Assembly: GCA_052426225.1 (NCBI GenBank)
Contig: JBNJNM010000007.1
Location: 868,001 to 932,000, forward strand
Source of the DNA: Zancudomyces culisetae HAW-14-8
Taxonomy: Eukaryota; Fungi; Kickxellomycota
Direction: 5' to 3'
DNA: 64,000 nucleotides
Below are positions 1 to 64,000 of the stretch, one piece after another (position 1 is the first letter of the stretch; each line of letters opens with the position of its first letter). A program made the translations under genes and the position numbers. The notes below the pieces were generated by a model. It was not told where the DNA came from, searched no databases, and was given only the letters and a program-made list of their open reading frames with translations.

Positions 1-1486
1 GAATTTTTTTTGATAGTAAAGTACTGTATATTTGGTATTTCGGTTATTAAAATTTTCAATATATACTTATATTTAAGTTCAAAGGTATTTAATAAAGTTA
101 AAGTGGTAATAAACTTTAGAAAGAACTAATGTAGAAGATTCCGCTTTCAGCACTTATTATTGACAAAATAATTGATTTCAATAGAACATGGAATCGATAC
201 AAAAAAAAAGGACCTCCCTTCCTTGTAGTTCATTGGAAGTGGCATAAATTATTATGCTGCAGCATCACTTTTATTTCCCGGACTTACACTGTTTGTGTAT
301 TCTGCCAATCATACACCTGCTGAATTTATATATATTTTTTGGATTCCTGTAGTTTCAGTATTGCAAACTATTTGGTAAATATAAATATTTGCGAGTGGAA
401 ATTAAAAAATACTATGTTTGATTGGCCTGACTTAGTATTTTACTTTAATGCATTTCATTTTCTCATCAACCATTAAGCAATTAGTACAGCGCCAGCATCA
501 AAGCCTCAACATCATAAATTTGCAATTTATAGCCCCCGAGTAAATCGCAAATAGATGTAGAAATGGTCCACAACCAGGTGGCGCAAAAAATAATAATAAT
601 AATAATAACTAGCTTCCAATAATAGGTGTGAAAGTGTAACATATTTGCAATGAATTGATCACTTTACAAATCAAAAGAGGATAAGTACATATTTGTTTAC
701 ACTCGAATAGAACACACGATTGTAATTGGAAAACGAGCACATAGAATGAGGTGTATTAGGAGCATCACTCGCTTTTCATTACGTATTTATGTATGCTCGC
801 TTTTGTGCGGACAACCTATTCCTACCCTCCGCATGTCTGGTCAAGTGGGTTATTAGCTTTGACAGATGCGATCAATTACTTTTCTTTGAGCAAAGACCAG
901 AAAAACAGGATGAAAATTCCCATTGACAGTGATGCTGTTGGGTGCTTGTTATATTTGGTACCTCTTCTCCGTCTTTATATCGAAGTAACCGGGAATGTTT
1001 ATAATGTAATTATCGCTGATATTTCGTGATTTAAATAACGCGTTCTTGCAAGACACATGCATTAACAAATTTGTCATTATTAAAGGAATATTTAGTAACT
1101 CTCCCATCTAAAAAAAATAAAGGAATGGGAAGAGATTGAAGGGTAGTATATTTGTAACTGTAAACATTATCACGCATAATTAAGACCAAATTAAGTGATG
1201 TAGTAATAATTATTGCGGCTAAACAGCTATAAAATCATAACCTGTTGATAAATGCTGAAAGAAAAACCAAAAAGATAATGGTGTATATTTTTTGCAACAC
1301 AATTCATAATTTTTCACATTTTAAATGATATTACAATTTGATTCAAATAACGCTGTCACTTGAAGCAAAGATAAAAATTTATACCAGTTATTCGGAGAGG
1401 GAGGGGTGATATTCTATTTATTAATAAAAAAGAATTAAGGGTCAAAAACTCTACTCTAATTATACAAGTAAAAACATACTTGAAGT

Positions 1487-1693
1487 TTAGACCATAGAAG
1501 AACTATCTGCGGGCGGAGTCCTAGTTAAAATGACGTATATAGCGTGGAGTACACCAGGGATAAAAAAGAAGATCGTTAGCAAAAGGTTCACCCAAAATGG
1601 ACATGTGAGTCCAGTTTCCAAAAATACCGCAAGGGGAGGAATGAAGAGCGCTATCAAGACTAGAATACCTTGGCTTAGTTTACTTGTTGCCAT
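1487..1693 (-). CDS. PMP3: PMP3/UPF0057 family plasma-membrane proteolipid
   Basis: 68-aa hydrophobic ORF with the family signature LIALFIPPLAVF...FWVNLLLTI...IPGVLHAIYVI. Confidence 0.92.
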   Translation of the reverse strand: MATSKLSQGILVLIALFIPPLAVFLETGLTCPFWVNLLLTIFFFIPGVLHAIYVILTRTPPADSSSMV

Positions 1694-3186
1694 TTTGAGA
1701 TAGATATGGTTTTACGGTGTTGTATGTAGGAATGGTTCGTTTTTTCGCTGGTCGATAGGTATGACGCTGTTATCTAGTTTGAAGTGTAAGTGTTAATAAT
1801 ATAATTCTTTTTTGATAATACCTTGGAGTCGATACTTTGAGATATATTTTAGTTGAATATAATACGACTGAGATAGAGTATCTCTAAACGTTAAGTGAAA
1901 TAGTAGAAAAAGTGTGCCAAAAAAATGTGTTTGGTTATATAACACTTTTTGTTTTACATTTATGCCTTACAAGATATATAAAATAAAGCAATTTTTGAGA
2001 AAGGGAGTGGGGTGCTGGGTCAACATTTGGCATACTAGAATGCTTGATATTACTTTTTTATTACGATTTGCAACCAGAATCATGTCAACAAGCTAATGGT
2101 GGGGATATAGATTGCATTTCGAGCAATATTCTTTTTTTAACCATCTAATTAGTTGGACCATTCCCCTGAACTAGTTCTCTAGCACTATACCCAGTTCTAG
2201 AAAAGAAAACTTTTTTTTTTGATCTTATGAATACTATGGAGTAGGTTTCGCCTATTTCAACATTCCAGAAATTGCAGATTATTAAAGCAGTTCTAATGTT
2301 TTGCTCTGGAAGAATTGACATAATAATAATAATATACATTTCGATACATATCCAATGATATTTGCAATTGAATTGGAGTATTAAAATAGTTCTATGATGC
2401 CATAACTGGAATAAACTTTTCTCCTCATTTTTCATTACAACAAACTTGATTATGTTGGTTAATGTTTATAAACAGCCACAAGAGAGAAATGTCCCGGCTT
2501 CCAAAAGAATAAATAATATATAATAAAACCTCTTTAAAGTGTGTATCAAACTATAAATCACTTTAAACCGGATTTCAACCTACCATACTTCCAACCCCAA
2601 AAGCCTGCCTGGAAGTAATTAGCATAGCTAAACTAAAAATATTTTTAAACAGTTAAAGCTGGATTGATCAGATTTGGTACACAGTTAAACGCAACTGTAT
2701 TTGTACAATTCATATGTTGAACTATCTGAACCGATAAAAAGTATTTGTCTACCAGCGGTTCTGTACTCATTTTCTTTTTTCATTATTTACATTTATTGTC
2801 GAAAAAAGTATAAAAACAGGGGTCCTATTTATAAGGACATATTTGAGCCAAAAAGCTATTTAATTTGTTGGTAAATTGGAAAAAAGTTAAAGAAATAATC
2901 AGGTATAGATGGGGTGCCTTGTCAATACATTTGCTCGTGTATCGCATTTACACAATTACCAATGTTTAAAGGGCTCTCTTTATTGTGGGTTGAAATAAAC
3001 CAAAAAGTTACAAATGCAGTATCATATCAATAAAATATACTACATAAAATATACAACGCTGTACCAAATAAATTATAAAAAGCCAGTTTAAGTACTATAC
3101 CACTACAAGAAATGTTTAATAGAATCACAAAGTTATTCAGTTTATTGTAGTATCTTAAAACATCAAAACTCAGTTAATCGAAATGA

Positions 3187-3633
3187 CTACTTTTGTTTTT
3201 TACTTGTATTCAAATGTAGCGAGATTTTCAATGATTTTTTGACTAGTACAGTCAAAAATAATATAAAATGCTCGACAAAAAACAAAACTAATGCCGTGGT
3301 ACGTATATCATAGTCATCCACTGCCATCAAGACTAATCTCACCAGCTTTAAAATTGTAATTAGCATGAGTGGATATACAATATTGCTATGTGAAAAAGTA
3401 CCACTGCTAAAAAAATAACTTATCCATAATAAAATTGCAGCTGTATGTATGATTTGAAACCCCAAATAGTTTTTTATCACAAGTAATACTAAGGCGCTGA
3501 CAAATAAACTACAGTCCACAAAAATGTCGAAAATAAATCCAATAGATTTCCTTGTCCATAAGCCTACTTTTTCGTCTTTGTTGCTATCCACAATATCATT
3601 GTTCTGTGTCAATATATAGAATTGTATCGCCAT
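3187..3633 (-). CDS. Hypothetical multi-pass membrane protein (148 aa, about 4 hydrophobic segments)
   Basis: Intact ATG-started ORF with several long hydrophobic stretches; no family recognised. Confidence 0.5.
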   Translation of the reverse strand: MAIQFYILTQNNDIVDSNKDEKVGLWTRKSIGFIFDIFVDCSLFVSALVLLVIKNYLGFQIIHTAAILLWISYFFSSGTFSHSNIVYPLMLITILKLVRLVLMAVDDYDIRTTALVLFFVEHFILFLTVLVKKSLKISLHLNTSKKQK

Positions 3634-5159
3634 AGTTGATGTATATGTTTACGCTTTAGTATAATAGAATAACTCCTACTGTTTACTTTTTCTGTGTTGA
3701 TTGTTATTAGATTTTAATGTATCAAAAGTAAATAAAGTGAGTTTTATTTTTTGAACCATGTATCAGGTGAAAAACAAATTCGTTTTATACTATTTCTCTG
3801 TATGATGATCATTTAAAAATAAATAAAATATACAAATAAACACATGTACTACCAAAATAGAGTAGGTAATAAATCGTCTGAAGTAAATAAAACTGCTTCC
3901 TAGTTTTGAAATCAGATGAACCGCGCCAGGTTAAAGCTGGATTGATTTTCAAACACTGCAATACCCAGATATCCTTCATTCCCGAAAGTGAAGATGATTA
4001 AATAACTGGAACTGTGTTGTGGTACAATCAACCAGTGGAGCCTAAAACCAATAAAAATCTATTGCAAAAAATGAATCATAAATCTTCAATGTTTTTGTAT
4101 AAAGTGTTTAAGCATTTAGTTCTAACTTCTACAAAGCATAATCAAAGTTTGGTAGGATGTAAATGACAGTCACAAGTAATTGTATAAAGAGAAAGAACAC
4201 GCGCGATCTCACCCACCCTCCTCCAAAACATACCTGCTCAAAAAGGGACTACTTGTGCAATAAAAGAGCCTTTGCGACCCCCAATTTGTCGAATTTCATC
4301 ACGGATCTGATTGGCCCAGAAATGATGATGATTATTATCCAAATTAATTACAAAGAACAACTATAATGACTTAAATCAATCATCGTCTAAGCACAAAGAA
4401 CCCCAATAATTAATATCATCTTAGCACAAAGAGCAAAATAGCTAATTACGTTATTGTACAAAGAACAAAATAATCTGAAGAAATGGATTTTGGTTTAATT
4501 TTATTTTTGTCATTCAGTAGCCAGTTGAAAAAAATAAAAAGGAAAGACAGAGAACATCGGAAACTGGAGAACAGGTGTAATAGGGGACTAAACCCAGCTT
4601 ATAGTTAGTAGTAGTTTTGCTTGTTTTTGGAATAGGAGTATATAGCTTGTAATTAAAATTGACATTTTTAGTAATAAAACATATTTTTTACTACAAATGA
4701 TTCATAATCAGGAGTCGAGCTGAATATTCTGGAGTTTCAATCTCGAATTCCAATTATTTATCCTATAATCGCTATTACAAGAGCTAATAAATGCATAGGT
4801 GGAGTACTACGGTTGTACTACGTGCTTACTGTAGTACTCTATGTATGTAAGAAAATGCCAAAAAAGTATGATAGATTGACTGATAAATACTTGCGATGTA
4901 ATATTATCCTCATTTTATTAGTAGTGAGTTTTCAAATTAAACGCCATACAATGACCTGAATGAGTATTTTTGAAAAGAAATGTAGATGGAATATACATAC
5001 AGCCGGTCTGTCATTCGTTCTTACTTTCAAAAGACTATTTTAAAGGTTTGAATTATCCCAGTAAAGCTATAAACAACAATAGCATATTAATGTAGTCAAT
5101 TATGCTAAAATACAATTTTATACAAAAACATTTACAAAGATACCTTGGCCATTTTTGTC

Positions 5160-5630
5160 ATTACAAGAAATGTTTAATAGAATTGCTATGTTATTCAGTT
5201 TATTATAATACCTTGTACATCAAAATAAAACCTGTAAGCAAAAAAGATGCACAAAACTAATTATTTTGAAACGCAGATAACCGGAATTCTGTCAATAATT
5301 TTCTTTATAAACTGATCAAGATAGTATATCTTAAGATTTATATAATAGTGTTGTATTTTTTGAACCATGTATCTGGTGAAAATCCAACTGGTTATATATT
5401 GTTTCTTGGCAATATAGTTTAACAAAATATAAATTATAAAACATGTGAGGTAAATAAGACTGTTTAATAAACTGTGATGATCAAATTAACGACATCAGTT
5501 GAAAACATGGTTGATTTTCATCTACAATGATGCCCCAATATCTTTCAATCTCAAGAGTGCGAGATGGTTAAGTAAGTGGATGAATTGTGGATTCATTCAA
5601 TCAGCAGAGAACAGAATCAATAAAATTCCA
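5160..5630. repeat. Degenerate tandem copy of the flanks of the 3187-3633 gene
   Basis: 5160-5225 matches 3103-3168 (ACAAGAAATGTTTAATAGAAT...GTTATTCAGTTTATT); 5356-5405 matches 3747-3797 (TTTTTTGAACCATGTATC.GGTGAAAA); 5498-5628 aligns to 3930-4058. Confidence 0.75.
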
Positions 5631-5927
5631 GTAAAAATAAGAATGATACCTCATTGGTTAGTTTTATCATTTCGTATATAAAGATATTTTAGTGCTTGTA
5701 TTTGGATATATTTGGAACATACAAAGTTCCAAATTAAAATTACGTAAAGAATGCTTATTTATACTTTTTTTTATAATACAATAAAACCAAGGGCAATAAA
5801 TAATTATTCCTATGGACAAAAGGGTGAATCAGAGATCTTCAAAGTCAAAAGATTAACCGTAAATCTCAACTGCTTATTCAGTTTGAATCTGATAATCTAC
5901 TTTTATCCGAGAAAAATCAAGAAAATT

Positions 5928-6000
5928 GCTTTGGTGGCTCAGTCGGTAGAGCGTGAGTCTCATAATCTCAAGGTCGTGAGTTCGAACCTCACCCAGAGCA
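5928..6000 (+). tRNA. tRNA-Met(CAU), elongator type
   Basis: Cloverleaf with GCTTTGG/CCAGAGC acceptor stem, anticodon loop CTCATAA, T-loop TTCGAAC, followed by a T-run terminator. Confidence 0.95.
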
Positions 6001-7059
6001 GTTACTTTTTGCTTTTTTTGTTTATCTTTGGTCAAGAAAATAACATTTAATCTTTTATATTATTTCTTTATATATTATTCCATAAGATGTTTTCAAAGAA
6101 GATACATAGTCATGAAATCATGAGTTTTAGTTTTAAACAAAGGAATTTACATTTTGCTGGCAAAAATTGTTTTGGTTCAAGAGAACAATGCAGATGTAAA
6201 AAATGTAATGGATTTCGTGTAAATTGCTCAAGTGGGTACATTATATTATTGGCCTTTAGTTGGGAAAAAAAAGATAGGCAAAAAGTTCAACAAGTTGGAG
6301 GGGGGTGGGGTGGGGATTAGGTAAAGTAGTATGGTAACAAGTACTCGAGTTGGCTTAGTAACTCTATCTGTATGATCCAGATTTATACTGCAGGTATTGC
6401 TGGAGATCAAATAACTTGTGGTGTTTTACCCATGTGATTCAAAAACCTAAAAATCATAGAATTGTTACTTGGAATATTATTGAAAAGGAGTTGAATGCCG
6501 AGAGTTTGAGTATTCCAAGGGTCACCAAGCAAGTTTTTATATTAAGGGGCAAAAAAGGTTTTGTGATACATCTGTCCCTTTGCTTCTCTGCCCACAGTAA
6601 TATTCGCTGGTCACAGCTAACATTCATTGTGGACAAGACCTCCAAGAACACAAGAGATATTGGGGGTTTTTTTATTTTTTTGGAAATATATTATTCCTTC
6701 ATCCATTTAATTTGATTTTTATTATAAATTATTTGGTAATTTATGAGATGGCAAAGAAAAGCAATTTTAATCATGGTGGTGGGGAGGAAGGAGTGAGAGT
6801 AGAGCTGGGATTTGTTTATGGCAATTCACTAAATAACAGAAAATTTTTTTTAGAAAAATATAAACAAATTTTAATGTTTACATTACGATTCGGATTATTC
6901 AAAAAATTGCGCGAAAAAAATTAGTTGGAATACACTTTGGTTTTAAACACAGGACAGAAAAAGTTTAAAAGTACAACAAATATATTGAAGAAAAAACAAG
7001 AAATAAATATAAAAAACAGAGATAGAAGAAAATAAATAACAAGTGTAGGAATTTGTATA

Positions 7060-10000
7060 ATGAGTAAAAGTGCTGTGGATACGTTTGTAGGAATCCCGGT
7101 GGAAATAGATAAGGATTGGCATGGTTCTTTGGGGACCTTGAAGATCCAAATTAAAGACAGCAAGCGAAACTGGGTGGAAATTTTACAGGAAAATGAACCA
7201 GACTGTAGAACTGAAGTGGCAGAGATTGAGGATGGAGGAGTGTTTGTAAATACAGAGCATCACGCCAGTAATTCTAGTAGCAAGGGATGGGATTTGGAAT
7301 GGCGAGTTATGAACAAGGGGCGAGAAATGGAATTTAGACGGTTCGGATTAGATTGCGATAATGATAAAGATAACGACAGTACGTCTAAAGATAATAGTGA
7401 AAATAAAATACAGTCTATTGATCAACAAGAACAACGACAGGAAGAAGAAGAAGAAGAAGAAAAAGAGGAGGAGGAGGAAGAGGAAAGAGAGCGAGAGATT
7501 TTATTTGGGTATGGAAGTAAGAATTCAAGTGTCAAGATAAAATTCGTATCGGAAACAAACACAGAAGAATACAGAAAAGAATCGATGGATATGGTAACGA
7601 ATGGAGCAAAAGGGCACATACTGTGGAGGGTGACAAGTAGCGGAACGGTGTACCAGTTCCGGTATTCAGAAACACACCGGTTATTCAGTAAATACACAGA
7701 GACTAATAACGACGATGCAAAAGATGAGGCAAGGTGGTATAATCGAGGAATTATATGTCGGTGTTATATTAAAGAACTTGCTGGGGTTTTCAAGAGTGGA
7801 AATGATAGAAGAGTAAAAATAGTTGGGGTAAATAGTGATAGTTGTATTGTGTTGATGGGGGAAGGTGAATACAGTGGATACAGTCCACGAGTTTTGTACA
7901 TAACAGGGTTTGATGGGCTTAATGGTTCGATTGAGGGAGAGAAACAACTATTTGGGTATAAAATTCGGGATTTGCAGGATGGTAAGGATATTAAGGTTGC
8001 TAAAGTGTTGATGATTAGCAATAGTAGAAAGGGCAATGGTGGTGATGTAAAGGATTCGAATGGATCTGTTGAGATGAATGAGGACACAAGGAAGAGAAAA
8101 GAGTATGAAGGTAGAAATCTAGATGTGGAGGTTGAAGTTGAAAAGGGTGAATCAAACGGATTGGTTAAGCGATTGAAGACAGGATTCATGACATTTCTGC
8201 AAGCAACGATAGTAGGGGATGGAGAAATGCAAAAGAATAGAGGTAGAGGTATGAATAATAGAGTTGGGCAAGGAGAAGGAAAAGGAGAATATGAAGAAGA
8301 GATTGAGGCGGCTGAGAGAGAGGAAGGGAATCATATTGTGGAAATAATGATTACAAGACAAAGGAAAGCAAAGACGAGAACGGGTGGTGAGCTTGATGAT
8401 GGGTTCAATATAATAGTGGTAAAGCGTAAAGGGGTGATGGAAGTGTACAGAATAGTGGTTGGTAGAGCAAGTGAGCAAGTATTGGCTGATAATAATAGCG
8501 AGTATAATGTGGCAAAAATTATGGATCAACAGCTTACGTATGAAAATGAACGAATTGAACGCATTGAGTTGACAAGTGTTAGTGGCAGTGGGAATATTCT
8601 AGGGTATATGGAAAGTATAGAGGATACAACAACATGTATAAATGGAGTAGAGAATAGAAATGGAGAGAAAGAAGAAGAAGAAGGAGGAGGAAGAAGAAAA
8701 TGTAGGAAGCAGTTTATAGTTGTGAAAGGATTTGGGATGAAGAGTGATAAAGTTGAAAAAGTACTAGATATGGAAGAGGAAAATCAAGACGATGATGATG
8801 ATGAGGAGGAGGAGGAGGAGGAGGAAGAAGATGGTGATGATTTAATGAAAATCGATACATTGAGTGTTGAAGAAATCGAGTACAAGTTGGGAACAAGAGG
8901 ATTGCTGCAAGGATATGAAGTGGAAGAAATCAAAGTTTGTAAGAGTCAAAAACAAAGCAAAGAATCGAGTGAATATATGGTAGTGACCAAATGGGTAAAT
9001 GTTAATGTTGATGAAGGAGGAGGAGCAGGAGCAGGAGCAGTAGTAGTGGTGGGATACTTCAACGGAGTAAACTGGCGACTGAGTGAATGGACGCGGGAGA
9101 TAGTGATTAGTGAGCAACACGGTGAGTTGCAGCCAGACAGGGATATTGAAAGTATGTTTAGATTATGTGATAAGAATGATAACTGCTATTACAGAAATGG
9201 AAATGGAAATGGAATGCTGGAGAGTTGGGAAGAGGAAAGAGTTATAGAAATGCGAATAGAATTACAACAAATAAGACAAGTAATAGAACAAAAGTTGCGT
9301 TCTAAAAGTGAGAAATGTGCTGATGAGTGGTATATAGACAAGGCCATGGTTGAATATATTGTCAAGATGGTGTATAAGGCTGGTGAAACAACAACGGCGG
9401 TTATTATTACGCGTGCTTTGGAAGTATTGGGATATGGAGCTGATCAGAATGAAAATGGAAATGCTATTAAAAAGTTGATTGATAATTGTGGGGAAGGAAA
9501 AGAAGAAAAGGAAGAAAAAGAGAAGGAGGTAATAGTAAACGAGATTGTGCAAGTGGTAGGACGAGCATTTCGTGAAAATTTTGTAGTTAATGGTGATGGT
9601 GATGGTGATGGTGATGGTGATGGTGATGGTGATGGTTTGTCTGTAGAAAATGTTGATGAATTTGTTTATGGAGAGTATCTTAAACTAGTAGTGTTGGTTG
9701 AAAGAATACTTGATGCCAAAGCTAGCAATTATGATGAACAAATAAAAATAAAAGAAAGAGAAAGAGAAAGAGAAAGAGGAGGAGAAAAAACTAGATTATT
9801 TATTACATATTGGAGAAATGGAGATAGCAGTAGAAAACAAATGATTATTGGAATGGTTGTGATTCCTAAAAACCAGACAAAAAGCAAGAGCAGTAAAAAA
9901 AGGTATTATTATCGGTTTTTGACAGATACAAGTCAAATTGAATACGCCATGTTTTACCCATTATGTAATTATATTACGATGCATTTAACAACATATGAGT

Positions 10001-10740
10001 TTGGAAGAAATAAGAAGGAAAAGAATGAAAAGAATAACAATAACAATGACAACAATGACAACAATGAATCGGATAGTACTGTACAGATTTTACATGCGTT
10101 ACGTCAACTTGATATTCTCAATTCTACTATTTACAAACTCTCTAATCCCTACTCTAACTCTAACTTTAATTCTGAATACTATTTTAATGGTTCAAACATA
10201 GTTGGTAATGGTAACGGTAATGATAGAGATCATTTAATCAAACTACGAGTAACACTCAGAAATGAAATTCACAATCATTTATTACAACCAAGATCAAAAC
10301 CACAACAACATTCAGTTAGAACCAAACGACTTGGCTGTATACTTGAAGACATTTACAATCGTCATGCTGCAGATATCAATATTGCAAACCAAATTATTGC
10401 ATCAACTCTAAAACAACCACAACAACAACAACAGAAAACAATATTTGATTTCAATCAACTCTTGTCCATATCCAATTCTCTCTTTTTCCAATCTGTTGTT
10501 ACAAGTCCGTTTATTAATTGTAATCAAAATAAAAGTATTTTAAATCTAATCCTATCCAACAAACTCAAACTACAACACCAACTACTCACTCGCCTAGTCA
10601 TTTCTCTGTCAACCTATCTACTTTTAAACTACCATTCTCATTCTCTGCACCATTTACTATCCTTTGGAAATCCCCAACTTTTCTACAAACCCCTTCACTC
10701 CATCTACTCCAAACTCTCCTTAATCCTCACTCAGAGATAA
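7060..10740 (+). CDS. 1226-aa low-complexity protein, possibly nucleoporin Nup160/Nup120-like
   Basis: Long intronless ORF; the N-terminal segment LEWRVMNKGREMEFRRF recalls the Nup120/160 propeller start (from memory); many E/D/G/N repeat insertions; family call is tentative. Confidence 0.45.
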   Translation: MSKSAVDTFVGIPVEIDKDWHGSLGTLKIQIKDSKRNWVEILQENEPDCRTEVAEIEDGGVFVNTEHHASNSSSKGWDLEWRVMNKGREMEFRRFGLDCDNDKDNDSTSKDNSENKIQSIDQQEQRQEEEEEEEKEEEEEEEREREILFGYGSKNSSVKIKFVSETNTEEYRKESMDMVTNGAKGHILWRVTSSGTVYQFRYSETHRLFSKYTETNNDDAKDEARWYNRGIICRCYIKELAGVFKSGNDRRVKIVGVNSDSCIVLMGEGEYSGYSPRVLYITGFDGLNGSIEGEKQLFGYKIRDLQDGKDIKVAKVLMISNSRKGNGGDVKDSNGSVEMNEDTRKRKEYEGRNLDVEVEVEKGESNGLVKRLKTGFMTFLQATIVGDGEMQKNRGRGMNNRVGQGEGKGEYEEEIEAAEREEGNHIVEIMITRQRKAKTRTGGELDDGFNIIVVKRKGVMEVYRIVVGRASEQVLADNNSEYNVAKIMDQQLTYENERIERIELTSVSGSGNILGYMESIEDTTTCINGVENRNGEKEEEEGGGRRKCRKQFIVVKGFGMKSDKVEKVLDMEEENQDDDDDEEEEEEEEEDGDDLMKIDTLSVEEIEYKLGTRGLLQGYEVEEIKVCKSQKQSKESSEYMVVTKWVNVNVDEGGGAGAGAVVVVGYFNGVNWRLSEWTREIVISEQHGELQPDRDIESMFRLCDKNDNCYYRNGNGNGMLESWEEERVIEMRIELQQIRQVIEQKLRSKSEKCADEWYIDKAMVEYIVKMVYKAGETTTAVIITRALEVLGYGADQNENGNAIKKLIDNCGEGKEEKEEKEKEVIVNEIVQVVGRAFRENFVVNGDGDGDGDGDGDGDGLSVENVDEFVYGEYLKLVVLVERILDAKASNYDEQIKIKERERERERGGEKTRLFITYWRNGDSSRKQMIIGMVVIPKNQTKSKSSKKRYYYRFLTDTSQIEYAMFYPLCNYITMHLTTYEFGRNKKEKNEKNNNNNDNNDNNESDSTVQILHALRQLDILNSTIYKLSNPYSNSNFNSEYYFNGSNIVGNGNGNDRDHLIKLRVTLRNEIHNHLLQPRSKPQQHSVRTKRLGCILEDIYNRHAADINIANQIIASTLKQPQQQQQKTIFDFNQLLSISNSLFFQSVVTSPFINCNQNKSILNLILSNKLKLQHQLLTRLVISLSTYLLLNYHSHSLHHLLSFGNPQLFYKPLHSIYSKLSLILTQR
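9592..9635 (+). repeat. (GGTGAT)n coding microsatellite encoding a Gly-Asp repeat
   Basis: About 7 tandem GGTGAT units; a (GAAAGA)n Glu-Arg run also lies at ~9752-9778. Confidence 0.9.
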
Positions 10741-13700
10741 TCAATAACCTCCAAGTTATGACCTTGTAAATACGCCCGTACTTGCGACTTGATAGCCCAG
10801 TCACTAGGATCGACTTTTTCTCGCATTTGTTGGTATCTCTTACTCCCACCTTCACTATACCTACTACTACTCGCCTCACTACTATTTCTACTACTATGTA
10901 TGTTTATATTTGCCGCTGATTTTTTGATATTCTTTAACGATCTAGTCATTTTCATCAAATAAACAGATGGCGTCGATGCCGAAAACTGATTGATATTCAG
11001 CCCAATACTCGCCAGCGACGAACTCGAAACCAAACTTCCTCCCATTCCACCACTACCACCACCATTCTCCCGATGGTTCGAATTCAAACTCCGTCTTCCA
11101 ACATTTCCTCCTGTCCCTTTTTGGCCTGCTTTTTTAACTATATAAACATGATCCAATACCAAGTTTAGCATTTTAAATGTGTTTAACATTATCAAATTCA
11201 ATAGGTTTTTACTAGTCGCTTTAATCTCGCCATAACTGTTCTTGTAAGCAAATTCAGTTGACAATCTGACAACCACTACCACTATGTTATCCACCTTTTC
11301 ATTACCACCACCTTTATCTCTATCTCTATCACATTCACCATTTTCGTTCTCATTATTCCCACCATTACCATTACCATTCTTGTTGTTATTGTTGTTGTTG
11401 TTATATAACAATGTTGGAAGCATCAATTTTTTCTTAAAACCTGATTTTTTCCCAACATTAATAAAACTAGTACTACCACTAACTTCCTCTTCTTGGATTT
11501 CAACCCACTCGTCTCCCTTCTTTTTCTTGTCTCTCACCATTGATCCATCATTGTTCCTGCCATTTTTGTTATTGTTGTTCTTTTGACCATTCAAAGTCAG
11601 AGTCACTTTTTTAGAATTCTCAAACGCTAGTACCTCTACACTCTCAAATATCTCCAATTGCGACTTGGATACCGCCGAAATTATATTATTTAACCCCATA
11701 ACACTTTCTCGGATATCTCGTTTATAATAATAACAACTCGTGTATTGCAATGATCCAAAGTTCTTCTTTTGTTCTTCTTGCTTGGAAGTGGAAAACGGTG
11801 CAAGTGGTAGGGAAGGCTGATACGTATCTAAAACGTTTTGCTTGCATGCTACAGCCTTTTGAACCAAATCAGCAAACTTCCCAACTATAAAGAGATATGG
11901 CTCAGTGTCATCTTTCTTGAGATACAAAAACCCATAAACATTGGTTTTGATAAATTCGTGAGCACAAGCATTGTCTGACAAGATTGCCTTGTTCGCATTT
12001 ATATGCGCTGTGTACATCGAATGGTTTGAACTGGACGGCGAATTCGAACTAGTCGACGCTGGATAATGCCGAATAGTCTGGGCATTCGCTTTGCTGTAAA
12101 CCCAAACTTCACCAATAAAACCAACAGGCAACGCTTTGTGCGTGGCAGGATCAACAATAGCCACCATGGTTCCGCTGGTTATTTTGCCCGAATCGGTAAG
12201 CGTTATTGTGGAGTCGCGGTTGGGCTGGTCAACAAGTTTAAGCTTGTGGTGTTGAGTAAGCATAACTGTATCCAAATGGAGTGTGATTTCCTGATCAAGC
12301 AGATGAACGCTGCTTGTGTTGCCATTGAGGTATAGATTATTATTGTTCTCCATAACAGTTTCAGAACCAGAGTTGTTGTTGTTGTTGTTGTTTTGGTTGG
12401 ATAGATATGCACGAGTAGAAATGGAAGGGTTGGCATCAGTTCCAAACATCGGATTGATATTGTTGATGTTAAGCGACTTTAAAACTTGTACAATCGCATT
12501 GTATTTTTCACTGTTGTAGCCACGGTCGTCACAGTTCAGAATTAGATTTTGAACAAATCCCAAATCCAACATTTTATTGGTTGTAAGAAAATGCAGTTTA
12601 ACATTGGCAACCAAATATTCCAACAGCTTGTAATTAACAAATACGTCCTTAATGTAATATTTACGAATCAGTGTCAGCAAGACAGTTGGGTTCTTGAAAA
12701 ACTCTATCGTTGGAAACACAATTGTCGTAGAGCCCAAAAACATCCCCAACGACAACATTTGAAGCAAGCCATAGCCATTGTAGCACTTGATTGTTGACAG
12801 CAAACACGTCTTTGGTGTCAGCTGGAAATCCACCTTTTGCTGTGCACAAAACGCCAGAATCTGCAAATGCCCAATAAAAATATACTCAATAAACTCCTTG
12901 CTTTTAGCTTTGCTCACAGTAATCAATGCTGGCTGGTTCGTGTCGCTGTGTTTATAAGGTTTGTATCCATTCATGCCTATAATATTGTTGATGCATTTTG
13001 CTGCTGTTTCAGCCAAATCAACTATTATTTTGACTTGTCCAATACTATAGTTTTTGCGGTTTTCAGTGTTGGTTATTACATGGCTGACATTCAAATACTT
13101 TATAGTATTTGTTATCATATTTATGCTTTCAAGATTTGCACTATAATGTAAAGTCGATGCAGAACTGTTGCTGTTGGGAATAATCTCAAAGGAAAACCGC
13201 TTGTTGCTATTAAGATTGCTACCGCTGACATTAGAACTGATATCCAAAGCACTAGCGGTATCAGAAACAGCTGATTGTGTCAATATCTGCGCCACAGGAA
13301 TTGCAGTTGCGCCAGCCGCAAGCACACTATACAAAGTCACTACATAGTCTATCCCACTACCCAAATTCACCACTACTCGGTCACCACTTGCCACTCCATA
13401 CTTGTCAATCAATACATTTGTGTAGCTGCTTACCTTAAGCAGCATTTCTTTAAACGTAATAAAATCATGCATTCGGCCGTTGCTGTCATACTGTCGATAC
13501 GCCACTTCGTTTGGTGCCACCTTGGCCCGCATTATCAGTAACTCTACAGCATTGTTTATTTGCAAAAGGTTGGCATTGGTTTTGGCATCAATAATCTGAT
13601 GGAGTGGTTCGTAGCCCGTAAGTTGACTCCATTCGCCATACAACTCAACTGACCGGTCTCTGTATTCCTCGGGCTGTTGGATTTCTGGCTGCAAAATGTT

Positions 13701-16700
13701 TGGATTCATCTGGAAATAGTAACTCTTTATCATTCCCAACTCAAACCGCTTTTTAGTGTGCTCAGTATTGATTTGCCGCTTTCCGTTGCTAACTATTCTT
13801 GGCAATTCCTCCTTTGGGCACAAATAAATCGTCACTGGAATAAATTTGAGTGTTTTTTCCAAATAAATATACATCTCTCTAACAATCTCTTCGTATTTGG
13901 CCTTATCGGCTTGTTCATCTAACTCAGCCAGCAATATAATATAATATCGATTATGAATTGTCAACTCAAACGCTACACTTTCATGTACCGAAAACCATCT
14001 CTTTCGAATCGTTTTGTTGATCTCCCACAAATAATTGATATATGTCATTTTGTTTACACTATCCACTGTTCTCAACCGCTCTTCATAATGTCCAAACACT
14101 AATAACCCTCTATCCTTTACTACTCTCCCCATCAACCCACTCCGCAGGTACGTGCCTCCGCCAAGCTCTGCTGAGAATATGTCTGAAGTCAGCTTTGGCA
14201 ATCCCCAATACACCATATTTGCCAACGATTCGGATTTAATCCAGATTTCTCCAATCTCGCTTTGTTGTGTTTCCTGCTTTGTTTCGGGATTGACTATCTT
14301 TATTGTTGCTGCTTTGGTTATCTGGTCGTATACGTTGTGCTTACACACCAAGTTGACGTGTTCCTGGCACTCTATCGAGCTGTCACCAGTGATCATCTCC
14401 ACCCGGTTGTCCAACAACGCAACCCGATCCAGTTGTACAATGTTACTGGGTGTACACTTAGTATATGCCAATAACATTCCACCGTATTCTGACAACGTCA
14501 AAATCGGAATGGCTGTACACTTACTACAAAACTGCTTCAGCACTTTGTTTTCAAAGAATCGGAAAAAGGCCATATCCAACTCTATACTATCCACCAACGT
14601 TGCCTCCAAGTGACTTATTTTGTCTTGGTGACTAATATCCTTCTCACTCAACAACATTTTTTTGACTCCTTCATGGTTAGTTAGCATCACATTAACTCTG
14701 TATTTCTTAATCGTTTGGATATACGTCTTTGGATTGTCCAGTATAACTGAAGAAACACAAACCGACTCTACGCCTACATACACCCCAACCAACAGTCCCA
14801 GTATCAATCCGACTCTCTGTCGTGTGTCTATACTAGTCATTATTACTCCGCCATTTCCAAGAACTGTCCGTTTCCACACCGAACACTGCGCCATCAAGTT
14901 ACCATGTGTCACTACAACTCCACTCAGCTGGCCTTTGTTTGTTTTAGTATACTCAATATACGCTGCGTCTCCTGATGCCAAATCCAGAAAATCAAACTCC
15001 TCCATAATTTTTACTTCTTTACTTCTCGACAAACTCTCTTCACCCGATCCACTTTCCTCAATTTTATCTGTACACAGCCATGGAATCTCTTTTGGCCAGT
15101 CTTCTACTCCACTATCCGCCCTATGCAAATCCTTACTCAACGCTCTAATATTCAAACTTGTTGTTAGAATTATTTTGCTGCCTGTCGTTCGCAACAAGTG
15201 CGCAACTTCCTCATAGCTATCGCTTGCTACCACTGGAACTGCTATTACTCCGCCATAAAAGCATGCAAACAAACTACTCACAAATATCTGCGTTTCATAC
15301 TTTCTGTATATCAGTGCCACCCGGTCCCCCTTCCCAATTCCTGCTTTCTTTACCATCTGCCCATACACTGCCTGAGCCACACTGTGAATATGAGCCCATG
15401 TTACGTTGCTTATTTCCTTTCCATCGTTATCTAAAACCACATACGCTGTCTTATCAGGCGTTTCTATTGCTCGCTGCTTTAAAATGCTCCCTAGGTTGTT
15501 CGTCATTTTGCCTCTTTCACTCAACTCATCTTGTTCCCATTTTATCTCTGTCTTGTTGATTACATCCTTGTCTGCCATCTCTATCCTCTCTCCAAACTGC
15601 TTTAGTATAAACTTGTTGAGACTAGTACTACTATTATCCATTTTCACACCCCCTCCATTATCTAACTCTGTCTTTTTGCTCTTCTTTACTCCCCCGCTTT
15701 TCTTTTTTTTTACTCCTCCAACCTCGTCTTCTGAATACATCATTCCATGCCCCACTGTTGCCTTGCCTTTATGTTCTTTTCCAGGCTTGGCTAAACTCTG
15801 ATACATTTTTGCTTCTGCCTCTCTCTTTTCTTCCTCAGCCTTCTTTGCGCTTTCGTTTCTCATCATTTCCTCTAGATATTCTTCCTCTTCAATCCTCTTT
15901 CTTTCCTCTTCCATCATTCTCATTTCTTCTTCAACCCTCAACCTTTCTTCTTCAACTCTTAGCCTTTCTTCCTCTCTCCTCCTTAGCTCTTCTTCTCTTC
16001 TTCTCTTTTCTCGCTCGAGTTCCCGCTGTTTTTCCATCTCTTTTTCTTTTCGCAATTGCAATTGAAACTCTCTTTCCCTTTCCCTTTCTTGTTCCTTTTC
16101 CCTTTCTCTTTCTCTTTCCCTTTTCTCCCTCTCCCTTCTCTCCTCCTCTTTCCTCGCATTTTCAAGTCTTTCAAGTCTTTCAAGCTCTTCAATTCTTTTA
16201 ATCTCCTCTGCCTTTTTGATCATTTCCAACCTCAACATCTCCTGACTTTCTTTTTCCCTTTCTTTTTCTTTTTGCTTTTCCTTTTCCTTTTCCTTTTTAT
16301 CTCTACTATTCACTTTTACCGCCCTCTTAAATTCATTCTCACCCTTATCTATTGAACTTGTTAAATATTTCAATGAATTATCTTCGTATTTTTTGGTTTT
16401 CACAGATCCTACTGACTGGAACGACGGCTTTTCTCTGGCCTTATCGAACTTGCCATTATCTCTGTTGCCCCTACTCGTCAGCTTATCTTTTAAACTCTTT
16501 GCCCCATTTGAAATAGTACTATTATTAGCTACGGTTTCTGTTTTTTTAAACATATCTTTGATATTTGCTTTTCCCTCGTCGCCAAAATACACCACACCTT
16601 CATCTTCTACCTCCTGTGTAGTAGTCTTTTTGATAAAACTCAAACCATTTACATCCTTGTCTTCTTCATCAGAGAAATCAAAAATACCTTTCAGTTCTTT

Positions 16701-17768
16701 TGCCAACGGAGTTTTTTTACCATGGCTACCATACAACTGCCTCTGAGTATCATCTTGGTAATTTTGATTGTGGTTGTCACGTTGAGCCTGTGAGTATTCA
16801 TACTTGCCAATCGATGCAATGCTTGTTGCTGATTTTTTGGGGCTCGCAGGCATCTGGCCTAACTCTGTGCCGTGGCTGCGTTTGTATCGCAGGCTAGGTG
16901 TACCATATCTGGAGTACTTGCTGTTTACGCTATAAGCAGAGGTATTATTTACTTCATGGTCTTGACCACAGGAGCTATCGCTGTAGTATGAGATCCCATC
17001 AGTATCAAGCATTTCATGCAGCATCTCAATTTCTCTATCATCAGTACTTGATACGGTATCCTTCCTTATCCTACCCTCGTTCCCAAGCATTTTTGTCCTT
17101 GCAATCTCCCGATTTTCACTTTTTGATTTGTTTACGCTAATAACACTATTGGCTCTTCCCATCCTCAGCGATTCTATGAGCCCCTCATCCAACATAGTTC
17201 CCCCGTTTTGCCCACGTTCGTTCATTACTTCAGTTCTCTCTCCACCCACTCTATCCTCGCGCATCAAGTTTCCAAATATACCCTTGGCCTTTGACAAAAA
17301 CCATTTCTCTTCAACATTTTCACTGTCATTTGGATCATCTCTTTCTAGTTCTGCACTTATTCGCTCATTAGCAATATAATATCTCAGCAACTCTTCCTCT
17401 TCTTTTTTTTTCGTTTTTTCTGCATCTACCTCCTTTTCGAGTCCCAATCCTATTAACTTTTGGTTAACACTTTTTGTTGTTCCCTTGACTGTTTCCAAAA
17501 CACTATCAACTCTTTCTATTTCCTGTTTATTCAACTCGGGTTGCTCTTTTACGTTTTCTGTTGCTGCTCCTGTTGCCTCCGTTTCTGCTTCTGCTTCTGC
17601 TGCAGCTATTTTTTCTGCATACATTGTAGTTAACTCTTTCTTTTTAATCTCAAACCCTTTTTGTGTAAGATATCCATTTTCATAATCTTTGATAATTTCG
17701 TTCAGCAGTTCAAAATACTCTGTATTGTAATCCTTATGGATAACCTTCTTGTTGTCACCACTACTCAT
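10731..17768 (-). CDS. DIP2: DIP2 (disco-interacting protein 2 / yeast Cmr2) family: DMAP1-binding domain plus two FAAL-like adenylation domains
   Basis: N-terminal DYENGYLTQKGFEIKKKEL (DMAP-binding motif); first AMP-binding domain AYIEYT...GVVVTHGNL and GEIWI...YLRSGLMG; second domain with GEVWV...FIKTNVYGFL. Confidence 0.88.
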   Translation of the reverse strand: MSSGDNKKVIHKDYNTEYFELLNEIIKDYENGYLTQKGFEIKKKELTTMYAEKIAAAEAEAETEATGAATENVKEQPELNKQEIERVDSVLETVKGTTKSVNQKLIGLGLEKEVDAEKTKKKEEEELLRYYIANERISAELERDDPNDSENVEEKWFLSKAKGIFGNLMREDRVGGERTEVMNERGQNGGTMLDEGLIESLRMGRANSVISVNKSKSENREIARTKMLGNEGRIRKDTVSSTDDREIEMLHEMLDTDGISYYSDSSCGQDHEVNNTSAYSVNSKYSRYGTPSLRYKRSHGTELGQMPASPKKSATSIASIGKYEYSQAQRDNHNQNYQDDTQRQLYGSHGKKTPLAKELKGIFDFSDEEDKDVNGLSFIKKTTTQEVEDEGVVYFGDEGKANIKDMFKKTETVANNSTISNGAKSLKDKLTSRGNRDNGKFDKAREKPSFQSVGSVKTKKYEDNSLKYLTSSIDKGENEFKRAVKVNSRDKKEKEKEKQKEKEREKESQEMLRLEMIKKAEEIKRIEELERLERLENARKEEERREREKREREREREKEQEREREREFQLQLRKEKEMEKQRELEREKRRREEELRRREEERLRVEEERLRVEEEMRMMEEERKRIEEEEYLEEMMRNESAKKAEEEKREAEAKMYQSLAKPGKEHKGKATVGHGMMYSEDEVGGVKKKKSGGVKKSKKTELDNGGGVKMDNSSTSLNKFILKQFGERIEMADKDVINKTEIKWEQDELSERGKMTNNLGSILKQRAIETPDKTAYVVLDNDGKEISNVTWAHIHSVAQAVYGQMVKKAGIGKGDRVALIYRKYETQIFVSSLFACFYGGVIAVPVVASDSYEEVAHLLRTTGSKIILTTSLNIRALSKDLHRADSGVEDWPKEIPWLCTDKIEESGSGEESLSRSKEVKIMEEFDFLDLASGDAAYIEYTKTNKGQLSGVVVTHGNLMAQCSVWKRTVLGNGGVIMTSIDTRQRVGLILGLLVGVYVGVESVCVSSVILDNPKTYIQTIKKYRVNVMLTNHEGVKKMLLSEKDISHQDKISHLEATLVDSIELDMAFFRFFENKVLKQFCSKCTAIPILTLSEYGGMLLAYTKCTPSNIVQLDRVALLDNRVEMITGDSSIECQEHVNLVCKHNVYDQITKAATIKIVNPETKQETQQSEIGEIWIKSESLANMVYWGLPKLTSDIFSAELGGGTYLRSGLMGRVVKDRGLLVFGHYEERLRTVDSVNKMTYINYLWEINKTIRKRWFSVHESVAFELTIHNRYYIILLAELDEQADKAKYEEIVREMYIYLEKTLKFIPVTIYLCPKEELPRIVSNGKRQINTEHTKKRFELGMIKSYYFQMNPNILQPEIQQPEEYRDRSVELYGEWSQLTGYEPLHQIIDAKTNANLLQINNAVELLIMRAKVAPNEVAYRQYDSNGRMHDFITFKEMLLKVSSYTNVLIDKYGVASGDRVVVNLGSGIDYVVTLYSVLAAGATAIPVAQILTQSAVSDTASALDISSNVSGSNLNSNKRFSFEIIPNSNSSASTLHYSANLESINMITNTIKYLNVSHVITNTENRKNYSIGQVKIIVDLAETAAKCINNIIGMNGYKPYKHSDTNQPALITVSKAKSKEFIEYIFIGHLQILAFCAQQKVDFQLTPKTCLLSTIKCYNGYGLLQMLSLGMFLGSTTIVFPTIEFFKNPTVLLTLIRKYYIKDVFVNYKLLEYLVANVKLHFLTTNKMLDLGFVQNLILNCDDRGYNSEKYNAIVQVLKSLNINNINPMFGTDANPSISTRAYLSNQNNNNNNNSGSETVMENNNNLYLNGNTSSVHLLDQEITLHLDTVMLTQHHKLKLVDQPNRDSTITLTDSGKITSGTMVAIVDPATHKALPVGFIGEVWVYSKANAQTIRHYPASTSSNSPSSSNHSMYTAHINANKAILSDNACAHEFIKTNVYGFLYLKKDDTEPYLFIVGKFADLVQKAVACKQNVLDTYQPSLPLAPFSTSKQEEQKKNFGSLQYTSCYYYKRDIRESVMGLNNIISAVSKSQLEIFESVEVLAFENSKKVTLTLNGQKNNNNKNGRNNDGSMVRDKKKKGDEWVEIQEEEVSGSTSFINVGKKSGFKKKLMLPTLLYNNNNNNNKNGNGNGGNNENENGECDRDRDKGGGNEKVDNIVVVVVRLSTEFAYKNSYGEIKATSKNLLNLIMLNTFKMLNLVLDHVYIVKKAGQKGTGGNVGRRSLNSNHRENGGGSGGMGGSLVSSSSLASIGLNINQFSASTPSVYLMKMTRSLKNIKKSAANINIHSSRNSSEASSSRYSEGGSKRYQQMREKVDPSDWAIKSQVRAYLQGHNLEVIDYL

Positions 17769-20700
17769 ATTGGCGTCACTTTTATCATTTACTATTATAT
17801 GGTCTTGTTGTATTTTTTGATACCAAGCAATATCAAGTATTTCTTGCTTGTTTGGTGTGATTTCTTTTAGTACCTGTGTTGATATTCCTCCTTATGTCCA
17901 AAAGTATATATTCATCAAGTTACTGTATATTTCGACTTTTTCCCTTTTCCTCCTTCCTTCTATTCATATATTTATCTGTCTACCTTTTGCTTTGTACTTT
18001 AAGTTCGTGGTATATTAACTCTAAAAAGTGACTTGTTGTAGCTTTTGAGGTTATCCCTTTTCGTTTGCCTCCGTGATATTCTAATTCCTGGAAAATTGAT
18101 GCCTTCTAAGAAAGTATTCAAAGTAGGCGTTGTATGCTATCTTGAAATCGTTTCTTGTGTCGTTGAGCCGAGGTTCTATTAATTCGAGTTTTTTTTACCT
18201 ATTATTCTCAAACACCAAGTAATATACACGCGCGCACTCGTTTCTTTAAACGAATAGTTAGTTTTTCTTTTCCGAAATAATATCAATTTGACCAAAGTTG
18301 GGTCTTACTAAGAAACTAAATATACAAATATATTGTTGCTATTCCGGTCTCACTCCTTTTACACTAGACTCTTCAACAATATTTAATACTATTTTTTGGG
18401 TTTAACTTTACACGCCCGAATCGGATTTACCCTATCCTTTTACCTCCCAAACGTATATGTATTTTATTTTTATTTTTTCCAGAGAAAATAGAATCCTAAA
18501 CAAAAAGGGTGTAATAGCATATATAATTTGGTTACTACCCTTTGTAATATTTTAATATGAATGTTGTTTCGCCAAATAGCCTGTAAGGAATACGGGCAGA
18601 TACGTGTATCTATGGAACCATTGATTACAACCAAGTGAATATTATAACTAATGGTTTTCTGAAACTAGCGAAAAGAATTACTCGTTTAAAATTAAAATAC
18701 CTTTGCTAAAAATTAAAGACCAGTTTTTGCTGATCCAATTTACACATCGCTTAGCAATCACAGTAATTTAACACCTAATTTTACTCAATTTTTTCTTCGA
18801 GTAAAACGATATTCCTCGTTTTGGTCAAATAATGGAAAGTACTTCAAATTCGCCCATAGTTTTATTTCGATTTCGCTTTTGTTCAATTGTTTGAGTTGGT
18901 TGAGTCGATTATATAATCATATATTCTCAATTACGTTCTTATTGTTCATCTTTTAAATTGCAAACATGTGTTACTCTTTTTTCATTTTTCATTAAACAAA
19001 CACCTATTACAAACTAAATTTTTATAAAAGGCTTTTAGAACACACTTTAGCGTGTTTCTCTAATTATCTCTCTTCCCTCACAAAAGCAAAATATAGTATA
19101 ATCAAAATCATACTGCCACTTCTTTATAAACAATCTCGTCGCCATACCTTTATAAGCAAACTCAACCAATAGGTCAGCATAACATTGTACCAAGCGTTGA
19201 TGTCTTTATGCTTGAAACGCTTTGACTTGGTAAAAGTTATTATATTACTCTGAAACGCAATCCCAGGGTTTTTAACCTAAACTGTATGTACGACGTTAAT
19301 CTTTAATTTCTAATTTTTTTTCACTTGTTTTTTCACTTTAGCTTACTTTTTCACCGCAAAAGAAATCCTTGACATTTATTTATTTTATACTTTTTCGATT
19401 AGTTGCACGTATTACGCAAAACAATTTATTTTGCAAATTACTGAGACTGCCGTAGTCGTGGCCATTAAAACCATGAATTGATAATACACTTATTGATCAG
19501 TATTTGATAATTGTACCATTTCAAATCACCATTTTGCAAGAGTCCTGAATGAGGGTAATACCCCCATTCCCGGACACCATGTTAGAAATAAAAGGTGATG
19601 TTGTTCTCTCCACCACAGTTTGATATCTCCTCAAAAAAGTTCATCAAAACAAGAATCAGCTTTTGATCCAATACCGCTTTTTGTTTGTTTGTTTTCAGTT
19701 TATCTAAGGAATAGTGTATAGTCTGAATTATAGATAGATCATCTTTCATTAACCGACACATTGCCGCTCTTTCAATACACACCTGATACCTTCAAACTGG
19801 GGCAAATTGCTATTTGAAAAACACCTCCGGTTCATTATAACTTTTCTAGATTAGCTGTTCAGCACATTAGCAAATTTTTTGATATGAGCTGTTGATGTTT
19901 TATAGATATGAGATGGTTTTATAAAAGAACTGAACATCAGTTCCCATTGTTTCTCAAAGTGGTAAACTGGGAATTTACTACTACAGGTCCTTAAAGATAA
20001 TTTATCTGAATTTGGTAATTTTTACTTTTTACTTTTACCAATTCTCAGCAAGAAAATTACCCAGGCTTTTTAGAGTTATCATTTATACAAGCGAGCTATT
20101 CATTTCTATATCTATGACACCCTCCCACGTTTTGAATTGGATATTTTCGTTTTGATGCGTAAGTTTTAAAAACTTGATAAATACCGTCGCCTTTTTTTAA
20201 TGATATTATTCTGAATACCTGTTAATATAATAAACGAGAGCACAATACATGCACTTTATCAATAGCCAGCTGCCAAATGTTGGAATAAGTGGTCATCATA
20301 AGTTTGGTGTTTAAAAGTTCGACGTATATTACCAAATATGGTAATTGCACCAATATGCTCACTCTACCCACAGTTACTCTTTCTAACCTCTACACCGTCA
20401 GAGAAGTGAGTGTAATAATCGACTGGTATGGTGGTTTATTAATTTACTCGGAGACTTACTAATTTAGTATTTTTTATACCTATCAAACTATACTTAGCTT
20501 TAAATCAGATACGAAACAACTACTTGTTTTGCGATTAGACAAACACTTTAATACTGCACATATAATAGACTTTAAGCAATTTAATTATGTAGTTTCATTT
20601 CAGTACAAAGTGGACAGGGCATCATTCAGGTATTAACAGCACCATTACATACCGAAAATTGGTATATATATATATATTAGCATGAATTTAGCATTTGAGA

Positions 20701-21399
20701 CTGTTACAGACAGTTGCGTGGTAATTGTTGATTCAAGTTCCAGAAATACTCTGATTCTATAAGTGCAATATATGAGTTATCAATCAAGAAGAATAGCTGT
20801 AAGACGCGTTTTAATATCTTTGTCCATATTAAGGTTGTTCGCCCTTTTTTGGTTATTAGCTCGGGTTACAGTATAGTCAAAAGGGGATATTTTAAGATGT
20901 GTAAACTGATTTGTGCATTCAAAACGATTCAGCCTATTACCTGGCGGGGATTGAATATTTTGTTGCACCAAATAATGAACGAAATATATAAATATTGGCA
21001 ATTTATACCAAAGCACAGGAGGTAAAAACAATAGATATTGTGAAATGAAGAAAGGTTGAAACAATGGAATCTGGATTAAGAGAGTAAGAATCATTTTGAG
21101 ATTTGTTTACTAAAACTTTTACCTTCTGGAAGCGCTAGGATATTAATCAGAATGCTAAATTTAGGAAATTCTCTAGCCCAACACCAAAGTAAGCTAGAAA
21201 GGTATAACAATCTAATACGATGGATGGTATATTTACTAAATCTTTTATTTTAGTAGGCATGAGGAAGAATGGCTCATACTCATTAATAATGATAGGATAA
21301 ACACCGAATTGTCCAAAGTAGGTGTTCATTTTTAAATAGTGTATATATGCATAGTTAATTTCTGTGTATTAATGTGGTGACAACTATATACATTGTAGA

Positions 21400-22095
21400 C
21401 ATTTACAGAGAAATTTCAAGGCATTAGCGAATATACACAGGAATACATAAATGTCTCTGAGGTACTAGAGGAATTTAAAAAAGGGATCAAGGACATTAAC
21501 GACGAAATGCATGTAACCAGACAAACATTAAAAGAAATTTATAACCTCTCAGGCAAGCTGGAGCATGTTTATTCTCGTTTATCGAATGGTCATAGGGGAA
21601 CAGCGCTGAACAATTATCGAAAAATTCTGAAAGAGAAGGAAGAAGTTCATCTACAACGAAAAAGGGATGAACTCGAAGGTTTCAAAAAATCTCTTACGCT
21701 AAGCCAAAACAATACACCGGTTACACTCAATTCCAAAGCTAAAAATTCAAACGAAATTGATATATCTGCTGAGCTTGAGATCTATAGAAGACTAACTCAA
21801 TCCACGGATTGGTTTCCTCAAAAAAATCATAATGTGTTAAAGAGAACATCGGATCTTTATCCTCAAAAAGGTAGGTTATATCAGCTTAAAATATATTTTT
21901 CTATAATGTTAAAAAACGGTGGTACTACAATCAACTATAGATAGTGAAAGAATATCAGAGCTGCTTGGTGATGATGAAGATTTCTATAGTGATGACGAAC
22001 AGGGGAATGTTGCTATTGAGACTGCAAAATTAAAGAAAGAAGAGCAAAATGTCGCTGAAGAGGAAGATGTAAATATAAATTTTGTTATTATGTAA
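21400..22095 (+). CDS. Spliced hypothetical coiled-coil protein with acidic C-terminus (weak resemblance to dysbindin/BLOC-1 subunits); 5' end unresolved
   Basis: Open frame TFTEKFQG...PQK, donor AAG|GTAGGT at 21870, acceptor CTATAG then in-frame DSERISELLGDDEDFYSDDE... to TAA at 22095. Confidence 0.45.
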
Positions 22096-22728
22096 AACTT
22101 GATATATCAAGTATTAAGCTTTCAAAGTAGAAATGGTATTCATAACCAATAAAACTTTTATTGCATTGCGCTTAGGAGGAAAACATAGTTATGGCTAACG
22201 AAGATTATTGTGGTTGAGAAAGAGTGGGCGGGGGTTTTTTTATAGAATTACTTTGGTTTTCATTTATTTGGTTTGTTAAGTTCTTGTATCTGCGTCGGTA
22301 TTGTATTTAGTTGCACGTCAATATTAAAATTTTATAAGAACGGTTCTCAGTATGCAGAGTGTTACAAAACTAGTATACAACTCTTGCACAATTAGAATAT
22401 TCAGCAAAGACGTCAGCTCTATTCAAAATCGATTATTTCTCGTGTAATGCAATTAATAATAATTTATAAAACACAATAGAAAGTAAAGTATGTGTAGTTA
22501 AGTAATGTAAAATAAAATAAGCCGAATCATTTAAAATAAATGCTAGTATTGCATTTTGAATCAATGTAATGATTGTATAGATGTGTATAATAGTGTTACA
22601 TAATTGAAAACATCAAAATACCAGTCCTAAACTCGGACTTTAAAAAAAATAATCTAATCCAAAATATCATTAAAACGACACCTTAATATCTAGCAATATG
22701 TATTTTGAAAAACAAAAATTTTCAGCGA

Positions 22729-22799
22729 GCGTAGATGGTTTAGTGGTATAATTGCCGCCTGCCACGCGGCAGACCCGGGTTCGATTCCCGGTCTACGCA
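22729..22799 (+). tRNA. tRNA-Gly(GCC)
   Basis: GCGTAGA/TCTACGC acceptor stem, GCCGC-CTGCCAC-GCGGC anticodon arm, CCGGG-TTCGATT-CCCGG T arm. Confidence 0.96.
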
Positions 22800-22804
22800 T
22801 TCGT

Positions 22805-22885
22805 GGGGTGTTGGCGCAATTGGTAGCGCGTTCGTCTCCAATTCGGGATAGCGGAAGGTTAAGTGTTCGAGTCACTTACGTCCCA
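22805..22885 (+). tRNA. tRNA-Trp(CCA) with an 8-nt intron (22842-22849)
   Basis: GGGGTGT/ACGTCCC acceptor stem; CT-CCA-A then TTCGGGAT at the canonical 37/38 site; the intron's third-from-last G can pair with C32; T arm AAGTG-TTCGAGT-CACTT; TTTTT downstream. Confidence 0.88.
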
Positions 22886-23048
22886 TCATTTTTGCCAATT
22901 TGACGCTTTTAAACACTAGCATTGGTGTGTCTAATTAGTATATTTTTTGTACTTTGACTATTCACTAAACTTTTAAACATCTCTAATACAATTACCCATT
23001 ATTGTGAACAATGTAAATTCAAAGTTAGACAAAAAGGGGACTAGCAAA

Positions 23049-26000
23049 CTAATAAAGCTTCAAAGTTTCGGTGGTAGAGCGAGCAACGAGCCTGTTGATT
23101 TCGAGCTTCCGCTGGTCGAAATGCGAAAGTTCACTGTTGGTTCTTCTCGAAAGGCTGTTATGGAGCTCAATGATGGTTAAGCTGAGTAGAAAATGAAGAG
23201 AGTCAATGTGTACTATACAGTCGTCAAATATAGGACCGGTGTTTAACCCAACAGAACCAGATCCATATATGGCAATTTTACACTGCACTAACTTGTCGTC
23301 AGAATCAGCAACATGTCCAATAAAGAAAAATATTCTTAGATACGGGTGTGTCGAAACGTTAGATTGTATACCACCATAGTCATTTATCCTAGAGTACGAA
23401 GAAAGAGGAATAGAATCAAAGGAATCCCTTGGTTTTAGCAGAGAATCAATATACGGAACACCGATCAGTCCAAATTGTTTTGCTCTCATGACAACATGGT
23501 GAAGCTGCATTGAGGATATTAAGTAGTTATCTACGCATACAATATAGATATTTGCGTTTGAGGGTGCCGATTCGTTGGAAATAAAGTAGTTGAGTTTATA
23601 GCCAAAAGATAGTGAAGGTAGGAATGTGCGGTTTTCTAACAACAGTACTTCATCTGGATCACAGTTTCCCTAATAAAATTAATAACAATAGTAGCATTGG
23701 TAGCATTTGTAGTATTAATGAGAAAACAATAGCACGATTTTACTCTTCAATGCTGATACTTTGATACAATACATGTACACATAGTATGAATAATAAAATT
23801 GAAACCTAGTGGATATAAAAATATAAATGAAGAGTTTTAAGCTCCAAACTTACATATTTTTTCAGGTTTTGAAACAGCTTGCTAAAGTTGCAAGTATTTT
23901 TGTCAAAATCTCTAGTAGAGCCAGACTCAGATTGTGTTAAATGTAAAAACCCGACGTCAATGGTAATTTGAGGAGTAGTACGTTTGATCGAGTTAAAAGT
24001 AGAAATAAAATCGGCGTTGTGGTGGATTAGAGAAGAATTCTCAAATGAATAAGTGGCCCTATGTGGCAGAACACGATTGGTGCTATTTAGCTCCGAAAAG
24101 AATTTGAGCACTCTGGATTTTTCGAACATGTGGGAGGGATCTTGTGGAGCCATAGTATCAAAATCAGTAAGGCTACTGGTATTTTGAGTAGAAATTTTTT
24201 CCCTGTCGATATTTGGTGTATCAAAGAGGCCAGAAAGCCTGTTGTTTGATGCGAATAGTCGAAGGTCAGGTGACCCTGAGGTTTCAGCATCCGCAAATAG
24301 TGTGGAACTCTTATATGATGGGAATGAGTTATGTTTAATGGGTTTCTTGTGAGGAAGTTTACGGCTATGATTCGGTCTAGAGTTGACAGTGAAATCGCTA
24401 GATGTATCACTACAGGTGTTTTTAACTACTCCATCCGCAGTAAGATTACGCTCAAGAGAAGGACGGCTATTGACTTCTGTGTTGTCCAAAGCCATATCAA
24501 GGCTGGTTTTTGAACAAGAAAATGAGGCAAGGCCAGAGTTAGAATCAGTACCATTTTGTCCACCAACTGAATTGTTGCTGCTCTTGTATGATGGATCCAC
24601 AACTGCGTAAGTATTGGAACCAAACGGATTTAGGCATTCCAACTTGTATACACTGGGGTTGTTTCCGAGCCATAACCTCAGAATGGTCGACTTTTTGTGA
24701 ACGTATACATAATAAGACTCGAGCATCTCTGTCCTTCCAGGTTCCTCGGTTTCCAAAAGTGTGGTTCTGTGATCCTGCACAGGCTCCGATAGTGTTTTGT
24801 AAATATAACTGAAAAAGTCGAGTCCCACTATAAAGAAATTCTTCAGAATCCTTTCACTTATATCGATGGTTCCGAAAAACCTTTTGAACATCAACTCGCA
24901 CTCACTTAATTTTGGTTTATTCTCAGTACCAGCATTGAACAGATCTTCAATGTTTGCTGCAGGGCTGGCTCTGGAACTGGGCAGAATTAAACCCTCTGCT
25001 TTTTTAAAGTGATCTTTTTTCAGGTTATCCAGGTTTTCTACCAGCGCATTTTTTTTATTCTTCACGCCTCTCTGTATCGACGAAAGCAGGTTTCTCTCCT
25101 TATTTTGCTGTGGTTTCTCGGCCTCTAACGCTCCCACTTCAGAAGGTTTAAAACCAGGCTTATTGCCTCCTAACACATTTGGTTGTTTTTTCACCGCAGA
25201 TTCCTTCTTAGAAGTTGCATCCTGGTTGGTCTTGGGGATTTCTACGCTAATATTTTCACTCTCATCGGCTCTAACAAGCTCAAATTCGATCTCCGACTCA
25301 TCATAGAGCTCATATCGCCTTTCAAGTGCACCAAGTTGCTCTTGGTACATATGGTACACTTTTAGAGACAACTCTTCAAAGTTATCGAAATAATTTTGTC
25401 TATTAAAAATCTTATACAAGGTCCCTTCACTTTCAAAAAGCTCATAGTAGCTGCTATGTCTATCACATATTGGTGTGGGCGACTCACAATATTTTTCACG
25501 AATTGTCAAAATTATCTGCGACACCAGCTTCCATATGGCAGAAAGCTTTAAAACAATCTGACGCTTATGAAGCATCCAACTATTCATAGTAGCCCATAGT
25601 CTGATACACGCAAGCATGTCTCCTAGCGCTTCAATATTCATTTCTTGTCTTAAGCTAAACACATGGATAAACTTGTCGCACAAATCTTCAAATATCTTTT
25701 CCATGAATGTCTCATAAATCTCCTCGTTCATAAACACAGTTGACTGCCTCAGCATTCTAATCAGTATACAATCACGTTCAAAGTCGTCATTCAAACCCGA
25801 AATCTCATTTACGCACAAATTAATGATTTCCACGAATGTATCCCTGTCGAACTCATTAGATTGTGTTAAAACCATCAACGCTGAATTTATCAAGATATTC
25901 AATGCATCTTCGTTTTTTTCGTTTTTAATTGACTCGATTAGATCTGGTAGCAAAACATTGACTATTTCAGAAACAGGATCGGTCTCATCAATGTTGGGTC

Positions 26001-28211
26001 CGATACTATCAAAAATGCTTTCGTTATACATACTGGTGAAATCATGCCCATGAAGTGAAAAGGTGCTGTAAATCGATCTAGCACTCGGATATAAGGAACC
26101 TGTTGGTGTAACATTTTGTTGATTTTCTACATAGCCGCTTCTTTTAGATCGACCATCGTATTTACTATTTTTTATGCTTTCTATTTGCTCGAATTTTAGC
26201 TCAAGCTGAGATATTGACAACAACACACTCATTATATAACTCGAACATATTTTTAACTTGCTGAGATTTACAGCAAGCTGCATCATCGGCGCAATCTATT
26301 TGTTTGATTTGGTTTTTTTTTTAGTAAAAGCAAAAATAGTTTCTCTGTATGTTAGCCACAATACATACAAAATACCTTTGATAACTTACGTTTGGTAAGA
26401 TCTGTCTGACTCCAAATACAAAATGCCACATAAACGCCTTAAAATTTGGTAACCCGGTAGCCAAAAGATTCTTTCCAAAGACCAATACCATTTGCAATTG
26501 TGTACTGTCCTTAAACGCTTCATTAATCATCGTATAAAATAGATCAACGTACTCAGATATCTCTGAATAGCTTCCATGCGTGGGTCTAGAAAATATACTA
26601 CACAGCATTGAACATGCCATTGCTCGTCCTTGATCATATCTATAGCCTTCTGAGCTAGTCTTGAAAATGCCTTCAAATAGCTTATTTCCAACGATATCTA
26701 AAATTCTTTTATTACACGGTGCTTGTATGTATCCCTGGTATTTCCCATCAAGCTTTGTGTTAATTTCAATGTAATCCAGCTCTAAAAACTCCTTGACAAT
26801 CGCACTTAACCCCTGCATTGCAGCTTGAAAACTGTCTCCATTCAGTTTATACGGTTCACGAACCAAATTGATAAGTCTAGGCCACGTAAACAACGTGTAC
26901 GAACTTGTCAGATCTAGCTGAATAAATCTATTCATACCCATTTCAACGACTAGCGACTTGGTCCCTACTCTTGGATCCTCGTCATATAATATTGAAATCG
27001 ACCTTCTAGTAAATGCAATCACCGCCGCCGCTAAATCATCGACAACTTCGGGCCTGTGAGTCCAAAACTTAATCCGGCTTATCAGCGACCCCCACATTTT
27101 ATCGTCAACAGTTTCTGTCCTAAACCACACTTCAAAAAAGTTTCTCATTATTAAATCACTTAATGCTGTCCCCACTTGTCCCCACATAGGATCCAATTCT
27201 CTATACACCTTTTCATAGTCAAGCATTTCTTCATCCTTATTACCTTGCTTTAAGCAGAAATCGGATATCCCAAACACACATTTTATAACCGTTCGCATAA
27301 CACTTTTACTATATTTCATACTCGTCGACGACCGTGTTAACACTGTAAATATTTGTAATACTTGTTTTAACAACTCGGTATATCTTGAGACGAATGAGTA
27401 AGCACTTTTATTTCCCTGTTCTTCTGCTGAGGTATTATTTAGAGGTTGGGTTTTGTTCGATCCATGCCTTAATCCCCAGTTAATAAACGGAAACAAGTTA
27501 AATCTATGTCTGTGTGTAGATTCGTTCGTATTCTGCGTTGTCATTTCGGATTCCTTTTCGGGCGACAAAGCAGCCGTGCTTATCTCTCCTGTGGCACTGT
27601 ATGGTCTTGGTTTATACAACAACACCAACATGAACGCCAATTTCTATGTTTTTTTTTAAAGAAATATTTCTAGTTTAAGAAACTGGATAATGACCATGGT
27701 ATTCACAGCTTGCTGGTTATTCACAAGATATAGGTTTGTAAATTAAAAGCAAATTCAACAAACCTTTAGAAACTCATCGGTTTCTTCCCCTTTTTCAAGA
27801 TATTCAGGTCTGCTTTCAGACGTCAGGAGCCAATAACGATAAACATCTACTACACTATACATCGTTTCCACATAATCAATGGGTAGCATCAAGCCCTGCA
27901 CAAGAAGAGCGATGCACCAGTCATATTGCTCTTTTGTACTGAAGATACATTTCCCTGTTTGTGGTTTTAATATTGGTATTAGCCCTTCTAATAGGCACTT
28001 TAGAGTTTCCGGAGGAAGGTCTGATAAATAATCGACATCTATTTTTTAATATTTTGACATTCAGTAGGGTAAACTGATAATTTAGGATCACATACACCAG
28101 AGCATAAGGTTATTTGATATTAATGAAATAATAATAATAAAATTGCTAATTCATACATTCCCGCTCAGACTTGTCGATTAACCCTATGTGGAACAGCCAG
28201 TCTAGACACAT
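23049..28211 (-). CDS. Ral GTPase-activating protein beta subunit-like (multi-exon, C-terminal Rap/Ral-GAP-like region)
   Basis: First exon MCLDWLFHIG at 28211; internal ORFs 26321-27640 and 23806-26286 (FFEVWFR, FWTHR, GRAMACSMLCSIF); last exon GPIFDDCIVHIDSLHFLLSLTII resembles the RalGAP C-terminus; GT-AG introns connect them. Confidence 0.7.
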
Positions 28212-30472
28212 TCTCGATAATTATTTTGTCAATTTATCGTTTGCATTACCTTTGGCTCCTCTCTATCTCTGTATTTAATAGTTTCTTTGTTTTATTCAAG
28301 ATCAGTCAGTAACCGGCTAAAAGACGAATTAATGCCTATACTCAACTAAAAATCAACAGCTGTATTGCTTTTCTTCAAGAAGCTTACCCTTCTTTTGTCC
28401 TCAATTTCTAATTACCGGTGCCAGATAATTACTTTTTAATTCTTAAATTTGTGAATCTTCCAACTTTGTAATATATTTATAGTAATTGCTCCTCTGCCTT
28501 ACTTGTGCTGCATATGTAACAAAAAAAAAAGTATTATGTCGGCTTATTCCACCGATAATTCCAATTAAAAATATTGTATTTGCTATGGAGCCTCAACCTT
28601 GATTTCAACAAATTCAAGCCAATTTCTACCAATTTATACGAGTACTTCATTTGCTCTGGTCAATGAAATAACCTAAAATTGCCGTAACTTGGATTCAAAT
28701 AATCGCTGTTACAATATTCCATGTCTTTTTTTTTAGGAAATACATGCTGGGCTGATTTGATTTCGGCCAGGATTTACTATATTTCCTTTTTTTCTTTGGT
28801 CCAAATCTATTTTTTCTTTGATCTTTGCTTTTTCTCAACCTGTGTATTTCTTTGAGCTTTGCCCCTTAACTCATTTTTAATATACATAAAAAAACATTAT
28901 GCAAAAAGGGAGGTTCTTTAGATAAAGAATAAACTCTTGGACACGATTATTCTTAAAAAAATGTTTGACAGATCTCCGGCTTTTTTTCATTGTTCTCAAA
29001 GTCAGCACTTTCGCTAAAAACAGTAATATTAACATCGTTAATTAGAAACAACCGGCTACGAAGTTTGGTAGTTGTTAAACGCCCTTGCCCCTGCCCCTGC
29101 CCCAATTTTAATATATATAGTGATTGTTCTGATAGGTTATTCTCAGTTTTCAAGCAATATGACATTCTTGATACAAAGTCCTGATTTACAGGTAAGTCTG
29201 ATTCGGTTCCTTGGATAAGTACGAACATAATCATGCTTTGTCCAATAAATTCACGAAACTCAACCATACTTTTATTATGCTATGGTTCAAAATGAGAACC
29301 TACGTATCTTTTCTTGAACACACATTTGTATTAGGAGGAGTTTTAACAAGTGACATTTTTAGTTGCAAATTGGATTCTATTAGAAAAAACAAAGTAGAAC
29401 AAAAATAAAACTTCCTCCCTCACATTAAAATAGGAGACATACTTCATAGATATAAAAGCCGCTAGTTATTTTGTATCTTGCCTTGGTCTCGATTCAAATG
29501 TATCTTGTATATTTGAAACGCATTTCTAAGATTACACATTTGCCTTTCTATTCGCTTCGTCTGTATATTAAAGAGATACATAGTGTATTTCTGCTAATCA
29601 AAGTGGGTAAACATTAATAAATTTACTCTTTAATTAAAATCAAAAAGTTCCAGAATAAGACACATCGAATACTATTATCAAATTTATCCTTCTCATTTAA
29701 TCAATAGCTAAATCCAAGAATAACTTGATCGCGCCTGTATACCCCTCAAGGCTTGAAAAGCCCTATATATAGTGTTTCATGTTTTTTAGCACTATCGCCA
29801 CACCAGCACTTTTAAATATCAATATTGGCGAGCATTTATGCACCTTTTCTATATATTGGATCGGGATACTATCATCAATTAGCGCTAGATATTCTAACTG
29901 ACTGACTGGATAAAATATTTATTTAATACCATTAGCCAATGTCGAACTCACTTTGATTAGCGCGAGTCTTCGCATTCACAGTTGTTAATTTGTCTATTCG
30001 TCTTTTATTTACTGTAGAATGGTATAGTGGAAATAAAAAAATTCACCTTTACTACACCCACGTTAATCTATTACTTCACACTGTCGTGAAAACCTGCCTA
30101 TGTGCCACATTTTATATTTTTTATATTTTATTTGTACAGAGTATATGAACGTTGGTCAACAAGATCAAACCCAAGAGTTAAATAACCTATTATAACCTTT
30201 TTGTGAAAATTATCTTTTAAAGATAGTTCGATAAACGAGTGGTAGAGTATTATTAAAAGTCACCAAATTGTGATATATGTGAGGTTTTTAGCTAAATGAG
30301 AATATAAATTCTACTCAGTCACAATGGTATTATTCTTGGGAGAAGAGAAAGAGACCATACTTTGATGAGGTAATAGAGTTAATGCTCTTGATGATAAATA
30401 GGGTTGAAAAAGATACCTGTCTTTCGACTTCTATAATTTATTGGTATCTACTTAGTTTGCTTTCACTGAATA

Positions 30473-30516
30473 CCTCTCACTTCACCTCCTCACTTCACCT
30501 CCTCACTTCACCTCCT
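30473..30516 (+). repeat. Short tandem repeat, about 3 copies of the 14-nt unit CCTCACTTCACCT(C)
   Basis: cctctcacttcacctcctcacttcacctcctcacttcacctcct read directly. Confidence 0.8.
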
Positions 30517-31577
30517 TACCCACTCCTTTTCCATCTATATATCCTGGAAAATATCTATAAAACTAGACAAAAGCTTTTGATTTCTTGTTTGGTTAGCATT
30601 CCATATTTTCGTGTATTTTGAAAACTTGATCACTTGATCACTTGATTTTGGTATATTCATGACGTTTGTCTGATTGATTTGTTTTGTGAAAATCAAAAAT
30701 ATGGTATTGTTTAGCTCTAAAAGGGAGGGGGAAGGGGGGAGGGGTATTAAACTACAATGAAACTGAAAGTCACAAAACAACATTGTTTTGATCAAAATGG
30801 AGTAAAACAGCCAACAGTTGTATGATTTACTTTTTCAACACTGTAATTTTTGCAGCAACGTTTTTTTTTTCTGCACTTAGAGTGAAAAAATGACTAGCCA
30901 ATTATGATTGATTATTATTTTTGAACAATAATATCGAATGATTGGTGTTTTATACGCTACTTGCACTTTGCAAACATGATTTCAGCCATTTAAATAACAA
31001 GCTATTTCAGTTTCGGCACTAGGTATATCTACAGAAATTATTTTTATTCGTTGCTTATTGTCAGGTGGATCTACCTGTCTGCATTTCTCGTTAAATTAGG
31101 CAGAAAATGGGTGATATTAATAACGCCATTACAAAATTAGTATAAACAGAAACCTGAAATATAATGGAACACAAATGGGAAGAATGCGTCTAAATGATCA
31201 TAAGCTCTTCCAAAAAAGAAATGTCGAATATCAAATGGCACATAAAGAGTGAAATTCTGGCCATTAGATCCATAGAGAGGAGTACGAAAATGTTCAAGTA
31301 TATAAACCTCATTATATGTCGTCCTCAGTGCATGGCATAGCTCAGTTCGTTTTTTTTATTTATTGAAAGAAATATTAAATTTCTTTAAACATTGTTCAAT
31401 ATCAGGTTTTATTTATTTTGAAACCAAAACAATATTAATTAACAATATTTGGCAAATATTAGAGGGAAAAAATCTACTTATTTTGAGAATAACAGTATTG
31501 AAAGAGTGCAAAGATTCAGGCAGTGAGGAACAGTTTTATTTTAAGATTGCAATAATCACTAATAGCAGCAAATACAT

Positions 31578-32021
31578 ATGTCTTCACAGAGCAATAACGA
31601 TTCTGTCAAAAGCACCACAGTACCAGTGAACATCCCAGGCCCCAAGGCCAGGCGGCTTAGTGGCATGTTTTGGGGCGAAAAACCGCCATATTCACAGAGT
31701 TACTCGGAAAAAATACAAGACTCCAGCACAAATTCAATGAATCCGTCGGGGTACACTCCTATCTCCACTTCTCTGAAAACCAACTCTTACTTTGGGTCTT
31801 TTAAGACTATGATCGGGGCTCCTTCGTCATACGAGTCGAAGGATATAAAGCTGGCAGAAAGCGCAGGTAAACCTGAGAAAGGTCCTATCATAAATAACAT
31901 TGGAATCGAGTCGGACACTAAAGATGGCTTAAATACACATTTAACAGTTAACCATAACGGCCAAGATCGCCCGCAAACACCCATGCAGAAAATGATCTTG
32001 GAAGGCTGGTTCCTTGATTAA
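31578..32021 (+). CDS. Small Ser/Pro-rich, probably disordered protein of unknown function
   Basis: Intact 147-aa ATG ORF, GC higher than its flanks; RRLS motif near the N-terminus and C-terminal RPQTPMQKMILEGWFLD. Confidence 0.7.
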   Translation: MSSQSNNDSVKSTTVPVNIPGPKARRLSGMFWGEKPPYSQSYSEKIQDSSTNSMNPSGYTPISTSLKTNSYFGSFKTMIGAPSSYESKDIKLAESAGKPEKGPIINNIGIESDTKDGLNTHLTVNHNGQDRPQTPMQKMILEGWFLD

Positions 32022-32519
32022 ATTTGTGTTCAATAGTGTGATAAAGTTTGACTCCCAAACCTTTCACATCGAACGCTTGGACACAATTTTGGAAGGAGAT
32101 GTACAACACTCCCTTGTAGGATTAGGCACGTTTTGTACTATTATCATATTTATTTTTTGGTAGGCCCATTTTTATTACTGTAATAGCAAATACAATTTCA
32201 TTTAACAGAATTCTGGGTTTGTAAACTCATAGCAAACATCAAAATATGATGTTTCATTATTCACTCCATCTCCCCTGTAATTGTGGATATCTGAGTACAA
32301 TTTAGATATTTAAATTTACTTGTATGTGGCTGGTTCTCTGCTTATTGATGTGGTACAAGAATGGTGTGGTTTTATTTTTAATATTTTTTTTACAAATATG
32401 ATCTAACATGTGCTTTAAAGTGTACTATAGCTAAAAATAGATACACCTCCCCAAATAAATACTCTTGCTAGCCAAGGTGTTGTATTGTAACATGTTTAAA
32501 ATCTCTAAATGATTAGCAG

Positions 32520-33230
32520 ACAGGAATCTCGAGCGAATGAGTGATTGGAGTTACCTAAAACATATATATTCTGAGTGTAATTTGAAACTTATGACAATAG
32601 GGAGAATAAGAGCAGGTAGGTTCTGGACAGCAGAGAGGCTGGCAAAACTGGGAATAATAGACGAAAAGTCCAAGACTAGGTGCCCATTTTGCAAAAAAAA
32701 AACAGCGCAGAAACCACTGAACACATGCTACTGGACTGTAAATACTGGTCTGTTGTTAAGTATAAAACTCTGGAACGTATCTCAGATATGTCAATTATAG
32801 GAAGTGAGGAGAAAGGTAGTAGTGAAGGATGGCGAAATTTTTTTTGTAGGGCGACTCCTTGAAGGGGAGTCAAAAAGAATGGTTACTCTCTCCGTTAAGA
32901 AGAGAGAAACCGAAGCACCGTCTTTGGTTGAGCTGGTAACGGCACAATTTTTGGACGGAATATGTCGAACGAGGATGCAAATCTTAGACCGACTTAGATC
33001 AGAAACAACCTCCTTGAACCAACACCCGGTGGGTATGGAGTTCCTAGAGGAACAGGGAGTAATTGGATAGATGGACATTGTGTAGAACTAACTTTTTTTT
33101 GTAGAGTTATGAATATTTAGCTAATAAATTGATTTAAGCATTAAAAAATAGGGCATCGCACCATATCCCATCACCCTACTTAATCTCCTCTAATTTTATC
33201 CCTCCTCCCCCATTGTGAATGAATGAATGA
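32520..33230 (+). mobile_element. 5'-truncated non-LTR retrotransposon (LINE) remnant: C-terminal zf-RVT-like CCHC region plus 3' tail
   Basis: Three overlapping frames join to RIRAGRFWTAERLAKLG...RCPFCKK/NSAETTEHMLLDCKYW... (C-x2-C...H-x4-C); frameshifts at A and T homopolymers; (TGAA)n at 33216-33230. Confidence 0.75.
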
Positions 33231-33413
33231 GCAGGCCTTATTTGAACCTCTTTGATTCTTATTTTAGCCATTTAGATAAATGATGATAAAATAACGTCTT
33301 AATTCTAATATTGTCGTTATTACAAAAAAAAAATGGTATCATAAATATATATGGCTTAAAACCAGGTATGAGCAGGGGCATATCCAAATCTAAATAACAC
33401 ATCACCAACCTTG

Positions 33414-34334
33414 CTAATACATCAAAGCTATCTCGTCAACAAGATCCTGAATGTTAATGTCTGCATTCAATTGAGGACCAGAAGCAGAAGGTGGTGCACC
33501 CACAGTTCCTGGATTGCGTGTAGGAGTACCTGCACTATGATTCACAGTATCGACAGTGTCATCTGAATCGTCTGAGTCATCATCAAGTGGGTATTCATCA
33601 AAACCGTCATCCTCAAAATCTGGGAAGGTGTTATTTGGTTCGGACTCGCCTTCTATGCTCTCTGTGTTATCTGGAACTCGAATACTAGATGTGCTGACAA
33701 AATCTGCGGCCAGGGTTAGAGAATCCGAATCCTCTTCTGAGTCGTCGTCAAGTGGATAATTACTGAGATCATCATTTTCCCAAACTGGGACAGTGTCATG
33801 TGAAACTTGAATACTGTCAGTTTCAGAAAAATCCAAATCCAAACTCTCAGAGTTTTGAACGTCTTCTGAGTCATCATCTATGGGATAATCATCAAGATCA
33901 ATACCAGTAGGCCTCTCTGGCAACTCATCCTGATCATCCTCTGAATCAGCAGCAGTGTTGGTAGCATCGAGAGTATCACTGTTGGGTTCACCACCATCAG
34001 TTCTAGGCTGACTATTACTCAACCCTTCACCCTGCCCATCATCCCCAGTACCACTACGCTGTGCTTCGAGCTGCTGTAGTAGGCTCAAAAATCCTCGTGT
34101 GTTTCCATTTCTCTTTTCTTGTCTTGGTGCAGCTTTGGTGTGCACAGGGTTTTCAGGAGTACTTATTTTTGTCGCTGAAATTTCGATAATTTTTGCGCTT
34201 TCCGAATTGTTTCTAAGTTTGAGGGAATTCTGCCTGCCTGGTGTGCCATTGACGTTCAAGGGAAGCGAGAGCACGGAGGTTGCTTGGATTCCCAAGAGAA
34301 ATGTGGCATAAAATTGGTTGTTTGAAAGCTTCAT
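33414..34334 (-). CDS. Secreted, highly acidic internal-repeat protein
   Basis: Signal-peptide-like MKLSNNQFYATFLLGIQATSVLS, a KR dibasic site, three YP[IL]DDDS repeats, no Cys. Confidence 0.8.
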   Translation of the reverse strand: MKLSNNQFYATFLLGIQATSVLSLPLNVNGTPGRQNSLKLRNNSESAKIIEISATKISTPENPVHTKAAPRQEKRNGNTRGFLSLLQQLEAQRSGTGDDGQGEGLSNSQPRTDGGEPNSDTLDATNTAADSEDDQDELPERPTGIDLDDYPIDDDSEDVQNSESLDLDFSETDSIQVSHDTVPVWENDDLSNYPLDDDSEEDSDSLTLAADFVSTSSIRVPDNTESIEGESEPNNTFPDFEDDGFDEYPLDDDSDDSDDTVDTVNHSAGTPTRNPGTVGAPPSASGPQLNADINIQDLVDEIALMY

Positions 34335-36175
34335 TCTGACTATATGTTAATTGACTGTGTATCTACGCTTGTTGATGAATATAATGCTTTACTATGGAGG
34401 ATAGTATAGTGCAATAAACTATAAAATATTTTTTAGTTTAAAAAAAACGATGCGAATTGGGTGTTAAAATTTAATTAAAGAACGAAGAGCCCTTTGGAGC
34501 TAATATATATTCTTTTTTTTTTCCATGATGTGGTGGGATTGGATATGGTTATAGTTTCTTTCTAAGAAACTTGTGGTTATAATAGGTTTCACGAAACGAG
34601 TAAAAAACTTTGAAATTTTCAAAGAATCCGCCAGTAGGTATTTCACACTCTATTCATTCCTTTCTCCCCTTACTCCCCTCTCAAGAAAAATGTACATGTG
34701 CCAGCAGGGATTTATAATACACTTGGATTAATAAAAGCTTGAATAAAAGATTCTATGGGGTTGTTTCAAAGTTTATCTAATATATTACGTAACTTAAGAT
34801 TTGGGTGGATGGGGTATTTTTTATAATACGGATATGAAGGCTAATAGATACTAAATTCCATCTGTGTAATGATTCTTTTTTTAGTCTTTCTAATTTTAGA
34901 AGCAAGACAATAATACCGACTAGACACTATTCTCGAAAACAAAAACAAAAACCAAAAACCAAAACCCAAATGGTTCGATAATATAATGCATTGCTATGTT
35001 CATATTGGCAGCCCAGTCTAAACGAGCACCAATTTATTACAACCAGCAATATTTACCAGCTTAAATGTAGGATAAGCATGCCAATGACGATGAGATCCAA
35101 AGCGGGTACAGTAAAGGTTATGCTTTTGCAACTACCATTAATTTTAAAAAGCATTGGCTCATACATTGATCTGAAATTATGTACAGCGAGTTTATATACA
35201 TATTATTTACGCAACTATGTTTTACCCAAAACAAAATGGTAGCCAAAATGTATCAACTTGTATACCAACCTTGCAAAATTTAAAAGTGTTTATTTAGTAT
35301 TAAACACAGGATGTTTTCAGTTTGTTCAGCTTTTTTTTAATGGTAGAGATAGGGAATATGGAAATTTCAAATACTAGTCATTCTACCAAACCAATTAAGC
35401 GAGTATCAATACAAATATGCTAAAATAACTAATAACAGACCTACTGACACTGCTCTGCTCGAACTGCGGAAAAAATACCAGATAAATTTAGTTATATAGC
35501 CGGGTCCAATAAATGAATTACACTCAAGTTATAATTAGGGTACCTAAAAATAATAATAATCCATAATCCCAATTTTAATCAATTTCAAATTGAATTAATT
35601 GCAATTCTATAAATGTTATCCATTTAGTATTGTGATAAAATAGAATTGATGAGCAAGCTACATTCATATTAGTATTTCCATAAATGCCAGAACAAAATGA
35701 AAATTAACCACATAAATAGACTTCGTTTAGGATTGCTCATCAAGTATAACAACATAAATAACATAAAAAGCATAAATCGCTTTAGTTCTAAAATTGAAAA
35801 TTTTAAATATTTGGGCTTTGAAAAAATGATAAAACCAGTTAAAAAGCTAGCAGTTATTAAAGTCAAAAAAAATTTTTAATGGCTTAATCAAAAGTAAAAA
35901 AAAATACATATTCTAGTCATGAACACAATCTACAACCGCGAAAAAATGGATTAAATTATATTAGAACAAAAATTTGTTCTATTGTATTGATTCATCTAAA
36001 ATGTACCACACAGCTATGAGGTAAGTATATATATATTAATTTCTGTCGATTAATCTCTTTAGTTTAATTCTAATGTCATATCAATATCCTATAAAAACAT
36101 ATTAACACAGAAACACAGAGAATATATAAAAAATTTGATACATTCTTAAATTTACAAACATTGAGCAAAAAATGT

Positions 36176-36246
36176 GCGTTAGTAGTATAGCGGTAGAATA
36201 GTTGCCTTCCAAGCAATTGGCCCGGGTTCGACTCCCGGCTGACGCA
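36176..36246 (+). tRNA. tRNA-Gly(UCC)
   Basis: GCGTTAG/CTGACGC acceptor stem; GTTGC-CTTCCAA-GCAAT; CCGGG-TTCGACT-CCCGG. Confidence 0.95.
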
Positions 36247-36250
36247 TCTG

Positions 36251-36322
36251 GGTTCTGTGGTCTAGAGGCATGATTCTCCCTTAGGGTGGGAGAGGTCCCG
36301 GGTTCAATTCCCGGCAGAGCCC
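36251..36322 (+). tRNA. tRNA-Pro(AGG)
   Basis: GGTTCTG/CAGAGCC acceptor stem; CTCCC-TTAGGGT-GGGAG; CCGGG-TTCAATT-CCCGG; T-run terminator after it. Confidence 0.95.
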
Positions 36323-36636
36323 TGTCTTTTTGCGTTTTTTATTTTGGTTTATTGTTGCTACGAATATTGGTGCTGCTGATCCTCTGCGTTTGATGGTTGA
36401 TAACATCTTGCGGTATGTTTACACATTTTTTCTAGCTGTGAATTTTATTGATTATAGCACTTATAGGTACATGAGAATTATAGGTTCAAACAGCTATTTA
36501 AACAGAAAAAACACTTTATGAAAAATGTGATAAAGCAATTCAAGTACTTGAACCGAGCCTCAATGATACTAAAAGTAAAGCTCAAGGCCCTGTTTCCACA
36601 CCATATTTTTTTTTTTACGTAGGAAAAATAAAAGTT

Positions 36637-39010
36637 TCAATTTGGTGGATAGTTGGTTTCTAGATAAGATCTAAGTTTGTCATAACTATCCAGCTTGCTG
36701 TTATAGTATTGTGTTTTTTCCGGGTTTGGTGTACTTAATAACACCAAGCCAAAATTAGACATAACATCATCTTTATGTTGTTGGTATTCACCCTGACTAC
36801 AGACGGAGACTATCCCGCCCAAGGCTACCGTGTATGAAGATACCTTTGATAAAACATCAATATCAGCGTATGAATGTTCAATATTAGGTAATCGAGAGGT
36901 GTAGACGTTTTGCCCAAACACATCGGAAATTGTTTGGCATATTAGCATGTTTGAAGACGCGCCACCAGTGACGACAATCTTGTCTATATGATTAGTTTCG
37001 ACTCCCTTTTTCTTACAGTCTAATAACATACACACAAACTGACTCTCCAACATCAATTTCGCATCAAGAGGGCCAAAGTCTTGAACATCAGCCTCCATAA
37101 TATACTGATCTTCCTCCAGCTTCAAAATATTATTCATATTATTGCTATCGCTGTTTTCAAGATGATCTTGGCTGCAGATATTGATTTTTCGAAACCTGAA
37201 AATGCCTTGTGCCTTTGGTATAATTTCAGGCATTAAATAATAAAAGCCAAATATATCCTCGGTGGTAGTGTACGAGCTGGCGGCCGCTTCAAAAGCAACC
37301 CACTTGTCAGATTGTGTAATATGATCAATACTATTCAGTATACGATCGCAGATATGGTCCCTGGTTAGCGATCCATTTTTATAGCATAACAGAGCTGCCC
37401 ATCTATTGGGATCTACGGGGTGACAAAGAACATGGCCAGTATACCCTAAACGAGCTGACGAATCTGATAAATCACAGCTCTTTTCAGTCGAATATGGATA
37501 CGAATCAAGCGAAAACATTAAAGTGTCGCTTGTTCCTAAACTTATAACTACTGTCTGTTTATCATTTACTTGCGCTTTAGTGCTTAGGCCTTCAAACCAT
37601 AGTAAGCTTGCCGGGTTGTCTCCAGTAAAAGCGCAGATTTTACAATCTAAAATTATTATTAAAAAATAACTTTATCACCAACCCCTTTAGTTATTTCTTT
37701 CGCCCATCAGCAAAATAGAATAAAAAGTCAATTGGTTATTATAGTAAATACCTTTGTTAAAACCGTATTTTTTCACAAAATATTCGTTTATTCTTCCCAG
37801 TTCTGTCCCCGAAAGAACAGGATCAGGACCCAACCTTAGTCTCAAATATTCATCGCATATTTCTGATGACCAGGTTTTTGACTGCACATCCAATAAATTC
37901 ATACCTGATCCATCACTGACCTCAATTGGGGCGTAATATCCCAAAAAGACACTAGATAAAAACGACGATATCAATGAAATCCTCTCAGTATCCCTCCAAA
38001 CCATGGATTTCCTTTTTTTTATCTATTTAATATATAGTACGAAGAAATTGAACTAAAAAAACTAAATTGTTATTGAAAAAGGAATGAATAACTTGGCGCA
38101 ATTGGATAAAAATGTCTTTCACTTACTTTTGCTATCTGGTTACCAGTAAATCTTTCATATGCGACTGATCCGGTAATTCTTGCTAGATTTTCGACACCAA
38201 TTTTATCTTCGAGTTCTTTACATTCAGACGCAGTGCTCGAATCTTCCCATGTAGGCGATTCCAACTGCGAGAAGACATTGCTATGTAATAACATATCAGC
38301 TAGTGGTGTTCCTGTATTCCCAAAATTTTCCTGACAGCTTTTTATACTGAAATTTTTCCAATAGACACTTCCATGTTGCTATACATGTATTTATTCCAAC
38401 TTTTAAAAATCTAAACTGGAGAAAGGTATATCAGAAACTAGTGGTAAAGGTCTTAGAAGTTATATCCAAATTTCTGTTTGCTGAGAAAAAAAACGTAGAA
38501 ACAGGTAATATAAAAAATGATACAATTATATTGACACTTACTTGTGCACCCCCACAAATTGCTACGATATCTTTTGTCGCACTTCCCAGCATCAGCGATA
38601 GCTTGTTCAGCAGCATTTCAATAGCCTCAATCCACATTAATACGGGCGAGCTCACTTCATAGTTTTGCTTTACATGTCTTCCGTGTACTGTCCTAGTGGT
38701 ATTTAATTTGGAGTATTACCCTTGTTGCTGATTTTGCTTAACATTTCTTAAATTTGTAAGAGTATAATAATAACAATAATGAAAACAAAAACAAAAACAA
38801 ATTAGTATCACTTTTCGTGATTCCACAAGTAAACACCAGATTAGGTAAAAACATTTGGCGTTGCCTAAAGATACTTGATTCTTACTTGTATTGTGGTAAA
38901 TCCTCGTCAAAGTTGATTGAATCAACAAACACCACTTCTCCGTTCAAGTTCAGCGCAACACTTTTTAGTTGCTGAGTGCTCAGGTCCAACCCAAGGATTA
39001 TTCCTGTCAT
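36637..39010 (-). CDS. XKS1: Xylulose kinase (FGGY family), multi-exon
   Basis: MTGIILGLDLSTQQLK; AICGGAQ|QHGSVYW; PTWEDSST; TGSVAYERFTGNQI; RISLISSF; SDGSGMNL; FTGDNPA; VTGGASSN. Confidence 0.93.
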
Positions 39011-39459
39011 TCTTTAGTATTTGCGATGCGTAAAAATAAAAGCAAGTTCTCTAGTTTTATATCGTTTTTTAAAATATGCAAAATAAAACCGAGCTTGATT
39101 GATGAAACTTCTAGATCTTTTGCAAATCCATATCTGGAGTGCGGAAAATAAAGGGTTGCAATTCGCAAGATTAAAAGTTTTACAATACTAGACAGGCAGT
39201 ATTTTGCCAGAATCGCAGTTTTCTGCTTGCACAGGGAAAAGATACCATTTCAACAAATCAAAATTAATGGGTTCTATTTTTCCCGAAATTTTGCTTCCCT
39301 GTCAAATTTACACGATCAGCCCAATTTTTTCCCTCAATTTATTCAAGGTGATATACATATTACACACTTTAACAAAAGAAACCAGGCTTTGCAACAAAGG
39401 AACTTTTCAAAGCAGTTTCCAAGGCAAGTTTTATGAGAAAATTATTGAAACAGCTATAA

Positions 39460-39957
39460 ATGAATCAAGAAATTAAACAGTCTTACGAGGGGTATGATCT
39501 AGACTCAAGTTTCGAAATCAGGATTCATCCAGCAAAGGGCCGCGGAGTACATGCAAAAAGGAAATTTCTTAAAGGGGAGGTAGTCAGTATTTCCCCAATT
39601 CTATTTTTTCCAAATGATGAATACGAAACACATGGAAAATATACACAATTGGACGATTACACATATAAATGGCCTGGAGGGTTTGCATTGGCTTTAGGTC
39701 TAGGTAGTCTCTTTAATCATGAGCCCTTTGGGAGACAAAATCTGGGTTTTACAAGATACATTGAAAAAAGTCTAATAAAATACACAACATTACGCGATAT
39801 AAATATTGGTGAAGAAATGACAATAAGCTATGGTGATAATGTTTGGTTTGACGAATATAGCAATGAAGGCGATGGAAACAAAATCGAAAAGTCAAAAATT
39901 TATGCTGAAAATCACAAAAATGAGGAGGACTCGTTCTTTTCTAATTTTCAGTTCTAG
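39460..39957 (+). CDS. Single SET-domain lysine methyltransferase (Set7-like)
   Basis: KGRGVHA, ALALGLGSLFNH and RDINIGEEMTISYG motifs. Confidence 0.9.
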   Translation: MNQEIKQSYEGYDLDSSFEIRIHPAKGRGVHAKRKFLKGEVVSISPILFFPNDEYETHGKYTQLDDYTYKWPGGFALALGLGSLFNHEPFGRQNLGFTRYIEKSLIKYTTLRDINIGEEMTISYGDNVWFDEYSNEGDGNKIEKSKIYAENHKNEEDSFFSNFQF

Positions 39958-40430
39958 CCAAAAGGTAAAAATAAATATTGTCCTACAATAGACGGTATGA
40001 ATCAATTTTATCCAATGCCTAAAATGGATCATATTCATGCCATTTCGGAATACTAGCCCACCATAGCTCTGCCCAGCCTGTAGTGGTTTGTATTCTATTC
40101 AATTCCAAATACATGTGGTGATTAAATAAAAATTCCAGTGAATCAACCGCGTCGCTTTTCTTTAAATTAGGTACTCAACACAAAGGCTAGAAACACAAAC
40201 AATAAACATGTTAGGTAGTGGTGTCAAGTACACCGATATGGAGACATCTACAGCACACACCAGATGGGTATCAAAAAAAGCATGTATACACAGCGTAGAA
40301 CGATTAATTGCTTTTTTTTTTTTTTGAAAACACAGAATGTTTTTGTTGTTTTGTGATGGCTAGTTTGTTTTTTACTTCTTGTAGCATGACAATTGATTGA
40401 AACAACTGTGGCGCAGTATGTGTCATGATT

Positions 40431-41047
40431 TCACTCCTCAACTACAACAAACCCTGTTACATAGTCTCCGTCGTGCGAAACTGAACAGTTTATTCGCATT
40501 TTTTGAACATCTGGGCTCTCATCAATAAGCTTGATGTATGGCTTCCCTAGTTTAATGGTTTGAAATTCTGATTATTTTCTAAAATTTGAAAAATCAAGAT
40601 TGTGTGAATTACCTTGCTCATAAATAACTTTGCATTCATGCCATTTCAAAATCTTCTGGGGATAGATCGCCTTATATACTGCCTCCTTTAGACACCACCT
40701 ATCATTTTCTGTCTTAGTTATGATTTTTCCCCCTTCTTTTTATTTCTTTTAAATTTGTTTTTTTCTTTGTCAACATAGATATACTACAATATTTTTACAC
40801 TGTACAAAGATATTCTTTTTTAACAATAAAATAAAAAAGAGGTAAGAGTGTACCTGTTTGCCAAATATTGAACCAGCCTGGGTTCTAAATCCGCCGATTT
40901 ATCGGACTCTAGATTTTTGTATTCGTTGTACTCATATTTGCTTAAAATCCTTTGTGCAAATCTTTGCCTATATCCAAATCCTCGTTTCACTATCAAGCTA
41001 AATCGTGATATTCTAGCTATATCAACGCCGACACCGAGAATAACCAT
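40431..41047 (-). CDS. PPT2: AcpS-type 4'-phosphopantetheinyl transferase (holo-ACP synthase), 3 exons
   Basis: MVILGVGVDIARISRF...YLANR|WCLKEAVYKA...EQG|KPYI...CSVSHDGDYVTGFV. Confidence 0.9.
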
Positions 41048-41341
41048 TTTAGTTTTGGTGTAACGTGTCAAGCTTTTATTTCTACAATTCTAACAACAAC
41101 TTTGAGCATGAACAAAATACAAAAGCCAAAACTGCTTAAATCTAATTTCAATATATTTTTCGTGGGTTTGGAAAAAATAATCACATTCCCTTTTGGTTGA
41201 TTTCCATTTTTCGATTTGGTGAAGCTTAATTTCCGTCCACAATATCAAACTGAAAAAAACTGTTATGTTTTCTATAAAATAAACTCCATATTTGAGATAA
41301 ACAGAGAAGGTTAGATACACGGTGACAGCCTTGCTATAACA

Positions 41342-42925
41342 ATGTCAAAGATTGCTCAGGTTCTCAAAACACCCTTACGTAGAGTAGTAAAATTAAATGG
41401 GAGGTTAGCAGAGGCTAGAGTGTGGCCAACAATTGGCAAACCAAATCTCGTATTAATCATGGTTCCAGGCAAGTAAGCTAGCTAAAACTATTTTCTCTAA
41501 CTATTTTAACAAGAAAACGCGCGCAAAAAAAATATAGGAAATCCTGGGTTGATAGATTTTTACGAGGATTTTCTATCGTGTATATACCAGCAATTGCCAA
41601 ATAAGGTCGAAATTGTAGGTGGTAAGTCAATCCCTCTTAAATATTATAAAGCCTTATACAAACAAAAAACTTTGAAAAAATTTGCAAGTCTATGGTATAG
41701 CTCAGTATAAATATCATAATATATAACACTTGTTGCTTTGCATTTATATAAAAGTATCTCACCAAGGACACTCAGCTTTTGAAGGGGAAAGAGGGGAGAC
41801 AGTGGTTTTAAACGAGGTAGCATCTTTAAAAGAACAGATAGACCAAGTCGAAACACTATTGTTGAATATTGTGAGCGGATATGGCGACGAACAACCTCCA
41901 AAGATAGTTTTATGTGGACACAGTGTTGGTGCATATATTTGTCAAGAGGTATATTATTCATATATTTTATTAAATCCGACATTTTCATACACTCAAAATA
42001 CAGATGCTTTATCAGTATTTTTATTATGATACGTCTTACAATAATGGTTTGAATCAAACTGGATGATAGGTTTTCAAAAGACAAGTAGAAAAAGTATCTA
42101 AAGTAATTCAGCTTTTCCCTACGATCATGCACATTCGCAGAACGCCAAATGGCGATAAATTAAGGGTAATTGCAGTCACTTTGGTTATTTTTGATAACGA
42201 ATATTGAGACAAAAATACCTACAATATAGATATTATTAATAATAGTTCAAATATAAATATATCAACATCAACATCAACACCATTAAAAATATCAATATAA
42301 AACATACATATATTGTAATAATTATTAAAAAAATACTAAAAACAAAATTAAAAAACCTCGGAATAGCATGTTTTCCATCCCTTATCAATAAGCATACTCT
42401 CATTCATCGTATGTATATTAAGATTCATTCTTCCTGAAAGAGGATGGAGGTACCTTATCGGAATCAGAGAGAAGCTCATTGATGAAGGCGTGACAAACCT
42501 CATAGTTTCAAAAATGGCAAGACCACAAACGGTCAAGAACTGTGCCTCTATGGCAATCGAGGAAATGAATGTAATCAAAGATCTTGATACTGAAACTTAT
42601 ACCAAACACAAAGATAAATTTATCATGTATTTCGGAACCAGTGATAGCTGGGTTCCGCTTGAACATTATGAAACTATTCGGAAGTACACAGAAAGTTCTC
42701 AAACCCACCTGTGTGAAATAAACATGACACATAGCTTTTGTATAGGTAACTATCATTTGTATTGCTACATTTTTCTATTTACAATCCCAACTTCTAGCTT
42801 TAAAATGGATTTAATGCAGAAAAATTAAATATTACATTTCCATTGCCAATAATTCCAACAAAAAAATAGGATATTCCGAGGAGATGGCTGAAATAGCTGT
42901 CAAATGGCTGAAGCAACTTTTATAG
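41342..42925 (+). CDS. Lipid droplet-associated hydrolase (LDAH family), multi-exon
   Basis: IMVPG|NPGLIDFYEDF; SHQGH; nucleophile motif GHSVG; LFPTI; FGTSDSWVP; HSFCI. Confidence 0.88.
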
Positions 42926-43830
42926 TAGCATTTTCACCTCATGCTGCGGAAGCTCAGAGAATAGACTGTATTTGGGGTTGTTCAGCAGTTTTCGATTATA
43001 CCCACATCTATTGCATTCGTTACTTTTATATTTCGATGTCTTTGTGCCTATAAATAAATTCCCATATGTTAGTATATATGGTTATTATTCCTATATTCAA
43101 CCACTGTACTGATCCAGAGATGTAGTTCTTTGTACATTCAGCGTGATTGAATAGTAAAACCACTTACTTCTTAGCCGAAGTTTCCACGTAACTCCTGGAA
43201 TTAATGGAGCCTTACATCGTAAACATATTTTTCTTTTTATACTTGGATCCCTATAAGTACATTGAACGTTATATTATCTGGAATACCTTCCAATACAATT
43301 CTCTGCAAATACGCAGGTATTGGTAAGTGAAATACATAAAAAGTATCAATTTACAGTCTGAGAACCAGTTTTCTAGAAATGGACAGCATTTCTCTGTTGT
43401 AGAATCTAGAAAGCGGGATGAGATCCCCCTCGTGTCCTATTTTAAGCTCCTCACCGTCCCTTCGCTATTTAAAGATAATTTCAAATTTATACCATATACA
43501 TACTTTTGAAACATTCTTCTCATTAGTAAACTGAATATAAGAAACGATGAACGGGTTGGTATAATATAGATTGGTTAAAGGCCTTACCAGTTTTGCTACA
43601 AAGCCTTTGTTTTTCTTTCCCCTTTCCACTCTACTTCCTCTCTTGTTACGTTTCGTACCGAGATGCTTTTTACTCGAATTCTCTTGTGCTTTGTGTCTAC
43701 TCTCTTCATGAGCCGGCTTCATTATTTGTCCCATGAGCAATGATGCTTGGTACAGAAAATTCATTCTTTCAAATGCCTCCTTGTTCGGCAGTGAATTCAC
43801 TCCTTTATTTCCCTTGTCTTTTTTCCCCAT
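42920..43830 (-). CDS. RPR2: RNase P protein subunit Rpr2/Rpp21, multi-exon
   Basis: ERMNFLYQAS; DPSIKRKICLRCKAPLIPG; second CxxC (ECNRCG). Confidence 0.85.
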
Positions 43831-44214
43831 TCTATATTTACATGTATATTCTGTAAAAGTCAAGAATATATTATGTATATAAAATCTCTAAAACGCTTCA
43901 AAACTAGAATTGATCGTTTTTTAGAGTGATGTAGAATTGAGAACACCAACTTGTCAGCTTTATTTCAACCAGCTTGACAAATCCTCGTACTTCACTTTAT
44001 TTCTCGCCTAATTTTCCACAACGCTAATTTCTATTCCGAATTTCTCGCATGTTTTCAAACTCTACAGTCCTCGCTCAATCCAACTATTTAATAAATAAAA
44101 TCAATCATAAAATACCTTTTATTTGGTAAAATTATTGTAGTGCACAAAAAAATTTTTTTAACCTTGAATATACAACTACAAGTCCTACAAAAAGCAAACA
44201 CAATAGTACACATA

Positions 44215-45439
44215 ATGGAGCTAAACACAAACAATAGAGAGTTTTTGTACAAGGCATTGGAACAGGGTGTCAGGTTAGATGGGCGCGGAATCTACGACTA
44301 TAGAACCTTAAATATAGAATGCGGCCCCACATATGGATGTGTGCAAGTTCAATTGGGAAACACCAGGTAAACAATAGGCCTTTTATTTATATTATACATG
44401 TGTATATCTTGGCTGGAAGGATGCTCATTGAAATTCATTTTGGTTGTACTTTTTCATTTATTAATTTTTGTGGCTAACAACAAAATGCGTGTAACAATAA
44501 ATAATGATAAAACAAATGCTGAAATAAATAGAGTTCAATCAGTCGTATCGTGCGAAGCCGTCAGACCGTACCCAGACAGACCCACAGAGGGCATCCTAAC
44601 AATCAATTCTGAAATAAACTCGATGGCTTCATTAGAATTCGAGACAAACAGGTCAGTCTACTAACACCGATGTTATGTTTTTTTATGACCCAATGACTAA
44701 ATGTTTGTCAGATGCCAAACCCTTTGGAAACTGCAACAGTTTGTTTAACAGGTTGAAAAATGAATTATATATGTAGGCCTTCAGAGCAGGAAGTCATGAT
44801 AAGTAGGATGTTAGAAAAAATCATTAGGGTTAGTAGAGCAGTAGATACAGAGTCACTTTGCATCGATGCTGGGGAACAGGTAATACACTTCAATTCGTTT
44901 TCATCAGCTTTATTTTTTTCTTTTTTTTCTTTTTATCAATTTTGAAATTAATGATATACCTGGATTACAAACATAAACACTAATGACAATGCTAACACGA
45001 ATAGGTTTGGAACGTTCGAGTGGACGTGCATTTTTTAAGCTATGACGGGAATCTAGTGGATGCTGCTGTAATAGCTGTAATGACAAGTTTGAGACACTTT
45101 AGAAGGCCTGATGTGACAAAAGAAGGAACAGAGGTGACTATCCATGATATCAAGGAGCGAGTTCCTGTACCATTAAGCATACACCACACACCTATTAGCA
45201 TCACATTTGGGCATTTTGCAGACGAAAAAATGGTTGTTGACTCAACCCTTTTAGAAGAAAAGTTCCAGCAGGGTAGTCTGACAATTGCTATCAATACGAA
45301 CAAGGAGATTTGTTGTGTTAGCAAGGCTGGAGGTGAGAGTATTACTGATGAATGCATAATCATGTGTTCAATGATTGCTGTAGAAAAATCAACTGAAATT
45401 TGCGAAAAGATTGATGCTGCGCTAAAATCCTCACCTTAA
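44215..45439 (+). CDS. RRP45: Exosome core subunit Rrp45 (EXOSC9), multi-exon
   Basis: GVRLDGR...VQLGNTR|V...PYPDRPTEG; SRAVDTESLCI; DGNLVDAA...HFRRPDV...PLSIHHTPI. Confidence 0.93.
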
Positions 45440-45780
45440 CGAGTTCGTTTTTTTTATTAGTTTTCTCCATCTTGTGTTTGTTTAACCCCATTCACCTTCA
45501 GAATACTGTAAATTATTTGTTTATTTGGTTTTATCATTTACTGTTTTTTTTCTTCTAAAAGCAAAAGTCAAAAGAATAAACACAGGTTAGAATAAGAAAG
45601 AACAACATGTATATAAAGATATGGATGGGGCTGTGGTAACGATAAAATGCTGAGTGTCTTGCTATTTCCTTCAAAGAAATATGTTTTCACATGATTATAT
45701 CAGGATATTTATTGTTATTTAGCGTTGGCAAATTAGTAGAGATACATTGTAAAAAAAAAGTAGAAAGTTCAGCCGAAAGA

Positions 45781-46221
45781 TTAATGGCTCAAAAACTTTC
45801 TTCCCTTGAGACGTCTTCTTTTGAGGATTTTTCGACCTCCAGCTGATCTTAATCTGGCCAAGAATCCGTGTTTTCTTTTTCTTTTAATCTGGCTAGGCTG
45901 ATATTCGTTACCGTAGGTTCTGAATCTTTTTTGGATTCCCTGCAGATTAAAGGAGATGTTTGATTCTATCGGGTTTACTCTCGAAGTGATCCTACAGTTG
46001 TTACAAATTTATCATATCATTTTGTGAACAAGAAAGCGAATCTTTTTGGATCTTTCCGCCAAAATCCATTGAACCAAATTACATTTTTCTCAACTAGAAA
46101 AAAAAACAAACATAACATACCTGTTCAATGTAAACATACTGGTTTTTTCCATCGACAACAAATTCTGGGGCTTTGCTGTTTTGAAGACAGAACCCAAGGT
46201 TCTGGACATTAAGGATAGCAT
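45781..46221 (-). CDS. MRPL34: Mitochondrial ribosomal protein bL34m, 2 exons (absent from the ORF track)
   Basis: Presequence-like [14 protein letters not shown]..., CAG|GTATG intron, then [46 protein letters not shown]. Confidence 0.92.
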
Positions 46222-46869
46222 TTTTGCTGAATCTAAATTTTATTTTATTTATAAAGTTGATAAAGCACCGTTATTTACAGGTAAATTGTTCGAGATTAAT
46301 ATCTTGAGTTCACCAGAAAGCTTTGGAGGTTGAAAAAATAAAATTGGTTAGTTAAAGCAATACAAACTTGATCAGCAACTATCATTTTTCCAATTGCGCT
46401 TGATTTGCTGCAAACTATCTGAAAAAAAATTTTCTTGCAAACATTTACTAGATCATATTATCCGATTACGCAGAAGCTCAAGATAAAACGAGTGTTAAAG
46501 CCGTATACAGATTTAGGTAATGCAGTATATTGATATACCACAAAGTAATACTAGCATTTTGCATGCTGTACTATGTATACTAGTCCTACAATTCTCAAAA
46601 AAATGTGAACTAGTTCCTTATACTGTGTTAAGCAATTTATTACCTCTATTTGAGACTTTTATTTCATAATGTAAATGTTCAGGTGTTGAGGCCACAATCG
46701 TTAGCCATATAAATAAATAAACCAAGTCTCATGTATATATGGTATTCAGAGATGAACATACCAAAAACAAATACTTTGTTACAAAAAAAAAGGCTTTACG
46801 GAAAATGCGGTAAATAAAAAAAAGATGCGGAACTTTGTTCTGGTGCAATAGTTAATACCGATGACAGGC

Positions 46870-48150
46870 TCATTTTTTTGCTTTGTTCATAGCCTCTTCT
46901 AAAACACCCTTACTAGCCATTGCCTTTAGAAGATTGAAAGCTAATGGGAAAAAGTTGTGCTTTCTTCGAGCGTTTTCGATGTGATATGTATCAAATTTTT
47001 CGTTTTCATACACCAGCTCTCTTTTGAGTTCATCCAGCTCTTGATGTATTAGCAAGGTTGCTGATGTTGACTGGTCAGCATTATCAATATTTTCTGCTTG
47101 AGCTGTCTCAAGTTGTTTCTCAAGCTGACCTATCTTTTCCTTATACATAACTCGTTTGTCTTTAACCACGGCCATCAAGTTGAATCGTATCTCCTCACCT
47201 TGAAAACTTTCCATTCGTCGTCTAATCTCTTCTACAGCAGCATCAATCCAGCTGGTTTTATCATTTGGTTGGTTGATTTTATCAACAAAAATAGGTCCCG
47301 GTTTTAATCCGTCTAGCTCATAAACCGAATCTTTTATTGGTACATAGGCTACAAAATGAAAAGAATCTGCATCTTTGTCCCCTGAAGGATCATCTTGAAT
47401 CAGCATATGCTGCTTTCCGAAACTGTTGTGTACTTTTTTGATCATTTCGCTGTTTGAAAGTGCCAAGCCCCTCATGTCTGGTGGCAAGTCGGTGGTAAAT
47501 GCTTTGAATTCGCCAAGCTGTTCACCAATATCTACGGCCTTGTTGTTAAGCAAAATGGACAATATTGCCTGTGTTGCACAGGCATTTGGGACTATCTGTT
47601 GCGCAAAAAACACACCTTGTGTTGTATTTAGATCTTCCTTTTGCTTTCTTTGAAGTGTTTCATCCTGCTGCTGATCTTTTTCATCCTTATTTTCTTGTGT
47701 GTTTTCCCATTTAAACAAAAATACCAATCCGTATACATCTCTAAAAACATGTTTAACATAAATTAGCCTACGATTCTTGCTTGGCCTTTTCTCTTGCTAT
47801 CACTGTTTAAACTCTAACAATTGAGAAAATTGTAGTGAAACGAGTTGCAACAACAGAAAAAAAAAAAAACTTACTCGTGTGCCTTAATGTCCGAATCCAT
47901 ACTCCAAATCTCCTCGACCTGGACGTCCTTGACTCCCATATCACATATTAATTCGGTAAATACACCTATTGATAACAAGAATTGAAATACATGCTATCTT
48001 GCGCAGTTGTATACAAATAAATGACCAACAGCTAAACCACAGGCTAAACCATGGCTAAAAAAAACATTTGTTGCTGAATGTACATCATGAAAAGGCTACT
48101 AGATGCGAGTTGTTACCTGGATCGCTTTCTATCAAACACCATTCATCCAT
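46870..48150 (-). CDS. UCH37: Ubiquitin C-terminal hydrolase UCH37/UCHL5, 3 exons
   Basis: MDEWCLIESDP|GVFTELI; FFAQQIVPNACATQA; FHFVAY...YELDGL; IRFNLMA; ENARRKHNF. Confidence 0.93.
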
Positions 48151-48753
48151 ATTTATTCTGTTTTTATCCTGTTTCTACTACACGAATACCCCTAACAAAC
48201 TCTAGTATGTCTTGCTTAAAACACACTCTCGAATAAAACTGAAAAAAAAACTTTTTCAAATTCACTGTCTTTTGTCATTGTGGTCAATTTTTGAGTAATG
48301 AACGTTGAGTATTGGATATCAAACATTAATTATTTGCTGTATTCCATTCCAAAACCAATATTTGAGACTCATGGATTTGTGTCTCCTCCCTTCCACAAAT
48401 ATTACAAAAATGTGGCATTGTTCATATTGATTCTCCGTATACTCCTTTCATTACTTGTCCGTTTCGTTTTTTTGGTGTGATTCAAGTAGCCAGAAAAATT
48501 CGAGGAATAAAATGAACGAAAACAGTTGCCCAGATCCTTAAATAACCAATTCACGCGCTCTAATACATGTTGAAGCAAGTTTGAAGAGCATCGATTTTTC
48601 ATTTTTTAAAGAAACCAGGTGCTTGAACATGAAAATTTTCTCCTGCATACTCGAACTAGAATCTCGTTAAAAAAAAACTAAACAAAAGTGGGTTTTCTTA
48701 AAAACGTTAATCTTACTCAAAATAGAAAGCCGATAAGAAAAAAGACACACGAG

Positions 48754-49821
48754 ATGCAGTTATTGGAAAAAGCCACCAACAGAGTAAAGGGTGTAGTCTA
48801 TTCGCTCTTTGTCAACGCAGGAATTGAAAGACACGCTGGGCCAATTTTGACACTGTTGGAATTTTCCTACACAGTTCTCTCAAAGTTTAACTTTGGTAGG
48901 AATGCAACACAATTTAAACTCAATAAGTACGTTTCAGACTTCAAGGCAAACACAAAGCTATCGGTTCAACAAAACGAAAAACTAGTTGCAGTGGTTACGG
49001 GTGCCAATAGTGGGGTTGGATATGAAACTGCCAAGGCTTTGGGTCTTGCTGGCTACCAGGTCATTATGGCCTGTAGAAATCACAAGCTTGCAGACAAAGC
49101 CATTATATCGTTGAGAGGTGAAACAGGCCTGGACAATTTCAGATTTATGGAGTTGAATTTATCGTCCTTTGATTCGATTAAGAAATTCGTTGACTCCTTC
49201 AAGGCAGAATACAGCAAGCTGAATCTTCTGGTAAACAATGCTGGTGTGATGATGTGTCCATATATGACCACTGAAGACGGATTGGAAATGCAGGTTGGTA
49301 CCAATCATGTGGGTCATTTTATGCTGACAACTGGGTTGCTGGAGGAAATCAAAGCTGCAAAACGCGCACGGATCGTTGTTTTGGCATCTACAGCACAATT
49401 CCGGTCCAATTACGAAAAATCGTTGATACTTGACAGTTCAAAATATAACAAAGTGACCCAATATGGTTTAAGCAAACTTGCAAACGTGATGTTTACCACC
49501 GAGTTGGCCAAAAGACTACAAGGTACTGGAGTGACTGTTAACGCTGTTCATCCTGGAATTGTGAACACCAACTTGGCTAGACACCTTGAGATTACTAAAA
49601 GCTCAGTAGTACAACATATTCTTTCTCTCTTGCTTCTTACTCCTGCTGCTGGTTCCTTAACATCTGTAAAAGTTGCTCTTTCCCCCGACCTTGAGGGAGT
49701 GACGGGTAAATATTTTGAACATGAACATGAAGCAACGTGTAAAGTTGAGGGTAATGATCCTGCACTTTGTGTGGATCTTTGGGGCTATACTGAGGAATTA
49801 ATTGCGAAATTTAGTAAATAG
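48754..49821 (+). CDS. Short-chain dehydrogenase/reductase, retinol dehydrogenase (RDH11-14/WWOX)-like
   Basis: TGANSGVG, NNAG, TNHVGHF, YGLSK and VHPGIV motifs. Confidence 0.92.
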   Translation: MQLLEKATNRVKGVVYSLFVNAGIERHAGPILTLLEFSYTVLSKFNFGRNATQFKLNKYVSDFKANTKLSVQQNEKLVAVVTGANSGVGYETAKALGLAGYQVIMACRNHKLADKAIISLRGETGLDNFRFMELNLSSFDSIKKFVDSFKAEYSKLNLLVNNAGVMMCPYMTTEDGLEMQVGTNHVGHFMLTTGLLEEIKAAKRARIVVLASTAQFRSNYEKSLILDSSKYNKVTQYGLSKLANVMFTTELAKRLQGTGVTVNAVHPGIVNTNLARHLEITKSSVVQHILSLLLLTPAAGSLTSVKVALSPDLEGVTGKYFEHEHEATCKVEGNDPALCVDLWGYTEELIAKFSK

Positions 49822-50493
49822 GTTAAGATGTTGATATAACCGAATATTTTATTTATTTATCTATTTTCATTCTTCTTGATCCATCCTCTATTTTCTGAAG
49901 TTAGTTTATGTACGAACTGGAAAAATAAAGCACAGGTTTATAGGTTGACGAGTAACTTTCCCAATGCAGCTTAATCTTAGCCAACTGTATCACGCTCTGC
50001 TCTGCTCTGTAAAAATCATATTTTCTGTGATTATGAATGGCGGTGAGCCAGTTCAAGGATTATGACATTCGTTGTTGACTCTCCATTAAAATTTCTAGCT
50101 ATTCGTGGCGTTTGTATGTTATATTTTCACAAGTCCGCGCTCCCACCTTGGCATTTGATGTCGGGCTTGGGGAGAAGGTGGGAGGAGGAAAGAGGGCAAT
50201 GATTTTCTTTGGGTTTCTATTCGTCAATAGTTTGGACCAATCACTTAGAAGGTGTCTCATAATTTGCTTTTAAATTATTTCTCAGCATTAACACTAAGCG
50301 AGCTTTTGGGTAATAGCAATTTTAAAACACAAATGCGTTTATTTTCCAATTAAAACGAAAACTGGCTTTTAAATAGTTGAAATATAAAGAGTTTAAATAG
50401 ATTTAGAACAAAGGCGAAAATCATCTGAGGATAAAGTTGCAAGAGGAATAGGAAATTGATATAGAAAAATACATACACAGAGATAATCGGATA

Positions 50494-51515
50494 ATGTCAT
50501 TTAATAATTATCTGAATAGCGATTATACTCCTTTAGAAAATGTGGTGGCTTCAGGTAAGCGTCTTTTATTGGATACACGAGTGTCTCTGCCAAGCATTGT
50601 CTAGGTACTGTATTTGTAGGGTACGAGGACCACACTTGTTTCTAAAATGAACTACTTTAAAGCCTAGTATTAATTGACTAACAAATAGACGAGGAGGGAG
50701 AATACAGGGGGCTGGTTACACAGATTTCGGGTAAAATCCACCAGATAAATTCGATAGTGAGTAGATTCAAAAACAATGTCGACAAACTTGGTAGTAAGCG
50801 GGATACACGACAGCTGCGTAACAATATCCAGCGGGATTCGGATAGGGCAGCAGATATGTTTAGAGAGATAAATGAAGGTCTCAGAGACTTGGCGAAATAC
50901 CAAAAGAATGATGCTCAAAAGAGCCGAGCAAGAAATCTAGAACAACAAAAACTGGCAAGGGATTTGGCAAAGACAATATCCGAATTCCAAAAGGCACAAA
51001 AAATGGAAAAAATAAGGGCGCAGCAGGTAGTGGAGAGCAGCAAAGTAGCAGTAGAAGAAGCAAAACAGAGGCAACAACAGAACCAAAGGGGTAGCAGTTA
51101 CATTGAGGACCAAGTCCGGGGTGAAGAAGAGCAATTACAGCAACAACAACAACAGCAGCAGCAAAGACAAGCGTTTGTAGGTACAACAAATGCGGTAAGC
51201 ACTGTGATGGAAAATAGTATTAATTTTAACGAAATACTAATTCAAGAAAGAGAGCAGGAAATAGTGGATATAGAGCGAGGGATCGTGGAATTAAACGAAA
51301 TTTTCAGGGATCTTGGAACAATTGTGGTTGAACAGCAATCGTTGTTGGATAACATTGAGACAAATGTTTCCAACACCAATGTGAATGCGGAGCGAGCTGT
51401 TTCAGAGCTAAGGATAGCTAGCGAAAATCAACGGAAGGCATTGAAGAACAAGTGTTTGCTGATGACAATGTTGATTATAATATTTGTAGTACTATTGCTG
51501 GTAGCCTTAAGCTGA
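50494..51515 (+). CDS. Qa-SNARE syntaxin, PEP12/VAM3 (STX7/12)-like, 2 exons
   Basis: MSFNN... exon with CAG|GTAAGC; Habc region; SNARE motif EREQEIVDIERGIVELNEIFRDL...QQSLLDNIE; C-terminal transmembrane segment. Confidence 0.9.
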
Positions 51516-51835
51516 ACATTTATATAATATATATATGTGAAGGTGTGTGTTTTTGTGTGTGTTTATTGGGAGGGGAGGAGTAAAAGGGTTTTTTATTAGT
51601 TTGTTTGTTTGGTTGTTTGCCCAAAAACTCTTGGGAAACCCCAAGAGTCAAATGTACTGGGTTATCAACGGAATGCAAGGGGGGAATATAATAACAATAA
51701 TAATAAAGATGTCCATTCATCAAATATCCAAAACTACACGATAATTCTAAAAAAAAAAAAACAGTGTTGGATATTAACAAAGCTTTTCCTTAATACAGAT
51801 ACAAACATAAAATATAAAAAGATTAATGGGAAAAG

Positions 51836-54238
51836 CTAAATCTTCAAATATTTGGAAATATATGTCTTGACATCCCCGTCCCAAACCTTCAAATAGCCCT
51901 TGTCTATCAAATAATACTTGTGTGCTAGCTGGCTGACAAAGTACTGGTCGTGACTAACCAGAACAATCGCGCCTGGATACTCTTTCAGAGCCTCAATCAA
52001 ACCACTGATTGTTTTCATGTCCAAATGGTTGGTGATTTCATCCAGCAGTAGCAGGTTTGGAGCATCAACCAAAACAATACTCAATGCTAACCGTGCACGC
52101 TGCCCTCCACTAAGTGTTGAAACGGGCTGCCTAGCTGCGACATCTCCCGGAAGACCAAAAGATCCAAGATAAGATCTGGCCGATTGTTCGCTGAATTTAG
52201 ATGGATAGCTCTCAAGCATATACTGGAGCGCTGATATCTTAACCTGCGAGTACCTGTCAACAAAGTGTTGGTCAAAGTGACCGATTTTGACCCGCGGGTG
52301 GGTCTCGATTCTCCCACCACAGTTGGGTGTAAGGTTTTCTTTCATCAGGTTAATCAGTGTGGATTTTCCCGTTCCATTAGGACCCAGAATGGCTATCCGA
52401 TCACCCATTTCTATATCTAAACTCACGTTTTTTATAACCATATGCTGCTTATCTGTATAACTAAAACTCAAATCAAACAGTCTAATAAGTGGTCCTGCCT
52501 GCCTCAACGGTTCAGGCTCTGGTATCTTCATTACCACATCTTTATCCTCTCTTTCCAGCTCCACCTGAGCTCTGCTCGTAAAATGATACCCAGCATAGTA
52601 ACTGACTTTGAACCGTCGCCCATCCTCTGTCTTTTCTGCCCCCAATCGATCTAGTTTCTTTTTTCTCGATGCAATCATTCCAAGCCTTTTGTCATCGCCT
52701 GTTGAGCGCACATGTGCCAGTCCCTTTTGTATGGATTCATTTATATGCTTTTTTTTCCTTTCGATACTATCTATTTGATGTAGTTTTTTCTTTTTCAAGT
52801 CATCAATAATTTTCAGATATCCATCGTAGTTTCCTGAGTAGTACTTCAACTGGAGGTCCTTAATCAGCATAATCTCCTGACTCACTTGGTTAAGAAACTC
52901 TCGGTCGTGTGATACTACCACTACTGTCACTCCATCCAACGATTTAACATATTCCGTTAGCCAAACAATAGAAAGCATGTCCAAATGGTTGGTAGGTTCA
53001 TCCATAAGCAACACGTCTGGCTCCATAAACATGGCCTTGGCGAGTACGACTCTCATCCGCCACCCTCCTGAGAATTTGCTGACCGGCTCCTCCGTTTCCT
53101 CTTTTGTAAAACCTAACTCTATCAACACCTCCATGGCCTTACTTTCTGCCTTATCAGACCCTGTCAGCTCGAGCTCTTCATATAACTCTGCCAAAATAGC
53201 CGACGCTACTTCTGAATCGGTCTTGATTCCCTCACCCTCGCCTTCAACTCCATAATACTTCTCTGTAGTATATTTCACCGCATTGATCTCCGCATCCAAT
53301 GCCACTTTTCTGGCATAGAGTCCTCGCTTTCTACTTCTATGGTTTGCTATTTTCTGTTTTAAAAAAGTATCATCTTTTGCCTTTTGATGAATGTATTCGT
53401 CTATCCTCTCTTTTAACTCTTTGGGCTTACTCAAAATAGGTTCTATCGAGTGAATCACCTTTAGAATCTTGGTTCTTTGTTCATCTGCTTCCAATACTGT
53501 TTCCAGGACCGTTTTTTGCGTATCAAGAACCTCCAGTTGCTCTACATACTGAATTCTTATGTTTTCCGGAAGTCCAATAAGCGTCTTGTTGGCCATACAA
53601 GTCAATAAAGTTGATTTTCCAAGCCCATTCCTTCCTATAAACCCATAATGCACACCCTCTTTCAATTGCAAATGTGCATCAACTAGCAGTGGTACGTCAT
53701 TGACAATTAGGTTGACATCCTTGAGATTTATTTCATTCAGATTTGTAACCAAGGTTTCTGTATGGAATCTTGAAACCTGTGAAAATGCTTGAACCACTGG
53801 TCCAGAAATATCATTCACTTCCTTAGGAGAACTCTCCTTTTGTTTCACTTTTTTGTCCTTGTCTACCCCCTTGGTAGAATTACTGGGGCTCATCTCCACA
53901 GGAGTCAAATCTTCCTTGCTAACTGGAGCCTTCTCCACGGGAATTCTTTGAATTGCCTCGATTGGTAGTTTTGTGCCCGCCTTTTTAACATTTTTTTCGG
54001 ATTTGACTACCATAGCTCCCAACTTCTCAATAAGCGAGTCTAGCTCCTGTTCACTAAGCCCAGCCTCCGAAAAAAATGGCTCTGCAGCCTCTCTGAATTC
54101 TTCAAGACCCTCCTCAGTTTTGTATGTTTCGCCTAGAATCCCTTCCAGATACTCTTTACTATCAACGCCCAGCTTTTCCTTGCTCTGGTTCGACAAGTAT
54201 ACCTTGATAAAATCTTTTGAATCAAATTTTCCAACCAT
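51836..54238 (-). CDS. ABC-F family ATPase (ABCF3/Gcn20-related)
   Basis: Two NBDs: GRNGLGKST/FSGGW/DEPTNHLD and GPNGTGKST/LSGGQ/DEITNHLD; no transmembrane domains. Confidence 0.92.
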   Translation of the reverse strand: MVGKFDSKDFIKVYLSNQSKEKLGVDSKEYLEGILGETYKTEEGLEEFREAAEPFFSEAGLSEQELDSLIEKLGAMVVKSEKNVKKAGTKLPIEAIQRIPVEKAPVSKEDLTPVEMSPSNSTKGVDKDKKVKQKESSPKEVNDISGPVVQAFSQVSRFHTETLVTNLNEINLKDVNLIVNDVPLLVDAHLQLKEGVHYGFIGRNGLGKSTLLTCMANKTLIGLPENIRIQYVEQLEVLDTQKTVLETVLEADEQRTKILKVIHSIEPILSKPKELKERIDEYIHQKAKDDTFLKQKIANHRSRKRGLYARKVALDAEINAVKYTTEKYYGVEGEGEGIKTDSEVASAILAELYEELELTGSDKAESKAMEVLIELGFTKEETEEPVSKFSGGWRMRVVLAKAMFMEPDVLLMDEPTNHLDMLSIVWLTEYVKSLDGVTVVVVSHDREFLNQVSQEIMLIKDLQLKYYSGNYDGYLKIIDDLKKKKLHQIDSIERKKKHINESIQKGLAHVRSTGDDKRLGMIASRKKKLDRLGAEKTEDGRRFKVSYYAGYHFTSRAQVELEREDKDVVMKIPEPEPLRQAGPLIRLFDLSFSYTDKQHMVIKNVSLDIEMGDRIAILGPNGTGKSTLINLMKENLTPNCGGRIETHPRVKIGHFDQHFVDRYSQVKISALQYMLESYPSKFSEQSARSYLGSFGLPGDVAARQPVSTLSGGQRARLALSIVLVDAPNLLLLDEITNHLDMKTISGLIEALKEYPGAIVLVSHDQYFVSQLAHKYYLIDKGYLKVWDGDVKTYISKYLKI

Positions 54239-55019
54239 TTTTTTTTTGCTACTTTTTGAATTTTTTGTATTTCTTCCACAGCTGTTCCCGCCTTCTTTTT
54301 GTAAAACTCTCACTTTCAAATTACCACCTTCTCAACAAGAACAATTGTCTCTTTTTTTTACCTCGCAAAGTTTGCTTGTAAACTCGTTATTTTTGATATA
54401 TACAAGGAATGTTTCCTGTCTCTACCCCGATGGCTTTTTATTTCCCTTTTATAATCTCTGAATCTTCTAATTTTATTTTACAAGCTATAACAGGATATAA
54501 GATATCTTTAATCCTTTGTTTTGAGTTTAAAAGTTTTTCCTCTCCCTTCTCCCTTATTCCCCCGAATCAACTCAGCATTTGTGCGAATATTTGAAAATTT
54601 GTTAGTTTTCTCATTTATCTAATTGATTGACTAGAGCAAGCCATTAAATGATTTTTTTCCGCAGTCATTTTTTGGGTAGGTATGGCGAATGCTTTTGTTG
54701 CGGGTTTGCTGCGGAACTCGCATGCATTGTTTAACTTTTTCTTTCTTTCAATTTCATTGGCTTCATTCTCATCCACTCCTAAACTTTCCCCCAAAAACAA
54801 ACAGTATTTATATGTGGATTTCCAATTTTAGTAAGCAATAGAATTCAAATCTCAAACAAACAAAAACACTAAAACCGAAAAATAAGAGAAAATCATTAAA
54901 AAGTCTTGGTATGAGGAGAGTGAGGAGAGGAGAGTGAGGAGTGGGGTCGCAACTATCATCATTTTCTTTTAGATCCATTTATTTATTATTAGCATCAGTA
55001 AAAACTAATACAAGAAAAG

Positions 55020-55730
55020 CCCGGTGGCTGCTCACCAGGAAAAAAAAAGCGAGTAGAAAAGGTAACTAACTATGCAAAAATAAATCCTCCCTGACCCTCT
55101 AGGGTCAGCATACCTGTCTAGGTGACCCGAAACTGGATCACTACTCCAGCTCCGGATCCCTAGCTTTCGGCGTTGCGTCAAGTAGTTAGGCTACAAACCA
55201 TATGGCTAATAACGGATGCGTTGTGTGGTCTTTTAGACATCCGAAACGACTTGTAGAACGTTCCCTCAGGACTATCGGAGCGTTCTCATCTACCCCTACT
55301 GGGTAGGAAACAACCAGCATGTCTCTCTACCTGCAGGCTGTACACCCAGAGTCATAACACAGTCGGCCCTAGAGCTTACGGCTTGGCTCTGACTCTGGAC
55401 CGGACTCTTTCATTGTGACTATTTCCTCCTGTACAAGCTGCACTTTCCTGTGATACCGAACCTAAAATCTTAATCTTGTTAAGTATACATAACTACTCTC
55501 TACTCAGTCCAAGGTTTTAGGGACTTATCTCTTTTATTATTACTATCAGATTCGGGTATTTGAATCTGATCCAAACTCGGATTGAAATTGTTTTCAGCTA
55601 TCATAGCTGGTGTGAACTTGTCCAAGTAGAGTTTAGCTGTTTATTACTTACCTCGGATAGTTTTAGTTGTAGATGTTCCTTTACTCAAGCCCCTAAACTA
55701 CGTTAACGCACTGTCCTGTTATGGGCGCAA
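55020..55730 (-). ncRNA. Unassigned large structured non-coding RNA-like element
   Basis: GC-enriched, no ORF of 60 aa or more; more than ten helices found by eye, with long-range ones whose G-U pairs favour the minus strand (see findings). Confidence 0.65.
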
Positions 55731-55949
55731 CTATCACCATGCCGTCGTTAACGTTGAAATTGATGTAAATGCGATGTAGATATAGATGTAGATATAGATA
55801 TTTATTGGTTGGAAAATGCCGTAGTAATTACATCAAGGATTATTTATGACCAGAATTACACTACCAATTCTTTTAATAGACTAAATAAAAAAAATACAGC
55901 TGGAATGGTAAAAAGCTACGAAAAAGCCAAAGTAACATTGTAAACAGGC

Positions 55950-57350
55950 TTATACAATTCCTTGTTCAATCATGGCGTCAGCTACCTTCAAGAAACCAGC
56001 AATGTTGGCACCAGCTTGAATGTCATCTCCCAGACCATAGTCACGGGCAGCCTTCAAACTACTTTCAAAGATATCTTTCATAATTGTGGACAAGCGCTCG
56101 TCGACCATTTCACGTGCCCATTGTTGGCGTTGGGAGTTTTGGGCCATTTCCAATCCGGAAACAGCAACACCTCCTGCATTTGCAGCCTTGGCTGGACCAA
56201 ACATCATCTTGGCCTTTCTATACGCAAGAATGGCTTCAGGGGTTGAAGGCATGTTTGCACCTTCAAAGACTCCCAATACACCGTTGGCAACCATCTTTTC
56301 TGCGTCATCTCCGTCAATTTCATTTTGTGTAGCACTTGGGAATGCCAAGTCAGCCTTTACGCCCCATGGCTTCTCATTGGGGAAGAATTGGGCTGTGCTG
56401 GAGTATTCCAGGTACTTAATAAGTGGGCCTCTAACAATGTTCTTCAAATGCATGATATCATCCAGGTTCTTTCTAGTGAAACCAGCTGGTTCCAAAACGT
56501 AACCGCTAGAATCTGAAACAGTCAATACAGTTGCTCCATATTCCAACAGTTTTTCCGCGGTGTATTGTGCTACGTTACCGGAACCTGAAACAAGACATTT
56601 CATTCCCGCAAAGTCCAAGTTTCTGAATTTGAGGTAGTTGAGTGCAAAGTAGACACATCCATAACCTGTGGCTTCAGGTCTGATCAATGAACCTCCCCAC
56701 TTTGTGTCCTTTCCTGTCAATGTACCTGTAAAGTTTCCTGTCAATCTCTTGTACTGACCAAACAAGAATCCAATCTCACGAGCACCTACGTTGATATCTC
56801 CTGCTGGAACATCAGTATCAGGACCAATGTACTTGAACAATTCAGTCATGAAACTCTGGCAGAATCGCTGGACTTCATTGTGTGACTTTCCTCTAGGATC
56901 GAAATCTGATCCTCCCTTTCCTGCACCCATCATCAATGAGGTCAATGAGTTTTTGAAGGTTTGTTCAAAAGCCAAAAACTTTATTACTGATAGATTTACT
57001 GTAGGATGAAAACGAAGACCTCCTTTGTATGGTCCAAGTGCAGATGACATTTGGACACGGTATCCACGGTTTATTCTTTGTTTTCCTTGGTCGTCGACCC
57101 ATGGAACTCTGAAAATTATTTGACGCTCAGGCTCAATAAGTCTTTCAAATGCTTCAATATATTTCTCATCCTTCAAAAATACTGGCTTCAAGGCATCCAA
57201 TACTTCATAAACAGCCTCGAGGTATTCTTTTTGATCTCCATCACGCTCAACGAGAGTCTTGTAAATGTTTTGTATACGTGACTCGACGACAGTTGGCTCA
57301 AGGACTATCACTGGAGCTGGGACAAAATCATCCAAATGTTGTTCACTCAT
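55950..57350 (-). CDS. GDH1: NADP-specific glutamate dehydrogenase
   Basis: GPYKGGLRFHP, GKGGSDFDP, DVPAGDI, RPEATGYG, SGSGNVAQ, KAANAGGVAVSGLEM. Confidence 0.95.
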   Translation of the reverse strand: MSEQHLDDFVPAPVIVLEPTVVESRIQNIYKTLVERDGDQKEYLEAVYEVLDALKPVFLKDEKYIEAFERLIEPERQIIFRVPWVDDQGKQRINRGYRVQMSSALGPYKGGLRFHPTVNLSVIKFLAFEQTFKNSLTSLMMGAGKGGSDFDPRGKSHNEVQRFCQSFMTELFKYIGPDTDVPAGDINVGAREIGFLFGQYKRLTGNFTGTLTGKDTKWGGSLIRPEATGYGCVYFALNYLKFRNLDFAGMKCLVSGSGNVAQYTAEKLLEYGATVLTVSDSSGYVLEPAGFTRKNLDDIMHLKNIVRGPLIKYLEYSSTAQFFPNEKPWGVKADLAFPSATQNEIDGDDAEKMVANGVLGVFEGANMPSTPEAILAYRKAKMMFGPAKAANAGGVAVSGLEMAQNSQRQQWAREMVDERLSTIMKDIFESSLKAARDYGLGDDIQAGANIAGFLKVADAMIEQGIV

Positions 57351-60300
57351 TTCTTGTGTATTATTACTTGTTTTTCTGTTTGATCTTTTTGTTTTTCTTG
57401 TTATTTTGGTCAAGAAAAGGTCGAAGGAATTTTTATTGCTTTTTGATTGAATTATTTCCTAAACTTCTTTAGGTATTTATATTAATTTTGGATCTCTTTA
57501 CAATACCAGGTACTAATTTTTTTTTTTGAATGTTTTAAACGGGTTCAGCATTATTTTTCTTAAACTGCTTTTTAAAGCACATATAGGTAATCGATGGATA
57601 AATGTTTAGTAACACTATTACTTTTCCTGCTTTATTTTTTCCTGCTCCATTTATCAAACCTAAAATGGTTGAATTGTAGCCTATGTTTAATGTCTTTTCA
57701 AAAGCGTAGCATATTATTGACTAATCTCTGCTAGCATAATCATTGTTATAAAATATATCGACTTGTAAATTCTGTTCGATTTTCACATTGGTCGTAATGT
57801 CAGTTTTGGATGAGTATGAAAATCGGAAAAGCATGAAAAATTAACATGGGCTACTGAATCATTTATCAAGTTAGCAGATTTTTGTCAGAGGTTTGGTGGG
57901 GGAGTCACCATTTTTTTTCGAAATTTCCCCTTACACTCATTCCCCCTTTTCTCTTTTCCCCTTCTTTGTTCTTTCCCATTTCAGCAAGACTGGAAACAAT
58001 AAATGAGCAATGTCCTACAAGGAGCAAATAAGTGTGAAGCAAAAAAAAAAAGGGTTAGTTGTTCAAGTCGGAATTAGTGCTCCAATGGTTACACCGCTAA
58101 CTCTATTATCATTTTAGATCAAGGCCATCAACATCGTTATTATTGCTTTTACCATTTCCCGCAATATAAAACACTCATTCTTATCAATGCAACATACATT
58201 TTCTTACATATAGAATATTTCTTTTTTTACGAAACTTATAACGATACCACCAATACTTTTTTATTTTGGATACTATCATGCATTTCGGAATGGAGAAAAA
58301 AAAATATATCAACGACTTATGATGTTGTTAACAGATAAGCTGCTTGATTAGAATCAATTTTGCGAATTTGTAAATATTAGAGCAAGAGCAAGAGGATATG
58401 GAGGATGAGGATGAGGATGAGGAGCGCGCTTAGGTAAGTATGACATTATAAATGTAGCAATGTTACATTCATCCCATATTTGCAAACACTGCACTTTTGG
58501 TATTTTATCAGAGATTGAAAAAAAAATTGTGTTATCGATGGCCGTTTTGGGCCAATACATTTCTTGAAGGGTTTAAAATAGCACAAATTACATAAAAAAA
58601 GCGGAAGAAAAAAGCACGCACATATACATGACATCCACATGAACATGCTAACACCGTTAAGAGCAAAAAAAAAAACTCCCCGTAATGGTGACTTTGGGTG
58701 TAAATACCACTCAAGTTTATTATTTTTATCTTCATCATAACAGGCGGCCATAGGTAAAAAGTGTATAGATTGAAAGTTTGTTTGAAAATACGAGTGGTCG
58801 ATAATATACAACAGTATATTAGTAATGCTATAATAGTCTACCCGATTATAAGCATCACAACGACTTGGCTGTGCACCATTACTAATAATTGATCATTCCT
58901 CCTTGTTTGATGGTCCATAAACAGAATTGGTATACCCGATAAAAATGTATTAACATCATTGCTATTCGATTGTGAATGGAATATTAAATACACCCATTCC
59001 GACTTTTTTTTTTGTATATCTCTTACAATCTCAACTCTTTTGTTTAGTTGAAAGTAGCTTGTGGTGTACAAGCATATCGATAATTGCTTGTATCAAGGTT
59101 GATAAAAATAAGACCAAAAGTTCAAATGCAAATCCACATTAAATAATGTGAATGTTGTATATCTCTAATTCCACTTAAAAAAATAGGATTAGATACGAAT
59201 CTTGCAAAAACACGGGATATCGATATGATACCAGAGTTATTAGTGTATAAAACTACGCAAAAGCCTTATTTCTAATTAGCATTCATTAATAAAGAGGATA
59301 TGACATGTTGTGTGTGTCATTTTGTTTTAACTTTAGCTAATCAATAATTTTGCAAATATAGGCAATAACATTGAATGGTTTGGTACACACATGATATGAT
59401 TTATCCTATCCTCGGATTCAGTATAGTATCAGTGTTCAACGCACTGTTCTCTCTGTTCCGGGAAAAAAAATCTACTTGGTTCACTCTTGTCGCTACGGAT
59501 TTATTCAGAGTTTTTTATTGCAGTACAGCATTTGAACCAAATAAGGGGAATGGCGCAATTATTATTTCAAATAATAATGAATGCAAATTGGTTTTTAGTT
59601 TAGGCAAACGGGAATACTTGACTCTTAGTGGTAGATTGCCCAATAAAACAGGAGTTAGTATAAAACAAACGACATTTATTATCATTATGAGTGTTAGTTG
59701 TACGAGCCTCTATCGATGTTTTGCAAATGGCATACATATAATTTGCTCAATTGGCTTTTCCTGAAAAGTCTCTTGAGCCATTAGGTGTGATTGAGATCCA
59801 AAAACGGAGAACAAAAGTGGTAGCTGCATATCCAGATCAAAAAAAATAAAGGGGATTCACTTGTTTGCCCTAGAATCATGATGTTATCGATGTGGAGCAT
59901 CGAGATAGAGTATCTTCTAGTATAATATCTTTAGTATTTTTATTGCTTCGGTTCACCCCCTACAAAAGTAACCTAGCTATGTGATTGCCACCAACTTTAT
60001 TTCTTGCTTTGTTTGTTTACATTCTATGATTTGTGGTGTGTTTATTCTGGGATAATTAGCGCAAAGATTGAAGCAAGCAAAATAGGCTTTGTGCTTCAAA
60101 AAAAAGTCACTTGATTAAAAAGCTGGGTATATCCACAGTTAACTGTGAACCAGTAGTATTTCCGAGATGAAAGATCTTATCAAGATTCTAACCGAAAAAA
60201 AATAAAAAATGGCAAAATAAAGTTTATTCCAAACAATTTGTTGTGTATCGGGAACCTAGAAACGGGAGCACATAGTAGACGAATGACGAATAAAGAATTG

Positions 60301-61447
60301 ATTATCGATGAATGACACATGACTAAAAATAAAAGTCAGATGGGAGTTTTTATTATGATTGTATAATAGTTCTAATTGTAAATGGGTTGAATATAGCTTA
60401 TCGGTTATCGATAACAGGTTTAGCTACACGAACAAACTCTTTTCTTATACATGTGAAAAAAAAATTCTAATCATGGTGAAAATTTCGGATAGATTTGCTA
60501 TTTTTATTGCAGTCCATTGATTTTCAGCGATAACACTAAATTACGTAATTTGTTGCAAGATATGAGGGGGGGATTATGAACGGATAGTTTGAATGGTGGT
60601 GCAAGTATACAAAAATACAATGAGTGTAAATGCTTGGTTAGAGATGTTTGAGGATAGTTTCATGTAAAGAAGGGGGTGTATTGTATGCGGAAGAAAGAAA
60701 GCAGTAAATGAAATGATAATAAAATAGCTGAGTGGAAATGAACTCTTTCTTGTGTTTCTTTTATAACATGGTGTATTCAGGAAAATGGAAGGAAACTAAG
60801 AATGGTGTGCTTGCTAAACCCTTAACGCGAGAACAAAACGATTATGAGATGAGTATACCAGTACTAAACCCAAGCTAAGAGTATGGGAGTAGCTGTGACT
60901 TGGCGTATGTACTGGTGCGTGTAATTTAGGATGGCTGGTTCTTGGTAGTACTACGCAACATACTCTTTGAATTTACACAAAAAACGGCTACAAAAAAAAA
61001 AAGTCAATCCTTTTCAAAACATTTGAAGGATTTCCATTGGACAAGGGAAAATCCAGCTTTTGACACTTGCACATATTTTTGTTTTTTTATCGCAAGCTGA
61101 AAATATGTAATGAGCAAGAATTTAAATCCTGAAGATTTGACAAATGGTTGGTGGCGGAGATAAAAATGAAAGAATGCAACAAAAATCAGCAGGATTTATT
61201 AACGAATGTATGCGTGTATGCGGGGAAGAAGGAAGTGGAAATAGGGAAGAACGAAGAGGGAGGTGGAAAATAGGGATGGTTTACGTATACAAGCGTAATC
61301 GGTGGCTGAAAAAAAAGTCATATACATTTTTTTAATAAATGTTGTAGGGTAGTGGCGTATAATTAATAAAAATACGGTTCAAATTCGTAGCAGGAAGCAT
61401 CAATGTATTAGTAGCAAGTGCACCAAAATCAAAAAAAGAAAATTAAA

Positions 61448-62581
61448 ATGAAGTTTAGGGTCAGAACGAGTCAAGGGACAGCAAACGTAGGAGACGAGAA
61501 TTTAACTCTAGAAAGCAGCTTTGGGGATCTATGTAAATATATATCAGAAAAGGCCAATATCCAACCCAATAATATATTGGTGAAAAGCGGATACCCACCG
61601 AAAACCATCAACCCAACGAACGAAGGAGTCAAATTAGCACATTTAGGATTAAGGGATAATGAAGTGCTAACGGTTTCGCCAATAGTTTTGGATGCGGAGC
61701 CAGAAGAGGTACATAAAAGTAAGCCTGAAAAATTGAGTAAAAAGCAGCATAGCAGTGGTAGTGGTAGTGGTAGCGGTAGCGGTAGGAGGGGGAATATTGC
61801 TACAATGGAAGAAATAAAAAATGAACAGGAGCAAAATGAAAAGACTAAAGGAAATAAAGGGAAGGAGTACAGGGTCGAAGATTCCGTTGGAAAGATACAG
61901 ATGAAGCGAGAAGAAATGTTGGACGACAATAGCTGTTTGTTTAGGGCGATAAGTTTTATAATATATGGTGTGCAGGATTACTACTTGGATATGCGACAAA
62001 TTGTAGTAAGCGAAATACAAAAGAACCCGACCGTTTATACCGAAGTGGTATTGGGATCACCACCAGCCAAGTATTGCGAATGGATAACTCGGGCTACAAG
62101 TTGGGGAGGAGCAATAGAGCTAAGTATTTTTAGCAGCTATTTCGAGATGGAGATGGTATCTATCGATATAAAGACTTTGCGAATGGATAGGTTTGGCGAG
62201 GGTAAGCAGTACAAAAAACGGGCGTATGTGTTGTATAGCGGGATTCATTATGACACAATTGTGGTTGAGCCAATGAGCTCGGCCAAATTGATTCGTAAAC
62301 AAGGCAGCAGTGTGGTGGGAGCCAATATTAGTGGATTTGGAGTAACTAGTAATACTATGGCATTGGCACAACAGAAAACAGTATTTGACATTACAGGAAT
62401 AGACCGTGTTCATCAACTAGTTGCTGAATTGGCAAAGTTGATACAAAATGATTTTGGATATACAGATACGGCTGGGTTTAAAATACGATGTTCGATATGT
62501 AACAAGATATTATACGGAGAGAAAGATGCCAATGCGCATATGAAGGAAAGTGGACACCACCAGTTTGAGGAAATTAAATGA
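61448..62581 (+). CDS. OTU1: Deubiquitinase Otu1/YOD1 (UBX-like + OTU + C2H2 zinc finger)
   Basis: GYPPK; DDNSCLF; WGGAIEL; YSGIHYD; CSIC...H...GH. Confidence 0.94.
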   Translation: MKFRVRTSQGTANVGDENLTLESSFGDLCKYISEKANIQPNNILVKSGYPPKTINPTNEGVKLAHLGLRDNEVLTVSPIVLDAEPEEVHKSKPEKLSKKQHSSGSGSGSGSGRRGNIATMEEIKNEQEQNEKTKGNKGKEYRVEDSVGKIQMKREEMLDDNSCLFRAISFIIYGVQDYYLDMRQIVVSEIQKNPTVYTEVVLGSPPAKYCEWITRATSWGGAIELSIFSSYFEMEMVSIDIKTLRMDRFGEGKQYKKRAYVLYSGIHYDTIVVEPMSSAKLIRKQGSSVVGANISGFGVTSNTMALAQQKTVFDITGIDRVHQLVAELAKLIQNDFGYTDTAGFKIRCSICNKILYGEKDANAHMKESGHHQFEEIK

Positions 62582-63120
62582 AGTAGTATAGGGTTATTGC
62601 ATGAAGTTTGAATTGTTATTTTTTATAGTTTGTATCTTGGGAGGAGAGTGGACATTTTGAAAAACAATGGGATCACTTCATTTTTTTTTTGTAAAGTATG
62701 AAATATGAATATACAAAAGTAAATACCAAAAATGAGATTTAGCGGGGTAACTAGAATATGAAAAAAGGATGGTATAAGAATAAAAAGATGTCGGATAGGA
62801 TGACAGGGGGGATTCTTTTAGTATTTTTCATTTTTTTTGGTTACAGGAAAAGGCTGACAGTTCCAGATATATTGAAATTTGGTACTAAAATACTAGAAAA
62901 TACCAAAAAATGAAATGAAATAATATAAAATAGTGAGAAATAAAGTAACATTGAAATATAACAGCCAATATCACAAAGATTACAAAATATTGAAAAGTCT
63001 AAAAGCAAGTTCATCAAAATAAATAGAATAAGGCTATTTTTTTTTTCTTTTCGTTTTTTTTTAAAAAAAGGAGCAAAGACCAACATTTCTCAAATACAAG
63101 GACAAATAAAGTAAAATAAA

Positions 63121-64000
63121 ATGTCAACGGATCCGTTCATTATAGTAAAAGAGTAAGCCAAACAAAGTACAAATTTACCTATTAACAATGTCGATATATA
63201 TATATATATATATATTTGCATTTTGACACTGGAAAAGAATGAAAAATATATAAAGAGCAAATGAATGTGAATTAATGAAAAGTGTTGCAAAAAAAAAATA
63301 AAGGGATGTGGAACAAGCGATGGAGCAGGCAGGGGAAATCATGGCGCAGTGGGAAAAGAAACGGCGGGCAAGGGGTAGCCAAGGAGTTCAGCAGTTGGGG
63401 AGTGAATTGGTATATTTAAAGGAAGAATTTAGTCAAATATATGATTCGGTTAAACAAGACTTGATAGATTTACAAAGTACAATAGATAAGTATCTATTCT
63501 TGGTTACCCTAATATTTTAATAATGTATATTCAAGTGAGTGAGAGTGAGAGTGAAACTTTGAACTGGGGTTTGGGAATTGGTAATATAAAAAGTTGGATA
63601 TTTAAAATACAGGTGGCAAAGAAACAGCCGGAAAAGTATGGATTGAATAAACAGAGCTTAAAGCAGAGAGAAAAGTTTGTATCAGGAACTAGGGATAAGC
63701 TAGAGGTAAGAAAAGAAAAGAAAAGAAAAGAAAAGAAACATGAAAAAAGCTAGATTGAAAAAATATATATGAGGATTGTATATAGGATGTAGGAGAGGAG
63801 TAAATATACTTTTGGATATTTTAAATATTATTAGAGCTATATGGAGAGAATGCGGATATTTGATGACAAGAGTCAGGTAAATAAACAACTAGTATGCTAA
63901 TAATAATAATTATACAAAGGTTGGTGAATATAAAATAAAATACGTTGAAAAAAAATAAATAGAGGATAGAAATACAAAGTCAAGATACAAGAGAGAGCAT
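63121..64000 (+). CDS. TLG1: Qc-SNARE Tlg1/syntaxin-6, partial (runs off the window), multi-exon
   Basis: MSTDPFIIVKE|DVEQ...DLIDLQSTI...KQPEKYGL...REKFV matches the syntaxin-6 N-terminal domain. Confidence 0.82.

Follow-up and report, generated by a model that had tools for sequence, protein, structure and literature searches.

What is the GC-enriched stretch of DNA that lies between the NADP-GDH and ABC-F genes of Zancudomyces culisetae, and does it represent a gene of the host or a mobile element? The locus is part of a window of 64,000 nucleotides (the whole stretch of DNA that we analysed) from a host assembly of 27 Mb in 25 contigs, with CCCTAA/TTAGGG repeats at contig ends. An earlier note, made from the sequence alone, had described positions 55020-55730 as a GC-enriched island without ORFs and almost fully tiled by helices on the minus strand, and had proposed that it is an orphan RNA, either a large ncRNA with a function or a mobile element that derives from RNA. 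With respect to composition the island is as described: its GC content is 0.46-0.50 over 55000-55400 versus 0.31-0.37 in the flanks, and its longest ORFs measure 41-49 aa, with none above 49 aa. It begins 228 nt past the GDH stop codon and is oriented in the sense of GDH (Table 1). The island is very probably one insertion of a low-copy, old, non-coding family of non-LTR retroposons mobilised by LINEs.

The NADP-GDH protein shows 100% identity to a protein of GCA_001969505.1 (LSSK01), an older assembly of the same species that also has the element, at 99.8% identity; the next relatives of this protein, at 73-75% identity, are found in Smittium, Furculomyces and Coemansia. In the older assembly the GDH-element-ABC-F region is present on two contigs, LSSK01000024.1 and LSSK01000638.1, which over 901 nt differ from the window by two changes, identical in both contigs, and which may reflect a duplicated assembly or two haplotypes. 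As the insertion is carried by both of these contigs, no empty allele is available. At the GDH loci of Smittium megazygosporum, Furculomyces boomerangus (two assemblies) and S. simulii there is neither an ABC-F neighbour nor anything similar to the element.

Table 1. Positions of the element, its parts and the neighbouring genes (window coordinates unless a locus is named)
Feature	Position	Strand	Remarks
NADP-GDH gene	57413-55950	minus	
Direct repeat, 5'-side copy	55723-55740		GGGCGCAACTATCACCAT on plus strand
Whole retroposon copy, 760 nt, longest family member	54963-55722	minus	direct repeats bound both ends
Non-coding head, ~555 nt	55168-55722	minus	contains domain closed by helix (a)
Hairpin (b), 19 bp	55118-55163	minus	base partly kept in four other copies
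LINE ORF2-end homologous segment (last codons and stop)	55069-55142	minus	
ORF2-end hairpin CUGACCC-UAGA-GGGUCAG	55091-55108	minus	
3'-terminal module	54963-55043	minus	83-87% identity with the two shortest copies, C13:1649486 and C13:237863; hairpins 55020-55039 and 54992-55011
A-rich 3' tail, short and impure	54963-54974	minus	AUCUAAAAGAAA; abuts direct repeat
Direct repeat, 3'-side copy, target-site duplication	54945-54962		GGTCGCAACTATCATCAT on plus strand
ABC-F gene	54319-51836	minus	
Conserved ORF2-end RNA structure	L037:6690-6741 (LINE A), L049:8141-8192 (LINE B), window 33027-33078		

Boundaries of the element and its copies in the genome

Two direct repeats of 18 nt, identical at 16/18 positions, are located exactly at the two ends of the element. 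Their 15-nt core matches at 14/15 positions, a value that 0/3000 local shuffles equalled, and the duplicated target sequence would read ATG(A/G)TGATAGTTGCG. On the minus strand (55722 -> 54963) the element terminates in AAUAAAUGGAUCUAAAAGAAA, immediately before the downstream repeat. A-rich tails of a like kind end other copies of the family, in which they are runs of A8-A9, as well as copies of LINE B, one of the resident LINE families considered below. Outside the element, two short perfect tandem duplications flank it at 54913-54940 and 55773-55796, namely (GAGGAGAGTGAGGA)x2 and (GATGTAGATATA)x2. We also considered a MITE in which the long-range helix (a) would supply the terminal inverted repeats; this was rejected, as no duplications flank the ends of that helix and its 5' arm is unique to the window copy.

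At high identity the element occurs once in the genome, and a genome BLAST returned just a 66-nt match of its 3' end, at C13:1649486. A pattern search added the copy at C13:237863, and a covariance model of one head domain gave a weak match (21.9 bits) at C11:848572, a copy that aligns collinearly with ~500 nt of the element, almost without gaps and with 55-67% identity. A two-sequence profile used with nhmmer then found C11:2560930, C11:4970598 and C8:2021236. The genome therefore contains seven family copies, the window copy included, and the six found by BLAST, pattern search, covariance model and profile make the term orphan, used in the earlier note, incorrect; at 55-67% identity the older copies are missed by plain BLAST. 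Identity between the window copy and the others ranges from 55% to 87% over the family.

The family profile spans model positions 2-843 in the window copy. The seven copies start at profile positions 2, ~250, 423, 493, 514, 755 and 777, and all end at 832-843 except C8:2021k, which was aligned just to position 709. A common 3' end combined with varying 5' starts is the pattern of abortive target-primed reverse transcription. The copy at C13:1649486 is flanked by AGAAAATACGC / AGAAAATTCGC (10/11, p 0.03), which lie directly at the truncated 5' end and behind the A-rich tail; the flanking repeat of C13:237863 (9/11, p 0.29) is not significant, and no target-site duplication could be defined for the older copies. 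Five copies reach the junction between head and tail, and all five are collinear across it. An alternative account of the 66 nt held in common, 3'-end cleavage by the spliceosome at a 5' splice site, branch point and AG, was set aside in favour of the truncated copies and target-site duplication, which explain the sharing better. The copy C11:848k has a tandem (GGGATGAGGTC)n expansion within the loop region of hairpin (b) (L057:1800-1860, ~848870). When ORFs were inspected around all copies, no clear pattern of location downstream of genes in sense was seen.

The 3' tail and the resident LINEs

The genome contains hundreds of reverse-transcriptase matches, and there are many intact LINEs with ORF1, APE, RT and zf-RVT. 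Families A and B have a domain set of the L1/Tad1 kind, with a CCHC knuckle in ORF1 and with APE, RT and zf-RVT in ORF2. LINE A, of which many copies are intact, has an ORF1 with a CCHC knuckle, a 1278-aa ORF2 with APE (Exo_endo_phos), RVT_1 and zf-RVT domains, and a poly(A) tail; one LINE A copy in the genome has a 13-nt target-site duplication, which makes the size of the 18-nt duplication around the element typical in this genome. The 3' end of LINE B is present in at least 43 copies genome-wide. One 5'-truncated LINE B copy, 89% identical to the query copy, lies within the window itself (32779-33104, plus strand).

Homology between the element and these LINEs is found at the 3' end. The segment 55069-55142 reads in frame as VIQFRVT*TGMLTLEGQGGFIFA*, where LINE B has LNQRPVGMESLEGRRGIG* and LINE A has LNQCPSGTETLESRRGIG*. 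When the element was compared with the LINE B tail by blastn, two collinear matches were obtained, one at the ORF2-end motif (E 0.014) and one at the 3' terminus (E 0.037). The ORF2-end hairpin of the element is the counterpart of the GACUC/GAGUC hairpin of LINE A and the GUCCC/GGGAC hairpin of LINE B. When LINE A, LINE B and the family copies are compared, 4/7 tested pairs of this hairpin, all in its 5-bp core, change on both sides yet stay paired. Its covariation score is 0.30, as compared with 0.14 or less in slid controls, and since 30/500 shuffles reach the same score the support is moderate.

The element thus resembles LINE A and LINE B in its ORF2-end peptide and hairpin, in a 3' terminus of the form AAUAAAU..AUCUAA followed by As, in its folding z-score and in the size of its target-site duplication. 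It differs from them in that the LINEs are protein-coding up to the motif, whereas the element has neither an ORF nor similarity to them upstream of it. The 5' ends of the element and LINE A are unrelated, and the idea that the element is an internal-deletion derivative of LINE A was rejected. An autonomous LINE with exactly the tail of the element was not found in the genome.

The last ~20 ORF2 codons of both LINE A and LINE B, families that are 37% identical, form a closing stem, a GCCC..GGG mini-hairpin and a CUAGAG hairpin (Table 1). The compensatory changes in the CUAGAG hairpin indicate an RNA structure that is overprinted on the ORF2 coding sequence. A structured module at the end of ORF2 that is common to two LINE families and the element could plausibly serve the reverse transcriptase as a recognition signal. 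In locus L049 a truncated LINE B copy is directly preceded, in sense, by an ORF of 1192 aa (3468-7046) with many GYPTVAPTTG-type repeats, which is probably a Thr/Pro-rich wall protein; the element in the window likewise lies downstream of a gene in sense, in this case GDH.

Folding and distribution of the head

The minus strand of 55020-55730 folds with an energy of -225 kcal/mol and a z-score of -4.98 against dinucleotide shuffles, versus -2.79 for the plus strand, and the 760-nt element gives -3.7 on the minus strand and -1.7 on the plus strand. The assignment of the structure to the minus strand in the earlier note is thus borne out, and the comparison with dinucleotide shuffles that it had proposed comes out clearly in favour of a fold. 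Taken separately, the head gives a z-score of -3.9 and the tail -4.7 against dinucleotide shuffles; as controls, flanking GDH coding sequence gave -0.3 (+0.4 in another run) and intergenic DNA +0.5. The minimum free energy (MFE) structure of the minus strand includes helix (a), in which 55710-55692 pairs with 55190-55174 (-22.3 kcal/mol as a duplex; 0.4% of 500 shuffles are as good), hairpin (b), helix (c), in which 55442-55430 pairs with 55344-55332 and encloses CCAGAGUCA/UGACUCUGG, and local hairpins at 55545-55570, 55255-55286, 55213-55243, 55091-55108 and 55020-55039. The tiling by helices that had been described holds for (a), (b), (c) and most of the local hairpins. It does not hold for helix (d), an alternative pairing that is absent from the MFE structure, or for the 308-nt 3' half of the head, which by itself has a z-score of -0.4, no better than shuffles, so that part of the tiling is ordinary.

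The last 760 nt of LINE A and of LINE B have z-scores of -4.0 and -5.1, respectively, which is the range of the element. Since the 3' regions of these LINEs are equally structured, a strong fold is a property of these retroelement ends and not a sign of a cellular ncRNA.

Conservation of the structure was examined among the copies. In an alignment of three tails, substitutions of C-G to U-G and of U-G to U-A keep the two 3' hairpins paired on the minus strand only. In the older copies folding does not exceed that of shuffles (z 0 to +1), and of those base pairs in the fold of the window copy that are hit by substitutions in the C11 copy ~40% stay paired, which by our own estimate is about chance level. 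From five copies RNAalifold obtained a consensus of weak energy that retains just a short closing stem and the hairpin (b) base. Because the older copies lack excess folding, the one structure demonstrated to be conserved across the family is the ORF2-end hairpin, joined with weak support by the base of hairpin (b), and all other structure is documented from the window copy alone. A compensatory version of helix (a) that had been seen by eye in the C11:848k copy was discarded, given a duplex p of 0.34 and no homology to the 5' 250 nt.

No solo copy of the head was found in the genome by BLAST, covariance model or profile, with the assembled rDNA units included in the search, and an origin from the rDNA spacer was rejected because the assembled rDNA units do not match. 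None of the other copies has a homologue of the first ~250 nt of the head, a stretch to which the 5' strand of helix (a) belongs. As this part is unique to the window copy, the full-length element is not definable, and the head could partly be unrelated sequence.

Rfam searches of 4 kb and of the head alone, on both strands at E<=10, gave no matching family, in agreement with the earlier note, in which the diagnostic motifs of a set of known RNAs had not been found. What was returned was noise: outside the island there were matches to snoZ182, XIST_intron and snoU83B, and the plus strand gave a 15-bit match to snoU30. In the element neither a tRNA, a 5S RNA nor an SRP RNA was found by Rfam at E<=10, ARAGORN found none, and there is no recognisable Pol III promoter; with no head derived from tRNA, 5S or 7SL, the element is not a SINE in the strict sense. 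Two linked tRNA pairs with a spacing of 1-5 nt, Gly(GCC)-Trp(CCA) and Gly(UCC)-Pro(AGG), are present in the window at 22729-22887 and 36175-36323 (plus strand) and look like dicistronic tRNA units.

Mobilisation, precedents and alternative readings

In the mechanism that we propose, the RNA of the element would be read from the minus strand, in the same sense as GDH, and the endonuclease and reverse transcriptase of a resident LINE would copy it into the chromosome by target-primed reverse transcription. Such a process would leave the 18-nt target-site duplication, the short A-rich tail and mostly 5'-truncated copies. The element is made up of a ~200-nt tail, LINE-like over its 3' ~150 nt, and a ~555-nt structured head without coding capacity. 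In the tail, the final codons of ORF2 and the hairpin that they form are followed by a U-rich 3' UTR with two more hairpins and by the terminus AAUAAAU..AUCUAA(A)n. The tail is presumably the part recognised by the LINE protein, and its structure may be the recognition signal; the particular LINE that mobilised the element is a matter of inference, as is the idea that the window copy is or was near the transcribed master. Of the two possibilities that the earlier note had left side by side, the mobile element is therefore the one upheld, by the target-site duplication, the A-rich tail, the truncated copies and the LINE-like 3' module, and nothing supports a free-standing cellular ncRNA gene. 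The island belongs to an established kind of element, the non-autonomous retroposon mobilised by LINEs, of which it is a previously unannotated member, and it is not a new class of cellular RNA.

LINE/SINE pairs of the stringent type have a common structured 3' tail that is recognised by the LINE reverse transcriptase. The element is like a SINE in being non-autonomous and in having a LINE-homologous 3' tail with hairpins, target-site duplications, an A-rich end and 5' truncation. It is unlike one in its length, which at 760 nt or more exceeds the usual, in its very low copy number and in the lack of a tRNA, 5S or 7SL head. The chimeric retrocopies of the U6/L1 type in mammals, which arise by template switching during LINE reverse transcription (PMC2104539), also consist of a structured RNA followed by a 5'-truncated LINE 3' end, with direct repeats flanking the whole; the 5' part of the element, however, matches no identifiable cellular RNA gene in the genome.

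By analogy, the closest described precedent is MINE (Mixed Interspersed Nuclear Elements) of Magnaporthe grisea, in which the ncRNA WEIRD is joined to a 5'-truncated MGL LINE and flanked by repeats of 10-20 bp (PMC2104539). WEIRD is 1.1 kb long, no solo gene for it was found in the Magnaporthe genome, and its full-length part is carried by ~31 MINE copies (PMC2104539). Many MINE chimeras are transcribed, and WEIRD RNA is expressed at a level comparable to that of a housekeeping gene (PMC2104539). Shared by MINE and the element are the joining of a 5' ncRNA to an equally oriented LINE 3' end, direct repeats, the failure to find a solo gene for the 5' RNA, and a fungal host. In the element, by contrast, the LINE part is short (~150-200 nt) and the copies are few and mostly old. 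A further difference concerns the independent fusions of the MINE type, since the junction is not variable among the five copies of the element that reach it. The same continuity of head and tail in these longer copies indicates one fused element that then spread, and not repeated template switches.

It is conceivable, although unlikely, that the window copy is derived from a retroposon and yet still active, either as a transcribed master or as a co-opted 3'-end or terminator element or ncRNA downstream of GDH. This copy is the longest and the sole one with preserved structure, the ages of the family members differ widely (55% to 87% identity) and thereby imply long-lasting activity of the lineage, and a location in sense 228 nt after the GDH stop makes read-through transcription plausible; many of the Magnaporthe MINE chimeras are, as noted above, transcribed (PMC2104539). 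Against this, no promoter was identified, and the flanking repeats have already diverged at 2/18 positions. Distinctly unlikely is a more specific possibility, in which a structured ncRNA comparable to WEIRD would parasitise LINEs by mimicking the structure at the end of ORF2, and the window copy would be its live master or would descend from it by domestication. If this were true, it would mean that an early-diverging fungus harbours a Pol II-type, non-SINE, structure-guided parasite of LINEs, whose head RNA would have a function of its own.

Could the element instead derive simply by 5' truncation from an autonomous LINE that belongs to a third family, with a head that is nothing but the decayed C-terminal coding region of ORF2? 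In its favour, codons of the ORF2 end are present in the tail together with an in-frame stop, LINEs are as a rule 5'-truncated, and the degree of structure in the element is matched by the 3' coding regions of LINE A and LINE B. However, when 55143-55722 was compared in three frames with the C-terminal ends of ORF2 in LINE A and LINE B the scores remained at shuffle level (p 0.4-0.9), as against 410 in the control comparison of A with B, and the C11 copy likewise showed no similarity to the LINE ORF2 C-terminus. Each sense frame of the head contains 11-18 stops. Since the flanking repeats differ at only 2/18 positions and the helices are nearly perfect, there has been little decay since insertion, and stops in every frame despite so little decay suggest that the head was already non-coding when it was inserted. 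No intact LINE with the tail of the element is present in the genome, and an origin from such a third family appears quite improbable.

A free-standing gene for a cellular ncRNA, be it telomerase RNA, an RNase P/MRP-like RNA or another class, with the repeats and look-alike copies being incidental, is very improbable: a strong strand-specific structure, a domain closed by a terminal helix, a locus between two housekeeping genes and the fact that no Rfam family accounts for the island would all suit such a gene, but the 5'-truncation series of seven copies, their LINE-homologous 3' ends, the significant target-site duplication, the lack of a telomerase template, the location of the RNase P and MRP genes elsewhere and the finding of nothing similar at the GDH loci of four related genomes all argue against it. 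The template of telomerase RNA needs at least ~1.5 telomere repeats, and neither strand of the element has a 7-, 8- or 9-mer of the CCCTAA/TTAGGG repeat, so that it contains no template. In RNase P and MRP RNAs, CR-I and CR-V form helix P4. Two segments of the element, GAAAGAGUCCGG / UUUCGGAU, resembled CR-I/CR-V; their fit to the consensus is poor, RF00009 and RF00030 are silent at E<=10, and the genes are elsewhere. A candidate RNase MRP RNA was found at C13:1135469-1135851 (L013; 92 bits), and a 214-nt RNase P RNA with canonical CR-I/CR-V (28.8 bits) at both C19:137295-137508 and C21:2466180-2466393 (L009, L010). The loci on C19 and C21 have identical scores and a second weak match 1.1 kb off in each, and the pair may represent a duplicated segment or two assembled haplotypes. 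A group II intron was dismissed as well, there being no Rfam group II match at E<=10 on either strand and no ORF for a reverse transcriptase or maturase.

Reading the island as an insertion of a LINE-mobilised retroposon removes a false candidate for a new class of large ncRNA. The family to which it belongs is too diverged for BLAST-based repeat masking, and its annotation needs a profile. At the same time, a non-autonomous, LINE-dependent retroposon family is documented in the genome of a zoopagomycete (Harpellales).
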